DNA of 64,000 nt from Spirochaetia bacterium (GCA_963668315.1 OY764216.1:2560001-2624000), one strand, 5' to 3'. Shown: positions 1 through 64,000, counted from the first letter of the stretch. Numbers and translations are program-made. The notes: generated by a model from the letters alone, not told the origin.

Positions 1-2
1 CT

Positions 3-680
3 CAGGGTGTTCCCACCGACACGACCAATACCAATCTCTCCATCGGAGGCGGGGCCGCTGCGGACAATACCTTTACCATGACCTTCGACAACCTGGGATC
101 CCTTGAATCGGCCTTCGACGGTGCGGGCAATCTGATTAACGAGGGGCGTCTGCAGGTTCCCATTACCTTTGACGTGGCCGGCGGTACTCCTCCCGAAGGG
201 GCGGAAGCCATGACCCAGACCTTCAACTTGAACCTGGGAGAGGTGGGAAGCTATGTGAATACGGTAACCCAGTTCGCCGAAACCTCCTCCACCAAAGCCT
301 ACTTTCAGAACGGTTATACCATGGGCTACCTGGAAACCTACAACATCGACCCCAACGGCGTCGTAACCGGCGTCTATTCCAACGGCAGCAACAGGGAGCT
401 GGCGAAAATCGCCCTGGCATCCTTCGTCAACCCCGGCGGTCTGGAGAAACAGGGGGAAACCATGTTCTCCGAGTCCATCAACTCAGGACAGGCCAACGTG
501 GGAGAAGCGGGCATCGCCGGTAAGGGAAAGTTCGTCAACGGCGCCCTGGAAATGAGTAATGTGGACCTCTCAAGCGAATTCGTGGACCTGATCGTGACCC
601 AGAGGGGGTTCCAGGCCAACAGCAAGACCATTACCACTTCCGATACCTTGCTCGATACGATTCTGAGCCTGAAACGGTAA
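3..680 (+). CDS. flgE: Flagellar hook protein FlgE (5' truncated by window edge)
   Basis: Frame is open from base 3. Hook C-terminal motif GALEMSNVDLSSEFVDLIVTQRGFQANSKTITTSD. Lies upstream of flbD-motAB. Confidence 0.96.
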   Translation, partial: QGVPTDTTNTNLSIGGGAAADNTFTMTFDNLGSLESAFDGAGNLINEGRLQVPITFDVAGGTPPEGAEAMTQTFNLNLGEVGSYVNTVTQFAETSSTKAYFQNGYTMGYLETYNIDPNGVVTGVYSNGSNRELAKIALASFVNPGGLEKQGETMFSESINSGQANVGEAGIAGKGKFVNGALEMSNVDLSSEFVDLIVTQRGFQANSKTITTSDTLLDTILSLKR

Positions 681-703
681 GGTTTGACAAGCAGGAGTAA
701 GCC

Positions 704-907
704 GTGATAGAGATTACGATGGAAGGAAAACAGGGGCGTAAGATCTATTTGAATCCCCATCAGATCGAATATATCGAGACTGAGGGGGAGCGGACAACTA
801 TTACCCTGCTTTCGGGAAAGAAATACGCCGTCATGGAGAATGAGAAAACCATAGTCGACAGGATTGTGGAGTACCGCCGGCGTATCGGCATTTCCATTTC
901 GGAATAG
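704..907 (+). CDS. flbD: Flagellar protein FlbD
   Basis: 67 aa with the IYLNPHQIEYIE...TTITLLSGKKYAV pattern. GTG start after AGGAG. Sits between flgE and motA. Confidence 0.9.
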   Translation: MIEITMEGKQGRKIYLNPHQIEYIETEGERTTITLLSGKKYAVMENEKTIVDRIVEYRRRIGISISE

Positions 908-931
908 TAAGAGAGAGTTTAAGGAGTATTT

Positions 932-1708
932 ATGGATATTGCAACGATAGGTGGTATCGGAGCTGGATTTGTTCTAATTGTCGGAGCCATCGTTTTAGCG
1001 GGTAACCCGATCAGTATGTTCATTGATCCCACCTCTTTCGTCGTCGTAATTCTGGGTTCTTTTGCGGCCTGTATGGTCGGTGTTCCCCTGGAAAGGGCTC
1101 TCAACAGTTTCAATTTTATAAAGATAGCCCTGAATATTCAGGTCTATAATAAAAGGGAACTTATCGATCAGCTGGTTCAGTTTGCCGACAGCGCCCGTAA
1201 AGAGGGCCTTCTATCCCTTGATGATGCTCTGAATGACGTGGAAAATGATTTTCTCCGTTCCGGACTCCGTCTTGTCGTGGACGGTACCGACCCGGATATC
1301 ATCAAGAAAATCCTTTATGCCGATATCGGGCAGATCCAGGGGCGCCATGAAGACGGCATCAATTTCATGGATATGTGGGGCGCCGTAGCTCCGGCCTTCG
1401 GAATGATCGGAACCCTCCTTGGTTTGGTCGGTATGATGGCGAACCTGGAAGATACCGCTTCGGTCGGTCCCAACATGGCCGTTGCCCTTATCACCACTCT
1501 GTACGGATCGATTTTTGCCAACCTTATACTGATTCCCATTAAAACCAAGCTTCAGGGCCGGGACAAGGAAGAGATGATCGTCATGGAAATCATGGTCCAG
1601 GGCATCCTCTCCATCCAGTCCGGCGATAACCCCAATCTCCTCAAGGAAAAACTTGAGAAGTTCCTGCCTCCCAATGAAAGGGAAGCCGCCGAAGAGGGAG
1701 GGGAATAG
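932..1708 (+). CDS. motA: Flagellar stator A subunit (MotA/PomA family)
   Basis: Motifs ARKEGLLSL, GLRLVVDG, APAFGMIGTLLGLV, MAVALITTLYG and GILSIQSGDNP. Confidence 0.97.
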   Translation: MDIATIGGIGAGFVLIVGAIVLAGNPISMFIDPTSFVVVILGSFAACMVGVPLERALNSFNFIKIALNIQVYNKRELIDQLVQFADSARKEGLLSLDDALNDVENDFLRSGLRLVVDGTDPDIIKKILYADIGQIQGRHEDGINFMDMWGAVAPAFGMIGTLLGLVGMMANLEDTASVGPNMAVALITTLYGSIFANLILIPIKTKLQGRDKEEMIVMEIMVQGILSIQSGDNPNLLKEKLEKFLPPNEREAAEEGGE

Positions 1709-1717
1709 GAGACGCCT

Positions 1718-2458
1718 ATGGCCGATGATGAAGAACAGGGAAAGTGTGTCATAGTCAAGCAGGGAGCCGCGGAGTGGATGACCACCTACTCCGACATGGT
1801 GACCCTGCTGCTCTGCTTTTTCGTACTGCTGATGAATCCCGAAGCGGTGGACGGGGCTCGTATGGAGCTGATCATGTACTCCTTCAACGGACTCGGTCCG
1901 CTGGCGGGGGGCAATACTCTGGAAGTGGGGGAGCTGGCCGAACTGGGCAACAGCATCATGTCCATGCCCTCCCAGAGCAAGGGGATAGGGCTTGATCAGG
2001 CCCGGAAGACGGCGGTTTCCCTCTTCAAGCCCGAGGTCCAGAGCGACAAAGTCAAGATAACCGAGGACGAGCGGGGGCTTGTCATCACGCTGGCGTCGGA
2101 TGTCTTCTTCCGGCCGGCCAGCGCGGAGCTGAACATGGAGCAGGCCCGGAGCGTCCTGACGAAACTGGCCGACCTTTTGACCATGGACAGCCTGGCGGAC
2201 AGGAAATTCCGCATCGAGGGGCATACCGATTCGAGCCCCACCGATCCGGACGGTCCCTGGCCCTCCAACTGGGAGCTTTCCGCCGCCCGTTCGGCCAATG
2301 TCCTGCACTATCTGACCGATTTCGGCTGCGATGAATTTCAGTTCCAGATCATGGGGGCAGCCCATACGTCACCCGTTGTTTATCCCGACGATACGGAGGA
2401 AGCCCGGGCGGAAAACAGAAGGGTGGATGTGATTATTCTGACCGACGGTCATTTGTAA
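1718..2458 (+). CDS. motB: Flagellar stator B subunit (MotB/PomB family)
   Basis: TM segment WMTTYSDMVTLLLCFFVLL. OmpA-like domain with IEGHTD, NWELSAARS and NRRVDV. Confidence 0.97.
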   Translation: MADDEEQGKCVIVKQGAAEWMTTYSDMVTLLLCFFVLLMNPEAVDGARMELIMYSFNGLGPLAGGNTLEVGELAELGNSIMSMPSQSKGIGLDQARKTAVSLFKPEVQSDKVKITEDERGLVITLASDVFFRPASAELNMEQARSVLTKLADLLTMDSLADRKFRIEGHTDSSPTDPDGPWPSNWELSAARSANVLHYLTDFGCDEFQFQIMGAAHTSPVVYPDDTEEARAENRRVDVIILTDGHL

Positions 2459-2479
2459 ACAATCGCATGACATTATGAA

Positions 2480-2508
2480 TTGCATAAATGTGAAAAAAAT
2501 GATAAAAT
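2480..2508 (+). promoter_or_regulatory. Putative internal sigma-70 promoter for fliL onward
   Basis: TTGCAT-N17-TAAAAT with a TG extended -10, in the AT-rich motB-fliL gap. Confidence 0.55.
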
Positions 2509-2592
2509 TTGGTTCGGGTTGGGTTTATCAAAATTAAAGGTTTTGAAAAACCGTATAATTTTATCCCGCGTGCAGTTAAGGAGTGAAGCCCC

Positions 2593-3147
2593 ATGGGTGA
2601 TGAAGAATTAGATTTAAGCCAGGTCGATGTTCAGGATGGGGACATTACGGGGGAGAAGAAAAAAAAAGGTCTCTCCGAGGGACTGGCCCGTATCCTTATC
2701 TGGACCGTGGGAATTCTGGTGGGCCTCATCGTGACCGTGACGGTCAGCGTGGTCACCTATAAAATCATGGACCGCAACAGCGTATCGCGCAACTTCCCCT
2801 CCGTCTCCAAGGAGTACGAAACCAAGCCGGAAGTCTACACCTACTTCAGCCTGATCAACCAGATACGCACCACCACCAACGATCCCACGAGGAGCAATGT
2901 CATCGTGAAGGTCCTTCTGGGCTACGACACGGACAAGGACAACACGGTGGGAGCGGAGCTGACTTCCAAGGTGGCTCCCCTGACCGACATGATACGGAAC
3001 TACTTCAGCAAGAAAACGGTAAGCGAACTTAAGCCGGACCAGGAGCAGGTCCTCAAGGAAGAGCTTAAGAGCATGGTAAACGGGATTCTCTCAACCGGCG
3101 TCATCAAGGATGTGGTGTTTGAGGAATTCCAGATAATAGAAGGGTAG
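2593..3147 (+). CDS. fliL: Flagellar basal body-associated protein FliL
   Basis: Single N-terminal TM segment. C-terminal DMIRNYFSKKTVSEL...LKEELK...IKDVVF pattern. Precedes fliM. Confidence 0.92.
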   Translation: MGDEELDLSQVDVQDGDITGEKKKKGLSEGLARILIWTVGILVGLIVTVTVSVVTYKIMDRNSVSRNFPSVSKEYETKPEVYTYFSLINQIRTTTNDPTRSNVIVKVLLGYDTDKDNTVGAELTSKVAPLTDMIRNYFSKKTVSELKPDQEQVLKEELKSMVNGILSTGVIKDVVFEEFQIIEG

Positions 3148-3155
3148 GTTAGGAT

Positions 3156-4181
3156 ATGACGGAAGTTCTGTCCCAGGACGAAATTGATCAGCTTCTCACT
3201 GCTATCTCCGCCGGGGACACGGAACCCATGGAAACCCAGCAGCCCCAGGACCGGAAGAACATCCGGATCTGGGATTTTCGTCGTCCCGACAAGTTTTCCA
3301 AGGAACAGATACGAACCATCAACTTCATGCATGAGACTTTCGCCCGTCTCACGTCAACCTCCCTTTCGGCGCAGCTCCGAAGTCTGGTTCACGTTCATGT
3401 GGCTTCGGTGGATCAGCTGACCTATGAGGAATTCATCCGCTCCATCCCTTCGCCCACAGCTCTTGCGGTCATCAATATGGACCCCTTGAAGGGATCGGCC
3501 ATTCTGGAAATCGATCCGTCCATCACCTTTTCCATTATCGACCGTCTGTTCGGCGGTACGGGAGACGGCTCTAAGATCACCCGGGAGCTGACCGAAATCG
3601 AAAGGTCCGTTATCGAATCGATTATCGTGCGGATCCTGGGCAACATGAGAGAGGCCTGGAGCCAGGTGATCGACCTGAGGCCGAGGCTGGGGCAGATCGA
3701 AACGAATCCCCAGTTCGCCCAGATCGTGCCCCCCACGGAAATGGTGGTTCTGGTAACCCTGGAGACCAAGGTCGAGCAGGTGGAGGGCATGATGAACTTC
3801 TGTATTCCCTACCTGACGATCGAGCCCATCATATCCAAACTGTCCGCCCAGTACTGGTATTCCACGGTCCGCCGCGGCACCACCACGGAGAACCTGAATA
3901 TTCTCCGGGACAGGCTGGCGGGAATCGGCATAACCATGTCCGCCGAGATAGGAAACGTCAGCGTTTCCATGAAGGACGTGCTGAATCTGAGAGAAGGGGA
4001 CGTCATCCGCCTTTCCAATACGAAGGTGAACGATCCCCTGTGCATAAAAATCGGCAACCGGCCGAAATTCGAGTGCCGCCCCGGACTCGTGGGTAAATCC
4101 ATGGCCGTACAGGTGACACGCAAGATAGAAGATATTGACCAGGACGAGTTCGAAGAGCTCGTATCCGAAGGAGAAGAGTAA
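3156..4181 (+). CDS. fliM: Flagellar motor switch protein FliM
   Basis: CheY-binding peptide LSQDEIDQLL, then DFRRPDKFSKEQ and ETNPQFAQIV, and a C-terminal SpoA domain. Confidence 0.98.
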   Translation: MTEVLSQDEIDQLLTAISAGDTEPMETQQPQDRKNIRIWDFRRPDKFSKEQIRTINFMHETFARLTSTSLSAQLRSLVHVHVASVDQLTYEEFIRSIPSPTALAVINMDPLKGSAILEIDPSITFSIIDRLFGGTGDGSKITRELTEIERSVIESIIVRILGNMREAWSQVIDLRPRLGQIETNPQFAQIVPPTEMVVLVTLETKVEQVEGMMNFCIPYLTIEPIISKLSAQYWYSTVRRGTTTENLNILRDRLAGIGITMSAEIGNVSVSMKDVLNLREGDVIRLSNTKVNDPLCIKIGNRPKFECRPGLVGKSMAVQVTRKIEDIDQDEFEELVSEGEE

Positions 4182-5500
4182 TGAGTGACGGCTCTCTGAC
4201 ACAAGATGAAATAGATGCTCTGCTGAGCGGTGATTCCGATGACAGCATGACCGGTGCCGCCGCCCCTTCTCCCGGTGCGGGCGGAAACAGCCTCAGTGAT
4301 TCGGAAGTGGAGGTTCTCTCCGGTCTCTTCAGAGAGGTCAACGAGGGACAGTCCGCCAGCCTTTCCGGCATCATGGTGACCACGGTAAGCCTGGGGAATG
4401 CCCGGTTCGATATACTGGACAAGGAGAGTTTTTTCTCCACCCTGCCCGATGAAGTCGTGGAGATCAAAGCCGATTATACCGAAGGGTTCATGGGGGGGCA
4501 CCTTTTTGTCCTCACCCCGGAAACGACCCTTAAAATCGCCGAGCCCATGATGGGGCAGACCGATCTGGAACTGGACGCTACGGCCATCTCTTCGGTCAGC
4601 GAAGCGGTTTCCCAGATCACCGGCGCGGCGGTCACGAAAATCGGCGACCGTGTGGGACGGAGCATCATGACCGAATCCCCCCAGGGACAGAGCGAGCCCA
4701 AGGCCATGCTCAATCTTCCGGGAAGTCCCTTTGTCCGCATTACCTATGATTTAAGCATTGAGGGGGAGCCTGTCCAGACTGTCTATGAGATCTTTCCCCT
4801 GGATATGATACGGGAACTGGCCGCCCTTATGGGCGCCACCGCCTCATCGGCCGAACCGGCCGATACGGGAGCCCAGCAGAATCCCTACGGCGGTCAGCAG
4901 ATGGGCGGCATGCAGCAGCCCGGCATGATGAACCAGCAGGGGGGCATGGGGCAGATGAATCAGATGGGCGGCATGCAGCAGCCTAATATGATGAACCAGC
5001 AGATGGGCATGGGGCAGATGAATCAGATGAACCAGCAGAATATGATGAACCAGCAGATGGGCATGGGGCAGATGAATCAGATGGGCCAGATGAACCAGAT
5101 GGGCATGGGCCAGATGGGCCAGATGGGCATGGGTCAGATGGGTATGAACCCCCAGATGATGAACATGATGGGAATGCAGCCCACACCCAATGTGCAGAGT
5201 GTCCAGTTTCCCGACTTTACCCAGAGCCTGAGCGGTTCGGAGCAGAGAAATATCAGCCTGCTCATGGACGTGGCCATGGAGATGACCGTAGAGCTGGGTC
5301 GGGCCAAATGGCTGATTAAGGATATCCTCGGCATGGGCGAGGGTACAATTGTGGAGCTTGACAAGCTGGCCGGTGAGCCGGTAGACGTGCTTGTTAACAA
5401 TAATCTCATTGCCAAGGGAGAGGTCGTAGTTATCGACGAAAACTTTGGCGTCCGTGTTACGGAGATTGTATCAGGTATGGATAAGATGACCGAAGGTTAG
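4181..5500 (+). CDS. fliY: Flagellar motor switch protein FliY (CheC-like domain, Q/M/G-rich linker, FliN domain)
   Basis: N-terminal LTQDEIDALL. C-terminal FliN domain MTVELGR...ELDKLAGEPVDVLVN...GEVVVIDENFGVRVTEI. Confidence 0.93.
   Translation: MSDGSLTQDEIDALLSGDSDDSMTGAAAPSPGAGGNSLSDSEVEVLSGLFREVNEGQSASLSGIMVTTVSLGNARFDILDKESFFSTLPDEVVEIKADYTEGFMGGHLFVLTPETTLKIAEPMMGQTDLELDATAISSVSEAVSQITGAAVTKIGDRVGRSIMTESPQGQSEPKAMLNLPGSPFVRITYDLSIEGEPVQTVYEIFPLDMIRELAALMGATASSAEPADTGAQQNPYGGQQMGGMQQPGMMNQQGGMGQMNQMGGMQQPNMMNQQMGMGQMNQMNQQNMMNQQMGMGQMNQMGQMNQMGMGQMGQMGMGQMGMNPQMMNMMGMQPTPNVQSVQFPDFTQSLSGSEQRNISLLMDVAMEMTVELGRAKWLIKDILGMGEGTIVELDKLAGEPVDVLVNNNLIAKGEVVVIDENFGVRVTEIVSGMDKMTEG
4892..5180 (+). 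repeat. In-frame Gln/Met/Gly/Asn low-complexity repeat tract within fliY
   Basis: Repeated cagatg/ggcatg units. An identical 45-nt block occurs at 4985-5029 and 5039-5083. Confidence 0.95.
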
Positions 5501-5532
5501 AATCCTATACGCCAAAAAACTCTGGGAGGGGT

Positions 5533-6126
5533 ATGAAAAAAGTTCTTGTTCTCTTGTTGTTCGCCATGACCTTTTCGGCGTTTCCCCAGGACGGGGAGGA
5601 GAAGGAATATCCGGTTATAGATGAAAGCACTCTCACCTTCGACTCGGCTCCTGAAGAAGCGGCTGAGGGGGGAGCTCTCTCTGAAAATCTCACCGGGGCG
5701 GGTATTTCCGCGTCCGATTATATCCGAATGATCTTCTTTCTTATTATCGTTATCGTCATCATATGGCTTTTTATTAAGCTTTTACGCCGTTATTCCGGAA
5801 ATCGCTTCGGCGATCAGGAAATGATAAATGTCATGGGCTCCCAGACACTGACGGCCGAGACCTCACTCCACGTGGTGGAAGTGGAGGGCAGCTACTTCCT
5901 CCTGGGCGCTTCCCAGAGCAATGTGGCCCTGATAACCAGGATCGAAGATCAGGAGACCATCGATTCGCTTAAGCTGAAAAGTTCACGCGACCATGACAGA
6001 AAGGGAAAAAGCTTCTGGGAAATGGTCTCCGGTATGAACCAGGGGCACAGCCAGCCCGGCGAGGACGCTTCGGTTCAGTCGGTGAATTTTCTTAAGCGCC
6101 AGCGCGACAGGCTGAAGGATCTGTAG
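5533..6126 (+). CDS. fliO: Flagellar biosynthesis protein FliO (FliZ)
   Basis: Signal-like N-terminus, one TM segment, SLHVVEVEGSYFLLGAS motif. Lies between fliY and fliP. Confidence 0.88.
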   Translation: MKKVLVLLLFAMTFSAFPQDGEEKEYPVIDESTLTFDSAPEEAAEGGALSENLTGAGISASDYIRMIFFLIIVIVIIWLFIKLLRRYSGNRFGDQEMINVMGSQTLTAETSLHVVEVEGSYFLLGASQSNVALITRIEDQETIDSLKLKSSRDHDRKGKSFWEMVSGMNQGHSQPGEDASVQSVNFLKRQRDRLKDL

Positions 6127-6127
6127 G

Positions 6128-6916
6128 ATGAGAAGATTCCTGCCCGTCCTGATCATATTTTTGCTTTTCTCCGTTTTTCTTTCTGCCCAGGATGCCGGCG
6201 ATGACGGTCAGGGGGCGGCACAGGTCCGGGGATTGAACATTCCCCTTCTGGATGTTTCGGTCAGACAGCCCGATACGAACCGGGATATGGCCTTTTCCAT
6301 CCAGCTTCTCGTTCTCCTTACGGTCCTGACCCTTGCTCCTTCCCTCGTCGTTATCATGACCTCCTTTCTGCGGGTCTCCCTGGTGCTGGACTTTGTCAAG
6401 AGAGCCCTGAGCCTGCAGCAGGTCCCGCCTGCCAGCGTCCTGATGGGAATCAGCCTTTTCATCACCCTGTTCATCATGTGGCCCACTTTCGAGCAGATTT
6501 ACCAGCAGGCCTACCTCCCCTTTGTCAACGAGGAGATCACCGTGGAGGAGATGGTCGACCGGGGGGCCGGCCCCATCCGCTATTTCATGTACCGTCAGGT
6601 AAGGGAGAATCCCGAGAATATCGCCCTTTTCATGAATATGCAGAATCTGCCCCAGCCGGAAACATTCGCCGACGTGCCGACCTATGTGCTGATACCCGCA
6701 TTTATCCTGAACGAACTGAAGATAGCCTTTCAAATAGGCATTCTCATCTATATCCCCTTTATTATCATCGATATGGTCGTGGCATCCATTCTTATGTCCA
6801 TGGGTATGATCATGCTGCCGCCGGTTATGATTTCCATGCCCTTCAAGCTGATTCTTTTCGTGCTGGTGGACGGATGGTCACTTCTGACCCGCCAGCTGAT
6901 CGAGAGTTTTCTCTAA
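6128..6916 (+). CDS. fliP: Flagellar export gate protein FliP
   Basis: Motifs LTVLTLAPS, LIPAFILNELKIAFQIG and MGMIMLPPVMISMPFKLILFVLVDGW. Confidence 0.98.
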   Translation: MRRFLPVLIIFLLFSVFLSAQDAGDDGQGAAQVRGLNIPLLDVSVRQPDTNRDMAFSIQLLVLLTVLTLAPSLVVIMTSFLRVSLVLDFVKRALSLQQVPPASVLMGISLFITLFIMWPTFEQIYQQAYLPFVNEEITVEEMVDRGAGPIRYFMYRQVRENPENIALFMNMQNLPQPETFADVPTYVLIPAFILNELKIAFQIGILIYIPFIIIDMVVASILMSMGMIMLPPVMISMPFKLILFVLVDGWSLLTRQLIESFL

Positions 6917-6931
6917 AACAAGGAGCAGATA

Positions 6932-7198
6932 GTGTCTATAGGTGATGTTGTCAATTTGATGAGACTGGGCATAACCGAGGTGGTTATGCTTTCCGGACCC
7001 GTCCTCATTGTGGCTCTGGTCGTTGGTCTGGTGATTTCCATTTTCCAGGCTACCACGTCCATACAGGATCAGACTCTGACCTTTGTTCCGAAAGTCCTGG
7101 CCATACTGGGAACCCTGGCCATGCTGGCCGGCTGGATCTTCAGTCAGCTCGTCACATTTACCGAGAATCTGTTCTCCACCATAAGTCAGATAGGCTGA
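6932..7198 (+). CDS. fliQ: Flagellar export gate protein FliQ
   Basis: Motif VGLVISIFQATTSIQDQTLTFVPK. GTG start after AAGGAG. Confidence 0.97.
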   Translation: MSIGDVVNLMRLGITEVVMLSGPVLIVALVVGLVISIFQATTSIQDQTLTFVPKVLAILGTLAMLAGWIFSQLVTFTENLFSTISQIG

Positions 7199-7218
7199 GA
7201 AGGAGACGGAGAAGAGAT

Positions 7219-8004
7219 ATGTTCGCCGAACTGATCCAGAACGGACAAACCGCCTTACTCATATTTGCCCGTATCATGGCCCTCTTCATGGTGGCTCCCT
7301 TCTTCTCTTCCTCCGCCTTTCCCGGATACGCCCGGGTCATTCTGGCCTTTTTTACCGCCGCCGCCTGCTATCCTCTGGTGGATTTTGCCATTCCCCAGAA
7401 CGGGATAGTCTTTGCCGTGATGCTGATTCTGGAAGCCCTTCTGGGGATTGTCATGGGGCTGATAATGCAGATTGTCTTTACCGTGTTCCAGGTGGCCGGG
7501 CAGATGTTCAGCGTTCAGATGGGTTTCGGCGCCTCTTCCACTTACGATCCTCTCTCCCAGGTGGAGATGCCCCTGGTCGGTCAGTTTTTTAACCTGCTGG
7601 GCATGCATCTTTTTATTACCGTGGGAGGAATGAGAAATCTTTTCCTCAAAGGGATATACAACTCCTTCAAGGCATTGAACGGTGCGGATATACTGGCCCA
7701 TCCCGATTTTCTCCAGCTTCTCTTCACCGGGGCTCTGGGGGGGGTCTTCCGGCAGGCCGTCCTCATCGCATTCCCCGTGATGGGAACCCTTTTCCTCGTT
7801 TCCCTGACCACCGGTCTTCTGGCGAAAGCGGCTCCCAACATGAACCTGCTCATGCTGGGCTTTCCCATTCAGATCGGCCTCGGCTTCCTTATGCTGTATA
7901 TGGCGGCCCCCTTCATCATTTCCAAAATGGGAGTGGTTTTTGACTGGGGATTCGACATGATCAACCGCCTTCTGCTCTACTATTTCCGGGGAGGTGTGAT
8001 GTGA
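7219..8004 (+). CDS. fliR: Flagellar export gate protein FliR
   Basis: Hydrophobic protein with VAGQMFSVQMGFG and KAAPNMNLLMLGFP motifs. Confidence 0.96.
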   Translation: MFAELIQNGQTALLIFARIMALFMVAPFFSSSAFPGYARVILAFFTAAACYPLVDFAIPQNGIVFAVMLILEALLGIVMGLIMQIVFTVFQVAGQMFSVQMGFGASSTYDPLSQVEMPLVGQFFNLLGMHLFITVGGMRNLFLKGIYNSFKALNGADILAHPDFLQLLFTGALGGVFRQAVLIAFPVMGTLFLVSLTTGLLAKAAPNMNLLMLGFPIQIGLGFLMLYMAAPFIISKMGVVFDWGFDMINRLLLYYFRGGVM

Positions 8005-9167
8005 CCGTGACGGGACTGCCCGAAGAACTCCTCAATCCCGAAGAACTTTACGCCTTCCCCGGGGAAAGCGCTCTCCTTTCCATGCACCTCCAGTGGTTCG
8101 CCGCCGAGGATGAGGGACGGACGGAGGACCCGACCGAAAGGAAAATGAAAAAAGCCTGGGAGGACGAAGGGAAAGTCGCCAAATCCTCCGAACTGGTTCA
8201 GGCACTGGTCCTGCTGTTTTCCTTTGCCGGGATCGCCCTTCTGGGGCGCTATATGATCTATCAGGTTATGGAGATGATGCGTTTCTTCTTCAATCAGTCC
8301 TGCACCATAGATGTGACATCCACCCGTATCGTCGGCTCCGCTTTCTACAGTTACTACTTCAAGCTGGTGGGACCTATTTTTCTCATTGCCGTGGCCGCCG
8401 CTGTTCTGGGGAATATCGTCCAGGTGGGCTTCCGGTTTACTTCAAAGGTCCTTACTCCCAATTTCAGCCGGATCGCTCCCAATTTCAAGAACTGGATCAA
8501 TAAAACGATATTCTCCGCCGAAGGGGCGTTCAATTTTTTCAAGACAATATTCAAGGTTATCGTGATCGGGGTTATCGCCTATTTGAATATAAGAAATCAG
8601 ATTCCCCGTTTGGCCAATACCATCAATATGCCCCTGTCCAATGCGGTCACCGTCGCCCTGGGGGCGGGATTCCGCATCCTCATGGAAGCCACTCTCTTCT
8701 TTCTGGTCCTGGCCATACCGGATATGCTGTACCAGCAGTGGCAGCACAGGGAATCGCTCAAAATGACCAAGCACGAAGTGAAGGAAGAGTATAAGGAGAT
8801 GGAGGGAGACCCCCATGTCAAAGCCAAGCTGCGTCAGAGGATGCAGGAAATCCGCCGTGCCAGTATGATGCAGAACGTCCCCAATGCCAATGTGGTCATA
8901 ACCAACCCGACCCATTTCGCCGTCGCCCTGGAGTACAAGCAGGAGACGATGATCGCTCCCGTCGTTATTGCCAAGGGACAGGACAATATGGCTCAGAGAA
9001 TTAAGGAGATAGCCCGGGAGAATCACGTACCCATTGTGGAAAACAAGCCGCTGGCCCGGGCGCTCTTCGCCAGCGTGGAGATAGGCGATCCCGTACCGGA
9101 AGAGTACTGGCGCCTGGTCGCTGACATCCTCAGCACTCTTATGGAGGTGGAACGCCGTGCCCGATAA
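8001..9167 (+). CDS. flhB: Flagellar export switch protein FlhB
   Basis: RTEDPT, KEMEGDPHVK and the autocleavage site ITNPTHFAVAL. Start codon uncertain. Confidence 0.97.
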   Translation: MTVTGLPEELLNPEELYAFPGESALLSMHLQWFAAEDEGRTEDPTERKMKKAWEDEGKVAKSSELVQALVLLFSFAGIALLGRYMIYQVMEMMRFFFNQSCTIDVTSTRIVGSAFYSYYFKLVGPIFLIAVAAAVLGNIVQVGFRFTSKVLTPNFSRIAPNFKNWINKTIFSAEGAFNFFKTIFKVIVIGVIAYLNIRNQIPRLANTINMPLSNAVTVALGAGFRILMEATLFFLVLAIPDMLYQQWQHRESLKMTKHEVKEEYKEMEGDPHVKAKLRQRMQEIRRASMMQNVPNANVVITNPTHFAVALEYKQETMIAPVVIAKGQDNMAQRIKEIARENHVPIVENKPLARALFASVEIGDPVPEEYWRLVADILSTLMEVERRAR

Positions 9168-9223
9168 GAGTTTATTTCCATGGCGGACGGGCCTGAAACA
9201 CCGGGCCCATAAAGGAGGTCTCA

Positions 9224-11335
9224 ATGGCTGATGTACCCCGATCCGGAAACAGAACTACTCTTCTCCAGCGTATAGCGGGGGGGAATAACGCCGATGTTCT
9301 TCTGGCGGCCGCCGTATTGATGGTCGTCTTTATGATGATCATCCCCATGCCGGCCGTGCTGCTGGACCTGTTCATGATCGTCAATATCATGCTCAGCATT
9401 ACGATCATGCTCATTGTCCTCTACAACAGGAATCCCCTGGAGTTCTCCATTTTCCCGACCATGCTCCTGGTGTCCACCATTTTCGGGCTGGCCCTGAACG
9501 TCTCCTCAACCAGGCTGATTCTCTCTAAGGGACCCCTCTTCAACGGAAATGTGGTCAAGGCTTTCGCCACCTTTGTGACGGGAGCGACCGGTACGGACGG
9601 AATCATCATCGGAGCCATCATTTTCATCATCATCATCGCCGTGCAGATGATGGTTATCACCAAAGGCTCCTCCCGTGTCGCCGAAGTGGCCGCCCGGTTC
9701 AACCTGGATGCCCTTCCCAACAAACATATGGCCATAGACCAGGAGTTTTCCTCCGGCGTCATATCCGAGGATGAGTACCGCCAGAGAAAATCCGACCTTC
9801 AGAGGACCAGTGACTTCTACGGAGCCATGGACGGTGCCACGAAGTTTGTTTCCGGTACGGTCAAGGTGGGGATAGTCATTACCCTTATTAACGTCATAGG
9901 GGGGCTGGTCATCGGTGTGGCCCGGAGGGGCGAATCCTTCGGTTCCGCCATGTCCATCTATACCTCTCTGACCATAGGTGACGGTCTGGTCTCCCAGCTT
10001 CCCTCCCTCATCATCTCCATGGCCACCGGTCTTATCGTGACCCGGTCAGTCTCTGACGACAGCTTCGGTTCGGATGTCAAGAACCAGTTCAGCCGGGACA
10101 GCCGGGTCTACTGGATCGCCGCCGCCTTCATGTTCATCCTCGGTGTACTCCCCGGTTTTCCCGGTTACCTGCTTCTTCCCCTCTCCGGCGCCGTGGGCTT
10201 TCTCGCCTACCGCTCCGGCCATATCAAGGAGGAGAAGGCCCGGGAGGAGGTCCAGAAGAAAGCGGCCGCCGCCAAAGCTCCCAGCTCGTCATCGGAACCG
10301 CAGCCAATCGTTCCCCTTGACGCCCTGTCTCTGGAACTGGGTTACGGCCTCATCCCCCTGGTCAACCAGGAGCAGGGAGCCGAACTGCTGGAAAGGGTCA
10401 AGCAGATCCGCAAGGAAGCGGCCATCGATATGGGGCTTGTGGTGCCTCCGATCCGTATCGTGGACAACATGCGTCTCGAACCGTCGGAATACTGCTTCAA
10501 GATAAAAGGGGTCGAAGTCGGCCGCGGCTCCATCCGCATGGGGTATTACCTGGCCATCAATCCGGGAAATGCCCGGGGCGATCTGGTGGGGGAGAAGACC
10601 ACCGATCCCACCTATCATCTGCCCGCCCTGTGGATTTCCGGCGATCAGAGGGAAAAGGCCGAAAGGGGAGGATATACCGTGGTGGATCCGCCCTCCATTA
10701 TCGCCACCCATCTGACGGAAGTCCTGAAGATTCACTCCGCCGATATCCTGGGACGGCAGGAGATCAAGAGCATGCTCGACACCCTGGCCGAAACTTATCC
10801 GGCAGTGGTGGACGAGGCGAACAAGCTCTTCAATACCGGAGAAATCCAGAAAGTCCTTCAGGGGCTTCTGCGTGAACAGGTCTCCATCCGGAACCTCGTC
10901 TCCATTCTTGAAACCCTGTGCGACTGGGGCGGACAGACGAAGGATACGGGCTATCTTATCGAAAAGGTGCGCCAGGCTCTGGGCCGGCAGATCTGTCTCT
11001 CCTACTGCGGCGCCGACAAGGTCCTCCGCTTCCTGGTTCTCGACCCCGCCCTGGAGCAGCAGTTCATCGAGGCCCGCATCGATGGAATGAATCAGGCCGG
11101 ACTGCATCCCGATTTCGAACGGCAGTGGATCAATGCTTTTGCCAATAAGATACGTGAGGAGCAGGAAAAAGGCATATATCCGGTCATTATGACTAGCGAA
11201 GCTGCCCGTCCTCTGGTAAGATCAACCACGGAAGGCGCCTTCCCGTCCATCCCCGTTCTCTCCTCTCTGGAGCTGGTAAGGGACATTAAAAGCGAAAATT
11301 TAGGGACTATAACCCTGGAAAGAGGTAATTCGTGA
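9224..11335 (+). CDS. flhA: Flagellar export protein FlhA
   Basis: FHIPEP motif RVAEVAARFNLDALPNKHMAID, plus FYGAMDGATKFV and TIGDGLVSQLP. Confidence 0.98.
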   Translation: MADVPRSGNRTTLLQRIAGGNNADVLLAAAVLMVVFMMIIPMPAVLLDLFMIVNIMLSITIMLIVLYNRNPLEFSIFPTMLLVSTIFGLALNVSSTRLILSKGPLFNGNVVKAFATFVTGATGTDGIIIGAIIFIIIIAVQMMVITKGSSRVAEVAARFNLDALPNKHMAIDQEFSSGVISEDEYRQRKSDLQRTSDFYGAMDGATKFVSGTVKVGIVITLINVIGGLVIGVARRGESFGSAMSIYTSLTIGDGLVSQLPSLIISMATGLIVTRSVSDDSFGSDVKNQFSRDSRVYWIAAAFMFILGVLPGFPGYLLLPLSGAVGFLAYRSGHIKEEKAREEVQKKAAAAKAPSSSSEPQPIVPLDALSLELGYGLIPLVNQEQGAELLERVKQIRKEAAIDMGLVVPPIRIVDNMRLEPSEYCFKIKGVEVGRGSIRMGYYLAINPGNARGDLVGEKTTDPTYHLPALWISGDQREKAERGGYTVVDPPSIIATHLTEVLKIHSADILGRQEIKSMLDTLAETYPAVVDEANKLFNTGEIQKVLQGLLREQVSIRNLVSILETLCDWGGQTKDTGYLIEKVRQALGRQICLSYCGADKVLRFLVLDPALEQQFIEARIDGMNQAGLHPDFERQWINAFANKIREEQEKGIYPVIMTSEAARPLVRSTTEGAFPSIPVLSSLELVRDIKSENLGTITLERGNS

Positions 11336-12534
11336 CATCCCCCAACTATTTTGTCGTCAGCGGCAAGGATTATGAAGACGTCCGTCGGAAACTGTTCAAT
11401 GATTACGGCGACAGAGCCCGAATTCTCACGAGGAAGGAGGTGCCTGCCAGCGGTCTCCTCGGCCTGTTCGGACAGCGTCGGCTGGAGTGTACCTGCTATC
11501 TGTCCAGCGGGCTGACTTCCCTGGAGAAGGAACAGCAGAAAAAGAACGACAAGCAGTCAAAGAAAGAGATCCTCTCCATGGTCGGCTACCAGGACGAACA
11601 GTTTCAGCAGCTGGCCCAGGATATCAAAATGATCAAGGAGAGCGTATCCGCCGGCATACCCGCCGAGGAGAAGCATCCCTCTCTGAAAAAGATAGAGGAC
11701 ATTCTCGAAGATAATGATTTCTCCCCGTCCTTTGTGAAAGCGGTTCTCGAAACGTTGAGACGGGAATTCGCCCTGGACGATCTGGATAATTTCGCCCTTG
11801 TCCAGCAGAGCGTGGCCGAGCTTATCGCCCGGTCCATCAATATCTATGAACCCTCCGGTCCCCGTTTTCCCCTGATCCAGATTCTTGTGGGCCCCACGGG
11901 AGTGGGAAAGACAACCACTGTGGCCAAACTGGCCGCCCTTCAGGGGCTTTCCCCCAATAAGGCGGTGGAGAGACGGATACGGATTGTTACCATCGACTCC
12001 TACCGTATCGGCGCGCGGGCTCAGATTGAGATCTACGGCGATATCATGAACATACCCGTGGAACTGGCCGATAACTACGAAGACCTCAGGTCCTACATCG
12101 AGAAAAACCGCGATGTGGATTTTATTCTGGTCGACACCATTGGCAAGGGGCCGGGGGATTATCAGAAACTGGCGGAGATGAGAAAGACTCTGGAAGGGGC
12201 CGGCACGGGTAGTGAGATTCACCTGGCCATCAGCGCCACCACAAAGACGGCGGACATCAGGGAGATACTCAAGCAGTTCGAGTTTTTCAATTACGAAGCG
12301 GTTGTCATCACCAAGCTGGATGAAACAACCCGTGTGGGAAATCTTATTTCCGTACTGGCCGACAGGGGGATACCCCTTTTCTGCGTTACCACGGGGCAGA
12401 GCGTTCCCAGCGACATTGAACGGGACAATATTGTGGGCTATCTTATGGATAAGCTCAGAAACCTGGACTTTGATATGGACAGGATAAATACAATACTAGC
12501 GAGACAGGCCTCCAGGCCGGCAAGGCGGAATTAA
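11332..12534 (+). CDS. flhF: SRP-type GTPase FlhF
   Basis: GTPase motifs GPTGVGKTTT, DSYRIGA, DTIG, TKLDET and TTGQSVPSD. Confidence 0.96.
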   Translation: MTSPNYFVVSGKDYEDVRRKLFNDYGDRARILTRKEVPASGLLGLFGQRRLECTCYLSSGLTSLEKEQQKKNDKQSKKEILSMVGYQDEQFQQLAQDIKMIKESVSAGIPAEEKHPSLKKIEDILEDNDFSPSFVKAVLETLRREFALDDLDNFALVQQSVAELIARSINIYEPSGPRFPLIQILVGPTGVGKTTTVAKLAALQGLSPNKAVERRIRIVTIDSYRIGARAQIEIYGDIMNIPVELADNYEDLRSYIEKNRDVDFILVDTIGKGPGDYQKLAEMRKTLEGAGTGSEIHLAISATTKTADIREILKQFEFFNYEAVVITKLDETTRVGNLISVLADRGIPLFCVTTGQSVPSDIERDNIVGYLMDKLRNLDFDMDRINTILARQASRPARRN

Positions 12535-12536
12535 TT

Positions 12537-13439
12537 ATGGAAGATCAGGCAGAGAAGTTAAGAGAGTTCATGAAGCAGCAGTCCGGACCCTCGGAAAGCG
12601 GCGGCGAGGCAAAGGCCGCCGATCAGAACGGGACGGGCAAGACGAAGATCATTGCCGTGGCAAGCGGAAAGGGAGGGGTCGGCAAGACAAATATCTCCAT
12701 CAACCTGGCCATCGCCTACGCCCGGATGGGCAAGAAAGTCATCGTGCTGGACGCCGATCTCGGCCTGGCCAACGTTAACGTCATTCTGGGTGTTATCCCC
12801 AAATATAATCTTTATCATGTCATCCGCAAGCAGAAGAATATGAGGGATATTATTCTCGATACGGATTACGGTATTCAGATCGTCGCCGGTGCTTCGGGAT
12901 TCTCCCGTATCGCCAATCTCACCGAGGCGGAAAGGAAGGATTTCATCGCGGAGATGAAAGCCCTGGGCCATGCGGATATCATTATTATCGATACCAGTGC
13001 CGGGGTGGGGCAGAACGTTCTGGATTTTGTGGAAGCCGCCGATGAGGCCATTATCGTGACCACACCCGAACCGACGGCCATTACCGACGCCTACGGAATC
13101 ATAAAGATCATTTCCACAGAAATAGAGGACTTTGACATGGGGCTCAAGCTCATCGTCAACAGGGTCGGCAGTGTGGTGGAAGCGAAGAAAGTGTCCCAGA
13201 GAGTCATAAACATCACCAGTCAGTTTCTCAATATCAAAGTGGATTACCTGGGTTTTGTCTTCGATGATCCCGGTGTTTCCCTGGCTGTTAAGAAGCAGCA
13301 GCCCTTTTCCATCGCCGATCCCAAGGGGAAGGCCGCTTCCTGTATACAGACGATGGTCAACAGGCTGGAAAAGGTGGATCCCCGGGAAGGCGGGGGTATG
13401 GGACGTTTTGTCCGAAAGCTGTTCGGCGGAGGAGAATAG
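12537..13439 (+). CDS. flhG: MinD-like ATPase FlhG/FleN
   Basis: SGKGGVGKT, DADLGLAN and TTPEPTAITDAY. Follows flhF. Confidence 0.96.
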   Translation: MEDQAEKLREFMKQQSGPSESGGEAKAADQNGTGKTKIIAVASGKGGVGKTNISINLAIAYARMGKKVIVLDADLGLANVNVILGVIPKYNLYHVIRKQKNMRDIILDTDYGIQIVAGASGFSRIANLTEAERKDFIAEMKALGHADIIIIDTSAGVGQNVLDFVEAADEAIIVTTPEPTAITDAYGIIKIISTEIEDFDMGLKLIVNRVGSVVEAKKVSQRVINITSQFLNIKVDYLGFVFDDPGVSLAVKKQQPFSIADPKGKAASCIQTMVNRLEKVDPREGGGMGRFVRKLFGGGE

Positions 13440-13455
13440 GCCCGATTCCGGGAGC

Positions 13456-13484
13456 TTGACGGTAGACGCTTTTTAGAATAATCT
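13456..13484 (+). promoter_or_regulatory. Putative internal sigma-70 promoter upstream of the unknown gene-fliA-fapA segment
   Basis: TTGACG-N17-TAATCT. Confidence 0.5.
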
Positions 13485-13496
13485 AAGAGTGGGGAG

Positions 13497-14186
13497 ATGA
13501 TGCGTTTGTACGATAGAGTGAACATTAGATCCGTTATTATTGTCACTTCCCTGGCCGCCGTTATTTCGGTGGCTGCCGGGGGTATCGGCGGAGTACCCAT
13601 GGGAACTCTGCTGATAAGGGCTCTGCTCTTTTCCCTGCTGTTCGCTCTGGGTACGGTTCTCGTCAATATTATTGTCGATACCTATTTACCCGAATTGAAG
13701 TTAAGTTCTGCTGGCCCCGACGAAACCGAAGGGGAGAACGAGGAGAACCGCGGACAGAATGTAAATATTGTCATGGATGACGGGGAAGAAGGATCTCCCG
13801 TCTCCTATGGCCAGGAGCAGGTTGACGGAGAAGAGGACGATTCGCTCGGTGACGGCGAAGGATATCCCTCCCGTGAAAGCGTACCGGTTTCGGAGCCGGC
13901 GGCCGGGAGCAGTGCCTTCGCTCAGGATAGGGAAAAGGGCGGAAGCAAGGCCCTTCCCGATATCGGGGTTTTCTCCTCCCTCGGCGATGATGAGGACGAA
14001 CCGGAAGACCTGGATGATGGTGAGAGCGCTACCACCAGTAATATATCGTCGGGGTCCGGAAGTTCCCGATATTCTGCCATGCAGACGAATGATGAGGAAA
14101 AAATCGAGTATTTTCAAAATAATACCACCGCCGAAGAGTTGGCTAAAGGTGTAAGGACAATGCTAAAGAGTGATGAAAAGGGGTAG
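13497..14186 (+). CDS. Hypothetical membrane protein (2 TM segments plus acidic, probably disordered tail) upstream of fliA
   Basis: Two hydrophobic segments, then an acidic region ending in [13 protein letters not shown]. Tightly packed in the operon. Confidence 0.8.
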
Positions 14187-14194
14187 AATCACCG

Positions 14195-14983
14195 ATGGAT
14201 GAAAACATTATTAATGGTAAAGCGGAAAGTGAGCTCTGGTTGGAATATCGCAAGTCCAGGGATCTCTCTATACGTGACGCCATAATCACGCAATATGCGC
14301 CCCTTGTCAAATATGTGGCCGGAAAAGTGTCCGTCGGGATGCCCGCGAGTGTTGACTTTGACGATCTGGTAGGTTTCGGTGTTTTCGGACTAATGGACGC
14401 CATTGAGAAATTCGATCCCGAAAAGCACGTGAAATTCAAGACCTATGCCGTAACGAGAATCAGGGGCGCCATTTTTGACGAACTCCGTTCCATAGACTGG
14501 GTCCCCCGGTCCGTCCGGCAGAAGACCAGAGAGGTCGACGAAGCGGTCCAGAGGCTGGAATCCACCCTCGGCCGGGCGGCGACCGATGAGGAAATCGCCA
14601 GGGAGATGGATATGGAGCTGGACCAGTACAACCAGGTCCTGCTTAAGATATCCGGAACTTCCATGCTTTCCCTGAACGATGTCTGGTTTGCCGGAGATGA
14701 CAACGATAAGATCTCCATCGCCGACAGTATCGAGTCTCCTTCAAGTCTGAGACCCGATTCCATCGCGGAAAGAGAAGAGATCAAGCGTGTTATTGTCGAG
14801 GCCATAAACGAATTGCCCGAGAAGGAGAAAAAGGTTCTCGTCCTCTACTATTATGAGGACCTCACCCTGAAGGAGATAGGGCAGGTTCTGGAAGTGACCG
14901 AGTCCCGTATTTCCCAGCTGCATACAAAGGCTATTTCCCGGCTCAGGGCAAAGCTGACAAATCTCAAGAAAGGGATTTTCTGA
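14195..14983 (+). CDS. fliA: RNA polymerase sigma-28 factor FliA/WhiG
   Basis: [28 protein letters not shown] and [21 protein letters not shown]. Confidence 0.97.
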
Positions 14984-14985
14984 TC

Positions 14986-16941
14986 ATGGTAAACCTGGAA
15001 AAATTCCGAGACCGGATGTCTCTTCTCAGCGAAGAGGACAGGGAGCGGAACAGCATTCAGGTCTCCGGTGATACCCTTGAAGACGCCTTGAAACAGGCCG
15101 GTCTGGAACTGGATGTCAATCCCCGTTTCCTCGATTACGAAATCCTCGATAAGGGCAAGCGCTCCCTCCTGGGGAAAAATAAGAAGTGTCTTATCATCGC
15201 CTATGTCAGGGATAAGGTTGTCGATGACGACGGACTGCTCCAGGTTGTCAGCAAGAGACGCTCTTCCGCAGAGGTCAGGGAAGTCCTGACGCCGGTGAAT
15301 GGCAGCTTTTCCCTTCGTCTGGCCAGGGACGGGGTCTACCTGAGCGTGACTGCACCCCGGAATGGAGGCGAGCCGGTTACCAGGGAAGAGATTCTGGAAC
15401 GGATCGCCGAGAGAGAGGTCAGGGTAACCCATGAGGACCTCCTGGATGAGGCTCTGGAAAGGGGCGATGATGTTTATGTCCGCATCGGTGAATACGATTA
15501 CAATCCCATAAACGATACGATGCTCACCATTTCCATCGAGGAAGAGGATATGAAGGTCTACATAACCGCCGTTCCCCCGGGAAGGGGAGGGAGCGATTAC
15601 GGGGCCGATGATCTTACCGTCTTTTTTCAGAACAACGGTGTGGTTCACGGAATCATGGAGGATGCGGTAAGGGAATTTGAAAAGCATCCTGTTTATAGTC
15701 AGCCGATTCTCATGGCTCAGGGAACGCCTCCCGTTAACGGGAAGGATGCCAAGATCATATACAATTTTGAAGTGGATCCCACCCAGGTCAAGCTTAAGGA
15801 GAGAGTTGACGGTTCCATCAACTTCAAAGAGCTTAACCTCATACAGAATGTGGTGGAAGGCCAGCCTCTGGCCAGGAAGATTCCTCCCGAAGCGGGCAAG
15901 GACGGACGTACGGTCAAGGGGAAAATCCTTCCCGCCCGGGACGGCAGGGACAGGGAAATCGGCCTTGGCAAGAACGTATCCATCATAGATAACGGCCGTA
16001 CCGTCATTGCCGCGGCCAGCGGACAGGTCATGCTTATCAGGGATAAGATTATCGTGGAAACGGTCATGGTCATTCCCGGTGATGTCAATATGCAGACCGG
16101 TAACGTCAACGCCCTGGGAGCCGTTATCGTCAAGGGGAACGTGGAGGACGGTTACGCCGTTACGGCCCAGGGTAATATTGAAGTTCTGGGTATCGTGGGT
16201 AAAGCCAATCTCACCTCCGGCGCGGATATCGTTGTGAAGAAGGGCATCAACGGAAGCGACGATGAAGAGCTGGGTTCCATAAAGGCGGGGAAATCGGTCT
16301 GGGCCAGTTTTATTCAGAATGCCCGCGTTGAAGCGGGTGAGCTTATCGTGGTGAGTGACGGAATCGTTAACAGCCACATCACCTGTCTCCATAAGATCCT
16401 CTGCCAGGGAAAGAGAGCCCAGATTGTGGGCGGCGTCATCCGGGCCTGTGAGGAGATCAACGCCTCTATTCTCGGCTCCCAGGGGGGAACCGAAACCATC
16501 CTCGAAGTGGGGTATGATCCCCGGTCCAAGGAAGAGCTTGAAACCATGCTCAAGAACAGAACCGCCTACGAGAATGAACTGACCGAAGTGGACAGGAATA
16601 TCCAGGGTCTGATCAGGCAGAAGAAGATACAGAGAAAGAAGCTTTCCGCCGATAAGGAAAAGATGCTCATAGAGCTTAAGGACAGACATAACGACAGGGT
16701 CGCCCGCATAAAGGAGCTGGAAGAAGCTATCGCCAAGCGTGAGGAGTACCTGAACAGTCTGAAGAATGTGGGAAGAATTTCGGCCGGAAAATCGGTCCTT
16801 CCCGGTGTTAAAATTCGCATAAGGGACGCTGCCTACGATGTTACCAGACCTTTTGACCAGCCCGTAACGTTCCTCCAGGAAGATGGAGTAGTCAGAACCG
16901 CCGATTATGAAGAGATATCGGAGGAGCTGAGCAGGAGGTAG
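14986..16941 (+). CDS. FapA family (DUF342) protein with N-terminal Jag_N-like domain
   Basis: N-terminal GDTLEDAL...YEILDKG. Also GTPPVNGKDA, beta-helix repeats (GDVNMQTGNV, VKGNVEDG) and a coiled coil. Confidence 0.88.
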   Translation: MVNLEKFRDRMSLLSEEDRERNSIQVSGDTLEDALKQAGLELDVNPRFLDYEILDKGKRSLLGKNKKCLIIAYVRDKVVDDDGLLQVVSKRRSSAEVREVLTPVNGSFSLRLARDGVYLSVTAPRNGGEPVTREEILERIAEREVRVTHEDLLDEALERGDDVYVRIGEYDYNPINDTMLTISIEEEDMKVYITAVPPGRGGSDYGADDLTVFFQNNGVVHGIMEDAVREFEKHPVYSQPILMAQGTPPVNGKDAKIIYNFEVDPTQVKLKERVDGSINFKELNLIQNVVEGQPLARKIPPEAGKDGRTVKGKILPARDGRDREIGLGKNVSIIDNGRTVIAAASGQVMLIRDKIIVETVMVIPGDVNMQTGNVNALGAVIVKGNVEDGYAVTAQGNIEVLGIVGKANLTSGADIVVKKGINGSDDEELGSIKAGKSVWASFIQNARVEAGELIVVSDGIVNSHITCLHKILCQGKRAQIVGGVIRACEEINASILGSQGGTETILEVGYDPRSKEELETMLKNRTAYENELTEVDRNIQGLIRQKKIQRKKLSADKEKMLIELKDRHNDRVARIKELEEAIAKREEYLNSLKNVGRISAGKSVLPGVKIRIRDAAYDVTRPFDQPVTFLQEDGVVRTADYEEISEELSRR

Positions 16942-16944
16942 GTC

Positions 16945-17283
16945 ATGGCCCTGACGCCGCTGGATTTACAGACTCTGTTCATAAAGATGAATGAAGTGAA
17001 CAGGGAACAGGCTCATATCAAGGGAGCTGAGGCACAGGAACAGTCCCTGGAAGCCAAGAAGCTTGTGGATCAGGAAATTCAAAAGGACAGCTCCGTCAAT
17101 CCCAGTGCCGAACAGGAGGAGATGGACAACCGGATCAAGGATAAGCAGGAGAAGGCCGGCGGAAATGAGCAGGAAGGCCATGAAAAGAAGAAAAAAAACG
17201 ATAAGGAAGAGAAGGACGAGAAGGATAACCGTGAATATATCAGGGATCCGAATCTCGGACAGCATATAGATCTGATCGGCTAG
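16945..17283 (+). CDS. Hypothetical flagellar-cluster protein
   Basis: Starts MALTPLDLQ and ends DPNLGQHIDL. Strong RBS (AGGAGG). Confidence 0.8.
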   Translation: MALTPLDLQTLFIKMNEVNREQAHIKGAEAQEQSLEAKKLVDQEIQKDSSVNPSAEQEEMDNRIKDKQEKAGGNEQEGHEKKKKNDKEEKDEKDNREYIRDPNLGQHIDLIG

Positions 17284-17315
17284 GGGAACGCCGATGAGAG
17301 AGACAGGGAGGGAAA

Positions 17316-17834
17316 ATGGGACAACTCACAATCATACTCGTTTTACTGGCCGTTCAGGTTCTGATGTTTCTCTATTTCCGTCTGCAGATACGGAAAGAGC
17401 TTTCCCGGGAGAACCGGATTGAAAATGTTCGCCGTGAGATTGAACAGCTGATCATCGAACTGGACAGCACGACGGATAGGAACGTCGCCATTCTGGAAGA
17501 CAGGATCGAACTCCTCAAGGAGAAGGTCAAGGAGGGCGAGCGCATTATCCGCCTCATAGAAACGGAGGGGGAGAAAAGGGAGCGGATCGTCCCTCTTTAT
17601 ACGGAGCTCCGGGATAAACAGATGCCCCCCGAGACGGAAAGGGAAGTCCTGCCTGCCCAGGATATTATCAGCGTCACGCCCGCGGTGAATGATCTTGAAA
17701 TCGAAGTCATTGACGGAAGGGAAAGGGCGCTGGAACTTTACAGGCAGGGTATGGATGCCTCGATGATCGCCTCTGCAACCGGTCTGCCCCGCGGAGAGGT
17801 GGATCTTATTATCTCATTGAATCAGAAAGGTTAG
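17316..17834 (+). CDS. Membrane-anchored coiled-coil protein with C-terminal HTH-like motif (DUF6115/DUF2802-like)
   Basis: N-terminal TM segment, coiled coil, and terminal LYRQGMDASMIASATGLPRGEVDLI. Confidence 0.7.
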   Translation: MGQLTIILVLLAVQVLMFLYFRLQIRKELSRENRIENVRREIEQLIIELDSTTDRNVAILEDRIELLKEKVKEGERIIRLIETEGEKRERIVPLYTELRDKQMPPETEREVLPAQDIISVTPAVNDLEIEVIDGRERALELYRQGMDASMIASATGLPRGEVDLIISLNQKG

Positions 17835-17836
17835 CC

Positions 17837-19483
17837 ATGGAAGAAGCTCAGAAGTACAGGACCCAGTTTCTGGAAATTGCCGGGGAGATAGAGTTGAATC
17901 TTTCTCTCATACTGGAAGATTGGGATACCTTTTTGCAGAAAAAAGATGAGCTGGATGATCTCTACCGTATGATCCATTCCCTTAAATCGGGAGCCGCCTT
18001 TCTGGATATGGCCGACCTGGAACGGCGGGCCCATTTCGCCGAAGACGGGATCGAGGAGGTCCGGAAGGGGAAATCCGACGGCACTATGCTGAAAAGCTAC
18101 CTGGACGGAATCCTCGACAGTCTGGGAGCCGATCTGGCTGAACCTCCCGTGCCCGAAGTCTTTACGCCGAGGGAAAAGCTGATCATGGAAAAAGCCCGGT
18201 CACGGGGAGAGAATGTTTACCGCGTTGTCTGCCGGATTGATCCTTCGGAGCCCATGAAAAAAGCCCGTGCTTTTCTTATTCAGAATAATCTTGAACTCTC
18301 CTTCAACGTAATAAAGGCCGTCCCTTCGCTGAGCGGTGAGGATGATTTTTCCCGTTTTACCCTCTATCTTTCCACCGAAGAGAGAAAAGATGCCGTCCGC
18401 CGGGCCGTCGACGTGGACAGGATCAATGAGATTCGTATCGAATCCTATTCCGGTAATGACGAAGATCCCGGTGAGGGGGACATCCTTACCGTCCGCAATG
18501 AGGCGAGGCGCCACCCGGTAAGTGTGGAGATGGACCGTCTTGACGAGATCAGGTATTATCTTGAAGAGATCGGTCGGTCCGGCGGAAAGGACAGACAGCG
18601 GCTGATTGCCCTGGCCGGTGGGATCAACCGGGTTTTAAAATCCCTTATGTATGAACCTCTCAGAACGATCGGTGACGGAGCCGATCTCTACCTGAGAAAA
18701 CTGGCCGAACGGTACGGCAGGAAGGCGGATATGGTCGTTACCGGGGGGGATATGATGCTCTCCCTGGGATGGATTCAGCCTCTGACCGAAATTCTTCAGC
18801 AGCTGATCAGAAACAGTCTGACCCACGGCATCAGCGGTGAGGGGACGGTTCACCTATCCGGGATTGAAGACGGGGGAGAACGCATTATACGCTACTCCGA
18901 TAACGGACGCGGTCTGGACCTTGAGAAAGTACGCCGTGCCGGTGAGCCGGGCGAATCCGTTACCGATATTCTCTGCCGGCCCGGTTTTTCCACTTCCGAC
19001 CGTCCCGATACTCTTTCCGGCCGGGGGATCGGTTTGAATCTCGTCAGGCATAATACCGAGATGATCGGAGGCAAACTGACCGTTGAACACGACGGAGACG
19101 GGAAAAATCTGGCCTTCCTTATTCATCTGCCCCCTCCCGATGTTCTTCCCATTCTCCAGTTTCGGCTGGATGATCAGATCGCCACCCTTCCCCGCCATTT
19201 CATTGAGAAAGAGCTGGAACTGGACAAGAGGCAGTTAAAGCGGAACAGGAAAAACCGCTTTTTTTATCTTCACGAGGGAGTGCACATCCCCCTGTATGAA
19301 CTTAACCGTCCTGTGAGAGGACTCGAAGCGATGCGCAGGGCGAATTTTGTCATCATCGTTTCCTATCTCACCAAAAGTTACGCCCTGTTAGCCGATGAAC
19401 TGCTTCTGGAAAGCCGCGTGTCTCGACAAAACCTTGAGTCTATGTTATATATCGATCCTGCCCAACTGGAGGAAATTAATTGA
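17837..19483 (+). CDS. Divergent CheA-like histidine kinase (Hpt, P2-like, HATPase_c, degenerate CheW-like)
   Basis: Hpt LYRMIHSLKSGA; N-box LIRNSLTHG; G1 SDNGRGLD; F box PGFST; G2 SGRGIGL. Confidence 0.8.
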   Translation: MEEAQKYRTQFLEIAGEIELNLSLILEDWDTFLQKKDELDDLYRMIHSLKSGAAFLDMADLERRAHFAEDGIEEVRKGKSDGTMLKSYLDGILDSLGADLAEPPVPEVFTPREKLIMEKARSRGENVYRVVCRIDPSEPMKKARAFLIQNNLELSFNVIKAVPSLSGEDDFSRFTLYLSTEERKDAVRRAVDVDRINEIRIESYSGNDEDPGEGDILTVRNEARRHPVSVEMDRLDEIRYYLEEIGRSGGKDRQRLIALAGGINRVLKSLMYEPLRTIGDGADLYLRKLAERYGRKADMVVTGGDMMLSLGWIQPLTEILQQLIRNSLTHGISGEGTVHLSGIEDGGERIIRYSDNGRGLDLEKVRRAGEPGESVTDILCRPGFSTSDRPDTLSGRGIGLNLVRHNTEMIGGKLTVEHDGDGKNLAFLIHLPPPDVLPILQFRLDDQIATLPRHFIEKELELDKRQLKRNRKNRFFYLHEGVHIPLYELNRPVRGLEAMRRANFVIIVSYLTKSYALLADELLLESRVSRQNLESMLYIDPAQLEEIN

Positions 19484-20145
19484 AGAAAAACGTAAGTGCC
19501 GCCTTTTTTGATATCGATCATACTTTGACAAGGCACTCTACAGCCATCCGTTGCATCATGGCCAACCTGATTAAGTTTAATGTACCCATCCGATTCTGTC
19601 TTTCCATTGTGGGACCCTATTTCAAATATAAAAAGGGAACTATGAATTTACAAAACTGCGACAGTATGATGAAGGGAATGGACGGCATAGCAAAGAAAGA
19701 TCTGGATGCCATGGCTTCCCTGAGTTTTGAAAAATTCCATGAAAAAGATCTCTATGAAGAGATGATTGAGCTTATCGGCGAATATAAAAATGCCGGAATT
19801 CCCGTTATTCTCGCCACTTCCAGTCCCCGCTTCGTGGTGGAACCCTACTATCGTTATCTCGATGCGGATCATCTCATCTGTACGGAACTGGCCTTTGACG
19901 AGAAGGAAGTCACCAGCGGCAAATTCGACGGCAAGGTTGCCTTTGATTCGGGGAAAAAAGAGCTGGTGAAGGACTATATGGTCAAAATGGGGTATGAAGC
20001 GGCCGATTGCGCTTTCTATTCCGATTCCATTCATGATCTTCCCACATTGAAGATGGTGGGCTCCCCCGTGGCGGTCAATCCCGACCGGGAATTAAAGGCC
20101 CGTGCCGGGGAGTGGGGCTGGGACATACTGGAGTATAATAAATAA
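19480..20145 (+). CDS. HAD-IB family hydrolase (SerB-like)
   Basis: Motif I FFDIDHTL, motif II ATSS, and YSDSIHDLPTL...AVNPD. TTG start overlaps the upstream stop. Confidence 0.9.
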   Translation: MKKNVSAAFFDIDHTLTRHSTAIRCIMANLIKFNVPIRFCLSIVGPYFKYKKGTMNLQNCDSMMKGMDGIAKKDLDAMASLSFEKFHEKDLYEEMIELIGEYKNAGIPVILATSSPRFVVEPYYRYLDADHLICTELAFDEKEVTSGKFDGKVAFDSGKKELVKDYMVKMGYEAADCAFYSDSIHDLPTLKMVGSPVAVNPDRELKARAGEWGWDILEYNK

Positions 20146-20154
20146 CTCCTTTCC

Positions 20155-21924
20155 CTAAGAATCCCCGTACTGGTCGTATATTTTTTTTATCTCTTTCAGA
20201 GATTCAAGAAAACATCTGTAAACCTTCGGGTCGAACTGTTCCAGCATGGATTTCTCTATGATATCCAGAGCCTGTTCTATGCTGAAAGCCTCCTTATAGG
20301 GTCTGTGGGACGTCAGGGCATCAAACACGTCCGCCATGGAAACTATCCGTCCCGCCAGTGGAATCTCTTCTCCCTTGAGGCCCCGGGGGTAACCGGTGCC
20401 GTCATATTTTTCATGATGGCCGCTGATGATCTCGACGGCCGTGTTAAGGGCGGGAATGGAGAAAGAGCGGGACATACGCCGGTTTATCTCTTCAATCACT
20501 TTTTCACCGATGGTAACATGGCCCTTCATCACGTCCATCTCCTCCCGGGTCAGGGAGCCTTCCTTGAGGAGTATGTTATCCGGTATTCCCACCTTGCCTA
20601 TATCATGCAGGGGAGAGTACCAGAAAATTTCCCGGATGAATTTCGGGGTCTGTCTTTCATAGAGTTCGCTGTATTTCTTGGCAATGATATAGGAATAACG
20701 GGACATCCGGCTGATATGCTGGGCTGTCTCATTATCCTTTCTATTCATCAGCGTCACGAATGACTGGGACGTATCGGCAATAACGTTCTGAAGAATGTAT
20801 TCGATATAAAGTTTCTGTTTGAGCAGATCTATGATCCTCTTGGCGTAGGTGGCCTGTTCTTCATTATAGGCAGTCAACTCGCGGCTGGAGAAAAATACGA
20901 AACCGATGCATCTGCTCTGAAAAAACATGGGAATGGTTATGCTGGAGCGCAGCCCTTCGCGCAGAACAAGTTCTGTGGAGATGCTTTCTTTCCTGCTGCG
21001 GTAATACTCGGGAAGATCGTTGATGATGCGGAAACTCTGAGAGGCGGCCACAGCTCCCAGGGATGTCTTATCAAGGGAGAGGGTAAACCCCTGTTCCAGA
21101 TGGACGTTGTTGTACGCCGAATAAAAAGTTTCCGCGATGACATTTCTGTCTTCATTCAGGAATGCCAGAGCAACCCTGTCGCAGGGCATTCGTACGGAAA
21201 CAAGGGAGTAGACATACTCTATGATGTCGTCCAGACTTCCGAATACCGACAAATCACGAATCCGTTTATTGAATTCGATGCTCCGGTTAATTTCAAGAAT
21301 GTAGTTGAAGAAGTGCTGCGACTCCTTTATCGGCGAGCGGTAGTCCATCTCCGGGCTCTGATTGCGGAGAATATGATCTATGTCTACCAGCCCCATCCTT
21401 ATGTCATCCATGAAGCGGAGATTATTCCTCCGCCACCGTATATGTTCCCACATGTTGAAAATGGAAAACAGGGCAGAGAGAATGAGTTCTGCCCATATTA
21501 TCTGAAAGGTCTTCGTCCTGAAACTGATCATATTCTTTCGTAAAGTGATGACAAAGAGAGCCACCTCGTCGTAATAGGCTTGCAGTTCCTCTCTGTTTTC
21601 ATATAAGGGCATAGGAAACTCCTTATCCTTTATAAGAAAGTAGTACAGGTGATGAACATCCTTCGTAATATCATCTATGGTCTTCAGCACTTCCGTTCCC
21701 GGGTTATGTTTGAGATCTTCGTTGATCTGCGCATTCAGGAGAACGATGAGGTGATTTACCTTATAGGTGACACTCCGACTCTGGTCCTCCATTCTGTTAT
21801 AGAAATAGCTGGAAAAATATATGAGAATGACAGCTATCAGAATGACAATGAAATTCAGAAAAGAGAAGAGAAAAAGACGTTTAGTACCTTTTTTTATACT
21901 GATATTTTGAGTTTTGAAATTCAT
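20155..21924 (-). CDS. Membrane-bound GAF + HD-GYP protein (putative cyclic-di-GMP phosphodiesterase)
   Basis: Two TM segments, a GAF region (LRSSITIPM), then HISRM, LHDIGK, HHEKYDGTGYP and ADVFDALTSHRPYK. Confidence 0.92.
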   Translation of the reverse strand: MNFKTQNISIKKGTKRLFLFSFLNFIVILIAVILIYFSSYFYNRMEDQSRSVTYKVNHLIVLLNAQINEDLKHNPGTEVLKTIDDITKDVHHLYYFLIKDKEFPMPLYENREELQAYYDEVALFVITLRKNMISFRTKTFQIIWAELILSALFSIFNMWEHIRWRRNNLRFMDDIRMGLVDIDHILRNQSPEMDYRSPIKESQHFFNYILEINRSIEFNKRIRDLSVFGSLDDIIEYVYSLVSVRMPCDRVALAFLNEDRNVIAETFYSAYNNVHLEQGFTLSLDKTSLGAVAASQSFRIINDLPEYYRSRKESISTELVLREGLRSSITIPMFFQSRCIGFVFFSSRELTAYNEEQATYAKRIIDLLKQKLYIEYILQNVIADTSQSFVTLMNRKDNETAQHISRMSRYSYIIAKKYSELYERQTPKFIREIFWYSPLHDIGKVGIPDNILLKEGSLTREEMDVMKGHVTIGEKVIEEINRRMSRSFSIPALNTAVEIISGHHEKYDGTGYPRGLKGEEIPLAGRIVSMADVFDALTSHRPYKEAFSIEQALDIIEKSMLEQFDPKVYRCFLESLKEIKKIYDQYGDS

Positions 21925-21958
21925 TTATAAACCACTTTCTATAGGGGAAGTGTTACTT

Positions 21959-22972
21959 TTAAACCTGTCTTTTCAGATAGCTGGAAAAGGCTTCCACCTT
22001 TGTTTCTACCAGACCTCTGGCTTCTGCAGAGGATATGAACAGCTTGAACTTGGCAAAACCCAGATCCCGGGTATTCACTTTTTTCTCTTTCAGCCTGGAG
22101 GAGAGAACGGAATAGCGGTGGAAATCGGGAGCTCCTCCGTTATCAAGCTCGGTGAGCGTTTCAATGAGTATGCGGAAAGCTCCCTGGAGAGATCCCTTAT
22201 CCCTGTTTTTCTCATAACCCGTACCGGGAAGGATTTCCGTTCCCTTTTCATACTCATGCATGGTCACGTAACCCGCTTTGACCGCGGCGGCGATAAAGTT
22301 GCTCCACTGGCGGAATCCGAGCTTTTTCTCGTCAAATCCCCGGTTGAGGATCTTCATCTGTACTTTGACGGTTCCCATGTTACAGGTCTTCTGCTCCCGG
22401 TGAAGCTGGGCGGCCGATTCGGCGAGCCTTTCATACCAGTACTCTCTGTTGTTGTTGATGCGGGTGTCGCTGGCGTTATTCTGTTCGTCCTCGGAGGAAT
22501 CGTCATCATCGTCGTCCGGTCTCAGTTCCCGGTAATCCTTGAAACTGTCGGCCTGTTCGAGAAGATCCTTGGCGGCGGTCTTGAAATCGCAGACAATATG
22601 GATCTCCTTACCCGATTTCCTGAGAGACCGGAGGAGGGGACGGAAATCGCTGTCTCCGGTTATCAGAATGAAAGTGTCTATATGCTGATAAAACCGCAGA
22701 AGATCGAAGGCGTCCGATACAAGCTGCATATCGGAACCGTTTTTATTGCTTCTTACCTTTTTATAGGGTACGTGAAGCATAAAAAAGTTATAAGTAGCCA
22801 GAATGGGACCGAGGGAACGGAATCCGGGCTTGCTCCAGTCGGCGTAGGCGTAAGAGGTGACGACTCTGCCCAGTGATTCGGCATAATCCATAAGGGACTG
22901 AACAAAGAGATTATCAGTGCTGCCCGGTGTAACGTTTTCTATATCCCATAAAATTGCAATATTCTTATCCAT
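21959..22972 (-). CDS. NYN (LabA/DUF88) domain protein with two C-terminal OST-HTH/LOTUS-like repeats
   Basis: WDIENV, KNGSDMQL and TGDSDFRPL. Repeats FDEKKLGFRQWSNFI and VNTRDLGFAKFKLFI. Confidence 0.9.
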   Translation of the reverse strand: MDKNIAILWDIENVTPGSTDNLFVQSLMDYAESLGRVVTSYAYADWSKPGFRSLGPILATYNFFMLHVPYKKVRSNKNGSDMQLVSDAFDLLRFYQHIDTFILITGDSDFRPLLRSLRKSGKEIHIVCDFKTAAKDLLEQADSFKDYRELRPDDDDDDSSEDEQNNASDTRINNNREYWYERLAESAAQLHREQKTCNMGTVKVQMKILNRGFDEKKLGFRQWSNFIAAAVKAGYVTMHEYEKGTEILPGTGYEKNRDKGSLQGAFRILIETLTELDNGGAPDFHRYSVLSSRLKEKKVNTRDLGFAKFKLFISSAEARGLVETKVEAFSSYLKRQV

Positions 22973-22978
22973 AAAAAT

Positions 22979-23050
22979 ACTATAGTCTTTTAAGTGACAA
23001 CAATCAACTATTTACCTGTGCTTGTCAAAGAAAGAGGGGGCGTATATAGT
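22979..23050. promoter_or_regulatory. Divergent sigma-70 promoters, each placed to give a leaderless mRNA
   Basis: Minus strand: TTGATT-N17-TATAGT-N6-ATG(22972). Plus strand: TTGTCA(23022)-N17-TATAGT(23045)-N6-ATG(23057). Confidence 0.7.
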
Positions 23051-23056
23051 GGTTTC

Positions 23057-23998
23057 ATGTCCCGATTTTTTACCCGGCCTTTTTACAGAACCATCATCGC
23101 TCTTCTCTGCTGTGCGCTCTGGGGCAGCGCCTTTCCCGCCCTGAAGATAGGCTACGGGGAGTTCCAGCTGGCCCCCGATGACAGGGGAGGGCTTATCCTG
23201 ATGGCGGGCTGCCGCTTTCTGACGGCCTCTCTGCTGCTTCTTGCCTTCGGAAGGGTCATGGCTTTCGGAAGAAAAAGGGAAGAACGGACCCCACTGGGGC
23301 CCTCTCTCTGGGGCGCCCTGTTCCTCATTGGTCTCACCCAGACAACCTTCCAGTATTTCTTCTTCTATTCCGGTGTGGCGATCACTCCCGGAACGGTCGC
23401 TTCGGTGGTCAACTCCTCCCGCGTCTTCTTTATACTGATTCTGGCGCACCTGTTTTTTCATGACGACCGCATCAACCTCAGAAAGGCCCTGGGGGTCATC
23501 CTGGGCATGGGGGGAATATTCATGGCCAACAGGGGAGCAGGGGGCAGCGGTTTTCTGACGACAGGAGTTCTTTTCATACTGGCCGCCGCCCTGTCCGGAT
23601 CGGCCGGAGGGATAATGGTGAAAAAAGTTTCCGGCCGGGTCTCTCCCTATTTCCTTACGGGAATTCAGCTTCTTTTCGGTTCCCTCCTTCTACTGCTTCT
23701 GACCCTGGCCGTTCCCCCCGATGCTCCCTTCGTGCTAACGGTCAAAGGGGTGGTTATCTTCTTCTACACGGCTTTTCTCTCGGCCGTGGCCTTTGTCCTC
23801 TGGAGTTATCTGCTTAAATACAACCGGGCCGGTGAGATCGGGGTCTACCTTTTTGCCATACCCCTTTTCGGAACGGTTTTCTCCGTCATCTTTCTTTCCG
23901 AACCCTTTACGGCCGACCTGGTTTTCTCCCTTCTTCTGGTAAGTGCGGGAATCATACTGGTAAATCTAAATTCTTCCCGCAGAAAGCCGAAAATATAA
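23057..23998 (+). CDS. DMT/EamA family transporter
   Basis: About 10 TM segments with LWGSAFPALKIGY. ATG 23057 is preferred because the promoter overlaps the longer 22994 ORF start. Confidence 0.9.
   Translation: MSRFFTRPFYRTIIALLCCALWGSAFPALKIGYGEFQLAPDDRGGLILMAGCRFLTASLLLLAFGRVMAFGRKREERTPLGPSLWGALFLIGLTQTTFQYFFFYSGVAITPGTVASVVNSSRVFFILILAHLFFHDDRINLRKALGVILGMGGIFMANRGAGGSGFLTTGVLFILAAALSGSAGGIMVKKVSGRVSPYFLTGIQLLFGSLLLLLLTLAVPPDAPFVLTVKGVVIFFYTAFLSAVAFVLWSYLLKYNRAGEIGVYLFAIPLFGTVFSVIFLSEPFTADLVFSLLLVSAGIILVNLNSSRRKPKI
23967..23993 (+). promoter_or_regulatory. Putative sigma-28 (FliA) promoter
   Basis: TAAA-N15-GCCGAAAA against consensus TAAA-N15-GCCGATAA. Ends 43 nt before ATG 24037. Confidence 0.7.
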
Positions 23999-24036
23999 CC
24001 ATAGGGGGGGCGATTCCCCGCCTGCGGGAGATATTA

Positions 24037-25653
24037 ATGGGCTTAGAAAAACTGGAATCGATCAAAGGAAAATCCCTGGCCGTTGCCTCGGGAAAGGGCG
24101 GTGTCGGAAAAACCATGACCAGCACCAACCTGGCGATCTATCTGGCGCAGAAAGGGCACCGGGTAGGATTGATCGATGCCGATCCCCTGTCGGACATTAC
24201 CACTCTGCTGGACGTACAGGAAAAGGAGAGCCGCCTCCCCCCCCTTGACAGGCTGGCTACACTCGATGACGGCGTCATCAGTATTATCCACAATCTCGAC
24301 CTGATCTTTCCCCAGTCCAAGAAGGGGCCGGAGGATGTCTCCCTCCTGCTGGGGAAGCTCTATGATGATTTTGCCGAAGAAGTGGATAAGCGTTACGATT
24401 TCCTCCTCTTCGACATGCCTGCCGGGGTTCATGACAGGGACAGCATGGAATACCTGGACAGGATGAATCAGATCCTCATTGTCACCAATCCGGAGCCCAC
24501 CGCCCATGTCTCCGCCGGAGGCTATATGAAAAAGGCCCGGGACAGCAAGAACCGCCGGGAATTTCTCATCTGGCACAATAAATACACAGAAGCGGCGGAC
24601 ACGGGCTTCAATCCCACCGATGTGGTGGGGAACTACAATAGAAACGTTCCCGAAGAGGACAGGCTGGAGCAGATAAGGACAATAGATGTGGCGCGCATAC
24701 TTCCCGATCCCACTCTGGACCTTCTGCGGAGCGATCCCTCCATCCGCCTGAATATCCTCAGAAATATCATCGATAATCTCCAGGTCATGCTGGAACTGAG
24801 TCTGCCCATCCCCCCGGCGAAAAGTGTCGTCGGAGCCAAGGGGTACCGGGTCATACGCTACTATATCAAAAAGCATCCCCAGATCAAGGAGCCCGGCTCC
24901 TATGTGGACGATCTGGAATCCTATCTGTTCTCCCTCATGGGAAAAGCGGCGGGGGGAAATTTCTTCCAGAAAGAGCAGAGGGAGGAGGTTCTCGCCTATA
25001 TCGGAAGAATCCAGGAAACTCCCCTCCGCAGGGAGATGGTCAGCGCCTACCGGATGATCATGGCCAGGCTTGCAGAGCTGGAAAACGCGGAACGGCTGTT
25101 TTCCTCCGGAGCCGAGAACAGTCTGGGCGATGCTTTCCATTATGTGGACAGAATTCTTGTCCAGTTCCTCTCGGCCTGCGCCCGGGATATCGACAGAATG
25201 CCCCTTCTGAAGAACATGGCGGCCATGCTTCTTTTTAATTTCACCCTTCTGAAGCTCTTCCAGTCCGAGACGGTCCATAAGCTTGTCATGGATTTTATCC
25301 CCATGCGTTCCGACGGTCGGGGCCAGCAGGTCAGGGACCGGCACCGTCAGATCATTAATCTGGTTCGGAACGATTCGGTTTACAAGAGAAAGTATCTCGA
25401 ACTGGTTAAAATGCTGAGACCCGTCATGGAGAGGCAGCTGGCCCAGATAGTCACGGCTTTCGGCTTAAAATCCCTGCTCTTTATGGAGAGTCACGGGAAG
25501 GTGAACCGTTCGGCCTATATCAAGCTGTTCAGCAATTTTCTCCATGAGACCATATACAGCGGGCTGGGCGTCACCGTGGGATTCAAATACCGTCCGGTTT
25601 CCGTTTCTTTCAGAAAGGGCGCCGATTTCATAATACACCACATGAACCGTTAA
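24037..25653 (+). CDS. MinD/FlhG-like ATPase with long unknown C-terminal extension
   Basis: ASGKGGVGKT, IDAD, DMPAG and VTNPEPTA in the first ~200 aa. The remaining ~300 aa are unrecognised. Confidence 0.8.
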   Translation: MGLEKLESIKGKSLAVASGKGGVGKTMTSTNLAIYLAQKGHRVGLIDADPLSDITTLLDVQEKESRLPPLDRLATLDDGVISIIHNLDLIFPQSKKGPEDVSLLLGKLYDDFAEEVDKRYDFLLFDMPAGVHDRDSMEYLDRMNQILIVTNPEPTAHVSAGGYMKKARDSKNRREFLIWHNKYTEAADTGFNPTDVVGNYNRNVPEEDRLEQIRTIDVARILPDPTLDLLRSDPSIRLNILRNIIDNLQVMLELSLPIPPAKSVVGAKGYRVIRYYIKKHPQIKEPGSYVDDLESYLFSLMGKAAGGNFFQKEQREEVLAYIGRIQETPLRREMVSAYRMIMARLAELENAERLFSSGAENSLGDAFHYVDRILVQFLSACARDIDRMPLLKNMAAMLLFNFTLLKLFQSETVHKLVMDFIPMRSDGRGQQVRDRHRQIINLVRNDSVYKRKYLELVKMLRPVMERQLAQIVTAFGLKSLLFMESHGKVNRSAYIKLFSNFLHETIYSGLGVTVGFKYRPVSVSFRKGADFIIHHMNR

Positions 25654-25665
25654 GGAGGCCTGAAA

Positions 25666-25989
25666 ATGGCAGTAGGAACAAAAAAACGTTACTCCCTCCA
25701 GGGAGCCCTTACCAATTCCACCTGGATTGAGAGCAATATGGCCGTGGGGGAGATTTTCGACCATCTGACCCAGTTCTATTCCCTGGTTTACGAGGGAATG
25801 TCGCCCGTATCCCCGGAGTTCACCGATTTCGGCTTTGATCATATAGAGCTGATCATCTCAGAGGAGTACAAGAGGCAGCTGAGCGACGCCATGGTAGAGA
25901 CAAAGCGTCTGGTGGATAATTACATGTTAAAAGCCGGCTTCCCCTGTGTTATGGAGTTTTTCGGAGGTACCTCGCCTCAATCTGCCTGA
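25666..25989 (+). CDS. Hypothetical protein
   Basis: Strong RBS AAGGAGG directly after the upstream stop. The 3' end overlaps the convergent trmH-like gene by 41 nt. Confidence 0.7.
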   Translation: MAVGTKKRYSLQGALTNSTWIESNMAVGEIFDHLTQFYSLVYEGMSPVSPEFTDFGFDHIELIISEEYKRQLSDAMVETKRLVDNYMLKAGFPCVMEFFGGTSPQSA

Positions 25990-26632
25990 CGTTTTTTATG
26001 GATTTGCGGAGCCAGGAGAGATAGAGGTCTCTCTTCTCCTCATCTCCCAGGCGCCAGTCCGTTTCCAGTTTCTCCAGCTTGTTCCGCAGGGTATACAGAA
26101 TAATGGCGCACGATGCGGAGATATTGAAGCTTTCCACAAAACCCACCATGGGAATCTTGAGAAACTCATCGGCCTCTTCTTTGACCAGATCGCTGATTCC
26201 GTGCATTTCCGTGCCGAATACAATGGCCGCCTTTCCCCGGGAAAGATCCGTCTCATCCAGTTCATACCCTCCCGGATGGGGGGAGGTGGCGATAATGCGG
26301 TATCCCCGTTCCTTAAGGGAGCGAAGGGCCGCCACCGTGTTGTTCTCTTCTTTGTTATAGCGGTTGATCGTCAGCCACTGGGCCGTTCCCAGGTCTACGT
26401 CGGCATTGGTTTTCCAGTTGTTGCTGTTCTCGATAATATGGACATCCTGTATCCCCAGGGCGTCGCAGTGGCGCAGAACGGCGCTGGCGTTCATGGGCTG
26501 GAATATATTTTCCATTACCACCGTAAGCTGACGGGTCCGGTTGTCCAGCACCCGGGCCATTTTGTCTCTTCTGTTCTCTGTTACGAAGCCTTCCAGATAG
26601 GCTATGATCTCTTCCCTTTCATCTCTTTCCAT
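25949..26632 (-). CDS. TrmH/SpoU family RNA methyltransferase
   Basis: NASAVLRHCDALG, VFGTEMHGIS and IPMVGFVESFNIS. Confidence 0.93.
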   Translation of the reverse strand: MERDEREEIIAYLEGFVTENRRDKMARVLDNRTRQLTVVMENIFQPMNASAVLRHCDALGIQDVHIIENSNNWKTNADVDLGTAQWLTINRYNKEENNTVAALRSLKERGYRIIATSPHPGGYELDETDLSRGKAAIVFGTEMHGISDLVKEEADEFLKIPMVGFVESFNISASCAIILYTLRNKLEKLETDWRLGDEEKRDLYLSWLRKSIKNVRQIEARYLRKTP

Positions 26633-27835
26633 CTACTTCTTGAATTTCTCCAGTATATTTGTGACATTGGCGGCTGTACCGGCAATGAATTGGTTCAGTT
26701 CCTCCGGCGTTCGGGCCATGGATTCCTTGGGCCCGGGAAAATTCTCCGTGGCTTCGGCAAAATTGTTCCCGTTGATGAAGCCGGGGATGGCCGTGAAGGG
26801 CGTATAGTTCCCAAGCGGCCCCAGAAGAATATAGGCATCGCAAAATTCCTTCAGTTTATGGCTGTTCTTCGTTCCCAGTGAGCCGGGAGCTGCGGGCAAT
26901 TCCCCGAAGGGTGTTCCCTCTGTCAGAAAACCGAAGGAACGGTCAGAACCTTCGTATTTCTCCATAAAAGAATCCAGTACGCCGCCCAGGGGGTAATCGA
27001 TGCCGTATTTGGAATTCTTAACCGTCCAGGGGGCATGGATGAACAGAGTGCAGCTTGTGACGCCTTCCATCTGTCTGACAAGCCAGGCCGTCCTTTCCGT
27101 ATCATCGGGAAAGCCGTTTTCTATCATGTTTTCCCGGTAGGATTCCAACTGCAGAGTGGCCAGGGCGTTCTGAAAACCCGTATAGACAAGCCCTTTTCGG
27201 CCCGGTTCAATGATTTCCTTTTTAATGACCTCTGCCATATACGTATCGGGCACACCGGCGGCATAGACACGGTGGATGACGGCGGGATCTTCCGAGTCTT
27301 TACCCGTCTGTATCACCGACCAGTTCTGCCGGGGACTCAGGCCGATAAGGCGCAGCCCTTCGGCTTCATTAACGCTCCGGTTGATATTCCATACGGCTTT
27401 CATCATATCCAGGTATTCCCTGTATCCGTTCATCACAAGATTGTGAAAGAGGAGCTCTCTGGCAAGGGATTCGTCAAATTCGGGGGCGGAAAGGAGAGCG
27501 TCGATCTCTTCCTGGTCTTCGTAATTCAGAAAGAAAACACCCAGCCGGGTTACCCCCGCGTCTCCCATGTCGGGCAGAAGGCCCGTGACAAAAGCAGCTG
27601 TTTCATGATATTTACCCGGCTCACCTATGAAGGTTATCTGGTGATCCGTCAGAAGGGACATCAGAATCTCTTCGGGGGTCATATCGTGTTCAGAACGATA
27701 GTCGATCAGTCGTTCGATTGTCTGTTTGGAAGCTCCCGGTCTGTCCAGAGAGTTCCTTTTGAAAAAAGGAACAATGACAAACCCGATGATAAAAACTACC
27801 ATTACTATGGTAAAGGGCATATTTCTTTGTCTCAT
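26633..27835 (-). CDS. Membrane-anchored hypothetical protein, possibly ChaN/EreA-like fold
   Basis: N-terminal TM segment. ITFIGE...LLPDMGDAGVTRLG resembles the N-terminus of that superfamily. Abuts the trmH-like gene. Confidence 0.6.
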   Translation of the reverse strand: MRQRNMPFTIVMVVFIIGFVIVPFFKRNSLDRPGASKQTIERLIDYRSEHDMTPEEILMSLLTDHQITFIGEPGKYHETAAFVTGLLPDMGDAGVTRLGVFFLNYEDQEEIDALLSAPEFDESLARELLFHNLVMNGYREYLDMMKAVWNINRSVNEAEGLRLIGLSPRQNWSVIQTGKDSEDPAVIHRVYAAGVPDTYMAEVIKKEIIEPGRKGLVYTGFQNALATLQLESYRENMIENGFPDDTERTAWLVRQMEGVTSCTLFIHAPWTVKNSKYGIDYPLGGVLDSFMEKYEGSDRSFGFLTEGTPFGELPAAPGSLGTKNSHKLKEFCDAYILLGPLGNYTPFTAIPGFINGNNFAEATENFPGPKESMARTPEELNQFIAGTAANVTNILEKFKK

Positions 27836-27899
27836 ACCCGGAAAAGTATCCCTTATCTTGGGGAAACAGTCAAGGGAAGGATAAACAGCCTCTTACGGG

Positions 27900-28574
27900 T
27901 TAATAACCAGAATAGGCAGAGTCCCAGGGGATGGTGTAATCTATGCTATTTCCCAGCCTGTCCATAACTTCATCATCGTGGTAGAGAAGGGGCGCGGCGT
28001 CGGCCCGGTAGGATTTCCCGTCGTAGGTATAGCGGACAGCCTGATGATGGCGTGACTTGAGGGAGTAGGGCGTGCCGCCCCTCTTGTCGGTCATATCGAT
28101 AGAACCGTTGCAGCAGCAGAGGTAAACAGATTCGGGGGATTCCACTTTTACGAAAAAAGCCGTTCCCCTGATTCCTGCCGTCGACAGGGCTGTCGTAAGC
28201 GTAAAACCGCCGTCGTCCAGAAGGAGGGCATCAAGTTTTTCCAGGAGCAGGGCCATCTGCCCCTTCTCCAGTTGGATATTTCCCCTGCCGGAGCCGATGT
28301 CCAGCCGGGTAACCGTATCGGGACCGATGCGGAAAATATTTTTATCGGCAAAACGGATTTCGCAGAAACCGGCAGGACCAGTCGTCACAGAGGAACCGGC
28401 GGGGACATCCTGCCCCAGGGAAGCCGTTTCATTATTGATTTTTACCTCACCTTCGATATACACCGTCTTCATGATCACCTTCTCCGGGACAGCCGGGGAC
28501 GTGTCGCTTTTCCCTTCTGCCTGAAGGGACAGGGCGAAAATCGTCAGGAGCAGCAGGTAAAATCCTTTTGGCAC
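27900..28574 (-). CDS. Exported FecR-domain protein
   Basis: Signal peptide, then VTTGPAGFCEIRF...RIGPDT, LEKG and TAGIRGTAFFV. GTG start. Confidence 0.85.
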   Translation of the reverse strand: MPKGFYLLLLTIFALSLQAEGKSDTSPAVPEKVIMKTVYIEGEVKINNETASLGQDVPAGSSVTTGPAGFCEIRFADKNIFRIGPDTVTRLDIGSGRGNIQLEKGQMALLLEKLDALLLDDGGFTLTTALSTAGIRGTAFFVKVESPESVYLCCCNGSIDMTDKRGGTPYSLKSRHHQAVRYTYDGKSYRADAAPLLYHDDEVMDRLGNSIDYTIPWDSAYSGY

Positions 28575-28654
28575 TAGTTTTCTTCCTTATTCCATCCCTT
28601 GATAAGCATAAGTACAATCACGGAGAGCATAGACAAGGTCATCAGTAAAAACAT
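28574..28654 (-). CDS. Small 26-aa single-TM peptide (below the ORF-track cutoff)
   Basis: Translates MFLLMTLSMLSVIVLMLIKGWNKEEN*. Preceded by AAAAGGAAAGGATAAT. Its TAG overlaps the FecR-gene GTG (TAGTG). Confidence 0.65.
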   Translation of the reverse strand: MFLLMTLSMLSVIVLMLIKGWNKEEN

Positions 28655-28704
28655 ATTATCCTTTCCTTTTTACTTGATATCTTCTACTTTATCGGCCATA
28701 AATA

Positions 28705-28726
28705 TGGCAGGAATGTGGCAGGAATG
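28705..28726. repeat. Perfect 11-bp tandem repeat, candidate regulator binding site
   Basis: TGGCAGGAATG twice, in a divergent intergenic region. Confidence 0.7.
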
Positions 28727-28915
28727 ATTATTTTTTATGATTGTCCTGTGTTTTTTCTATAAACGGAACAGACCCTGAGGGTCTTTTCTCCTTCACCCGA
28801 TTAGGGAGATATCCCCGGCGAGAAGCAGCCGCTTCGGCACATTTTACCCGATCAGGACCGGGGGGCGCTGGAAATTTCATTCCGTGACGGATAGAATGGG
28901 GGCAGGAGAATACAT

Positions 28916-29785
28916 GTGACTATCCATATTGATATGACGGCCGCCGAACAGTCTGTTCAGATCTGCGGCATCCTGAGAAAGGGGAGTACCGTTCCCTCTT
29001 CGGCATGGAGATCCTTATACCGGACGGAGGGGGTCAAGACCCTGACAGAAAGCGGTTTCAGGAAGAATCGGGAAATCAGAGTTTATCTTGAGTCTTTGGG
29101 GAGGGAGGGCGAAGAACGGACCCTGCCCGATTCTCATGGGCTGGAAACTTTGAAGAACGGGGCGGAGGAAGCGGGCCGGGAGGTCATCTCAGAAGCCGCG
29201 CACTGGCTGACCCCTGCAGCCGGCGGGAAAGACGTCACCATCTGCCTGGCCCTTTTCGGCGACGGCGCGGAAGACTCCGATCCCCCGGTGATGGATGCCT
29301 CCTACGCCTGCTCCCTCGGTCCGGCGGATCTGAAGAGACAGGTGGCTAAACTGATTCTTACCTGCCTTCTGAAAAGGCATCAGAATCTGGAAAGATATTA
29401 CCTTAAGAATTTTCTTCCCATAAGACGGCATATGGATTTTATTTATGCCCTGTGGGAAATACAGATCAACGGCCTGGTTTCCCTGCTTGCAGAGGAGGAT
29501 GTCAAGGGGGAGGAAGACTTCTCTGCCATGGAGACTCTTCTGGCGGCCGCCGCCCGGGCGGACCGGAAGGGACTGGTTCAGCTGGGCAGACAGTTCCGGG
29601 AGGAAGTTGACACAGAGGCCGCGGGCAGGAACTTATACCGCCGGTGGGAAGGGGATCCGGAAGCTATCGGTGATACTCTGGCAAAACCGACGGCTCCCTT
29701 TCTTCTCTTGAGGCGGAAGGGGGAGGACATCTTCAGTCCAGAGGCCTCCTTTTTTCTGGATCAGCTTGATTCTCTGCTCTCCTGA
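28916..29785 (+). CDS. Hypothetical protein (weak resemblance to DUF5700 zinc-peptidase-like proteins, no HExxH)
   Basis: GTG start after AGGAG. 289 aa with plausible composition. Confidence 0.65.
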   Translation: MTIHIDMTAAEQSVQICGILRKGSTVPSSAWRSLYRTEGVKTLTESGFRKNREIRVYLESLGREGEERTLPDSHGLETLKNGAEEAGREVISEAAHWLTPAAGGKDVTICLALFGDGAEDSDPPVMDASYACSLGPADLKRQVAKLILTCLLKRHQNLERYYLKNFLPIRRHMDFIYALWEIQINGLVSLLAEEDVKGEEDFSAMETLLAAAARADRKGLVQLGRQFREEVDTEAAGRNLYRRWEGDPEAIGDTLAKPTAPFLLLRRKGEDIFSPEASFFLDQLDSLLS

Positions 29786-29855
29786 TTTCATCCGGGCAGG
29801 CCGTTCAAGCGATAACGCTTGTCCCCTGATAAGACATGGGCTATAATAGGGACCG

Positions 29856-31361
29856 ATGGGGAAATTGAAACTACGGGAAGTTATCTTCAAAGCAAGAAAA
29901 CTGATGGAAAACGGGGAGTACCGCAAGGCATTCGATCTGGTTATCGATGTGCCGGCCGAAGACGCCCGCGACCTTTTTAACAAAGTGGCCTGTCTGACCG
30001 ACATAGGTTTTGTCCTCAGGGACGAGAAGGTGCTGCGCTACGGAATTTATCTCCTGGAAAACCACGGAGAGGAAATCGCCCTCGTTCCGGAGTATACTCC
30101 CTTTGTTTATATCAATCTGGCCAATCAGTATGCCAATATGGGAGCCCTATACTCCTATAATGACGATTTCTGGTCCTTCTACCGGGAAAGCGAACTGGAC
30201 AGGGCGAAGAACTGTTACCTGAAAGCACTGGAAGCGGATGACCTTAAGCCCGCCCTCAAGGGGGAAATCTACGGGAATCTGGCATCGGTCTATCTGAATC
30301 TGGGCCGGCGCTGGGAAGCCCTGGAGTGCTACGAGCACGCCTTGAGCCAGAGGGAAACGGACAGGCATTTTCTGGAGAAGAAATGCTCCCTCATGCTGGA
30401 AATGGCCCATTTTAACGATGAGAACCGTCAGATCCTTTTCAGGGAAGTGTTCGCCAGGGCCCGGGAGGTCATGGCCGACAGGGAGGATTACGACCGGCAG
30501 GAGCGTTTCAAGGCCATGATCTCCTACCTCGAAGGAATCCTGAGCGGAGAAGAGAAGGAAGAGGAGGGTATTTATCCTTCCGGAACCCTGGAAACGGAGG
30601 ACTCCTTTCACCACTACTATGTGGGATTCTGCGTGAAAAAACGCCTATACGTGAATATCTGCAGCTTCTGCTGCCGCTGCGACTTCTCCGTGGGGGACCG
30701 GGCCGTTTTCGATTCCCGCCGCTTCCAGCTGCAGAGGGGAGAGGGGAACTACTACAAGCTGGTTTCCGGCTTCAACCGACTGAAGGAGCGGTTCATGGCG
30801 GGCCGTTATCTTCTAGGACTGGCGGGATTTGAAGAGGGCAGTCTGGCCTTTGCCGAAATGATGGCTCCCCGGGCGAAACTGAGAGAATACAAAGAGCGGA
30901 GTCTGAACGAAACCCTGTGCGAGACGGCCTTCATGACGGGATGGGAGATCATCGAAAGCATTGGGCCTCTCCTCTCCCTCTTCCTCGATGGGAAGAGCCA
31001 TTTTTCCGGAACTCTGGGAGATCTTTTTGACCAGGAGGGCCCCTTTATGGAGTCCATCCGCATGGAGAGGCACCCGGCTCTTCATGCCATCTATAATATT
31101 TATTATGATCTGACAAGGGGAATATACCGTTATCTTTTTCATATGAACGGTACGCTGAGGAGGCCTTTTACCGATGAACTCTCCCTGGAAACCTATCCCA
31201 GACGGGGGCAGCTGGAAAGCACCATCCTCCTGTACAGGAATCTGAGGAACATCATTATCTACCTCATGTCCCTTTTCGACAGCCGGGAGACCGAGTGGCA
31301 CGGGGAAGCGGATTTCCAGCTCTTTTCTTTTCACCTCCCCGATTCTCTAATCTACAGGTAG
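29856..31361 (+). CDS. TPR protein with C-terminal LA2681-like HEPN domain (apparently degenerate)
   Basis: TPR-like YGNLASVYLNLGRRWEALECYEHAL. LA2681-like blocks FCVKKRLYVN, FNRLKERFMAGRYLL and LRNIIIYL. Promoter TTGTCC-N17-TATAAT lies 8 nt before the ATG. Confidence 0.7.
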   Translation: MGKLKLREVIFKARKLMENGEYRKAFDLVIDVPAEDARDLFNKVACLTDIGFVLRDEKVLRYGIYLLENHGEEIALVPEYTPFVYINLANQYANMGALYSYNDDFWSFYRESELDRAKNCYLKALEADDLKPALKGEIYGNLASVYLNLGRRWEALECYEHALSQRETDRHFLEKKCSLMLEMAHFNDENRQILFREVFARAREVMADREDYDRQERFKAMISYLEGILSGEEKEEEGIYPSGTLETEDSFHHYYVGFCVKKRLYVNICSFCCRCDFSVGDRAVFDSRRFQLQRGEGNYYKLVSGFNRLKERFMAGRYLLGLAGFEEGSLAFAEMMAPRAKLREYKERSLNETLCETAFMTGWEIIESIGPLLSLFLDGKSHFSGTLGDLFDQEGPFMESIRMERHPALHAIYNIYYDLTRGIYRYLFHMNGTLRRPFTDELSLETYPRRGQLESTILLYRNLRNIIIYLMSLFDSRETEWHGEADFQLFSFHLPDSLIYR

Positions 31362-31469
31362 GCGTAGAGGTTTCTTTTCCCGGGAGAAGGGAGGGGCCGT
31401 TTCTATCCGGCAGCCGGGGGAAGAAGAAAAAACTTGATTGCCCTGTGGTTTTACTGTAAAATCAGGTTA

Positions 31470-32750
31470 ATGAAAAAAGCATCCCTACCGATTAAAATCC
31501 TCTTTATAATGCATCGGGTGTTTTTGGCCTTGTTTTATCTGCTGTTGCGGCTTACCGTCGGCACTTTTATCCGGATCAAATATCATCCCCGTTACATCAA
31601 ACCGAAAGAAGTGGGCCGCCTGCGTACGCCCTATATCGTTCTGGCCGACCATGTCCATATCATGGATCCCTTTTTCAACGGACTGGGACTGCGGCCCGTG
31701 ATCCACTGGGTGGCGGCGGACGCCAACTTCCGCACCCCCTTTATGAAGTTCGTCATGACCTTTCTTGCCGGCGCGATCGCCAAAACCAAGAACCGCTCCG
31801 ACCTGGTCACCCTGAGCCGCATGAAGCTCCTTGCCGATCTGGGCTGTGTCATCGGCGTCTATCAGGAGGGGGAACGAAGCTGGGACGGGGTGGGACTGCC
31901 GGCGGTTCCGGGAACGGACAAACTGATCCGGTTTCTTAAGATCCCCGTGGTCTACGCCCATCTGGAAGGGGCGTATCTGGACCATCCCCGCTGGTCCTGG
32001 TCCCGGAACAAAGGAAAAATCACCGTACGCTATGAGCTGCTAATCGGCCGGGACGAGGTGGAGAATCTGCCCCTTTCGGAGATCAGAAAGCGCATGGAAA
32101 GGGCCGGCGCCTACGATGAGTGGGCCCTGAGCCGCAAGGAGGATTTCCGTTTTCCCGGCCGGAAAAGGGCGGAGAACTGCGAACTGGTCTGCTTTACCTG
32201 CCCTGGCTGTCACTCGGTAAATACCATACGCTCCGGGGGGAATGATTTCCGCTGCTCCCATTGTGGTCTGGAAGGGCGCGTGGATGACCGCATGCGGTTC
32301 ATCTGGCCGGAGGGGAGCCGGGCGGTCCTTCCGGTAGACAGGAGATTCGAAACCGTCAGGGAATGGAATCTCTGGCAGATCGCCTATTATCGGGGGATAA
32401 TAGACGGCGGTGATTTTTCCGGGCATCTCTTCTGGGAAAACCGGGGAACGGTGAAACTGACCCGGGGGAAAAAGGGGCGTTCCATGCAGAACGAAGGCAT
32501 CGGCACGGCCCGGTTTTTCGGCGACCGGATCGAGTTTGAATCGGAGAAAAAATCTTTGGTGATGCCTTTGGATGAGATTGTCGGCTTCAGCGTATTCAAG
32601 CAGTTTTATACGGAATTCTACCATGACCATCTCCTCTACAGATTCACTTTCACCGAAAGATCCGTGTCGGGATATAAATGGTTGATGCTTTTCAGACTAA
32701 TATCGGAATATAACAGGGAGAGAGACCGGAACGGTGTTTCGGAAGGGTGA
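31470..32750 (+). CDS. Lysophospholipid acyltransferase (PlsC-like) with Zn-ribbon
   Basis: HxxxxD (HVHIMD), YQEGERSWDG and CPGC...CSHC. Start moved to ATG 31470 because TTG 31434 coincides with the -35 box. Confidence 0.88.
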   Translation: MKKASLPIKILFIMHRVFLALFYLLLRLTVGTFIRIKYHPRYIKPKEVGRLRTPYIVLADHVHIMDPFFNGLGLRPVIHWVAADANFRTPFMKFVMTFLAGAIAKTKNRSDLVTLSRMKLLADLGCVIGVYQEGERSWDGVGLPAVPGTDKLIRFLKIPVVYAHLEGAYLDHPRWSWSRNKGKITVRYELLIGRDEVENLPLSEIRKRMERAGAYDEWALSRKEDFRFPGRKRAENCELVCFTCPGCHSVNTIRSGGNDFRCSHCGLEGRVDDRMRFIWPEGSRAVLPVDRRFETVREWNLWQIAYYRGIIDGGDFSGHLFWENRGTVKLTRGKKGRSMQNEGIGTARFFGDRIEFESEKKSLVMPLDEIVGFSVFKQFYTEFYHDHLLYRFTFTERSVSGYKWLMLFRLISEYNRERDRNGVSEG

Positions 32751-33991
32751 GTATGGGGAACAGCAACGCAGTATTGGTAATCAGGCGGATATCGCAGGCG
32801 ATCGTATATAATCTGGCGAGGCTCATTGTGCTCATCCCGTTTTTCATTATTTTCAAGGTTAAGATTTCCTGGTCCCGTGACTACAGGAAAATACGAGGTC
32901 CCTACGTGGTTTTCGGCCAGCATCAGCTGGCCTGGGATCCGGTTCTGATTACCCTGGGGGGAAAGCATGCTCCCCACTGGGTCGCCACCGATGCCATATT
33001 CCGTAAAAAGGGGCTCGGATGGATCATGAGGAACCTGTGCGCCTGCATTCCCACCACGAAGAATATGTCCGATATGGAGACGATCAAGCTGATACGCATG
33101 TTTGCTGCCCTCGGCGGCCGTATCGGGATTTTCCCCGAGGGACAGCAGACCTGGGACGGGCGGGGGCTTCCCCCCGTACCGGGAACGGCCAAGCTGCTCC
33201 GTTTTCTCAAGCTGCCCGTGGTTTTCGTCTATTCCGAGGGTGCCTATCTCTCCAAAGCCCGCTGGAACTGGGGCCATAACCGAAGGCCCATCTACCTGCG
33301 CTATGAAGTGGGAATCACCGGTGAAGAGATCGCTTCCATGAAACTTTCCGAGATAGAGTACCGGCTGAACCGCTTTCTCGATTATGATGAGTATGCCGTT
33401 CAGAAAGAGAAGATGGTTCCCCTTTCCGGAGAGAAACGGGCCGAAAACATGGAGCTTACCCTGTTCACCTGTCCCCAGTGTGAAAAAATGGGTACCCTGG
33501 CTTCCGAAGGAAACCGCCTGGGCTGTACGTCCTGCGGTTTCCATGTGGATGTGGACCGCTACGGGTTCTTCGACTGGGGCGAGGGAAAAAAGTACTTCGA
33601 GTATATGTACCACTGGAATGAGTGGCAGCAGAAGCATCTCAGGGATATGGCCTTTGAGGCTCTGGAAGAAAAGAGTGCCAAACCTCTGCTGGAAGACAGC
33701 GATGTCTGGCTGAGAACGGGACATAGGCGGAGGCCTCTGGCCCGGGTCGCCAACGGAAGTACCCGGTTCTATACGGACCGAATCGAGTTCATTCCCGCCG
33801 AGGGGGAGCCGATCACCTTCATCCTGAGCGGGATTACGGGCTTGAATGTCTTCAAGCAGCATTTCCTTGAGTTCCACTATAAGCAGAAGCTGTACCGGCT
33901 GGACTTTGAGGGAAAATCCACCTCGGGATACAAGTGGATGTGCCTTTTCTATATACTGCTGGCTCTTGGTAAGGACGTGAAGGTTCTATAA
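32747..33991 (+). CDS. Lysophospholipid acyltransferase (PlsC-like) with Zn-ribbon, paralog of the upstream gene
   Basis: HQLAWD, FPEGQQTWDG and CPQC...CTSC. Confidence 0.88.
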   Translation: MSMGNSNAVLVIRRISQAIVYNLARLIVLIPFFIIFKVKISWSRDYRKIRGPYVVFGQHQLAWDPVLITLGGKHAPHWVATDAIFRKKGLGWIMRNLCACIPTTKNMSDMETIKLIRMFAALGGRIGIFPEGQQTWDGRGLPPVPGTAKLLRFLKLPVVFVYSEGAYLSKARWNWGHNRRPIYLRYEVGITGEEIASMKLSEIEYRLNRFLDYDEYAVQKEKMVPLSGEKRAENMELTLFTCPQCEKMGTLASEGNRLGCTSCGFHVDVDRYGFFDWGEGKKYFEYMYHWNEWQQKHLRDMAFEALEEKSAKPLLEDSDVWLRTGHRRRPLARVANGSTRFYTDRIEFIPAEGEPITFILSGITGLNVFKQHFLEFHYKQKLYRLDFEGKSTSGYKWMCLFYILLALGKDVKVL

Positions 33992-35224
33992 CGGGCGGGC
34001 AATTTTAGCCAGTTTCCTGTGGTAGGTCTCCAGCATATCCTTTTCGAAGGCCTCGTTAGAAGGGTAGCTGCGGCCGAAAACCGGTTCCCATAGGGCCATG
34101 TCCTCCATGCAGAGATAGAAAAAGAGATCCTTACCGTGCCATTCGCCGAAGGAATCATAGGCATGGCGGAAGAGCTGTTCCTTGATTTCCAGGGGATAGG
34201 AAAACTTGCCCGCCGTCTCTTCCAGGGGCATTCTGAGTATCTGGCTGGAAAAGGAGCGGCTGCGGATCTTTTTCAGGACGGGTTTTATGAAAGTGAGGGT
34301 GCCGAAGGAGATCTGAACCAGTTCTTCCGGTGAAAAGAGGGAAACGACCTTTTCAAAAAGAGCGGAGTAATCTTCTTTCCAGTTCCTGTAATACACCATG
34401 GGATGGAAATGAAACCCCACGGGCAGATTCATATCGGCGGCGGTCCTGGCTGCCTTCATCCGTCTTTCCAGGGTGGCCGTGCCCCTTTCCTCGTTTTTAA
34501 TGACCGCCGGAGGGTTCAGGGACCAGGTAAAAAGAATATTGGGAGGAATCGCTTCCCGGTTATCTGTTATCCAGCCCAGGTTGTCCGATTTGCTTTTCAT
34601 CTCCAGTATGACCTGGGGGTTACGCCGTGCGAAGCGAGCCAGTTCTTCAAGGAGTCCCTGGCCGTTTCCTGTGGGATGATTCCCCCACATAAGGGAATCG
34701 GAAGACTGACCCGTGCCTATATGGTAGATCTTATCCTTCACAAGGGTCTTTTCCAGATCTTCGAGTTTTTCCCGGAGATTCCCGTGAAAAGATATTTTCC
34801 CCTGGGAATAAAAGGACTGGATGGAACAGTAGGAGCAGTCGAATCCGCACCGGAAGACCGCATCAAGGGTCATCAGATTACAGCATCTGGTCTTTTCCGA
34901 GGCCACAGGACAGGAACCCAGTATATTTCTTGTATCCTCTATCCTCTCAAATTCCGTTTTTGCGGGAGAAAAGGGCTTTCTGTCCTCCGGCCAGAGGGGA
35001 CCGTCTTTCTTGGCCCGGAGCCACTTTTCTTCAATGGGAGCCAGCGCAGCCTTTCGCAGATCCTTTCCTTTCAGTTTTTCGGAAGGAGTCCTCCACCAAT
35101 CCCGCAGGGGGGGGAAATCCCACTGGGCCAGTTCTCCCAGCCAGAGTTTAAGTTTTTCCTGTTCTCCGAAGGTAAAAGGGTAGAGGGGCAAAAGGTATTC
35201 AAGGTCTTCCTTAACATCTCGCAT
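33986..35224 (-). CDS. Spore photoproduct lyase-like radical SAM protein
   Basis: CGFDCSYC, IGTGQSSDSL, LEMKSKS, WSLNP, VGFHFHP and YLCME. ATG 35224 is supported by promoter TTGAAG-N17-TACACT-N6. Confidence 0.85.
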   Translation of the reverse strand: MRDVKEDLEYLLPLYPFTFGEQEKLKLWLGELAQWDFPPLRDWWRTPSEKLKGKDLRKAALAPIEEKWLRAKKDGPLWPEDRKPFSPAKTEFERIEDTRNILGSCPVASEKTRCCNLMTLDAVFRCGFDCSYCSIQSFYSQGKISFHGNLREKLEDLEKTLVKDKIYHIGTGQSSDSLMWGNHPTGNGQGLLEELARFARRNPQVILEMKSKSDNLGWITDNREAIPPNILFTWSLNPPAVIKNEERGTATLERRMKAARTAADMNLPVGFHFHPMVYYRNWKEDYSALFEKVVSLFSPEELVQISFGTLTFIKPVLKKIRSRSFSSQILRMPLEETAGKFSYPLEIKEQLFRHAYDSFGEWHGKDLFFYLCMEDMALWEPVFGRSYPSNEAFEKDMLETYHRKLAKIARPL

Positions 35225-35412
35225 GGCCCCAGTGTAGTCAATCCGGCCTATCCCTTCAAGGGGAAAAAGAGCCGCCGGGCACATTTGCCCCCGGGCCGGC
35301 CGGGGAAGCTTCCGTTTATATTTGGACTTTTATATATAAATGTGTTAAATTTGAAGATAGGGAGGAGAGCGTGTTTGAATCTATACATGAACACCTCTGA
35401 CTAAGTTAAAAA

Positions 35413-36048
35413 ATGCCTTTGGAAATTCAGTTTTTAGGAAATTCATCATTCGCGATAATAGGGGGAGCCGCTGTCTACATTGATCCCTGGAGGCTGGGAC
35501 AGCTGGAGATAGGCGCGGATTTCATTCTCGTCAGCCATGATCACCATCACCATTTCTCTCCCATGGATATTGAGAGAATCGGCGTGCCGAGCACCCGGGT
35601 ACTGGGCCCCTCCCAGGTCATAGAGAGTCTGGAAAACGGACAGGGCAAGGTTCTTCTGCCGGACAGGGAAATCCTGGATACCCATGTCAGAATCAAAGGG
35701 GTCCCCGCCTATAACCGCCGTTCGGAAAGGCACAAGAAGAGCGACAAGGGATTGGGCTTTATTATTGAGATCCGCGGCAAGAGGATCTACTATGCCGGAG
35801 ATACGGACTATATCGCCGAGATGGAGAACCTCGGACCGATAGATGTCGCCCTGCTTCCCGTGGGAGGCGGATCCGTTATGGGAGTAAGAGAAGCAGTTCA
35901 GGCCGTCAAGGTCATTAAGCCTAAATTGGTAATACCCTACCATTACGGAGACAGCGAGTCGACCATGCTTGCCGGAGAGTCCTTCGCGTCCCAGGCTAAC
36001 TGTATTGTCAGGGTTCTGATTCCCGGCGACAAGGTTACGCTGGTTTAG
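35413..36048 (+). CDS. MBL-fold metallo-hydrolase
   Basis: YIDPW, SHDHHHH, YYAGDT, LLPVGG and IPYHYG. Confidence 0.9.
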   Translation: MPLEIQFLGNSSFAIIGGAAVYIDPWRLGQLEIGADFILVSHDHHHHFSPMDIERIGVPSTRVLGPSQVIESLENGQGKVLLPDREILDTHVRIKGVPAYNRRSERHKKSDKGLGFIIEIRGKRIYYAGDTDYIAEMENLGPIDVALLPVGGGSVMGVREAVQAVKVIKPKLVIPYHYGDSESTMLAGESFASQANCIVRVLIPGDKVTLV

Positions 36049-36054
36049 AGCGCT

Positions 36055-36633
36055 ATGTCGGAACTGTTAACTCATTTTAAAAAAAATCCCCTTATGGCAG
36101 CCTGTAATCTGGATAACATGGAAGAAGCCGCCGGCAGCAGAGCGTCAATCATCCTGCTCATGAAGTGCTCCCTCAATCAGCTGATCAAGCCGGATTTTCC
36201 GGGAAAATGCGGGGACAAACCTCTATTCCTCCATGCCGATATGATCAAAGGGCTGTCGGGGGACAGGGAGTCGATACGATTCCTCCGGGATTTCATCCGT
36301 CCCGCCGGTCTCGTTTCCACCCGGGGGAATCTTATCCGCAATGCCAAGAAGGAAGGGTTCACGGTAATACAGCGTGTATTTCTCATAGACCATTCGTCCC
36401 TGGAAAATTCTCTGGAATCCATAAGGGATAACAAGCCCGACGGGGTGGAGCTGATGCCCGGTATCGCCCTGGATATCATTGAGCGGGTAAGGGGCGAGAT
36501 CGATTGCCCCCTTATCGCCTCCGGACTGATCAGCGAGCGGAAGCAGGTCGTCAATGCACTTAACAGGGGTGTTCAGGCCGTTTCCATGAGCCGCAGCGAA
36601 CTGTGGCATGAAGATTTTAGCCATATGGCTTAG
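36055..36633 (+). CDS. glpP: Glycerol-3-phosphate-responsive antiterminator GlpP
   Basis: LHADMIKGL, IQRVFLID, VELMPG and IASGLI. Confidence 0.92.
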   Translation: MSELLTHFKKNPLMAACNLDNMEEAAGSRASIILLMKCSLNQLIKPDFPGKCGDKPLFLHADMIKGLSGDRESIRFLRDFIRPAGLVSTRGNLIRNAKKEGFTVIQRVFLIDHSSLENSLESIRDNKPDGVELMPGIALDIIERVRGEIDCPLIASGLISERKQVVNALNRGVQAVSMSRSELWHEDFSHMA

Positions 36634-37431
36634 TTATTTCATTCCCGTAATGACAAACGATTCGGTAAATCTTTTCTGAAAAGCGAGAAAGAGAATGAGA
36701 AGGGGCAGTACGGCTATCAGAGTTCCGGCGGAAAGCACAGACCAGTCCACTCCCGATTCGGGGGCGGCGAAAATGGCCAGTCCCACGGTGAGAGGGCGGA
36801 CTCTGACCGAATTGGTGATGATGAGGGGCCACAGGAAATCGTTCCAGTGGTGGCTCACCGATACGAGCCCGTATGCGAGAAAGGTGGATTTGGAAAGGGG
36901 AATGAATATTCTCAGGAGTATTCCCACCCGCCCGCAGCCGTCGATAATGGCAGCTTCCTCCAAATCACGGGGGATGGTTTTAAAGCTTTGCCGCAAAAGG
37001 AAAATCCCGAAGGCGCTGGCGATATAGGGGAGAGCAATCCCGCGGATCGTATCGGTCAGATGGAGAAAGGAGATGGTGCGGTAGTTCTGGACGATGAGTA
37101 TTTCCGGCGTGATCAGAAGCTGAATCATCACAAGAGCGAAGGCTATCTCCCTGCCCTTGAATTCGAAGCGGGCGAAGGCATAGGCCGCCAGGGAGCAGAT
37201 GATGAACTGACCGGTGACGACTCCCATTACCAGAACTGTCGTGTTGAAGGTATACCGCAAAAAGGGAGCGTACTCCAGGGCCTTGAGTATATTGTCTCCC
37301 GTAATGTGAAAGGCGAACGCGGGGGACGTCACATACTCCGCAGGACAGAAGGCGGCCCAGATAGTAAACATCAGCGGAATGAGCCAGAGAATTCCCGCCG
37401 ATATAATCAGAATCATAGCGTATTTTTTCAT
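36634..37431 (-). CDS. Carbohydrate ABC transporter permease (UgpE-like)
   Basis: LAAYAFARFEF, EAA motif LEEAAIIDG, and WNDFLWPL. Confidence 0.93.
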   Translation of the reverse strand: MKKYAMILIISAGILWLIPLMFTIWAAFCPAEYVTSPAFAFHITGDNILKALEYAPFLRYTFNTTVLVMGVVTGQFIICSLAAYAFARFEFKGREIAFALVMIQLLITPEILIVQNYRTISFLHLTDTIRGIALPYIASAFGIFLLRQSFKTIPRDLEEAAIIDGCGRVGILLRIFIPLSKSTFLAYGLVSVSHHWNDFLWPLIITNSVRVRPLTVGLAIFAAPESGVDWSVLSAGTLIAVLPLLILFLAFQKRFTESFVITGMK

Positions 37432-38306
37432 GAATAGTGTACCCTTTTCTCCATAACGGACATATTGAAGTAGGAGATTCCTCCCAGTATTAAAAGAAGT
37501 ATGACGGCCAGGGCCCCCGCATAGGATGTATCGAGGAAGGAGAAGGCCGATTCGTAGATGTAGTAAAGCAGCATATTTGTCGCGTTGTTGGGCCCACCCT
37601 TTGTCAGGATGAAAAGCTGGTCCACTCTCTTGAAGGCATTGAGAGTGGCATTGATCAATACGAAGAGAGTGGTGGGGGTCAAAAGGGGTAGGGTTATGGA
37701 CCGGAAAATACGAAAGGGGCCGGCTCCCTCCATGCCAGCGGCTTCGGCGTATTGGGCCGGAATCCCCTGTAAGGCGGCCAGATAGAAAACCATGAAAAAC
37801 CCCGATTCCTTCCAGACGGCCAGAATCATCATGGCGGGAAGGGCCGTTCGGGTATCCCCCAGCCAGTTGGGGCCGGGAATCCCTATGAGGGAAAGGGAAC
37901 GGTTCACAAAGCCGATCTCCGGGGTGTAAAAAAAGAGCCAGATATTGGCCGCCGCCACCATGGGCAGAATGGTGGGCGTGAAAAAGGAAAGCCTCACGGC
38001 TCCCCGGAAGGGAAGATTCCCGTTTACCGCCAGGGCCATGGCCAGCGCCAGGGCGACCGAGGGGATAACGGTAAACAGGGCGTAAAGGAGATTATTCGCC
38101 AGGGCTTTCTGAAATACCGGATCTCCCGCCAGGGTCGCATAGTTTTCCAGCCCCAGGAAGCGGGAAGGCCTCATCGCCGTTCCCGGATCGTAAACGGAGG
38201 AGAACAAAGTCGCCAGAATAGGCCAGTGGGTAAAAGTTAGCAAGAGCATCAGGGCGGGCGTGATGAGCAGCCAGCCCAACAGGGATTCTCTGTTCTTCTT
38301 CGTCAT
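37428..38306 (-). CDS. Carbohydrate ABC transporter permease (UgpA-like)
   Basis: GLENY, LAALQGIP...EAAGMEGA and TKGGPNNAT. Confidence 0.93.
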   Translation of the reverse strand: MTKKNRESLLGWLLITPALMLLLTFTHWPILATLFSSVYDPGTAMRPSRFLGLENYATLAGDPVFQKALANNLLYALFTVIPSVALALAMALAVNGNLPFRGAVRLSFFTPTILPMVAAANIWLFFYTPEIGFVNRSLSLIGIPGPNWLGDTRTALPAMMILAVWKESGFFMVFYLAALQGIPAQYAEAAGMEGAGPFRIFRSITLPLLTPTTLFVLINATLNAFKRVDQLFILTKGGPNNATNMLLYYIYESAFSFLDTSYAGALAVILLLILGGISYFNMSVMEKRVHYS

Positions 38307-38317
38307 AAGCGATTCTC

Positions 38318-39616
38318 CTAGCGGTAGGGCTTAAGCAGTTTGTCCGCTTCTTCCTGGGCGTTTGCCAGTGCCGATTCGGGAGTCTCCGCACCGGTCAAAG
38401 CGGCCTGGATCGCATCGTCGAGGAGCTTTCTCACGCGGCCCGTCTGGAATGTGGAAAGTTCGGCCGTGGCATACTCCAGCTGATCCCGTGCGACCTGAGC
38501 GGCGGGAAAACCGGCGGTGTATTCCGTGAGTGCCTCCGTATTATAGGCGGCGGGGCTGATTCCCATATATCCGGTCTTCTGACTCCAGAGAGCGGAGTTT
38601 TCCGGTGATGTCATATAGCGGATAAGTTTGACGGAAGCCCTTTTCTCCTCTTCGGTGGAGTTCTTGAACACGTAGAAATTGCCTCCTCCCGTGGGCGAGC
38701 CCCTTCTGACGGAAGAGGGCAGCATGGCGACTCCGAAGTCAAAGGAGGCGTTCTCCTTGACGGCTGTCAGATTTCCCGTTGAATGCCACATCATGGCGGT
38801 TTTCCCTTCGAGAAACTGCTGTCTGAGAGTTCCCCACTCGATGGTGCCCTCGGGCATGATCTTATGATCCCGGCCCAGGGAGAGCCAGAATTTCAGGGCG
38901 TCTACAACGGCGGGACGGTCAAAATAGGTTTCCGTGCCGTCGCCGCTCATAAGGACCTGGTTATTTTCCATGGCCAGGGCTCCGAACATCCAGTAGGGAT
39001 AACCGGTCGAGGGAATCATGAGACCCCAGCGGCTTCCGTCGGCCTTTGTCAGCGCCTTGCCCATGGAGATCATTTCATCCCAGTTCGCGGGAGGTGTTTC
39101 GGGGTCAAGTCCCGCGTCACGGAAGGCGTCTTTGTTGTAGTACATGACGATGGTGGATCTCTGGAAGGGAATTCCCCAGGTCTTTCCTTTGTATTGTCCG
39201 TTTTCCATAAGGGCGGGATAGAAGGAGTTAAGCCAGGCTTTCTCCTCATCGGTTTTCACGATGTCATCGAAGGGAACGATCACATCCTTCTCCATGAGAT
39301 CATAGATATCAATGGAAAAAAGAACGGAAAGCTGGGCGGGCTTGCCGCTTTCCAGGGCCGCCAGGGCTTTGATGCGGGCATCATTGTAATTTCCCGCATA
39401 GATGGCATTTACCTTGATGTCCGGATTCTCCGCCATAAATCCGTTTACCATTCCGTCAATAACTTCGGTTAAGGGACCGCCCACGGAAATGGGGTAGTAC
39501 ATGGTCAGTTCAACAGGACCGGTCGGAAGGGATTCGCCCTTTTCCTGATTTCCATTAGCCCATAATCCGATGGTCAAGATCATGAGAATTGTCAGAATCA
39601 TACTTCTCTTAAACAT
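38318..39616 (-). CDS. ABC transporter solute-binding protein (UgpB-like, family 1)
   Basis: Signal peptide, GIPFQRSTIVMYYNKDAF and TGYM. ATG 39616 follows GAGGAG. Confidence 0.92.
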   Translation of the reverse strand: MFKRSMILTILMILTIGLWANGNQEKGESLPTGPVELTMYYPISVGGPLTEVIDGMVNGFMAENPDIKVNAIYAGNYNDARIKALAALESGKPAQLSVLFSIDIYDLMEKDVIVPFDDIVKTDEEKAWLNSFYPALMENGQYKGKTWGIPFQRSTIVMYYNKDAFRDAGLDPETPPANWDEMISMGKALTKADGSRWGLMIPSTGYPYWMFGALAMENNQVLMSGDGTETYFDRPAVVDALKFWLSLGRDHKIMPEGTIEWGTLRQQFLEGKTAMMWHSTGNLTAVKENASFDFGVAMLPSSVRRGSPTGGGNFYVFKNSTEEEKRASVKLIRYMTSPENSALWSQKTGYMGISPAAYNTEALTEYTAGFPAAQVARDQLEYATAELSTFQTGRVRKLLDDAIQAALTGAETPESALANAQEEADKLLKPYR

Positions 39617-39709
39617 ATTCACTCTCCTCAAATATTTTATCCCCGCTAAAAAGTGTTATCGCCGGGGACAGTACATAGTTATGGCAGAGCTGTTTTCCGT
39701 TTAGATTAG

Positions 39710-39813
39710 AAAAAAGGGAATTGATGATGGCCGTAGCAACCCCTTTCCTACAAGGGGAACAGAAGAGAAGCTCTGTTTACGGACACGTTGGTTTTCTCAA
39801 TTCTCCACCAACG
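39710..39813 (-). promoter_or_regulatory. Putative GlpP-dependent antiterminator/terminator leader
   Basis: Minus-strand hairpin CGTTGGT-(GGAGAATTGAGAAA)-ACCAACG. Its loop segment GAATTGA can instead pair with TCAATTC just before CC-TTTTTT. Confidence 0.65.
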
Positions 39814-39909
39814 AACGAACCGTTTTATGAAAGCAATTATGAGGATCTCCCGTTCAGGAAACATGAAGGTCTTGTTAGGAAACGGTAAATCATAGGGGGG
39901 GTCGGACAT

Positions 39910-39943
39910 AAAAAAAGGGCTGTCCGCTAAGGAGACAGCCCTT
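39910..39943 (-). terminator. Rho-independent terminator after the first PEPCK gene
   Basis: Stem AAGGGCTGTC/GACAGCCCTT followed by a T-run on the minus strand. Confidence 0.88.
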
Positions 39944-39968
39944 GTCAATCAGGATAATCCCTTAGGAA

Positions 39969-41858
39969 TTAACCCTTGTAAGCTCCGGGAAGGATCTCGT
40001 CGCCGTACTTTTCCTTAACGGCTTTGTACTTGGCGATGGCAGCGTCCCAGTACTCGTTCAGCTCCGCGGGAACGTTGCTGTCCTTGCTGGCGAAGAATTT
40101 CTTGGTTCTTTCCAGTTTTTCGATCAGCTTGGTACAGCGGAAGGTGAAGAGGTAGTCGTACTTCTCTTTGGTGAAGCCTTCATTGGGAAGGAATTCCTTG
40201 AAGAGGGCGTCCAGATCTTCAAACTTGGGAATCTTGCCGGAGGGAGTATCGATCGCATCGTACTCGCCGTGGATTCTGCCTTCGGCCCAGTGTACCCATA
40301 CTTTCTTAGCCAGCTTGCTGGTCATGAATTCGCCCTTGGGGCCTCTCATGAAGTAGTTGGTGGAGAAAACTTTGGGCTCTTCCTTCATGCCTTCCACGAA
40401 TTTGATATTGTTCATGGTGTACTCGCCGAGGGGGTAGGAGACAAAGTCCATGTTGGCCATGGGAGAAGCGGCTCTGACACCTTCCGCACCGAGGGTAGCT
40501 GCGGTGGTTTCGGACTCGAGGGTACAGGCCTTGAGGAGAATACCGTCTTTCCAGCTGGGAGATTCTTCACAGGGTACGGATGTGTCACTGTCCCGTCCAC
40601 CGTAGAGAATTCCGGAAACCTTGACACCTTCCTTGGCTTCGAAACCTTCTTTGTCGTAGTTTTCGAGGTAGTCCAGTCTCATGGTGTAGCGGGAGTTGGG
40701 GTGGGCTACGCCGATTTCCTTGCCCGTGGCGTCCTTGTTGCCTTCGGCCCACTCACCGGAGTGGTTCATTCCGGTCTTGGGAGCTTCAACGCCCTGGCCG
40801 AGCCAGTAAGGCATCTTGTCGGGACCCTGGAGGATGTTGGAGAAGATAACTTCCTGGTTCTTCATGCAGTTCTCGAAGATGACCGGATCGTCCTCGGCGT
40901 TAACATCTTTGATGATGCCGAAGATACCCTGCTCTACGTTTACGGCGCGGAATTCGCCGTTGATATTTCTGGCGTAGATGATGTCGTCACCGACGATTTT
41001 TTCGCCGGGGATCATGGCCGTAGCGGTTTTACCGCAGGCGGAGGGGTAGGCGCCGGAGAAATAGGTTTTTCTTCCGCCCTTTCCGATACAGGCCATGAGG
41101 AACATGTGCTCGCAGAGCCAGCCCTCTTCTCCGGCCTTATTGATAGCCAGTCTCATGGCGTGCTTTTTCAGGCCGACGGAGTTTCCGGCGTACTGAGCGT
41201 TCATGGAGTAGACGATATTGTTCTGGGTGTCCATGTAGATCCGTCTTTTATCAAGATTGACGGAGCATCCTCTTTCATCGACTTTTCCGGCGGAGTGGAT
41301 GAAACGGAAAAAATCGTCACAGCCGGGATTCTTCAGGAAGTGGGTGTAACCGGCTCTGTAGAGAATGGTTTCGGAGTGGGTTACGTAGGAGGAGTCGGTG
41401 AACTGGATACAGGGGATGGTGAAGGGGGATTCGGCAGGTCCTTCGGTGAAGAACTTGACGTAGGCTTCCTTGCCTTCCATGTTGCCTTTGGCAATTCCCA
41501 TGATCTCTTCCAGGGCTTCGTCGTAGGGGAGGGAGTTCATGGCTTTCATCTTTTCCATGTTTTCGGGGTAAACCATGTACCGGGTGTTGACTTTGTCGCG
41601 GGCCTGATCGCCGTAGCCATCCCAGTGGATGGTCTGCTCGGAATGGGCCATAGGATGTTCTTCCCCGTTTTCCAGGGCGACTTTTCTGATGTAGGCTTCG
41701 TCTTCTGCACTGTCATCGCACACGTAAATTGAGGCGGGATTGCAGTGTTCGGCAAAGGAACCAATAAATTCCATAACCTTGTCGTTCTTAAGAGCTTCCA
41801 GTTTCGCAAAGCTCTTGCCACTCATTTTGCTTTTTAACAAATCGGTGTAATCAGCCAT
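39969..41858 (-). CDS. pckG: Phosphoenolpyruvate carboxykinase (GTP), archaeal/Thermococcus-like subtype
   Basis: YAGNSVGLKK, GWLCEHM, AYPSACGKT, VGDDI, HPNSRY and YGGRD. Confidence 0.93.
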   Translation of the reverse strand: MADYTDLLKSKMSGKSFAKLEALKNDKVMEFIGSFAEHCNPASIYVCDDSAEDEAYIRKVALENGEEHPMAHSEQTIHWDGYGDQARDKVNTRYMVYPENMEKMKAMNSLPYDEALEEIMGIAKGNMEGKEAYVKFFTEGPAESPFTIPCIQFTDSSYVTHSETILYRAGYTHFLKNPGCDDFFRFIHSAGKVDERGCSVNLDKRRIYMDTQNNIVYSMNAQYAGNSVGLKKHAMRLAINKAGEEGWLCEHMFLMACIGKGGRKTYFSGAYPSACGKTATAMIPGEKIVGDDIIYARNINGEFRAVNVEQGIFGIIKDVNAEDDPVIFENCMKNQEVIFSNILQGPDKMPYWLGQGVEAPKTGMNHSGEWAEGNKDATGKEIGVAHPNSRYTMRLDYLENYDKEGFEAKEGVKVSGILYGGRDSDTSVPCEESPSWKDGILLKACTLESETTAATLGAEGVRAASPMANMDFVSYPLGEYTMNNIKFVEGMKEEPKVFSTNYFMRGPKGEFMTSKLAKKVWVHWAEGRIHGEYDAIDTPSGKIPKFEDLDALFKEFLPNEGFTKEKYDYLFTFRCTKLIEKLERTKKFFASKDSNVPAELNEYWDAAIAKYKAVKEKYGDEILPGAYKG

Positions 41859-42067
41859 TTTAACTCCTTTGTGTTTATTTAATCTAAATCTTTAAGCTTT
41901 TCATTATATAGCTTTACAGAAAACGAATAAAAAGTCAATGATAAAGGCAACCCCGTCGTAAAGCCGGTATGATGTAGGGAAAAGGAGGGGGATGGAATTT
42001 ACAGAAACTTTTATCTGGGATATAAATAGATAAAAAAATACTTTGAAAAAAAACGAGGTCCGGCGGG

Positions 42068-42442
42068 ATGGAAAAAACAAAAGGAAAAATGGAAGCGGAG
42101 ATAAGCGAAGCGGTAATCCGCTTTGAAAAAGAGTTTATGGGAAGAGGGCCTCTTGAAACAAAAAGCTATATTCTCGACGATATGATTATCGTCAGGCTCA
42201 GAGATGTTCTGACCCCCGCGGAAAAAAAGCTGGCCCAGTCGGACGACCCCAACGACGGAAGAGTCCTTATAAAGAGAATGCGCCATGCGCTCCTGGAGAA
42301 GGGACGGCCCCTGCTGGAAGCGGCGATTTTCAATATAACCGGGGAGAGTGTTATTTCCGTGCATTCCGACTTGAGTACGAAGACGGGGGAGAAGATTATT
42401 ATATTCTCCCTGGATGGAAAACTATTTCTTTCAGAATCATAA
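42068..42442 (+). CDS. DUF2294 / MpsC family protein
   Basis: EAEISEAVIRFEKEFMGRGP, LTPAEKKL and SVHSDLSTKTGE. Confidence 0.9.
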   Translation: MEKTKGKMEAEISEAVIRFEKEFMGRGPLETKSYILDDMIIVRLRDVLTPAEKKLAQSDDPNDGRVLIKRMRHALLEKGRPLLEAAIFNITGESVISVHSDLSTKTGEKIIIFSLDGKLFLSES

Positions 42443-42459
42443 TTGAGGCGTCCGGTTTA

Positions 42460-42487
42460 TTGACGAAAAGCCATATTTGATTAAAAT
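42460..42487 (+). promoter_or_regulatory. Putative sigma-70 promoter of the second PEPCK gene
   Basis: TTGACG-N16-TAAAAT, about 180 nt upstream of ATG 42670. Confidence 0.55.
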
Positions 42488-42494
42488 GATCCTT

Positions 42495-42669
42495 GCTCGT
42501 ATTCAGGGGAGAAAGGGTTGAATAAACCGGTTCTCCTAAGAATCCCGCAGCCCTTTCCAACCCAAGGCTTGCATAGGTCCGGAATATCCGGGCGGCTGCT
42601 AAGATAGGGGATTATACAATATCCGGCAGGCTTGGAAAAATATGACCATGCCGGGACAAGGAGTAAATA
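42495..42669 (+). promoter_or_regulatory. Long structured 5' leader, candidate cis-regulatory RNA
   Basis: Several alternative helices (listed in findings). The last hairpin abuts the SD AAGGAG. Confidence 0.5.
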
Positions 42670-44487
42670 ATGTCTGTTCAAACAAAACATGCAAAATTGA
42701 ATGCATGGGTTAAGGAGATCGCCGATCTCTGTACCCCCGACAGTGTAGTTCTCTGTGACGGAAGTCAGGCGGAATACGATGAAATGATTAAAATCTGTGT
42801 GGATGGCGGTCTGGCTATTCCCCTGAACGAGAAGAAGAGACCCGGTTCGGTTCTTTTCTCTTCCGATCCCTCCGACGTGGCCCGTGTCGAAGCGCGTACC
42901 TATATCGCTTCCGAGACCAAAGAAGCCGCCGGTCCCACCAACAACTGGATCGATCCCAAAGAACTGAAGACCACGATGAAAGGTTATTACCAGGGATGTA
43001 TGAAGGGCAGAACCATGTACGTGATCCCCTTCTCCATGGGACCTGTCGGTTCCAACATCGCCAAGATCGGTGTTGAAATCACCGACTCCGCCTATGTTGT
43101 AGCCAATATGCACATCATGACCCGCGTGGGAAGCAAAGTTATGGACGTTCTCGGTTCCGACGGTGAGTTCATCGAGTGTCTCCACTCCGTGGGCAAGCCC
43201 CTGGCCGAAGGCGAAAGCGACGAGGGCAAATGGCCCTGCGCTCCCATCGAAGATAAATATATCTCCCACTTCCCCGAAACAAGACAGATCTGGTCTTACG
43301 GTTCCGGTTACGGTGGAAACGCTCTTCTGGGTAAGAAGTGTCTGGCCCTGAGAATCGCCAGCGTTGTCGCCCGTGATGAGGGATGGCTCGCCGAGCACAT
43401 GCTCATTCTCAAGATCACCAGCCCCGAAGGCGTTGTCAAGAACGTGGCAGCCGCTTTCCCCTCCGCCTGCGGAAAAACCAACCTGGCCATGCTTATCCCC
43501 ACCATTCCCGGCTGGAAGGTGGAAACCATCGGTGACGATATCGCCTGGATGAAGTACGGTAAAGACGGAAGACTCTACGCCATCAACCCCGAAGCGGGAT
43601 TTTTCGGCGTTGCTCCCGGTACATCGGACGACTCCAACCCCAGCGCCATGAAATCCATTGAGAAAAACACCATTTTCACCAACGTTGCCCTCACTGAGGA
43701 CAAGGATATCTGGTGGGAAGGAATCGGATACGACGCTCCCGGCAAGCTGATCGACTGGAAAGGCAACGAGTGGGTTCAGGACAAAGGCAACAAGGAACAG
43801 GCTCCCGCGGCCCATCCCAATGCCCGTTTTACCGCTCCCGCTTCCCAGTGTCCCGTAATCGCTTCCGAATGGGAAGATCCCAAGGGTGTACCGATTGACG
43901 CTATCCTCTTCGGCGGACGCCGCCCCAGCACCATTCCCCTGGTTCACCAGGCCAAGAGCTGGAACCACGGTGTTTTCATGGGCTCCATCGTAGGTTCGGA
44001 AGTAACCGCCGCCGCTCTGGACATCAAGGCCGGTACCATCCGCCGCGATCCCTTTGCCATGCTTCCCTTCTGCGGATACCACATGGGAGAATACTTCAAG
44101 CACTGGATCGAAGTGGGCAAGAAATCCACCGAAGACAAGCTTCCCAAGATTTTCTTTGTCAACTGGTTCCGCAAGACCGCCGAAGGCAAATGGCTCTGGC
44201 CCGGTTACGGTGACAACAGCCGCGTTCTGAAGTGGGTTTTCCAGCAGTGTGAAGGCACCGGTGATTTCGTTGAGACTCCCATCGGCAACATGCCCACCAT
44301 TGACGCTATCGACAGACCCGAAGGTGTTTCTGCCGAGGATATGAAGGAACTCCTTTCCGTTGATAAGGAAGGATGGCTCAAGGAGCTGGCCGACGTTCGG
44401 GACAATCACTATCCCAAATTCGGCGACAAGCTTCCTTCCGAGCTGACCGAATTCCTGAACTCCGTTGAAGCTTCCCTCAAGGGCTGA
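42670..44487 (+). CDS. pckG: Phosphoenolpyruvate carboxykinase (GTP), canonical bacterial subtype
   Basis: [47 protein letters not shown] and [10 protein letters not shown]. Confidence 0.97.
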
Positions 44488-44507
44488 TTTTCCGGCAGGG
44501 AATAATT

Positions 44508-44542
44508 AAAAGGGCCGTCCCGGCATATGCGGGACGGCCCTT
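44508..44542. terminator. Probable bidirectional terminator between convergent genes
   Basis: 12-bp stem AAGGGCCGTCCC/GGGACGGCCCTT. Confidence 0.85.
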
Positions 44543-44585
44543 ATCAGTTTATAACAGCCTTTCGCGGCTGTGTTCAGTCAGGCTT

Positions 44586-45560
44586 CTACTTCCTGAGAAT
44601 CTCCTCTATTTTCTCCAGTTCCTCTCCGCTCAAAGCCGGTGCCTCCAGTGCCGTCAGGCTGTCTTCAAGCTGTTCCATACGGCTGGCCCCCACTATGGCG
44701 GAGGTAACTCCCTTATGACGCAGAACCCAGGTGACGGCCAGAGAGGCGAGGGATTGTCCTCTCTCCCGGGCGAGGCCGTTCAATTCCCCGGCCTTTTCGA
44801 TGAGGCTTTCGGTTATATTGGCTTCCTTCAGAAACAGATTTTTCGCCGCCCGGGAATCTCCGGGGATACCGTTCAGGTAACGGTTCGTCAGAAGGCCCTG
44901 GGCCAGGGGAGAAAACACGGTAATGCCCGTGCCGCTGACTTCCAGAACATGATCGAGCATGCCTTCGAGGCTGCGGTCCAGCATATTATAGCGGCCCTGA
45001 TAAACCACACAGGGCGTTCCCAGGGACTTCAGTATCTCCAGCGCGCTGCTGGCGGCGGCGGCCGGATATTTTGACAGGCCCGCATAAAGGGCTCTTCCCG
45101 ACCTTACCGCATAGTCCAGGGCCGTCATGGTCTCTTCAAGGGGGGTATCGGGATCGTATCTGTGGGAATAGAAGATATCCACATGATCCAGCTTCATGCG
45201 TTTGAGGCTCTGATCAAGGCTGGTAATGAGGTGTTTGCGGCTTCCCCAGTCTCCGTAGGGACCTTCCCACATGGGGTGGCCCGCTTTGGTGGAGAGGATG
45301 ATTTCATGTCGGTGGGAATGAAGGGATCTTTCCATGATTTTCCCGAAGGTGCTCTCCGCACTTCCCGGAGGAGGCCCGTAGTTGTTTGCCAGGTCGAAAT
45401 GGGTAATTCCCCGGTCAAAGGCTCCCATGACAAGAGCCTCGCATTTATCAATGTCATCCCCGGCACCGAAATTATGCCAGAGCCCCAGGGAGAGGGCGGG
45501 GAGTTTAAGCCCGCTCCGTCCGCATCTTCTGTATTCCATTTTGTCGTATCGCCCCATCAT
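44586..45560 (-). CDS. Aldo/keto reductase (YghZ/Gpr-like)
   Basis: SLGLWHNFG, FDLANNYGPPPGSAE, STKAG and DIFYSHR. Confidence 0.93.
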   Translation of the reverse strand: MMGRYDKMEYRRCGRSGLKLPALSLGLWHNFGAGDDIDKCEALVMGAFDRGITHFDLANNYGPPPGSAESTFGKIMERSLHSHRHEIILSTKAGHPMWEGPYGDWGSRKHLITSLDQSLKRMKLDHVDIFYSHRYDPDTPLEETMTALDYAVRSGRALYAGLSKYPAAAASSALEILKSLGTPCVVYQGRYNMLDRSLEGMLDHVLEVSGTGITVFSPLAQGLLTNRYLNGIPGDSRAAKNLFLKEANITESLIEKAGELNGLARERGQSLASLAVTWVLRHKGVTSAIVGASRMEQLEDSLTALEAPALSGEELEKIEEILRK

Positions 45561-46720
45561 ATTCCTCCTGCAAGTGCGGTAAAGAGGGTGACACCCGCGG
45601 CGATCACCCTGTCGTTGAAATCAAACCGGGACGTGTGGAGGGACGGCCAGTCAGCCCCCAGTCCCAGCTGAAAGAAACATCCCGGAGCTTTCTCCAGGCA
45701 GAAGGCGAAGTCCTCGGCTATCATATCGGCCTTATCCGCCCGAACGGCCGAGCTCTGCCCGAAGAGGGAACCCGCCAGGGAGAGTACCTTGTCGGCATGG
45801 GCCGGATCGTTGATAACGGGCAGATCATACCGCCTGTCGAAACTGTCGGTTACGGACGTGCCGCTCCGTACCGCTTCTTCCGCCGCCAGCCTTTTCAATT
45901 CGCCGTAAAGGTGATTCCCCTGTTCCCGTGCCAGGTAGCGGGTGGTGCCTTCCACGGTGCATCTGTCGGGGATGATATTGGCGCTGGAGCCTCCGGATAC
46001 GATACAGGCGGATACGACCGAACCGGTCTCACCGTTGACGCGGCCGTGCAGTTCTTCCGCGTCCAGAATGAACCGGGCGGCGGAGGGCAGGGGGTTGAGT
46101 CCGTTTTCAGGGGTGGCTCCGTGGGTGCCCCGGCCGGTGAAGGTAAAGGAGAACGTATCGGTGGCGGCCATCAGGGTGCCCTCTCGGGTTCTGATCTGTC
46201 CTTCCCCGATTCCCGGCCATCCGTGCAGGGCGTAGGACTCGGTGCAGTTGTCATAGGCCCCCCTTTCCGCGAGAGTCCGTCCGGCACAGCGCATCTCTTC
46301 TCCCGGCTGGAAGACGAAGCGAACCCTCCGGGTGAGATGCCCTCTCCGGGAACAGAGAGCTTTTGCCGCTCCGACCAGGATGGCCATGTGCCCGTCGTGT
46401 CCGCAGGCGTGCATTCTGCCCTCGTGAACGGATTTCCAGCCCCTCTCCTCCTCTTCGGTAATCATCAGGCCGTCCATGTCGGCCCTCAGAATGACCGTAT
46501 CCTCCCAGGTCCCCGAAGGGAGCAGATCGGCAACAATATCCGTGCCTATATAGGGTTCGTGGAAAATCAGGGGAAGACCGGAAAGTTCCTCCATGAGTCT
46601 TGCTTTTGTTTTATGTTCTTCCAGGGCGATTTCGGGGATACGGTGAAGATCGCGGCGGAGAAGGGTTAATTCCTCTGTAAGATTCGGAAAAAGTGTGTTA
46701 AAATCATCAGGACTGTTCAT
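45557..46720 (-). CDS. M20 family amidohydrolase
   Basis: RRDLHRIPE, LRADMDGL, MHACGHDGH, FQPGEE and AEDF. Promoter TTGTTA-N17-TAAGAT-N6-ATG. Confidence 0.94.
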   Translation of the reverse strand: MNSPDDFNTLFPNLTEELTLLRRDLHRIPEIALEEHKTKARLMEELSGLPLIFHEPYIGTDIVADLLPSGTWEDTVILRADMDGLMITEEEERGWKSVHEGRMHACGHDGHMAILVGAAKALCSRRGHLTRRVRFVFQPGEEMRCAGRTLAERGAYDNCTESYALHGWPGIGEGQIRTREGTLMAATDTFSFTFTGRGTHGATPENGLNPLPSAARFILDAEELHGRVNGETGSVVSACIVSGGSSANIIPDRCTVEGTTRYLAREQGNHLYGELKRLAAEEAVRSGTSVTDSFDRRYDLPVINDPAHADKVLSLAGSLFGQSSAVRADKADMIAEDFAFCLEKAPGCFFQLGLGADWPSLHTSRFDFNDRVIAAGVTLFTALAGGI

Positions 46721-46907
46721 GATTCCATCTTAAAGTAAGTTCCTGGAAATAACAATGAGGTTCGGAAAGGAATAATATTTCCGGACGAAATGGACAAATG
46801 AGGACATTTATGGTCAATAGGGGAAAATAGGGGTGAATAATCTTCCCTAGAAATTCAAATTATGATATTTTATACTTGTTAAATAAAGATTAGGAGGAGT
46901 CAGGAAA

Positions 46908-47360
46908 ATGTATGAATTAGATTCCTATATGGATGTTAAGAATATTAGTTTCATCCAGGAAAGTTCTAAGGAAAAAGTACTGGAAAAAATGGTACAGCTG
47001 AGTTTTGATAACGGAAAGATAAGGGACCTGGATAGCTTCAAGAATGCTATTTTCGACAGGGAAGGAATTATGAGCACCGGCCTCGGACTGGGACTGGCCG
47101 TGCCCCATGCCAAGCTGAAGGGGATCGATGAGTTTTTCGTTACCATCGGAATCCTGAAAAATCCCGTGGAGTGGCAGGCTATCGATGATCAGCCCGTTTC
47201 TCTTGTTTTCATGATAGGCGGTCCCGATAACAGACAGCAGGATTATCTGGGTATTCTTTCAAAGCTGGTCCTTTTCACCAAAAACAGCGACCGCCATGAA
47301 GGACTTCTGAAAGCTTCCACTCCTGAGGATGTCATCAAGTTATTCATATCGAGAAATTAA
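46908..47360 (+). CDS. PTS EIIA domain protein (fructose/mannitol/Ntr type)
   Basis: DREGIMSTGLGLGLAVPHA, which carries the phospho-His. Confidence 0.93.
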   Translation: MYELDSYMDVKNISFIQESSKEKVLEKMVQLSFDNGKIRDLDSFKNAIFDREGIMSTGLGLGLAVPHAKLKGIDEFFVTIGILKNPVEWQAIDDQPVSLVFMIGGPDNRQQDYLGILSKLVLFTKNSDRHEGLLKASTPEDVIKLFISRN

Positions 47361-47363
47361 GCC

Positions 47364-48584
47364 ATGGAAGAGATCCCCTCGTTTATCTATCTGGCGGTTA
47401 TTTTTCTGGCCGCCTTCTTGACCAAGAAAGTTACGGAAAAAATAAAGATCCCCGAAGTAACCGGATTTGTGCTGGTCGGCGTGATGCTGGGAGTTTCCCT
47501 CCTGCACGTACTCAGCCCCGAGACGGTGGAACGCTTATCGGGCATCAGTACTGTCGCTCTGGGCATCATCGCTTTTATCATCGGTGTCGAACTGAGGCTG
47601 GATGTCATCAAGAAACTGGGACGATCGGTTTTAATGATCGTGCTTTTCGAATGTCTGGGAGCCTTTGCCATCGTCTATTTTGTTCTGATGCTGCTCTATC
47701 CGGACAACCCCTATCTGGCGCTGCTGCTGGGATCGGTCGCCTCTGCCACCGCTCCGGCTGCCACGATAGCCGTCATCAAGCAGTACAAAGCCAAGGGGTC
47801 CCTTACGTCTACGGTTATTGCCGTGGTGGGTATTGATGACGCCATGGCGCTCATTATATATGTTTTTGCCTCCAGTATCGTGAAGGCAGGCCTGACCGGG
47901 GGACACGCCCAGATGATTATGATCGTGGGAAGCACCCTTCTGTCCATCGGGGAGTCAATCGTCTGCGGTACCATCTGCGCCTTTCTTCTGAAGCTCCTTC
48001 TGAACAAGGTGAGGGAGACGGAGCTGATCCTCTTTCTTCTGGCCGCCGTCATAATGGGACTTCTCGGGGTCAGCGAAATCCTGGGGATCAGCGAGCTGCT
48101 CTCTATCATGTCCTTCGGATGTGTTCTGGTGAATATCGCACCCCAGCTGGCGAAAAGGAGCGGCGGTCTCATTGAGAATTTCTCCCCCATCTTTCTTGCG
48201 GCGTTTTTCCTCCTGGGTGGAGCCCACCTGGACCTGCGTCTTCTGAAGCAGATCGGGGTCATGGGGCTCATCTATTTCGCTTCCCGGAGTGTCGGAAAAA
48301 TGGGCGGGGCCTCCATAGGCGCCGTACTGGGGAAAGCTCCCAGAACAGTTAAGAAATACATCGGATTCACCCTGCTGCCCCAGGTCGGAGTCGCCCTGGC
48401 TCTGGCCCTGTCCATCAGCAAGGAGTTCACAAAACCCGTATATGGTGATATGGGGAATCAGATGGCGACCATTATCATCAACATTTTATTATTCACAACC
48501 ATTATAACAGAGATCGTCGGACCGATGCTCACCCGTTTTGCCTTGAAGAAGGCCGGAGAGATAACCGTCGGAGCTCAGGAATGA
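47364..48584 (+). CDS. Cation:proton antiporter
   Basis: Multi-TM protein with SATAPAAT, VVGIDDA and LLPQVGVALAL. Confidence 0.92.
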   Translation: MEEIPSFIYLAVIFLAAFLTKKVTEKIKIPEVTGFVLVGVMLGVSLLHVLSPETVERLSGISTVALGIIAFIIGVELRLDVIKKLGRSVLMIVLFECLGAFAIVYFVLMLLYPDNPYLALLLGSVASATAPAATIAVIKQYKAKGSLTSTVIAVVGIDDAMALIIYVFASSIVKAGLTGGHAQMIMIVGSTLLSIGESIVCGTICAFLLKLLLNKVRETELILFLLAAVIMGLLGVSEILGISELLSIMSFGCVLVNIAPQLAKRSGGLIENFSPIFLAAFFLLGGAHLDLRLLKQIGVMGLIYFASRSVGKMGGASIGAVLGKAPRTVKKYIGFTLLPQVGVALALALSISKEFTKPVYGDMGNQMATIIINILLFTTIITEIVGPMLTRFALKKAGEITVGAQE

Positions 48585-48946
48585 CAAGGGAGGAAAGCAT
48601 GTTTTATCTATTAGTTGAAGTATACGATTCATCATACCGTGAGGATATCTATCTGGCTTTGCAGAGTATCGGCGTGCAGCGTGCCATTACTCTGGATGCC
48701 CAGAATATAGCCGGCGCCCTATCCGATGAGCAGACCTTTTTCACCGGCTTCTTCCGTTCCGATAAGTTTGATTCGGGAAGCATTCTGCTGATTCAGGCCC
48801 AGATCGGAAGCAAGGAACAGGCCCGGGAATTTCTCTCCAACCTCAGGGAGGCGGGTGTCGCCATCGACGATGAGGATATTCTCAGTCTGACCCTTGTCCC
48901 CGTGGCGGCCGGTTTTTCCCGGCAGAACGGATTCAGGGAGAATTAA
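48581..48946 (+). CDS. Hypothetical protein, possibly PII-like fold
   Basis: 121 aa. LLVEV...DIYLALQSIGVQRAITLD, a loop, and a terminal LTLVPV strand resemble PII-like topology. ATGA overlap with the antiporter. Confidence 0.6.
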   Translation: MTREESMFYLLVEVYDSSYREDIYLALQSIGVQRAITLDAQNIAGALSDEQTFFTGFFRSDKFDSGSILLIQAQIGSKEQAREFLSNLREAGVAIDDEDILSLTLVPVAAGFSRQNGFREN

Positions 48947-49008
48947 ACCGTACCAGGGCCGGAGCGAATGTACTTGCCCCGGCCTGAAGTTTTTCTTATA
49001 CTTGTGCC

Positions 49009-49932
49009 ATGATAAAGAAATTCAAGCTTGACGAGACGGTCAAGGAGCAATATAAGGAACGTCACCGGAACAGAATCTACTCTTTTCTCCTCTCCGGAGG
49101 GGAGTTCCGGGGAAAAATCGTTCATGCCACGCGGGTCATTCAGGAGATGAAAGCCAACCACGAACTGGGACAGCTGGAAACTCTTGTCCTGGGACGGGCC
49201 TATCTAGGGGCCCTCATCATGGCTTCCAATCTGAAACAGGAAGGGCGCATTCAGCTCAGTATCGAGTGCGGCGGCCCGATAGGCGGTTTATCGGTGGAAG
49301 CCGATTCACACGGAACGGTGAGGGGCTATCTCAAGGAGAACCCCATCCCCCTGGAAAAGCCTCTCGAGAGCCTGGATCTCTCATCCCTCTACGGCCCGGG
49401 ATTTATGACCGTGAGCCGGCTGGAGGGGAGTATGAAACAGCCCCATATCAGCCAGGTCATGCTTCAACACGGAAGCATGGGAAAGGATCTGGTCGCCTAT
49501 TATCTCGAATCGGAGCAGGTTCCCTCTTTTTTCGATCTGAGCATCCAGTTCGACGGGAAAGGCGAAGTGTCTTCGGCGGGAGCCCTGTTCATACAGGTCA
49601 TGCCCGGCACGGAGGAGGAGAGGATTGAGGCCCTGGAGGAGAAAGCCCTTTCACTGCCTTCTCCGGGAGTGCGTTTTCTCGAAGGAGTGACTCCCGGTCA
49701 GTATCTGCAGAATAATCTGAAAGAGTTTGAACCGGATATACTCGATTCCAAAACGGTGGAGTTTTTCTGTCCCTGCAGCCGGGACTATTATGTTCCCTAT
49801 CTCAAGGGGCTGAAGAAATCCGACAGGGAGGATATCCGGGAGAAGGGACCTTTCCCTCTGGAAATCCGCTGTCATAACTGCAGCAGTTCCTATGAATTTT
49901 CCCGGGAGGAACTCCAGGATATTCTGGGGTAA
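49009..49932 (+). CDS. hslO: Hsp33 redox-regulated chaperone
   Basis: GGPIGGL, YYLESEQVPS and zinc motif CPC...CHNC. Promoter TTGCCC-N17-TATACT-N6-ATG. Confidence 0.93.
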   Translation: MIKKFKLDETVKEQYKERHRNRIYSFLLSGGEFRGKIVHATRVIQEMKANHELGQLETLVLGRAYLGALIMASNLKQEGRIQLSIECGGPIGGLSVEADSHGTVRGYLKENPIPLEKPLESLDLSSLYGPGFMTVSRLEGSMKQPHISQVMLQHGSMGKDLVAYYLESEQVPSFFDLSIQFDGKGEVSSAGALFIQVMPGTEEERIEALEEKALSLPSPGVRFLEGVTPGQYLQNNLKEFEPDILDSKTVEFFCPCSRDYYVPYLKGLKKSDREDIREKGPFPLEIRCHNCSSSYEFSREELQDILG

Positions 49933-49968
49933 CCGGCGTATCCGTCCCGCCGAATTGTTCGGGGCGGA

Positions 49969-52419
49969 TCAGGCCTCGCCTTTTTTATGGTTTCTTATCT
50001 TCTCAAGGATCTTTCCCAGTTTGGAATCAAAACTTTCCGAGACTTTCAGATCGGGATAGTTGTGGCTCATAGATTTGAGGAAGCCCAGGGAATTTTCCAG
50101 TTTTTCATCGTTTATTACCAGGTTTGAGCGGGTTCTCTGGCGCCTGTCGTACTGCTGGGCCACCTCCATGAGGCTTCTGTCGCCCTCCAGCTTCGACCGG
50201 ACGCATTCCAGTTTGAGGGGAACCTCATCCTGGATCATTTTCGCTTTTTTCTCTTCCGGCAGGTCATCGGTCAGGCTGTAGATGTAATCGAGCATACCGA
50301 TGACAGACTTCTTATCCAGCTTATCCGATTCCTTTTTCTCTTCGGGGAAAGCCTCTTCCCCATGCTCCTCTGGCAGAGCAGGCTCTTCCGGCACGGGAAG
50401 GGGAGGCGTCTCCTCTTCGGCCCCATTCTCTTCGGGGAGGACCTCAGGCTCTTCCTCCAGGGTATACTCCTGGAACTCCTCCTCTTCCTCCACGGCGGAA
50501 GGCTCTTCCGGGGCAGGCGGCAGATTCTGTACCGTAATATTCTGGGGAACGGGGATGATAATGGGCTGCTGACCGGCACCTCCCGGCTGGCTGGAAGCCC
50601 GGGATGCCTCTTCCTGGCGCCGGCGCTCCTCTTCCTGCATGACTTCCGTATAGATCTCGGAGAAATCTTCCGGGGAGTCCTCCAGATAGAGCACTTCCTC
50701 CTGTTCGTTTATGGTGATGACCGGGTCTATGGTCGTCATGTCCAGAAGGGACAGGGAGTCCTGCTCCACCAGGGAGCGGGAAGCAAAGGAGTCGGCCGTA
50801 ACAAGCTCGTCTCTGACGCCCTTGCGGGGAACGACGGGCATATTGTTCCTGACCCGCCTGACCAGCCTGTCCACCCGTTCTTCCCAGTTCTTTCTGTTCT
50901 CCCGGTACAGGTCCTCGGCGGTACTCTCGTAGATCTCCAGAACCTCTTTCATCCTGTCCAGATCATCGGAAGTACCCCGTTCCCCGTGAATATTCATCAG
51001 CTGGTCGAGGCGGGCCATGGCCTCCATCTTTCTGTCCGTCTCCCGGTAGAGCTTGACCATCTCACCGAGACGTTCAGGATTATCCGGTTCCTCGCCGTCC
51101 AGCTGCTCCATCAGTTCCAGGGCTTCCTCCGGCTTCCCCCGGCTGTCCAGTACCCGGGAAAGGGATTCTCTTGCCCTGAGACTGTCGGGATGAAAGCTGT
51201 GGAGGTCCCTCAGGAGTTTTTCCGCCTCTTCGTCGTTATTGTTCTTCCGGTAGGCATCGGTGATGCGGAGGACCGCGTCTTCGTCTTCAAAAAGCTCCGT
51301 ACCGACCCGCTTGAGCTGATTGGCAGCCTTGGTTTCATCCCCCTGTCTCAGATAGAGTTCCGCCAGGTTTTTCCGGGCCTGTCTGTTCTCCGGATCCCGC
51401 TGAATGATATGCTTGAAGGTCTGTTCCCCTTCGTTAAGCTGATTGAGTCGGATCAAGGTCTCGCCCAGTTCGTTTCTGATCTCCATATCAAAGGGGTAGA
51501 CGGTGACCATCCGGTTCAGCTCTTTCAGGGATTCGGTGAAATTCTTCTGCGATTTGTAAACCCGGTTCAGGTTAAGGGATGCTTTCTTGTAATCCCTGTC
51601 CAGCTTCAGGGCCGAATCGTATGCCCTCTCCGCCTCTTCAAGCTGTCCCAGCCGAGACTGGACGACTCCCATGTTGTTGAAGATGGCCGGATTGGTATCA
51701 TCCTTCTCCAGGATGGAGTAGAAGAGGGTTTTGGCTTCTTCCAGACGATTCTGCTCCTGCAGGGTAATGGCCAGGTTGTTCTGGCAGTCCGTCCAGCCGG
51801 GCCGCTTTTTCAGGGCTTCCCTGAAGCAGCGCTCCGCCTCTTCCCATCTCTCCTCCTGCTGGTTGAGCACTCCCAGATTATAGAGCAGTGAGCTGTTAGA
51901 CGGATCGAAGGTCAGCCCTTCCTCATAGGTCTGCCGGGCCAGATCTCTCTCGTCCCGGGCTTCATAAATGGCCCCCAGGTTATTATAGGCCTGCAGGTAG
52001 TCGGGCTTGAGGGATAGGACGGTTTTGTATGCCTCTATGGCCATGACGCCGTTTCCCATGCTCTTATGGAGATTGCCCAGGTTGTAATGGACGTCGGGGC
52101 TGTCCTGGTCAAGGTTCAGGGCTTTTTCCAGTGAAGCCGCCGCCTTCTCGAACCGTCCCAGCTTTCGGTAGATAAGGCCCAGATTGTTATAGGCTTCGGT
52201 GCAGCGGGGATTCAGATTGGTGACAAGACGGAAGGAGGCAATCGCATCACGGTTTTTCCCTTCCATGGTATAGACATTGCCCATGAGCATATGGAAACGG
52301 AAGTCGTCGGAGAAGTCCTCCTTGAGAGAATCGCCCATCTGCTCGGCCTTTTCGTAATCCTTGAGCATGAAGAGTTTGAGAAGTCTCGCATATTTATTCT
52401 GCCGGTCCCTGCTGTTCAT
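49969..52419 (-). CDS. Large TPR-repeat protein with acidic/proline-rich C-terminal linker
   Basis: Many TPRs (EAYNNLGLIY, VHYNLGNLH, AYNNLGAIY, LYNLGVL). Confidence 0.9.
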   Translation of the reverse strand: MNSRDRQNKYARLLKLFMLKDYEKAEQMGDSLKEDFSDDFRFHMLMGNVYTMEGKNRDAIASFRLVTNLNPRCTEAYNNLGLIYRKLGRFEKAAASLEKALNLDQDSPDVHYNLGNLHKSMGNGVMAIEAYKTVLSLKPDYLQAYNNLGAIYEARDERDLARQTYEEGLTFDPSNSSLLYNLGVLNQQEERWEEAERCFREALKKRPGWTDCQNNLAITLQEQNRLEEAKTLFYSILEKDDTNPAIFNNMGVVQSRLGQLEEAERAYDSALKLDRDYKKASLNLNRVYKSQKNFTESLKELNRMVTVYPFDMEIRNELGETLIRLNQLNEGEQTFKHIIQRDPENRQARKNLAELYLRQGDETKAANQLKRVGTELFEDEDAVLRITDAYRKNNNDEEAEKLLRDLHSFHPDSLRARESLSRVLDSRGKPEEALELMEQLDGEEPDNPERLGEMVKLYRETDRKMEAMARLDQLMNIHGERGTSDDLDRMKEVLEIYESTAEDLYRENRKNWEERVDRLVRRVRNNMPVVPRKGVRDELVTADSFASRSLVEQDSLSLLDMTTIDPVITINEQEEVLYLEDSPEDFSEIYTEVMQEEERRRQEEASRASSQPGGAGQQPIIIPVPQNITVQNLPPAPEEPSAVEEEEEFQEYTLEEEPEVLPEENGAEEETPPLPVPEEPALPEEHGEEAFPEEKKESDKLDKKSVIGMLDYIYSLTDDLPEEKKAKMIQDEVPLKLECVRSKLEGDRSLMEVAQQYDRRQRTRSNLVINDEKLENSLGFLKSMSHNYPDLKVSESFDSKLGKILEKIRNHKKGEA

Positions 52420-52431
52420 AACGTCCAGACC

Positions 52432-53913
52432 TTAAGGCCTTACGGATACCTCCTGGGAGAAGGAACTGTACTGGGCCGGGTCGGAATCGCTGTAGGCTAC
52501 CAGGGAAAAATACCAGCGTTTTTTCGGTTCCAGTCCGGTCATAGTATAGTGCCTTTCCCCGGGGCCGACAAGAATGGGGCTTCCCGGTCCGAAGTAGTGG
52601 CCCGGTCTGTCTCCGTAGTAGATCTGGAATCCTCCCATCCCCTCGGTTTTCCAGTAATCCCAGCTCAGGGTGACTTCTCCGTTTTCCGCGGACACGGCGA
52701 TGTTCAGAGGGGGGACGGGGGGAAGCTCCGGCTGATAGCTGATGCGGAATTCCGATACGGACGGTGTCTGGGAGGCGCCGAGATCCGGGTAGAGCAGGGC
52801 GCCGATAAGGAGATAGCGTCCCCGGGACTCCTCCATTTCTCTGCCCGAATCAAAGGGCTGCCATCCCTCCTTTTCAAAGGAAAAATCGGAGCGGGAGAAT
52901 TCGCGGCGGAGTTTCTCCAGTTCCTCCTTTCTGTCGGAAAAGGCGTAGTAGTAGTAAAGGGAACTGTTGCCGGGTATCCGGTCGACCGCTTCAATCGATT
53001 CGAGCCGGGAATCCTGGTAGGACAGGTCGATTATGGGGGAGAGAAATTCCCCCCGGTCTTCGTAGTCGTCCAGAAGGGGATTCTCCACGTAGGAACTGCT
53101 CAGACGGACTTCATCTATGAAGCCGGTGAATTCCGGGCCCAGGGTGAGGGGGGTCGGTTCGGCCTGGTTCATCAGAGGCTGGAAAATCCGGTTATCCTCA
53201 CGTTCGGAAGGTGTCGTGTAGGTCATGGCCGAGGGAATTCCGTCGATCAGGTACTCCAGCAGGCCCGTATTGCTGTCAAAGCGAACCAGGTGATGATTCC
53301 AGCGCCGGGGAACAAGGGCGTCGCCCGTCAGGGTGAACGTGGTGAGGCGCGTATCATGGCCGGCGAAAATATTGCGGAATGTCCAGACGAGTCTTCTGCG
53401 GGAGACCTGGCAGGTTATCTCCTGGGGAATCAGTTCTTTTTCCAGCCTGTAGAGCCCCTTCCAGTGGAAGACCACTTCCCCCTCTCTGAGGAGGGCAGGA
53501 TAGAGCTGGAACTCCAGACTGAAGTCGATCCACTCCGCATGCCCCGAAAAGAGGGAATTCTCGCCGGGGAGAATGACAAGGGGGGAGCCCTCTTTGAGAA
53601 CGGCGGCGCTTTTGCCGCGGCGGTACTCGTATTCGGTAAGGACGGGAGGAGACTGGAGGGTGTAGTTCCCCGTTTCGTCGAAGAGGCCGTTCTCATCGAA
53701 GGGAAGAAGCAGGTCGGTACCGGCATCGGGGCGGTAGACCGAACCCATGACGTTCAGGTCCATATGGCCTTCCCAGCCCTTTTTCAGAAGAATATTCTTC
53801 ATGGACGATTCGGCCCAGTTGTCCTCTCTTCCCAGGATAATTGTATCCTGAGCCGCCAGGAGGGGAGGGAGAAGAGCGAAAAGTATAAGGAAAAGGCTTG
53901 GTTTTTTTCTCAT
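52432..53913 (-). CDS. Exported protein with LamG/concanavalin-like domain and C-terminal FN3 domain
   Basis: Signal peptide, WNHHLVRFD...YLIDG, FTGFIDEVRL and FN3 VTLSW...YTMTGLEP...YFSLVAY. Start is 53913 or 53925. Confidence 0.8.
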   Translation of the reverse strand: MRKKPSLFLILFALLPPLLAAQDTIILGREDNWAESSMKNILLKKGWEGHMDLNVMGSVYRPDAGTDLLLPFDENGLFDETGNYTLQSPPVLTEYEYRRGKSAAVLKEGSPLVILPGENSLFSGHAEWIDFSLEFQLYPALLREGEVVFHWKGLYRLEKELIPQEITCQVSRRRLVWTFRNIFAGHDTRLTTFTLTGDALVPRRWNHHLVRFDSNTGLLEYLIDGIPSAMTYTTPSEREDNRIFQPLMNQAEPTPLTLGPEFTGFIDEVRLSSSYVENPLLDDYEDRGEFLSPIIDLSYQDSRLESIEAVDRIPGNSSLYYYYAFSDRKEELEKLRREFSRSDFSFEKEGWQPFDSGREMEESRGRYLLIGALLYPDLGASQTPSVSEFRISYQPELPPVPPLNIAVSAENGEVTLSWDYWKTEGMGGFQIYYGDRPGHYFGPGSPILVGPGERHYTMTGLEPKKRWYFSLVAYSDSDPAQYSSFSQEVSVRP

Positions 53914-53938
53914 GGTTCTGTACATTGAGTATCGGTAT

Positions 53939-55750
53939 ATGTCAGGACAAAATAAAGATGAACTGAAAGAAAAGGTAAGAAACTTCCCTCTGACTCCCGG
54001 TGTTTACATTATGAAAAACAGCCGGAAGGAGGTCATATATGTGGGAAAGGCCAAGAAACTGAGGAACCGGGTTTCCTCCTATTTCAACGGTAAGAAAGAG
54101 GGGAAGACCGCCCTCCTTGTCTCCCGAATCGCCACAATTGAGTACGTGGAGACGGATAACGAGTTCGAAGCTCTCCTTCTGGAGAACAATTTTATCAAGA
54201 AGTGGACCCCCCGGTACAACATTCTGCTCAAGGACGGCAAAAGCTATCCGGCCATCCGCATCACCAATGAGGATTTTCCCCGGGTTTTCCGGACCCGTCA
54301 TATTATCAACGACGGCTCCCGCTATTTCGGCCCCTTTCCCGACGGCATGGGCGCCGTGAAGTATATGGATCTCATCAACAGCCTCTTTCCCATCCGCCGC
54401 TGCCAGAAACTCAAGCCCCGGGAGAATCCCTGTCTCTACTACCATATAGGCAAGTGTTCCGGTCCCTGCTGCGGCAAGATCAGCAAGGAGGACTACGGGA
54501 AACATATCCGCAAGATCGCCAGCTTGCTGTCGGGCAAGACGGTGATGCTCGTCCAGGAGCTGGAGAAGGAGATGAGAACGGCCAGCGAGAGTCTCCAGTT
54601 CGAGGAGGCCGCCCGGCTGCGTGATCTCATCCGGTCGGTGGAGCTCCTGCAGTACGACCAGTCGGTGGTGGATTTCGACAGGAAGGTCAGGGACTACCTT
54701 GTCACCCTTTCATCGGGTAATACCCAGGTGTTCGTGGTCTACCAGCTCCGGGACGGCAAAGCCACGGGACGGGATGTTTACACCACCTCCTTTCTGGGTG
54801 ATGACGACGAGGCCCTGCTGGATTTTATCGTGCAGTACTACTCCGTGGAGAACAGGGAGCTGCCCGAGACCCTCTTTACCGAAGGGGGAGACCGGGAGAT
54901 GGCGGAAAACTTCTTCAGCCAGCGGCTGAACAAGCAGGTGCGCGTCAGGGAAGCCCGTTCCAAAAGAGATATTTCCATCATGAATATGGCCCGGGAGAAC
55001 GGTCTCAGCGAGCTGGATAAGAAATTACGCAAGGAAGGAGACCTTTCGGCTTTGAAGGAACTCAAAACGGCCCTGTCCCTCAAAAAAATACCCCGTCGCA
55101 TCGAGGGTTTCGATATCGCCCAGCTCCACGGCAAATATACGGTGGCCTCCCTTATCTCCTTCAAGGACGGGAATCCGGATCGGAAAAACTACCGCCATTT
55201 TACCATGGAGAGCCTGGCCCCCGGGGAGATAGACGATTTCAAGTCGATCTCCGAAGCGGTGGCCCGCCGTTACAGCCGCCTTCTAAACGAGGACGGGGAG
55301 ATGCCCGACCTGGTCATGATCGACGGCGGAAAAGGGCAGGTGAGCGCCGCCTGGTCGGTCCTTACCGCCCTGGGCCTTGATAAGCGCATCGCCCTGTGCG
55401 GCCTGGCCAAGAGGGAAGAGCTGATCTACCTGCCCGGGGAGAGCGAACCGGTGGATCTTCCCGAAGGGGATCCGGCCCTCCGCGTCCTGCAGCAGGTGAG
55501 GGACGAGACCCACCGCTTCGCCACCTCCCATAACCAGAAGCTCCGCCAGAAGGAACTGCGCCTCTCCTCTCTGGAGAAGGTGCCCGGCATAGGGGAGAAG
55601 CGGAGCCGTAAGCTGATGCAGACCTTCGGCTCCCTGGATCTGATGGCGGCGGCGACGGCGGAAGAACTGGCGGCGGCCGCCGGGGTCAGCCTGGAAACGG
55701 CCCAGACGCTTAAGGCCTATCTGGTTTCCCGGACGTCTGTCATCAACTAA
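53939..55750 (+). CDS. uvrC: Excinuclease ABC subunit C
   Basis: GIY-YIG PGVYIMK...IYVGKAKKLRNRV, RIEGFDIA, IDGGKGQ, VRDETHRFA and HhH VPGIGEKR. Confidence 0.98.
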   Translation: MSGQNKDELKEKVRNFPLTPGVYIMKNSRKEVIYVGKAKKLRNRVSSYFNGKKEGKTALLVSRIATIEYVETDNEFEALLLENNFIKKWTPRYNILLKDGKSYPAIRITNEDFPRVFRTRHIINDGSRYFGPFPDGMGAVKYMDLINSLFPIRRCQKLKPRENPCLYYHIGKCSGPCCGKISKEDYGKHIRKIASLLSGKTVMLVQELEKEMRTASESLQFEEAARLRDLIRSVELLQYDQSVVDFDRKVRDYLVTLSSGNTQVFVVYQLRDGKATGRDVYTTSFLGDDDEALLDFIVQYYSVENRELPETLFTEGGDREMAENFFSQRLNKQVRVREARSKRDISIMNMARENGLSELDKKLRKEGDLSALKELKTALSLKKIPRRIEGFDIAQLHGKYTVASLISFKDGNPDRKNYRHFTMESLAPGEIDDFKSISEAVARRYSRLLNEDGEMPDLVMIDGGKGQVSAAWSVLTALGLDKRIALCGLAKREELIYLPGESEPVDLPEGDPALRVLQQVRDETHRFATSHNQKLRQKELRLSSLEKVPGIGEKRSRKLMQTFGSLDLMAAATAEELAAAAGVSLETAQTLKAYLVSRTSVIN

Positions 55751-56130
55751 TCCATGAAGCGCATGACCGGCCGGACCCGGCAGGCTTTGCTGCGATCTGT
55801 ATAACCGCCGCCATCGGGATAAAATCTAATGACTACCTAAATTACCTCCGGAGCCAATCGGTTCGCTGGAAGTCCAGTAGAAATCACGTGTATCGAAATT
55901 TCCGATATGCCTGTCCTGCAGCCTATCATCCATATTCAGGCTATCTCCGTCCACAGAGCGGTGAGCGTTATCTCCCCATCGGGCAGAGTGAACGAATCCC
56001 GGGCCGATAGACTGAGGAATTATAAGACCGGCCTTCAAAGAGGGAACCCTCCTTTTCGGGAACGGTTGAACTTATCTCATAGTTGTCTCCGGCGAGTAGC
56101 TAAAGGAGTAAAACGGACAGGAATCACTCA
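55747..56130 (-). pseudogene. Decayed DUF1566 (Lcl-type) domain gene remnant
   Basis: Fragments lie in different minus frames: FLSVLLL*LLAGDNYEISSTVP, then IGNFDTRDFYWTSSE, then after a frameshift I*VVIRFYPDGGGYTDRSKACRVRPVMRFMD*. Confidence 0.6.
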
Positions 56131-56199
56131 GTATAAAGTGACGAGATCCTTGCCTGAGTGACGAAATAATGAACTCTATATGACAATCGTAAGGGGGGG

Positions 56200-57195
56200 C
56201 TATTTCTCGAAATAATCGATGAAATCGCCAATCCCGTCGGCCAGGGCATGGGCGTAGGTATCGAGGAACTCCTCGTCCTGAAGGAGGGGAACGTCCTGGT
56301 CATTGGACACGAAGGCCAGCTCGGCCAGGGCGGAAACCATGTTCTTGTTGCGCAGGACGTACCACAGTTCCCTTTTGAGCCCCCGGTTGGGGAAGCTGTC
56401 GGGAAAAGCTCCGTCCACCCGGCTTAAGAGAAAACGGGCGAAGTTGTAGCACTCCCTCGTGAATATCCCTTCCCACAGGGAATTCAGCACCTGCTTGACT
56501 TCTCCCGATTCCCCCTCTTCCACGAGTTCCCGTTCCACATTGTCCGGCAGGTACCAGACCTCAAAGCCCCGGGCCTCCTTATTCATGGAGGCGTTGGAGT
56601 GAAGGGAGAGAAAGATCATCCCCTCCTGGGGGGAAAAATCATAGGATTCGGCTATGGCCACCCGGTCTTTCAGGGTGGGGAAGGTATCGTCCCGGCGGGT
56701 AAGGGCTATGGTTTTGTCAGGATATTTCTCCTTGAGAATGGCTTCCAGGCGCAGGGCCATATCCAGATTGACGTTTTTCTCCTTGAGGTAGGTCTCCTGG
56801 CCGTCCACAATCGTCTGGCGGTAGGCCCCCCAGTCCTTTCCCCCGTGACCGGGATCCAGCAGGATCACGCTGACCTCATAGCTTTTCTCCTGCCTCCGGG
56901 AGGTGAAAAAATCATAGATACGCCGGGCCGTCTCATCGGTGAAGGTCACCACCCCATTTTCATACCGGGCGGGGTCGGCGGGAACGGTCTGATTGTAGTT
57001 CAGTATGAGGGAAGGGGCATCGGTGGAGAAAACCACCCTGTCATCTCCCCGGCGGAGGATCCCCAGGGACAGTTCGCTGTCCCAGACAAGCCGGGTGCCC
57101 GTCTCTTCCATCAGGGCATTAAGGGTGACGTTTCCGAAAAGAGGAGCCGAGAAGGTCAGAATCAGTATTAGTAAGGGGAATACCTTATTGCCCAT
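56200..57195 (-). CDS. N-acetylmuramoyl-L-alanine amidase (Amidase_3)
   Basis: Signal peptide, LDPGHGGKD, EKNVNL, LTRRDD, SLHSNA and AELAFVSN. Confidence 0.94.
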   Translation of the reverse strand: MGNKVFPLLILILTFSAPLFGNVTLNALMEETGTRLVWDSELSLGILRRGDDRVVFSTDAPSLILNYNQTVPADPARYENGVVTFTDETARRIYDFFTSRRQEKSYEVSVILLDPGHGGKDWGAYRQTIVDGQETYLKEKNVNLDMALRLEAILKEKYPDKTIALTRRDDTFPTLKDRVAIAESYDFSPQEGMIFLSLHSNASMNKEARGFEVWYLPDNVERELVEEGESGEVKQVLNSLWEGIFTRECYNFARFLLSRVDGAFPDSFPNRGLKRELWYVLRNKNMVSALAELAFVSNDQDVPLLQDEEFLDTYAHALADGIGDFIDYFEK

Positions 57196-57206
57196 AGGCG
57201 TATATT

Positions 57207-58085
57207 TTACACGGGCTCTGCGGGCTTGTTCAATAGTGATGTCCCCTTGAGATTCGTGTTCTCAATTTTTTCCATGTAGGCCAGAATCTTCTTCTCCTGC
57301 TCCTCCGGGTAAGAGTAGCCCAGCCCTCTCGCCACATCCCGGGCCAGGCGGGAAAAAAGGGCCGCCATGGCATGGACTGAAAGACTGTTGTCTTTCGGAT
57401 CTGACCCGGAGAATGTCCTTTCACAGAGAGACCAGATTTCCCCGGGGAGACTGGCTTTGATCCAGCGTCCGTATTTGTTCGTGTCCAGCTGCCAGCCATG
57501 GTTCATGGCAGCGTACCATTCGAGCATGGGCATGAGGCAGTTGAAGCGGATAACCCTGTCCCTCATGTAACTTGCCCAGAAGAGCTCGTCCCTCTTCAGG
57601 GCTTTGGGGATATAGAGAATATCCCAGAGAAAGGAGTTTACCCGGTCCAGAAATTCCTCTTCCGTCGGTCTGGCTATGAAGAGCCGCTCCCGCCGGGCAG
57701 GCGGCATCCCGTTCCCCAGGCCGTCCTTGTCTATGAGGATTTCATACCCCGCGTCGAAACTGTCATGGTAGGCCAGAGGACGGGTCGTTATCTGAAAATC
57801 GATGCGTGTACCCTCCTCATACTGGACGAGCCTTGTCAGCCATTCCGAAGAAGAGTCAGGCTGCGCCGTAAGGGGCCAGCGGACCAGGACGGCTCCGAAG
57901 CGTTCGAGCCAGCTGTCACTGCCGGAAAAAGGGGAGATATCCCTCACATAGAGTTCCAGATCGAAGTCGGAGAGAACATCGGCTGTGCCGTCATGGCGGG
58001 CCCGGGAGCTTGTCAGTACGGCGGCCCGGACATTCCCGTCTGCACCGCACCAATTGATAAGGGCCTGGAAAATTTCTGAATCCAT
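57207..58085 (-). CDS. Aminoglycoside 6-adenylyltransferase family protein (AadK-like)
   Basis: VRAAVLTSSRA, DVLSDFDLELYV, RIDF, LIDKDG and KALKRDEL. Confidence 0.85.
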   Translation of the reverse strand: MDSEIFQALINWCGADGNVRAAVLTSSRARHDGTADVLSDFDLELYVRDISPFSGSDSWLERFGAVLVRWPLTAQPDSSSEWLTRLVQYEEGTRIDFQITTRPLAYHDSFDAGYEILIDKDGLGNGMPPARRERLFIARPTEEEFLDRVNSFLWDILYIPKALKRDELFWASYMRDRVIRFNCLMPMLEWYAAMNHGWQLDTNKYGRWIKASLPGEIWSLCERTFSGSDPKDNSLSVHAMAALFSRLARDVARGLGYSYPEEQEKKILAYMEKIENTNLKGTSLLNKPAEPV

Positions 58086-58101
58086 AAAGCTATTATAGCA
58101 T

Positions 58102-58132
58102 AAAAAAGCGGCCCCTCCGCTGGAAGGACCGC
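58102..58132 (-). terminator. Rho-independent terminator after the porin-like gene
   Basis: Minus strand GCGGTCCTTCC-AGC-GGAGGGGCCGC-TTTTTT. Confidence 0.85.
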
Positions 58133-58167
58133 CTATAAATCAGTTAAATAATGTTCAGCCTGTAAGA

Positions 58168-58980
58168 CTAGAGGGAAAAGTCATACTCGAAGTTGAGATT
58201 GAATGCCCAGTTCTCTTCATCAGCACCGGCAATATAGTACTCGAAGGAGGGGCAGAAGTCGATGGCAAGGGGAGTATAGTCGATCTGAACGCCGATATAG
58301 TCGGTGTTTTCGCTGTCATTGTCAAATGTTTCATAGTAGACACCGGGGGTGACGCCGTCGGCAATCGTGTAATCCGCTTCAACATAGATGTCCGATTTTT
58401 CAGAATCCATGACGTAAGCGATTTCACCGCAGGCGTAGAAGACTCCCAGCTCGAATTCCACTCCGGCTGCTGCCGCGTTGTTGGTATCTTCGCCCAGGTC
58501 GAAAAGACCGGAAACGTTCAGGGTGAGAGCTTCCACGGGGGATACGTAAAGGACGGGCTGAATCTCGAAATTGTCGTCCGTACCGTTTACCACATCGATT
58601 TCATAGCTGATCATGTCAATGCCGCCGTAAATCTCGACGCCCCATTTTTCCGTACCGCCGGCGTTAACGGGAGCCCAGGCTGTTCCGAATTTACCGGCTT
58701 TAAAACCGAAGGGTTCGCTGATATCCCAGGCGAAGAACATCTCTTCGATGTTGTTCTCGGTTCCTGTGTCTTTGAACTCAAGCTCCATCTCGTAGTAGAT
58801 GTCGTCCTGTGTGGAGCTGAAAACAATATCTCCGTCTCCGATGCCGAAAGCACCCATGTCCGAATCCTGATCAAAGGCGTAATTCATCTGGGCGCTGACA
58901 TCCAGACCATCGGCAAAAACATTGGTGGAAACTACCATCAATACAACCGCACAAATTGCTAATCTTCTCAAAACTTTCAT
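58168..58980 (-). CDS. Putative outer-membrane beta-barrel / porin
   Basis: Signal peptide ending VFA, acidic alternating beta-strand pattern, aromatic C-terminal strand FNLNFEYDFSL, and its own terminator. Confidence 0.75.
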   Translation of the reverse strand: MKVLRRLAICAVVLMVVSTNVFADGLDVSAQMNYAFDQDSDMGAFGIGDGDIVFSSTQDDIYYEMELEFKDTGTENNIEEMFFAWDISEPFGFKAGKFGTAWAPVNAGGTEKWGVEIYGGIDMISYEIDVVNGTDDNFEIQPVLYVSPVEALTLNVSGLFDLGEDTNNAAAAGVEFELGVFYACGEIAYVMDSEKSDIYVEADYTIADGVTPGVYYETFDNDSENTDYIGVQIDYTPLAIDFCPSFEYYIAGADEENWAFNLNFEYDFSL

Positions 58981-59243
58981 TTAGGTCTCTCCTATGAAAT
59001 ATATTGGGCTGATACAGATAAACTGTACCTGTTTGAAGTCTACCCGAGCTGTCTTGGCTTTTAATGATGATAAACTGAAGAAAAAGTAAGGAGAGAACGG
59101 GGAGAGTTACCTAAAGAACAGATTAAACACAGATAGAGGTGTCCGGTGGTGAAATCCGCCTGGAAGGTGGGAAAAAAATGCTTCCTGTGCAGAATATGCA
59201 TAGGAACGATAACCGAAAAACGGGGTCTCCGCCCTTTAAAAGA

Positions 59244-59259
59244 TGGCACGGTATTTGTA
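59244..59259 (+). promoter_or_regulatory. Possible sigma-54 (-24/-12) promoter
   Basis: TGGCACG-GTAT-TTGTA against consensus TGGCACG-N4-TTGCW. The mismatch is at the conserved -12 C. Confidence 0.4.
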
Positions 59260-59270
59260 ACTCTTCTGCT

Positions 59271-59951
59271 ATGAACAACACCATATACCTTAATACATCA
59301 AGTCCGGTACTTGAGATGGAGCTGACCGCTTCTCTGGAAGATTTCCAGGTTCAGACCTTCTCCCTCAGAGACGATGAAATGAAGATCCTCGCCTGTCCGT
59401 CTCCCCGTCTCTGGATTGTTGAGATAAACCCCAGAAATCTGCGCGGACTCCTCTTTGTCAAAAATCTCATTGAGGAGCGGGGGGAGCCGGTCATCGTCCT
59501 TTCCTGGGAAAACTCCGGACCGGTTCGGGAGGAGTGCTACCTCATGGGAGTCGACGATTTTGTGGAACAGCCCTGGTATCCCCGGGTCATAGCCATGCGT
59601 GTCAGGGCCGTCCTGGGGAGACGTCATGCCGCCGAAGGGGAAAAAGACGAAATCCAGTGGTTCTACGAGGGAACGGAATTCGCCCTGGACAAGGATAAGC
59701 ACCGGCTGAGGGTGAACGGGGAAAATGTCGAACTTACCCCCAGCCAGTGGAATCTCTTCAGTACCCTCGCCGTCCACGGCAATCGGGCGGTCAGCCGGGA
59801 ATATCTTCTGAACGAATGCCTCGCCCAGGGAAACCGGAAGACCCGGACCCTGGATAACCATATGAAAAACCTGAGGCAGAGCATCGGATCCTCGGAGCTG
59901 ATCGAGACGGTCCGCGGTTACGGATACCGGCTCAGGGGAGAAGCCAGTTAA
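59271..59951 (+). CDS. Atypical OmpR-family response regulator (pseudo-receiver)
   Basis: Winged helix ELTPSQW...RTLDNHMKNLR...IETVRGYGY. The receiver has E at the phospho-Asp position. Start 59271 is preferred over 59139. Confidence 0.85.
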   Translation: MNNTIYLNTSSPVLEMELTASLEDFQVQTFSLRDDEMKILACPSPRLWIVEINPRNLRGLLFVKNLIEERGEPVIVLSWENSGPVREECYLMGVDDFVEQPWYPRVIAMRVRAVLGRRHAAEGEKDEIQWFYEGTEFALDKDKHRLRVNGENVELTPSQWNLFSTLAVHGNRAVSREYLLNECLAQGNRKTRTLDNHMKNLRQSIGSSELIETVRGYGYRLRGEAS

Positions 59952-60685
59952 TGGAGAGAAGGAGGATTCTGTACCTGAAAAACCGTACCCTTCCTTCCCT
60001 TGAAGACTTCAGCCTGCACTGCCGGATAAACAATTATCTCCTTGTCGAAGGGGACAGCGAGACGTTTTCCTCCGAGAACATCTCCCCGGAGGATTTTCAG
60101 CTTATGCTGGTGGATTATCCCCTGATGAACCGTGCCAGGATGAAAAGCATCCGTGAATGGAAAAACAGCTCTGTCCTGCCCCTCATTATGCTGATGGACA
60201 ATGTACGGGAGACATCGCAGATGGAGGCTTTCTCTGAGGGGGCCGACGATATAATCGATCGGAAGGTCTGCTCGGAGAGGGTTTTCACCCTGATGAGCCG
60301 GATGGATAATCTTATACGGATTTACGGAAAAAACAGGAATGAGTCCCTGACGAGCTGGATGATCGGAAAGGACAGAATCTCCCTGAATGTCCGGGGGCGC
60401 CTTGTTCTGGTCAACGGCGCGGGAGTTCATCTGACTCCCACGGAATGGAACATCCTGCGCCTTCTCAGCGAAAAAAACGGCCATGTCGTCTCCCGTGAGG
60501 AGATCCTCAGCGGCTGTTTTGAATACCAGTATGAGGGGTACGACCGCTCCATCGACGCCCATATCAAGAATCTGAGAAAAAAAATCCCCCTCTGCATCGA
60601 AACATTGAGGGGAGTGGGGTACCGCTTTACGGGAAGGGATATCTCACAGAGCCCCGATCCTATTGAAAGCCCCCTCTCAATCTGA
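59951..60685 (+). CDS. Atypical OmpR-family response regulator
   Basis: Winged helix LTPTEW...RSIDAHIKNLRKK...IETLRGVGY. The receiver keeps Asp (LVDY) but lacks the acidic pair and the KP motif. Confidence 0.88.
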   Translation: MERRRILYLKNRTLPSLEDFSLHCRINNYLLVEGDSETFSSENISPEDFQLMLVDYPLMNRARMKSIREWKNSSVLPLIMLMDNVRETSQMEAFSEGADDIIDRKVCSERVFTLMSRMDNLIRIYGKNRNESLTSWMIGKDRISLNVRGRLVLVNGAGVHLTPTEWNILRLLSEKNGHVVSREEILSGCFEYQYEGYDRSIDAHIKNLRKKIPLCIETLRGVGYRFTGRDISQSPDPIESPLSI

Positions 60686-60691
60686 TAAAAT
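60663..60691 (+). promoter_or_regulatory. Putative sigma-70 promoter of guaA
   Basis: TTGAAA-N17-TAAAAT with a TG extension. Confidence 0.6.
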
Positions 60692-60726
60692 ACGGCCCAT
60701 CATTCAGTTAGAATTCAGAGGAACCC

Positions 60727-62280
60727 ATGGATAAGATCATAATATTGGATTTCGGCAGTCAGACGACTCAGTTAATCGGCAGAAGAATCAGAGATTTCGG
60801 CGTTTACAGCGAAATCTATCACGGAGATATCACCCTGACGGAGGATATCCTTACCAGTGACGTCAAGGGCGTCATCCTTTCCGGCTCTCCCTATTCCGTC
60901 TATGAAGAGGGCGCTCCGAAGCCCGATAAGGCCGTTTACGATCTTGATGTGCCTCTGCTGGGTATCTGTTACGGGTTCCAGAGAATGACCGAGGACCACG
61001 GCGGGAAAGTCGCTCCCCTGGATAAAAAAGAGTACGGCCGGTCCCGGATCTCCTTCAAGGAGGAGAACGAGCTGCTGGCGGGAATACCCGACGGTTTCGT
61101 CTCCTGGATGAGCCATGGCGATTCCCTGGATAGAATGGCCCCCGGCTTTACCCTGGTCGCCGAGAGCGAACACGGTCTTCCCGCCGTAGGATTCAACAAA
61201 GAGAAGAATATGTACGGTCTGCAGTTCCACCCCGAGGTGACCCACTGCGAGAACGGATTGGACATTCTGGAAAATTTCGTCTGCTCTATCTGCGGGGCGA
61301 AGAAAGAGTGGTCCATGGATAAGTATATCGAGGATGAGGGAAACCGCATCAGGGAGCGCGTGGGCAAGGAGGATGTTCTTCTTCTCATATCCGGCGGAGT
61401 CGATTCCACCGTGGCAGGCGGTCTGCTTCTGAAGACCCTTGATCCCGATCAGGTTTACCTCATGTACATCGATACGGGCATGATGCGCAAGGGCGAATCG
61501 GAAGAGGTGGCGGAGAACCTGAAGCAGCTCGGAGCGAAGCACCTATTTCTCATTAATGCCCGGGAGCGTTTCCTTACCGCCCTGGAAGGTGCCTCCGAGC
61601 CGGAAAAGAAGCGCAAAATAATCGGTGATATGTTCATCAAGGTCCAGGAAGAGGAGATCAACGCCCATATCAAGGGAGATTACTTTCTGGCCCAGGGAAC
61701 CCTTTATACCGACCTTATTGAATCGGGCAAGGGCGTGGGCAACAAGGCCAACGTCATCAAATCCCATCACAACGTGGGAACCCCCCTTGTGGAAGCCAAA
61801 AGGGAGAAGGGGCTCATCGTGGAACCCCTGGAAATGCTCTATAAAGATGAGGTCCGGAGACTCGGTACCCTTCTGGGCATCGACGATAAGATCGTCCACC
61901 GCCATCCCTTTCCCGGGCCCGGACTGGGCATAAGAATCATCGGCGACGTGACCGAAGAAAAATGCCGTATCCTGCGGGATGCGGATTACATCTATATCCA
62001 GGAGCTCCATAAGAGAAACCTGTACAGGGAGATCTGGCAGGCCTTCAGCGTGCTGACCACGGTCCGGTCTGTGGGTGTTGCCGGAGACGCGCGGGACTAC
62101 GGTTATGTCCTGGCCCTCAGAGCCGTTGTCTCCTCCGACGGAATGACCGCCGACGTGTATGACTTCCCCACCAAGGACCTTCTGGAAATCTCCTCCCTCA
62201 TCACCAATTCGGTTCCTGAGATCGGAAGGGTGGTCTACGATATCTCTTCCAAGCCGCCCGCCACTATTGAGTGGGAGTAG
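60727..62280 (+). CDS. guaA: GMP synthase (glutamine-hydrolysing)
   Basis: LDFGSQ, LGICYG, QFHPEV, SGGVDS, IKSHHNVG and KPPATIEWE. Confidence 0.98.
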   Translation: MDKIIILDFGSQTTQLIGRRIRDFGVYSEIYHGDITLTEDILTSDVKGVILSGSPYSVYEEGAPKPDKAVYDLDVPLLGICYGFQRMTEDHGGKVAPLDKKEYGRSRISFKEENELLAGIPDGFVSWMSHGDSLDRMAPGFTLVAESEHGLPAVGFNKEKNMYGLQFHPEVTHCENGLDILENFVCSICGAKKEWSMDKYIEDEGNRIRERVGKEDVLLLISGGVDSTVAGGLLLKTLDPDQVYLMYIDTGMMRKGESEEVAENLKQLGAKHLFLINARERFLTALEGASEPEKKRKIIGDMFIKVQEEEINAHIKGDYFLAQGTLYTDLIESGKGVGNKANVIKSHHNVGTPLVEAKREKGLIVEPLEMLYKDEVRRLGTLLGIDDKIVHRHPFPGPGLGIRIIGDVTEEKCRILRDADYIYIQELHKRNLYREIWQAFSVLTTVRSVGVAGDARDYGYVLALRAVVSSDGMTADVYDFPTKDLLEISSLITNSVPEIGRVVYDISSKPPATIEWE

Positions 62281-62899
62281 ATTCTCCCTCCACGAACATG
62301 GCCCGGGAATAGAGATTGTCCATGAACAGGGCGGTCTCTTCCCGGCCTTTGTTTTCCCTCAGGGTCTGTTCAATCATTCCTCTGACTATGCTCAGGGAAA
62401 GCAGGCCCTGGTCAGAGGTGAAGTCCTCTTTGTGGGCATCATAATATGCCTGGATTTCTTCGTCGCTCACCGATATTTTATCAAGCACTTCGGTTTTTAT
62501 CACCTTGTCGATTATGAGGCTGTTTCTTATCACTTCGCGAAAACTCTCCTGTGTATAGAGCTGTCCCTCGAGAAGTTTCGCCCACTCCTCATCGGGGTAA
62601 TCCCCCTTCGCCTGTGAAAGGTTTTCCTCCACTTCTTGTTCCGGGACTTCTATTCCCCGGTAATCGGCCAGAGTGAGGAGGAGCTTTCTCATGATAATGC
62701 CTTCTTTCACATTTTCTCTGAGCTGGTCCTTCTCCTCCTCTTCATAATCCCTTTCCTGGAGCCGGCCCTGGATAATCAGCCTCTCCAGCTCCTTCTGAAC
62801 CTCCTCTTCACTGACCTGAATACGGCCCAGCTTGTCCTGGGAGGCGAGAGGTATCAGAATTACCGTCAGCAGCAATAGGATGTTACGTATTTTGTTCAT
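62264..62899 (-). CDS. Exported SurA N-terminal-domain-like protein
   Basis: Signal peptide and a helical pattern ending ISVSDEEIQAYYDAHKEDF. No clear PPIase domain. Confidence 0.7.
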   Translation of the reverse strand: MNKIRNILLLLTVILIPLASQDKLGRIQVSEEEVQKELERLIIQGRLQERDYEEEEKDQLRENVKEGIIMRKLLLTLADYRGIEVPEQEVEENLSQAKGDYPDEEWAKLLEGQLYTQESFREVIRNSLIIDKVIKTEVLDKISVSDEEIQAYYDAHKEDFTSDQGLLSLSIVRGMIEQTLRENKGREETALFMDNLYSRAMFVEGESTPTQ

Positions 62900-63998
62900 A
62901 TTCCCTCCTGGGGGCTTTCTTGTTGATGAGATAAAGGGCGGTAAGGGAAAGAACGGCGCCGCCGATGGTAAGCAGGCGGGGTGTCTCTCCCAGAATTATC
63001 CAGCTTAAGAGCAAAGCCAGAAGGGGTATGAGAAAGGTAAAAGCGCTTGCCTTCGGAGGACCGATTTTTGCCGCAGCCCTGAAATAGAGCGATGTGGCCA
63101 GGGAGCTCACAAAAAAGGAGAGAAAGAGAATGTTGATCCAGAAGGAACCGGTGAATCCTGAGAGCCGGAAAGGCCCGTAGGGGAGGGCCATTATCAGGGA
63201 ACCGAAGGCGGCGAAAAGATAAAGGTAGAAGTTGTACTTCTTCAGGTTTATGTGCTCCTGGGCTTTGCCCGAAAAGACTGTCATGAGGGACCAGCATCCG
63301 GCGGCGGCCAGAAAAAAGGCGCTGTCCCTCCGGAATAATACTCCGCCGGCCAGCTGCGGCTCCAGAAGAACCACCCCGCCAATAAAGCCCAGGGCCAGTC
63401 CCAGGACCATGGATTTTTCCGGTTTCCTTCTGCCGGCGAGAATAATTACGGCCGTGGTAATCAGAGGATTCAGGGTGGTCACGATAACGCCCCCCTTTCC
63501 GGCCATGCCGATGCTGAGTCCGGTGAAGAAGAAAACATTATAGAAGAGCAGAAACAGAGCGGAAAGCAGGGTATAGCCGGCGGCTTTCGGCGTCAGGCTC
63601 AGGCGGTCCCGGTGAGGGGGAAAGGGAAGAAAAGGCAGGAGGGAAAAGAGAAAGCGCCAGAATATCAGAACGGGAAAAGGGGCTTCCTCTGAAACGATCT
63701 TTCCCGATACCCAGCTGAGGGCCATAATCGTCATGGAAAGTACGAGGAGTGCATAGAAGAGGATGCTGCGCCGTTTTCTCTCCGCGGTGGAACTGTAGAC
63801 GTTTCTTTTGTAGGGAGGAAGAATTTGTATTTCCGGAGAGTAGTCGCTCTGCCTTTCCAGCCAGCTTCTCAGGTTATCGCCCATCCTGTCCTGGTCATGG
63901 CCAAGGCAGATCACCTGGGGCCGTTCCTTCTGAAGTACCTGCCAGCTGCCCCGTTCTTCGTCGGAGGGCAGGGCCTTTTTGACAATTCCTGTTTTAAG
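62883..63998 (-). CDS. Fusion of a cytidylyltransferase-like (RibL/TagD-type) domain and an EamA/DMT transporter (5' truncated by window edge)
   Basis: Frame is open to the window end. ERPQVICLGHDQ...YSST runs directly into about 10 TM EamA segments. Confidence 0.75.
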   Translation of the reverse strand, partial: LKTGIVKKALPSDEERGSWQVLQKERPQVICLGHDQDRMGDNLRSWLERQSDYSPEIQILPPYKRNVYSSTAERKRRSILFYALLVLSMTIMALSWVSGKIVSEEAPFPVLIFWRFLFSLLPFLPFPPHRDRLSLTPKAAGYTLLSALFLLFYNVFFFTGLSIGMAGKGGVIVTTLNPLITTAVIILAGRRKPEKSMVLGLALGFIGGVVLLEPQLAGGVLFRRDSAFFLAAAGCWSLMTVFSGKAQEHINLKKYNFYLYLFAAFGSLIMALPYGPFRLSGFTGSFWINILFLSFFVSSLATSLYFRAAAKIGPPKASAFTFLIPLLALLLSWIILGETPRLLTIGGAVLSLTALYLINKKAPRREYEQNT

Positions 63999-64000
63999 GA

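Follow-up and report, generated by a model that had tools for sequence, protein, structure and literature searches.

The locus described here raises the question of what a small DUF2294/MpsC gene does between two genes for GTP-dependent phosphoenolpyruvate carboxykinase (PEPCK), and whether it acts on both of them or on one. Within the window, i.e. the whole stretch of 64,000 nucleotides that was analyzed from a Spirochaetia bacterium, reading of the ORFs gave two intact GTP-PEPCK genes, pckA and pckB, flanking one DUF2294/MpsC gene (Table 1). The ORF coordinates and profile matches agree with an earlier note on this DNA, which had placed the first PEPCK gene on the minus strand and the other two genes on the plus strand. 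Long ORFs on the opposite strands, at 40269-41732 and 42481-44409, were taken to be mere shadows cast by pckA and pckB.

Table 1. Features of the pckA, DUF2294 and pckB locus, in positions of the window.
Feature	Position	Strand	Remarks
Intrinsic terminator 3' of pckA	39915..39943	-	11-pair stem, U-tract on minus strand
pckA, divergent-clade GTP-PEPCK	39969..41858	-	629 aa; PF00821/PF17297; common type of the family
Candidate sigma-70-like DUF2294 promoter, TTTACA-17-TATAAA	41998..42026	+	Putative, assigned by eye; no call in promoter scan
DUF2294/MpsC	42068..42442	+	124 aa; PF10057, E 4e-36
Sigma-70-like promoter of leader and pckB, TTGACG-16-TAAAAT	42460..42487	+	10/12 consensus
Structured 5' leader of pckB	42495..42669	+	No Rfam match; R3 match; fold z -2.4
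Leader domain 1	42501..42543	+	Hairpin; two 2x2 purine loops (AG/AA, AG/GG) with 7 pairs between them; putative protein-binding element
Leader domain 2	42561..42609	+	Hairpin with CCC/GGG closing helix; predicted antiterminator-like
Hairpin without U-tract before RBS AAGGAG (42658-42663)	42622..42663	+	From fold; similar hairpin before pckB in G003
pckB, canonical GTP-PEPCK	42670..44487	+	605 aa; probable target of the regulation
Terminator hairpin between pckB and convergent aldo-keto reductase gene	44510..44542	.	13-pair stem; U-tract called on minus strand

Both enzymes score above the cut-offs of PF00821, PF17297 and NF003253, the last (cut-off 504 bits) with 567 bits for PckA and 934 bits for PckB. 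At the positions that we take to be catalytic, presumably equivalent to those of the rat enzyme, the arginine, the lysine, histidine and aspartate metal ligands, the P-loop SxCGKT and the lid threonine/alanine are kept in both proteins, and the PSACGKT and EHM motifs that had been reported earlier were seen in both as well. Two deviations were seen in PckA: one concerns the first lysine of the KK pair, the other the C-terminal stretch that belongs to the nucleotide pocket. GTP-dependent PEPCK activity is predicted for both proteins from their sequences. The metal, P-loop and substrate residues are shared with GTP-PEPCKs of EC 4.1.1.32 (4wiu and 2zci, Mycobacterium/Corynebacterium-type), whereas this locus has two GTP types side by side and PckA lacks a close solved relative; PckB matches the solved bacterial enzymes with an E-value of 3e-237, PckA at best with 3e-60. 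The two proteins share 28% identity and fall into deeply separate clades in a tree made with a quick method, rooted at the midpoint and without archaeal sequences, in agreement with the former view that the pair is not a recent duplication. The PckA clade includes 12 other spirochaete proteins, and among relatives the divergent pckA type is more common than the pckB type. An archaeal-type GTP-PEPCK is recognized as a type in the available part of PMC8100219. The label "archaeal-like", which pckA had been given, proved loose: its nearest Atlas clusters are mixed and mostly bacterial (60-83%), with Thermoplasmatota as the commonest known phylum in one of them.

The cassette is more than one transcript unit, since pckB has a promoter (42460-42487) and a conserved structured leader of its own, both located 3' of DUF2294. 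Transcription from this promoter is predicted to start at ~42495, and relatives have similar hexamers at the equivalent place. The candidate DUF2294 promoter lies inside a 74-nt block that is identical in a relative's contig. The divergent intergenic region as a whole (41859-42067) differs from that of the relative by 18 substitutions and one insertion. Codon bias is strong in pckA (0.79) and pckB (0.74) and weak in DUF2294 (0.38). Of the terminators said to bound the cassette on both sides, the left one was confirmed; for the right one, the U-tract was called on the minus strand, toward the convergent gene for aldo-keto reductase, and this terminator could at most work in both directions.

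The pckB leader, which had been overlooked in the earlier note, is likely a regulatory element. Model R3, built from three other loci, matched positions 42490-42623 with 39.5 bits and an E-value of 9e-8, the best match in the genome (one contig, 97% complete); the second match, at an E-value of 0.05, lies within a coding frame and was rejected as a second leader copy. The closing helix of domain 2 overlaps the terminator 5' arm in those relatives that have a terminator, its inner stem covaries across nine leaders, and nhmmer places its top genome match at 42550-42610 (E 0.046). Three of the four nhmmer profiles, made from five divergent-arrangement leaders, all nine spirochaete leaders and six Desulfuromonadales leaders, miss the window leader. 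Rfam models at gathering score matched neither the window nor the leaders at eight related loci, and even at E<=5 nothing appeared over the window leader. Searches of titles and abstract starts for riboswitch candidates, attenuators, RNA motifs and antitermination returned nothing relevant, while supplements of motif catalogues may name the RNA otherwise.

Compared with one relative, the leader carries fewer changes than the sequence elsewhere (5/175 versus 73/1026, P 0.03). Four of the five substitutions fall within the 10 terminal-loop bases, among them both of those in domain 1, and the fifth, at 42648, preserves its pair as U-G; this placement in loops has a P of about 0.01 if treated as three events. 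With a loop descriptor, domain 1 is the sole match in the window and one among 22 in the genome, where the 7-pair arm had been permitted after the window was seen and the range of 8-10 pairs of most training leaders would miss it. The descriptor recalls 29 of the 54 related loci; three family relatives satisfy it with arms of 8-10 pairs, and the G003 leader, in which the lower loop is not kept, fails. A stricter descriptor, whose only match in the genome is the window hairpin, was written post hoc, recalls four other loci and was set aside. Of 15 long leaders from spirochaetes, 13 can be parsed with the AG/RG loop, eight of them with P<=0.05 against shuffles. Neither the terminator scan nor the fold found a U-tract terminator in the window leader; several relatives' long leaders have terminators, and other long leaders are also devoid of a clear U-tract. 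Two predicted folds of the window leader, 2 kcal/mol apart, differ in the pairing of the RBS, the RBS-hiding helix having four pairs in which covariation was not seen. A fold in which the domain 1 hairpin sequesters the RBS with its 3' arm lies 8 kcal/mol above the best fold and was rejected.

A shorter form of the leader, only about 45 nt long and with few invariant bases, is found at other loci. Across 25 such sequences, two-sided changes occur at 16 of 20 pairs, a value reached by none of 500 shuffles and higher than in slid controls. Its closing helix uses bases of the terminator 5' arm, and in the short forms and several long forms the conserved helix and the intrinsic terminator are mutually exclusive; the window leader has no U-tract. 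The short-form model R1 has no match in the window or the genome. Model R2 (Desulfuromonadales domain 2) misses the window leader, which is a weak test as its automatic structure kept five pairs. Because R3 matches none of 29 other loci, short forms included, the long and the short forms are linked to each other by their architecture only. At E<1e-3, R1 matches 5 of 27 DUF2294-positive and 0 of 53 DUF2294-negative spirochaete genomes, and at 40 bits or more it matches 4 of 121 Clostridia genomes, all beside DUF2294 and one of them a training genome. Six weak R1 matches in DUF2294-negative genomes lack the hairpin. In one genome three leaders surround a single DUF2294 gene; in another, DUF2294 and a leader that precedes biotin carboxylase lie on different contigs.

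What follows DUF2294 elsewhere points to inorganic carbon. Directly after the gene, 32 of 54 related loci carry known CO2/HCO3- enzymes or transporters (PEPCK, PurE/PurK, beta-carbonic anhydrase, Sua5, biotin carboxylase, SbtA-SbtB-PEPC and 2-oxoacid oxidoreductase), 14 carry DUF4914, three DUF3360 and five other genes, a tally in which the reference genes were chosen from the same 54 loci and the related genomes are not independent. In 49 of the 54 loci a recognized target lies 3' of DUF2294, often behind a shorter, terminator-overlapping hairpin; upstream of DUF2294 the same reference set is found at one locus. The link to inorganic carbon that the earlier note had ascribed to DUF2294 is borne out by this asymmetry (32/54 downstream, 1/54 upstream), and the gene stands here without MpsAB, as the note had it. 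DUF4914 itself aligns with GTP-PEPCK over 181 columns (probability 92%, E 7e-7). DUF2294 and a hairpin precede CO2/HCO3- genes in records of Spirochaetota, Bacillota, Desulfobacterota-type Desulfuromonadales, Fusobacteria and Nitrospiraceae, and some leaders precede genes without a known CO2 link, namely those for MFS, Na+/H+ antiporter family and unknown proteins.

The DUF2294 protein matches PF10057 above cut-off (123.8 bits, positions 1-110 of 111), is encoded once in the genome and is 96% identical to a close homologue. A domain search found PF10057 only, and no CAT or PRD domain. For the structure model (pLDDT 93), Foldseek gave no match at E<=1e-3, and no PDB sequence matched; the best Z in VIA-align was 7.0, and the type-II KH domain of RbfA, with a Z of 5.8 and an rmsd of 3.6 over 88 residues, is in the noise range. 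The lack of a clear structural match does not amount to a new fold. Conserved basic residues are R26, R43, K69, R72, R80 and R/K109 in a protein of pI 6.2, which is not basic, and a conserved strand with S97, H99, D101, S103 and T104 resembles a ligand site. MpsB had been noted as missing from the window, and PF10070 (MpsB/DabA) has no match in the entire genome, which is one contig and 97% complete; control genomes were positive. The window shares the PF10057 family and inorganic-carbon neighbors with MpsABC of Staphylococcus aureus and the DAB pumps (PMC6689103, PMC8552792), whereas this spirochaete has no MpsB/DabA, and the available parts of both papers mention no RNA element. Deletion of mpsC in S. 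aureus is described there as leaving growth in air unaffected (PMC6689103), and mpsC is called dispensable and assigned no function (PMC6689103, PMC8552792, in the same parts). Literature searches on MpsC with bicarbonate returned relevant papers from staphylococci only; those on DUF2294, ybcI/carbonic anhydrase and DUF4914 returned none.

Gene order, leader conservation, a leader before pckB and not before pckA, and recurrence across phyla are what we observe. Considering these, we give a probability of about 0.5 to DUF2294 being an RNA-binding attenuation protein that responds to inorganic carbon. DUF2294 would bind the pckB leader and probably switch pckB on when CO2 or bicarbonate is limiting. 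RAT RNA, to which CAT-domain dimers bind, is a short hairpin that has two small internal loops and extends into the 5' arm of an intrinsic terminator; by analogy, DUF2294 may recognize the hairpin with two 2x2 purine loops. The BglG/SacY/LicT systems have in common with the present one a two-loop, terminator-overlapping hairpin and a regulator gene beside its target. They differ in that DUF2294 has no CAT/PRD domain, the RNA sequence is another, the targets are carboxylation genes, and the window copy is a two-domain form that lacks the U-tract. HutP, PyrR and GlpP of Bacillus show the same order of small regulator gene, terminator leader and metabolic genes, whereas DUF2294 has no sequence or clear fold match to them and its predicted ligand is inorganic carbon. 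In most genomes the bound hairpin would overlap and block the intrinsic terminator. As the U-tract is missing in the window leader, the output here would be translational, via alternative folds around the RBS. The signal may be CO2/HCO3- or a carboxylation intermediate, as suggested by the list of target genes.

The earlier note had instead let DUF2294 select pckA or pckB reciprocally according to CO2. Both genes are strongly codon-biased, and their products show several differing positions, some of them around the nucleotide pocket, as might suit such a choice. Both PEPCK types are carried by 4 of 41 relatives, always as neighbors, in two arrangements: divergent in G000 and G003 (G003 inferred from two contig ends) and convergent in G012 and G024. 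The linkage of DUF2294 to pckG, named in the note's refuting condition, is conserved, with DUF2294 present in 7 of 9 pckB-type genomes and in 0 of 14 that have only the divergent type; the exceptions are two genomes with pckB and no DUF2294 and two with DUF2294 and no GTP-PEPCK. The DUF2294-pckB module also occurs without an adjacent pckA, in G002, G007, G020, G255, G280 and G291, and in the first three a genome search found no pckA at all. The same flanking genes enclose pckA in G016 and G022 but DUF2294-pckB in G020 and G291. We infer that pckA and DUF2294-pckB are alternatives for one chromosomal slot and that some lineages retain both, which explains the adjacency of the two PEPCK genes. 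Searches with the descriptor, nhmmer and R3 found no leader 5' of pckA, either here or at six pckA-only loci. The choice between isozymes is thus unsupported and very improbable. The conserved unit consists of DUF2294, a promoter, the ~175-nt structured leader and canonical pckG (pckB), and the system is likely a switch for pckB alone rather than a toggle; pckA would be its unregulated partner.

A leader that is itself a riboswitch for bicarbonate, CO2, a cation or a carboxylation intermediate, with DUF2294 as an accessory or co-regulated protein, has a small but real chance of being correct. Conserved purine loops and a terminator-overlapping helix are compatible with it, a two-domain build and a separate promoter characterize the long forms, and at two loci (L097, G048) the leader stands before an operon that contains DUF2294. 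On the other hand, a search of low sensitivity found no intact leader in any of the genomes that lack DUF2294 (53 from spirochaetes, 112 from clostridia), and the size and few fixed bases of the short form leave, in our judgement, little for a metabolite pocket. That the system works elsewhere and the window copy is decaying or set to a fixed level, its terminator lost and pckB constitutive, would fit the absent U-tract, the shorter 7-pair arm, the lost lower loop in G003 and the terminators in relatives' long leaders. The few changes in the leader, lying in loops, and an intact DUF2294 with 96% identity to a close homologue speak against decay, as does the missing clear U-tract in other long leaders, and we consider it improbable. 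No less improbable is a DUF2294 that serves as a metabolic accessory (a carrier of CO2/HCO3- or an enzyme partner) or as a DNA-binding factor, the leader having another partner. The near-neutral pI and the ligand-site-like strand agree with this, and the conserved basic residues could bind anions, but DUF2294 accompanies the leader before unrelated enzymes and transporters, usually outside the gated transcript, and has the codon bias of a weakly expressed gene.

Returning to DUF2294 as an RNA-binding protein, a bolder version is possible, though we lean against it: a CO2/bicarbonate sensor whose fold has no clear match among solved structures and that forms with its hairpin the first inorganic-carbon switch at the RNA level, placed in many phyla before the carboxylase, carbonic anhydrase or bicarbonate transporter of the lineage, and rewired here from termination to translation and providing an inducible second PEPCK next to the resident enzyme. 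To our knowledge, the sensing of CO2/bicarbonate for the control of carboxylation genes is poorly known in non-photosynthetic bacteria. The arrangement of two PEPCK genes is by itself of modest interest. If the reading of DUF2294 and the leader is true, a function would be assigned to PF10057, the family of MpsC, which has been set aside as dispensable (PMC6689103, PMC8552792). The common leader would also mark DUF4914 as an enzyme related to PEPCK and make DUF3360 a candidate for the transport of inorganic carbon, all within a small system of a 124-residue protein and an RNA of 45-175 nt.

Both long reading frames around the DUF2294 gene were confirmed to encode GTP-dependent PEPCKs, and the middle frame the PF10057 protein MpsC/DUF2294, as the earlier note had described. 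The PckA and PckB products share 28% identity, in agreement with their description as highly divergent, and both keep the catalytic positions, numbered after the rat enzyme. The codon bias of pckA (0.79) and pckB (0.74) is that of well-expressed genes, that of DUF2294 (0.38) is not; six neighbours range from 0.49 to 0.64. The genome (5.6 Mb, one contig, 97% complete) contains one PF10057 and two PF00821 genes. DabA/MpsB, noted before as missing from the window, is unmatched across the whole genome, and neither SbtA, archaeal-type PEPC nor DUF4914 has a match anywhere in it. A beta-carbonic anhydrase, two PPDKs, a biotin carboxylase and PurE are encoded elsewhere. In the literature, PEPCK is stated to use CO2 (PMC8100219), PEPCK classes are treated (PMC8100219, PMC2684135), and the staphylococcal pump is reported to work without mpsC, to which no function is assigned (PMC6689103, PMC8552792).

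Same-strand genes up to 2.6 kb downstream of DUF2294 were tallied at 54 loci from a GTDB genome scan. A known CO2/HCO3- enzyme or transporter lies downstream in 32 of them and upstream in one, which supports the proposed link of DUF2294 to inorganic carbon; the reference genes were drawn from the same 54 loci and related genomes are not independent. The 32 comprise PurE/PurK (20, frequently accompanied by carbonic anhydrase, PurC or Sua5), PEPCK (7), SbtA-SbtB-PEPC (2), and one each of biotin carboxylase, carbonic anhydrase and oxidoreductase. The enzymes tallied use CO2 or HCO3-. The other loci have DUF4914 (14), DUF3360 (3) or nothing recognised (5).

DUF4914 (PF16260; L095:6466-8343 and 21 other loci of the GTDB scan) is the commonest gene after DUF2294. 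With a probability of 92% (E 7e-7) it aligns to the catalytic core of PEPCK, and it is a candidate further PEPCK class; the term is absent from the literature searched and no solved relative was found. DUF3360 membrane proteins (L080:6517-7920, L073:8959-10194), located directly behind the leader or after DUF4914, are candidate inorganic-carbon or dicarboxylate transporters.

In most loci a conserved element separates DUF2294 from the next gene. Its short form, found in records of Bacillota, Halanaerobium, Fusobacteria and some spirochaetes, consists of the sequence GGAAGAC, a hairpin interrupted by two purine loops (2x2 each), and a terminator; the closing pairs of the hairpin are formed with the 5' arm of this terminator. 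Among 25 short-form sequences, both sides change in 16/20 pairs, exceeding all 500 shuffles and the slid controls; pairing is 73% for the hairpin part alone and 97% for the terminator. The short-form model R1 recovers held-out spirochaete leaders, two of which (L107, L110) precede pckB. At E<1e-3 it matched 5 of 27 spirochaete genomes with DUF2294 and none of 53 without, and at 40 bits or more 4 of 121 Clostridia genomes, all adjoining DUF2294 and one being a training genome; such searches of genomes evaluate a small number of candidates, and they overlooked leaders that R1 recovered among the held-out loci. Six weaker matches in DUF2294-less genomes are terminators without the hairpin. Desulfuromonadales records carry long two-domain leaders with terminators after DUF2294. 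No Rfam family matches the leaders of the window or of eight related loci, and no paper on an MpsC-linked RNA was found by title and opening of the abstract in the mostly non-subscription literature searched.

At one locus (L178, G048:C151:15824-19609) a single DUF2294 lies amid three short leaders, before DUF4914-PPDK, an MFS transporter, and an unknown protein that shares the orientation of DUF2294. In two spirochaete genomes (L169:2-1462, L170:1667-2521) a Pfam-unmatched protein stands between leader and DUF2294, directly before the latter.

Features of the window around the PEPCK cassette
Feature	Position	Description
Radical-SAM protein gene	33986-35284	a spirochaete member of the spore photoproduct lyase family
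ABC transporter and GlpP-family genes	35413-39631	glycerol-3-phosphate-type transporter genes converging on an antiterminator gene (PF04309), a second RNA-level regulator adjoining the cassette
pckA	39969-41858	minus strand
DUF2294	42068-42442	plus strand
Promoter	42460-42487	after DUF2294
Leader domain 1	42501-42543	loops AG/AA and AG/GG, 7 pairs apart
Leader domain 2	42561-42609	predicted fold
Third leader hairpin		predicted fold, before ribosome-binding site
pckB	42670-44487	plus strand
Apparent operon	46908-48946	PTS EIIA-2 domain protein, Na+/H+ exchanger, 121-aa protein matching no family

In the window, the promoter is followed by 175 nt ahead of pckB, which fold better than shuffles (z -2.4) and contain no U-tract. 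R3, a long-leader model with a hand-drawn structure, trained on three other loci, scores this leader at 39.5 bits (E 9e-8; next match 12 bits) and also ranks it first in the genome. It matched only two of 36 other genomes, where the leaders match the training set, and none of 29 other loci. It likewise comes first (E 0.046) with a profile of sequence alone, built from four other leaders; three further such profiles, R1 and the five-pair Desulfuromonadales domain 2 model R2 miss it. In a related contig 5 substitutions lie in the leader, compared with 73 in the remaining 1026 bases; of the five, four fall in terminal loops and one turns U-A into U-G. The inner stem of domain 2 shows covariation in 3/4 pairs (9 leaders). 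A two-loop hairpin descriptor recalls 29/54 leaders and has 22 matches in the genome; its sole match within the window is domain 1, with a chance of about 3e-4 per given 175-nt stretch, the 7-pair arm having been permitted only after the window's hairpin was seen. Three loci from the same family (L012, L014, L112) satisfy it, their arms having 8-10 pairs. The upper AG/RG loop can be parsed in 13/15 long leaders, failing in G003 and L060. The kinship of the window's leader with the short form is architectural.

Among 41 family and class genomes of Spirochaetota (labels of related loci and tree), 24 have a GTP-PEPCK: nine the pckB type, 14 only a divergent type, and one unclassed fragments. DUF2294 occurs in nine, namely 7/9 pckB genomes, 0/14 divergent-only genomes and two without GTP-PEPCK, so its linkage to pckG holds for pckB. 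Both enzymes co-occur in four genomes, adjacent every time. In two (G000, the window's own, and G003) they are divergent with DUF2294 between, the G003 arrangement being inferred from two contigs that share 11 letters at their ends, within the leader; in G012 and G024 DUF2294 is divergent from pckB and pckA convergent. The related contig, which comes from another run, has the equivalent of 41700-42900 unbroken (~94% identity). In the genus g5, one slot with the same flanking genes holds pckA (G016, G022) or DUF2294-pckB (G020, G291); most simply, an ancestor would have had both genes there, with lineages then losing either. A quick, unrooted tree places pckB in a separate deep clade and scatters the pckA clade through the family. 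Class-wide, DUF2294 was found in 26/301 genomes; at 17 new loci, some repeating the 54-locus set, the genes within 1.5 kb include pckB (8), DUF4914 (2) or PurK/PurE (2).

The DUF2294 of G020 and G291 (L013, L164) shares 75-78% identity with that of the window, while their pckB clusters with the other enzymes of g5 (about 62%); comparison with L012, L014 and L017 suggests that target or regulator was swapped. Within the class, L034, L037, L038 and L039 form a third clade of GTP-PEPCKs, in which lid residues are altered. In L067, L142, G381 and G308, DUF2294 is present two or three times per genome, in some cases as tandem copies.

The AlphaFold2 model of DUF2294 (pI 6.2) is a confident alpha/beta domain (pLDDT 93) without a clear match among known structures; a type-II KH protein (Z 5.8) is within noise. 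Conserved are a turn (E20-E22-M24-G-R26-G-P28), basic residues (R43, K69, R72, R80) and a strand (S97-H99-D101-S103-T104-G107-E108). Most likely, DUF2294 would bind the two-loop hairpin and stabilise it against the terminator, and carboxylation or carbon-supply genes would presumably be switched on at low inorganic carbon. As some leaders precede MFS or antiporter-family transporters or unknown genes, the signal could instead be a related metabolite. The idea that DUF2294 chooses between the isozymes is unsupported, as no comparable leader precedes pckA in the window or at six pckA-only loci; none precedes pckB in two DUF2294-less genomes either. The output of the window's leader may be translation: in its best predicted fold (-59.5 kcal/mol) the transcript's first four bases pair with the ribosome-binding site, a pairing without covariation backing, and in an alternative predicted fold with domain 2 closed (-57.4 kcal/mol) this site is largely free. 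The module in the window is a further, structurally divergent example of what would be an attenuation-like system of protein plus RNA, so far undescribed.
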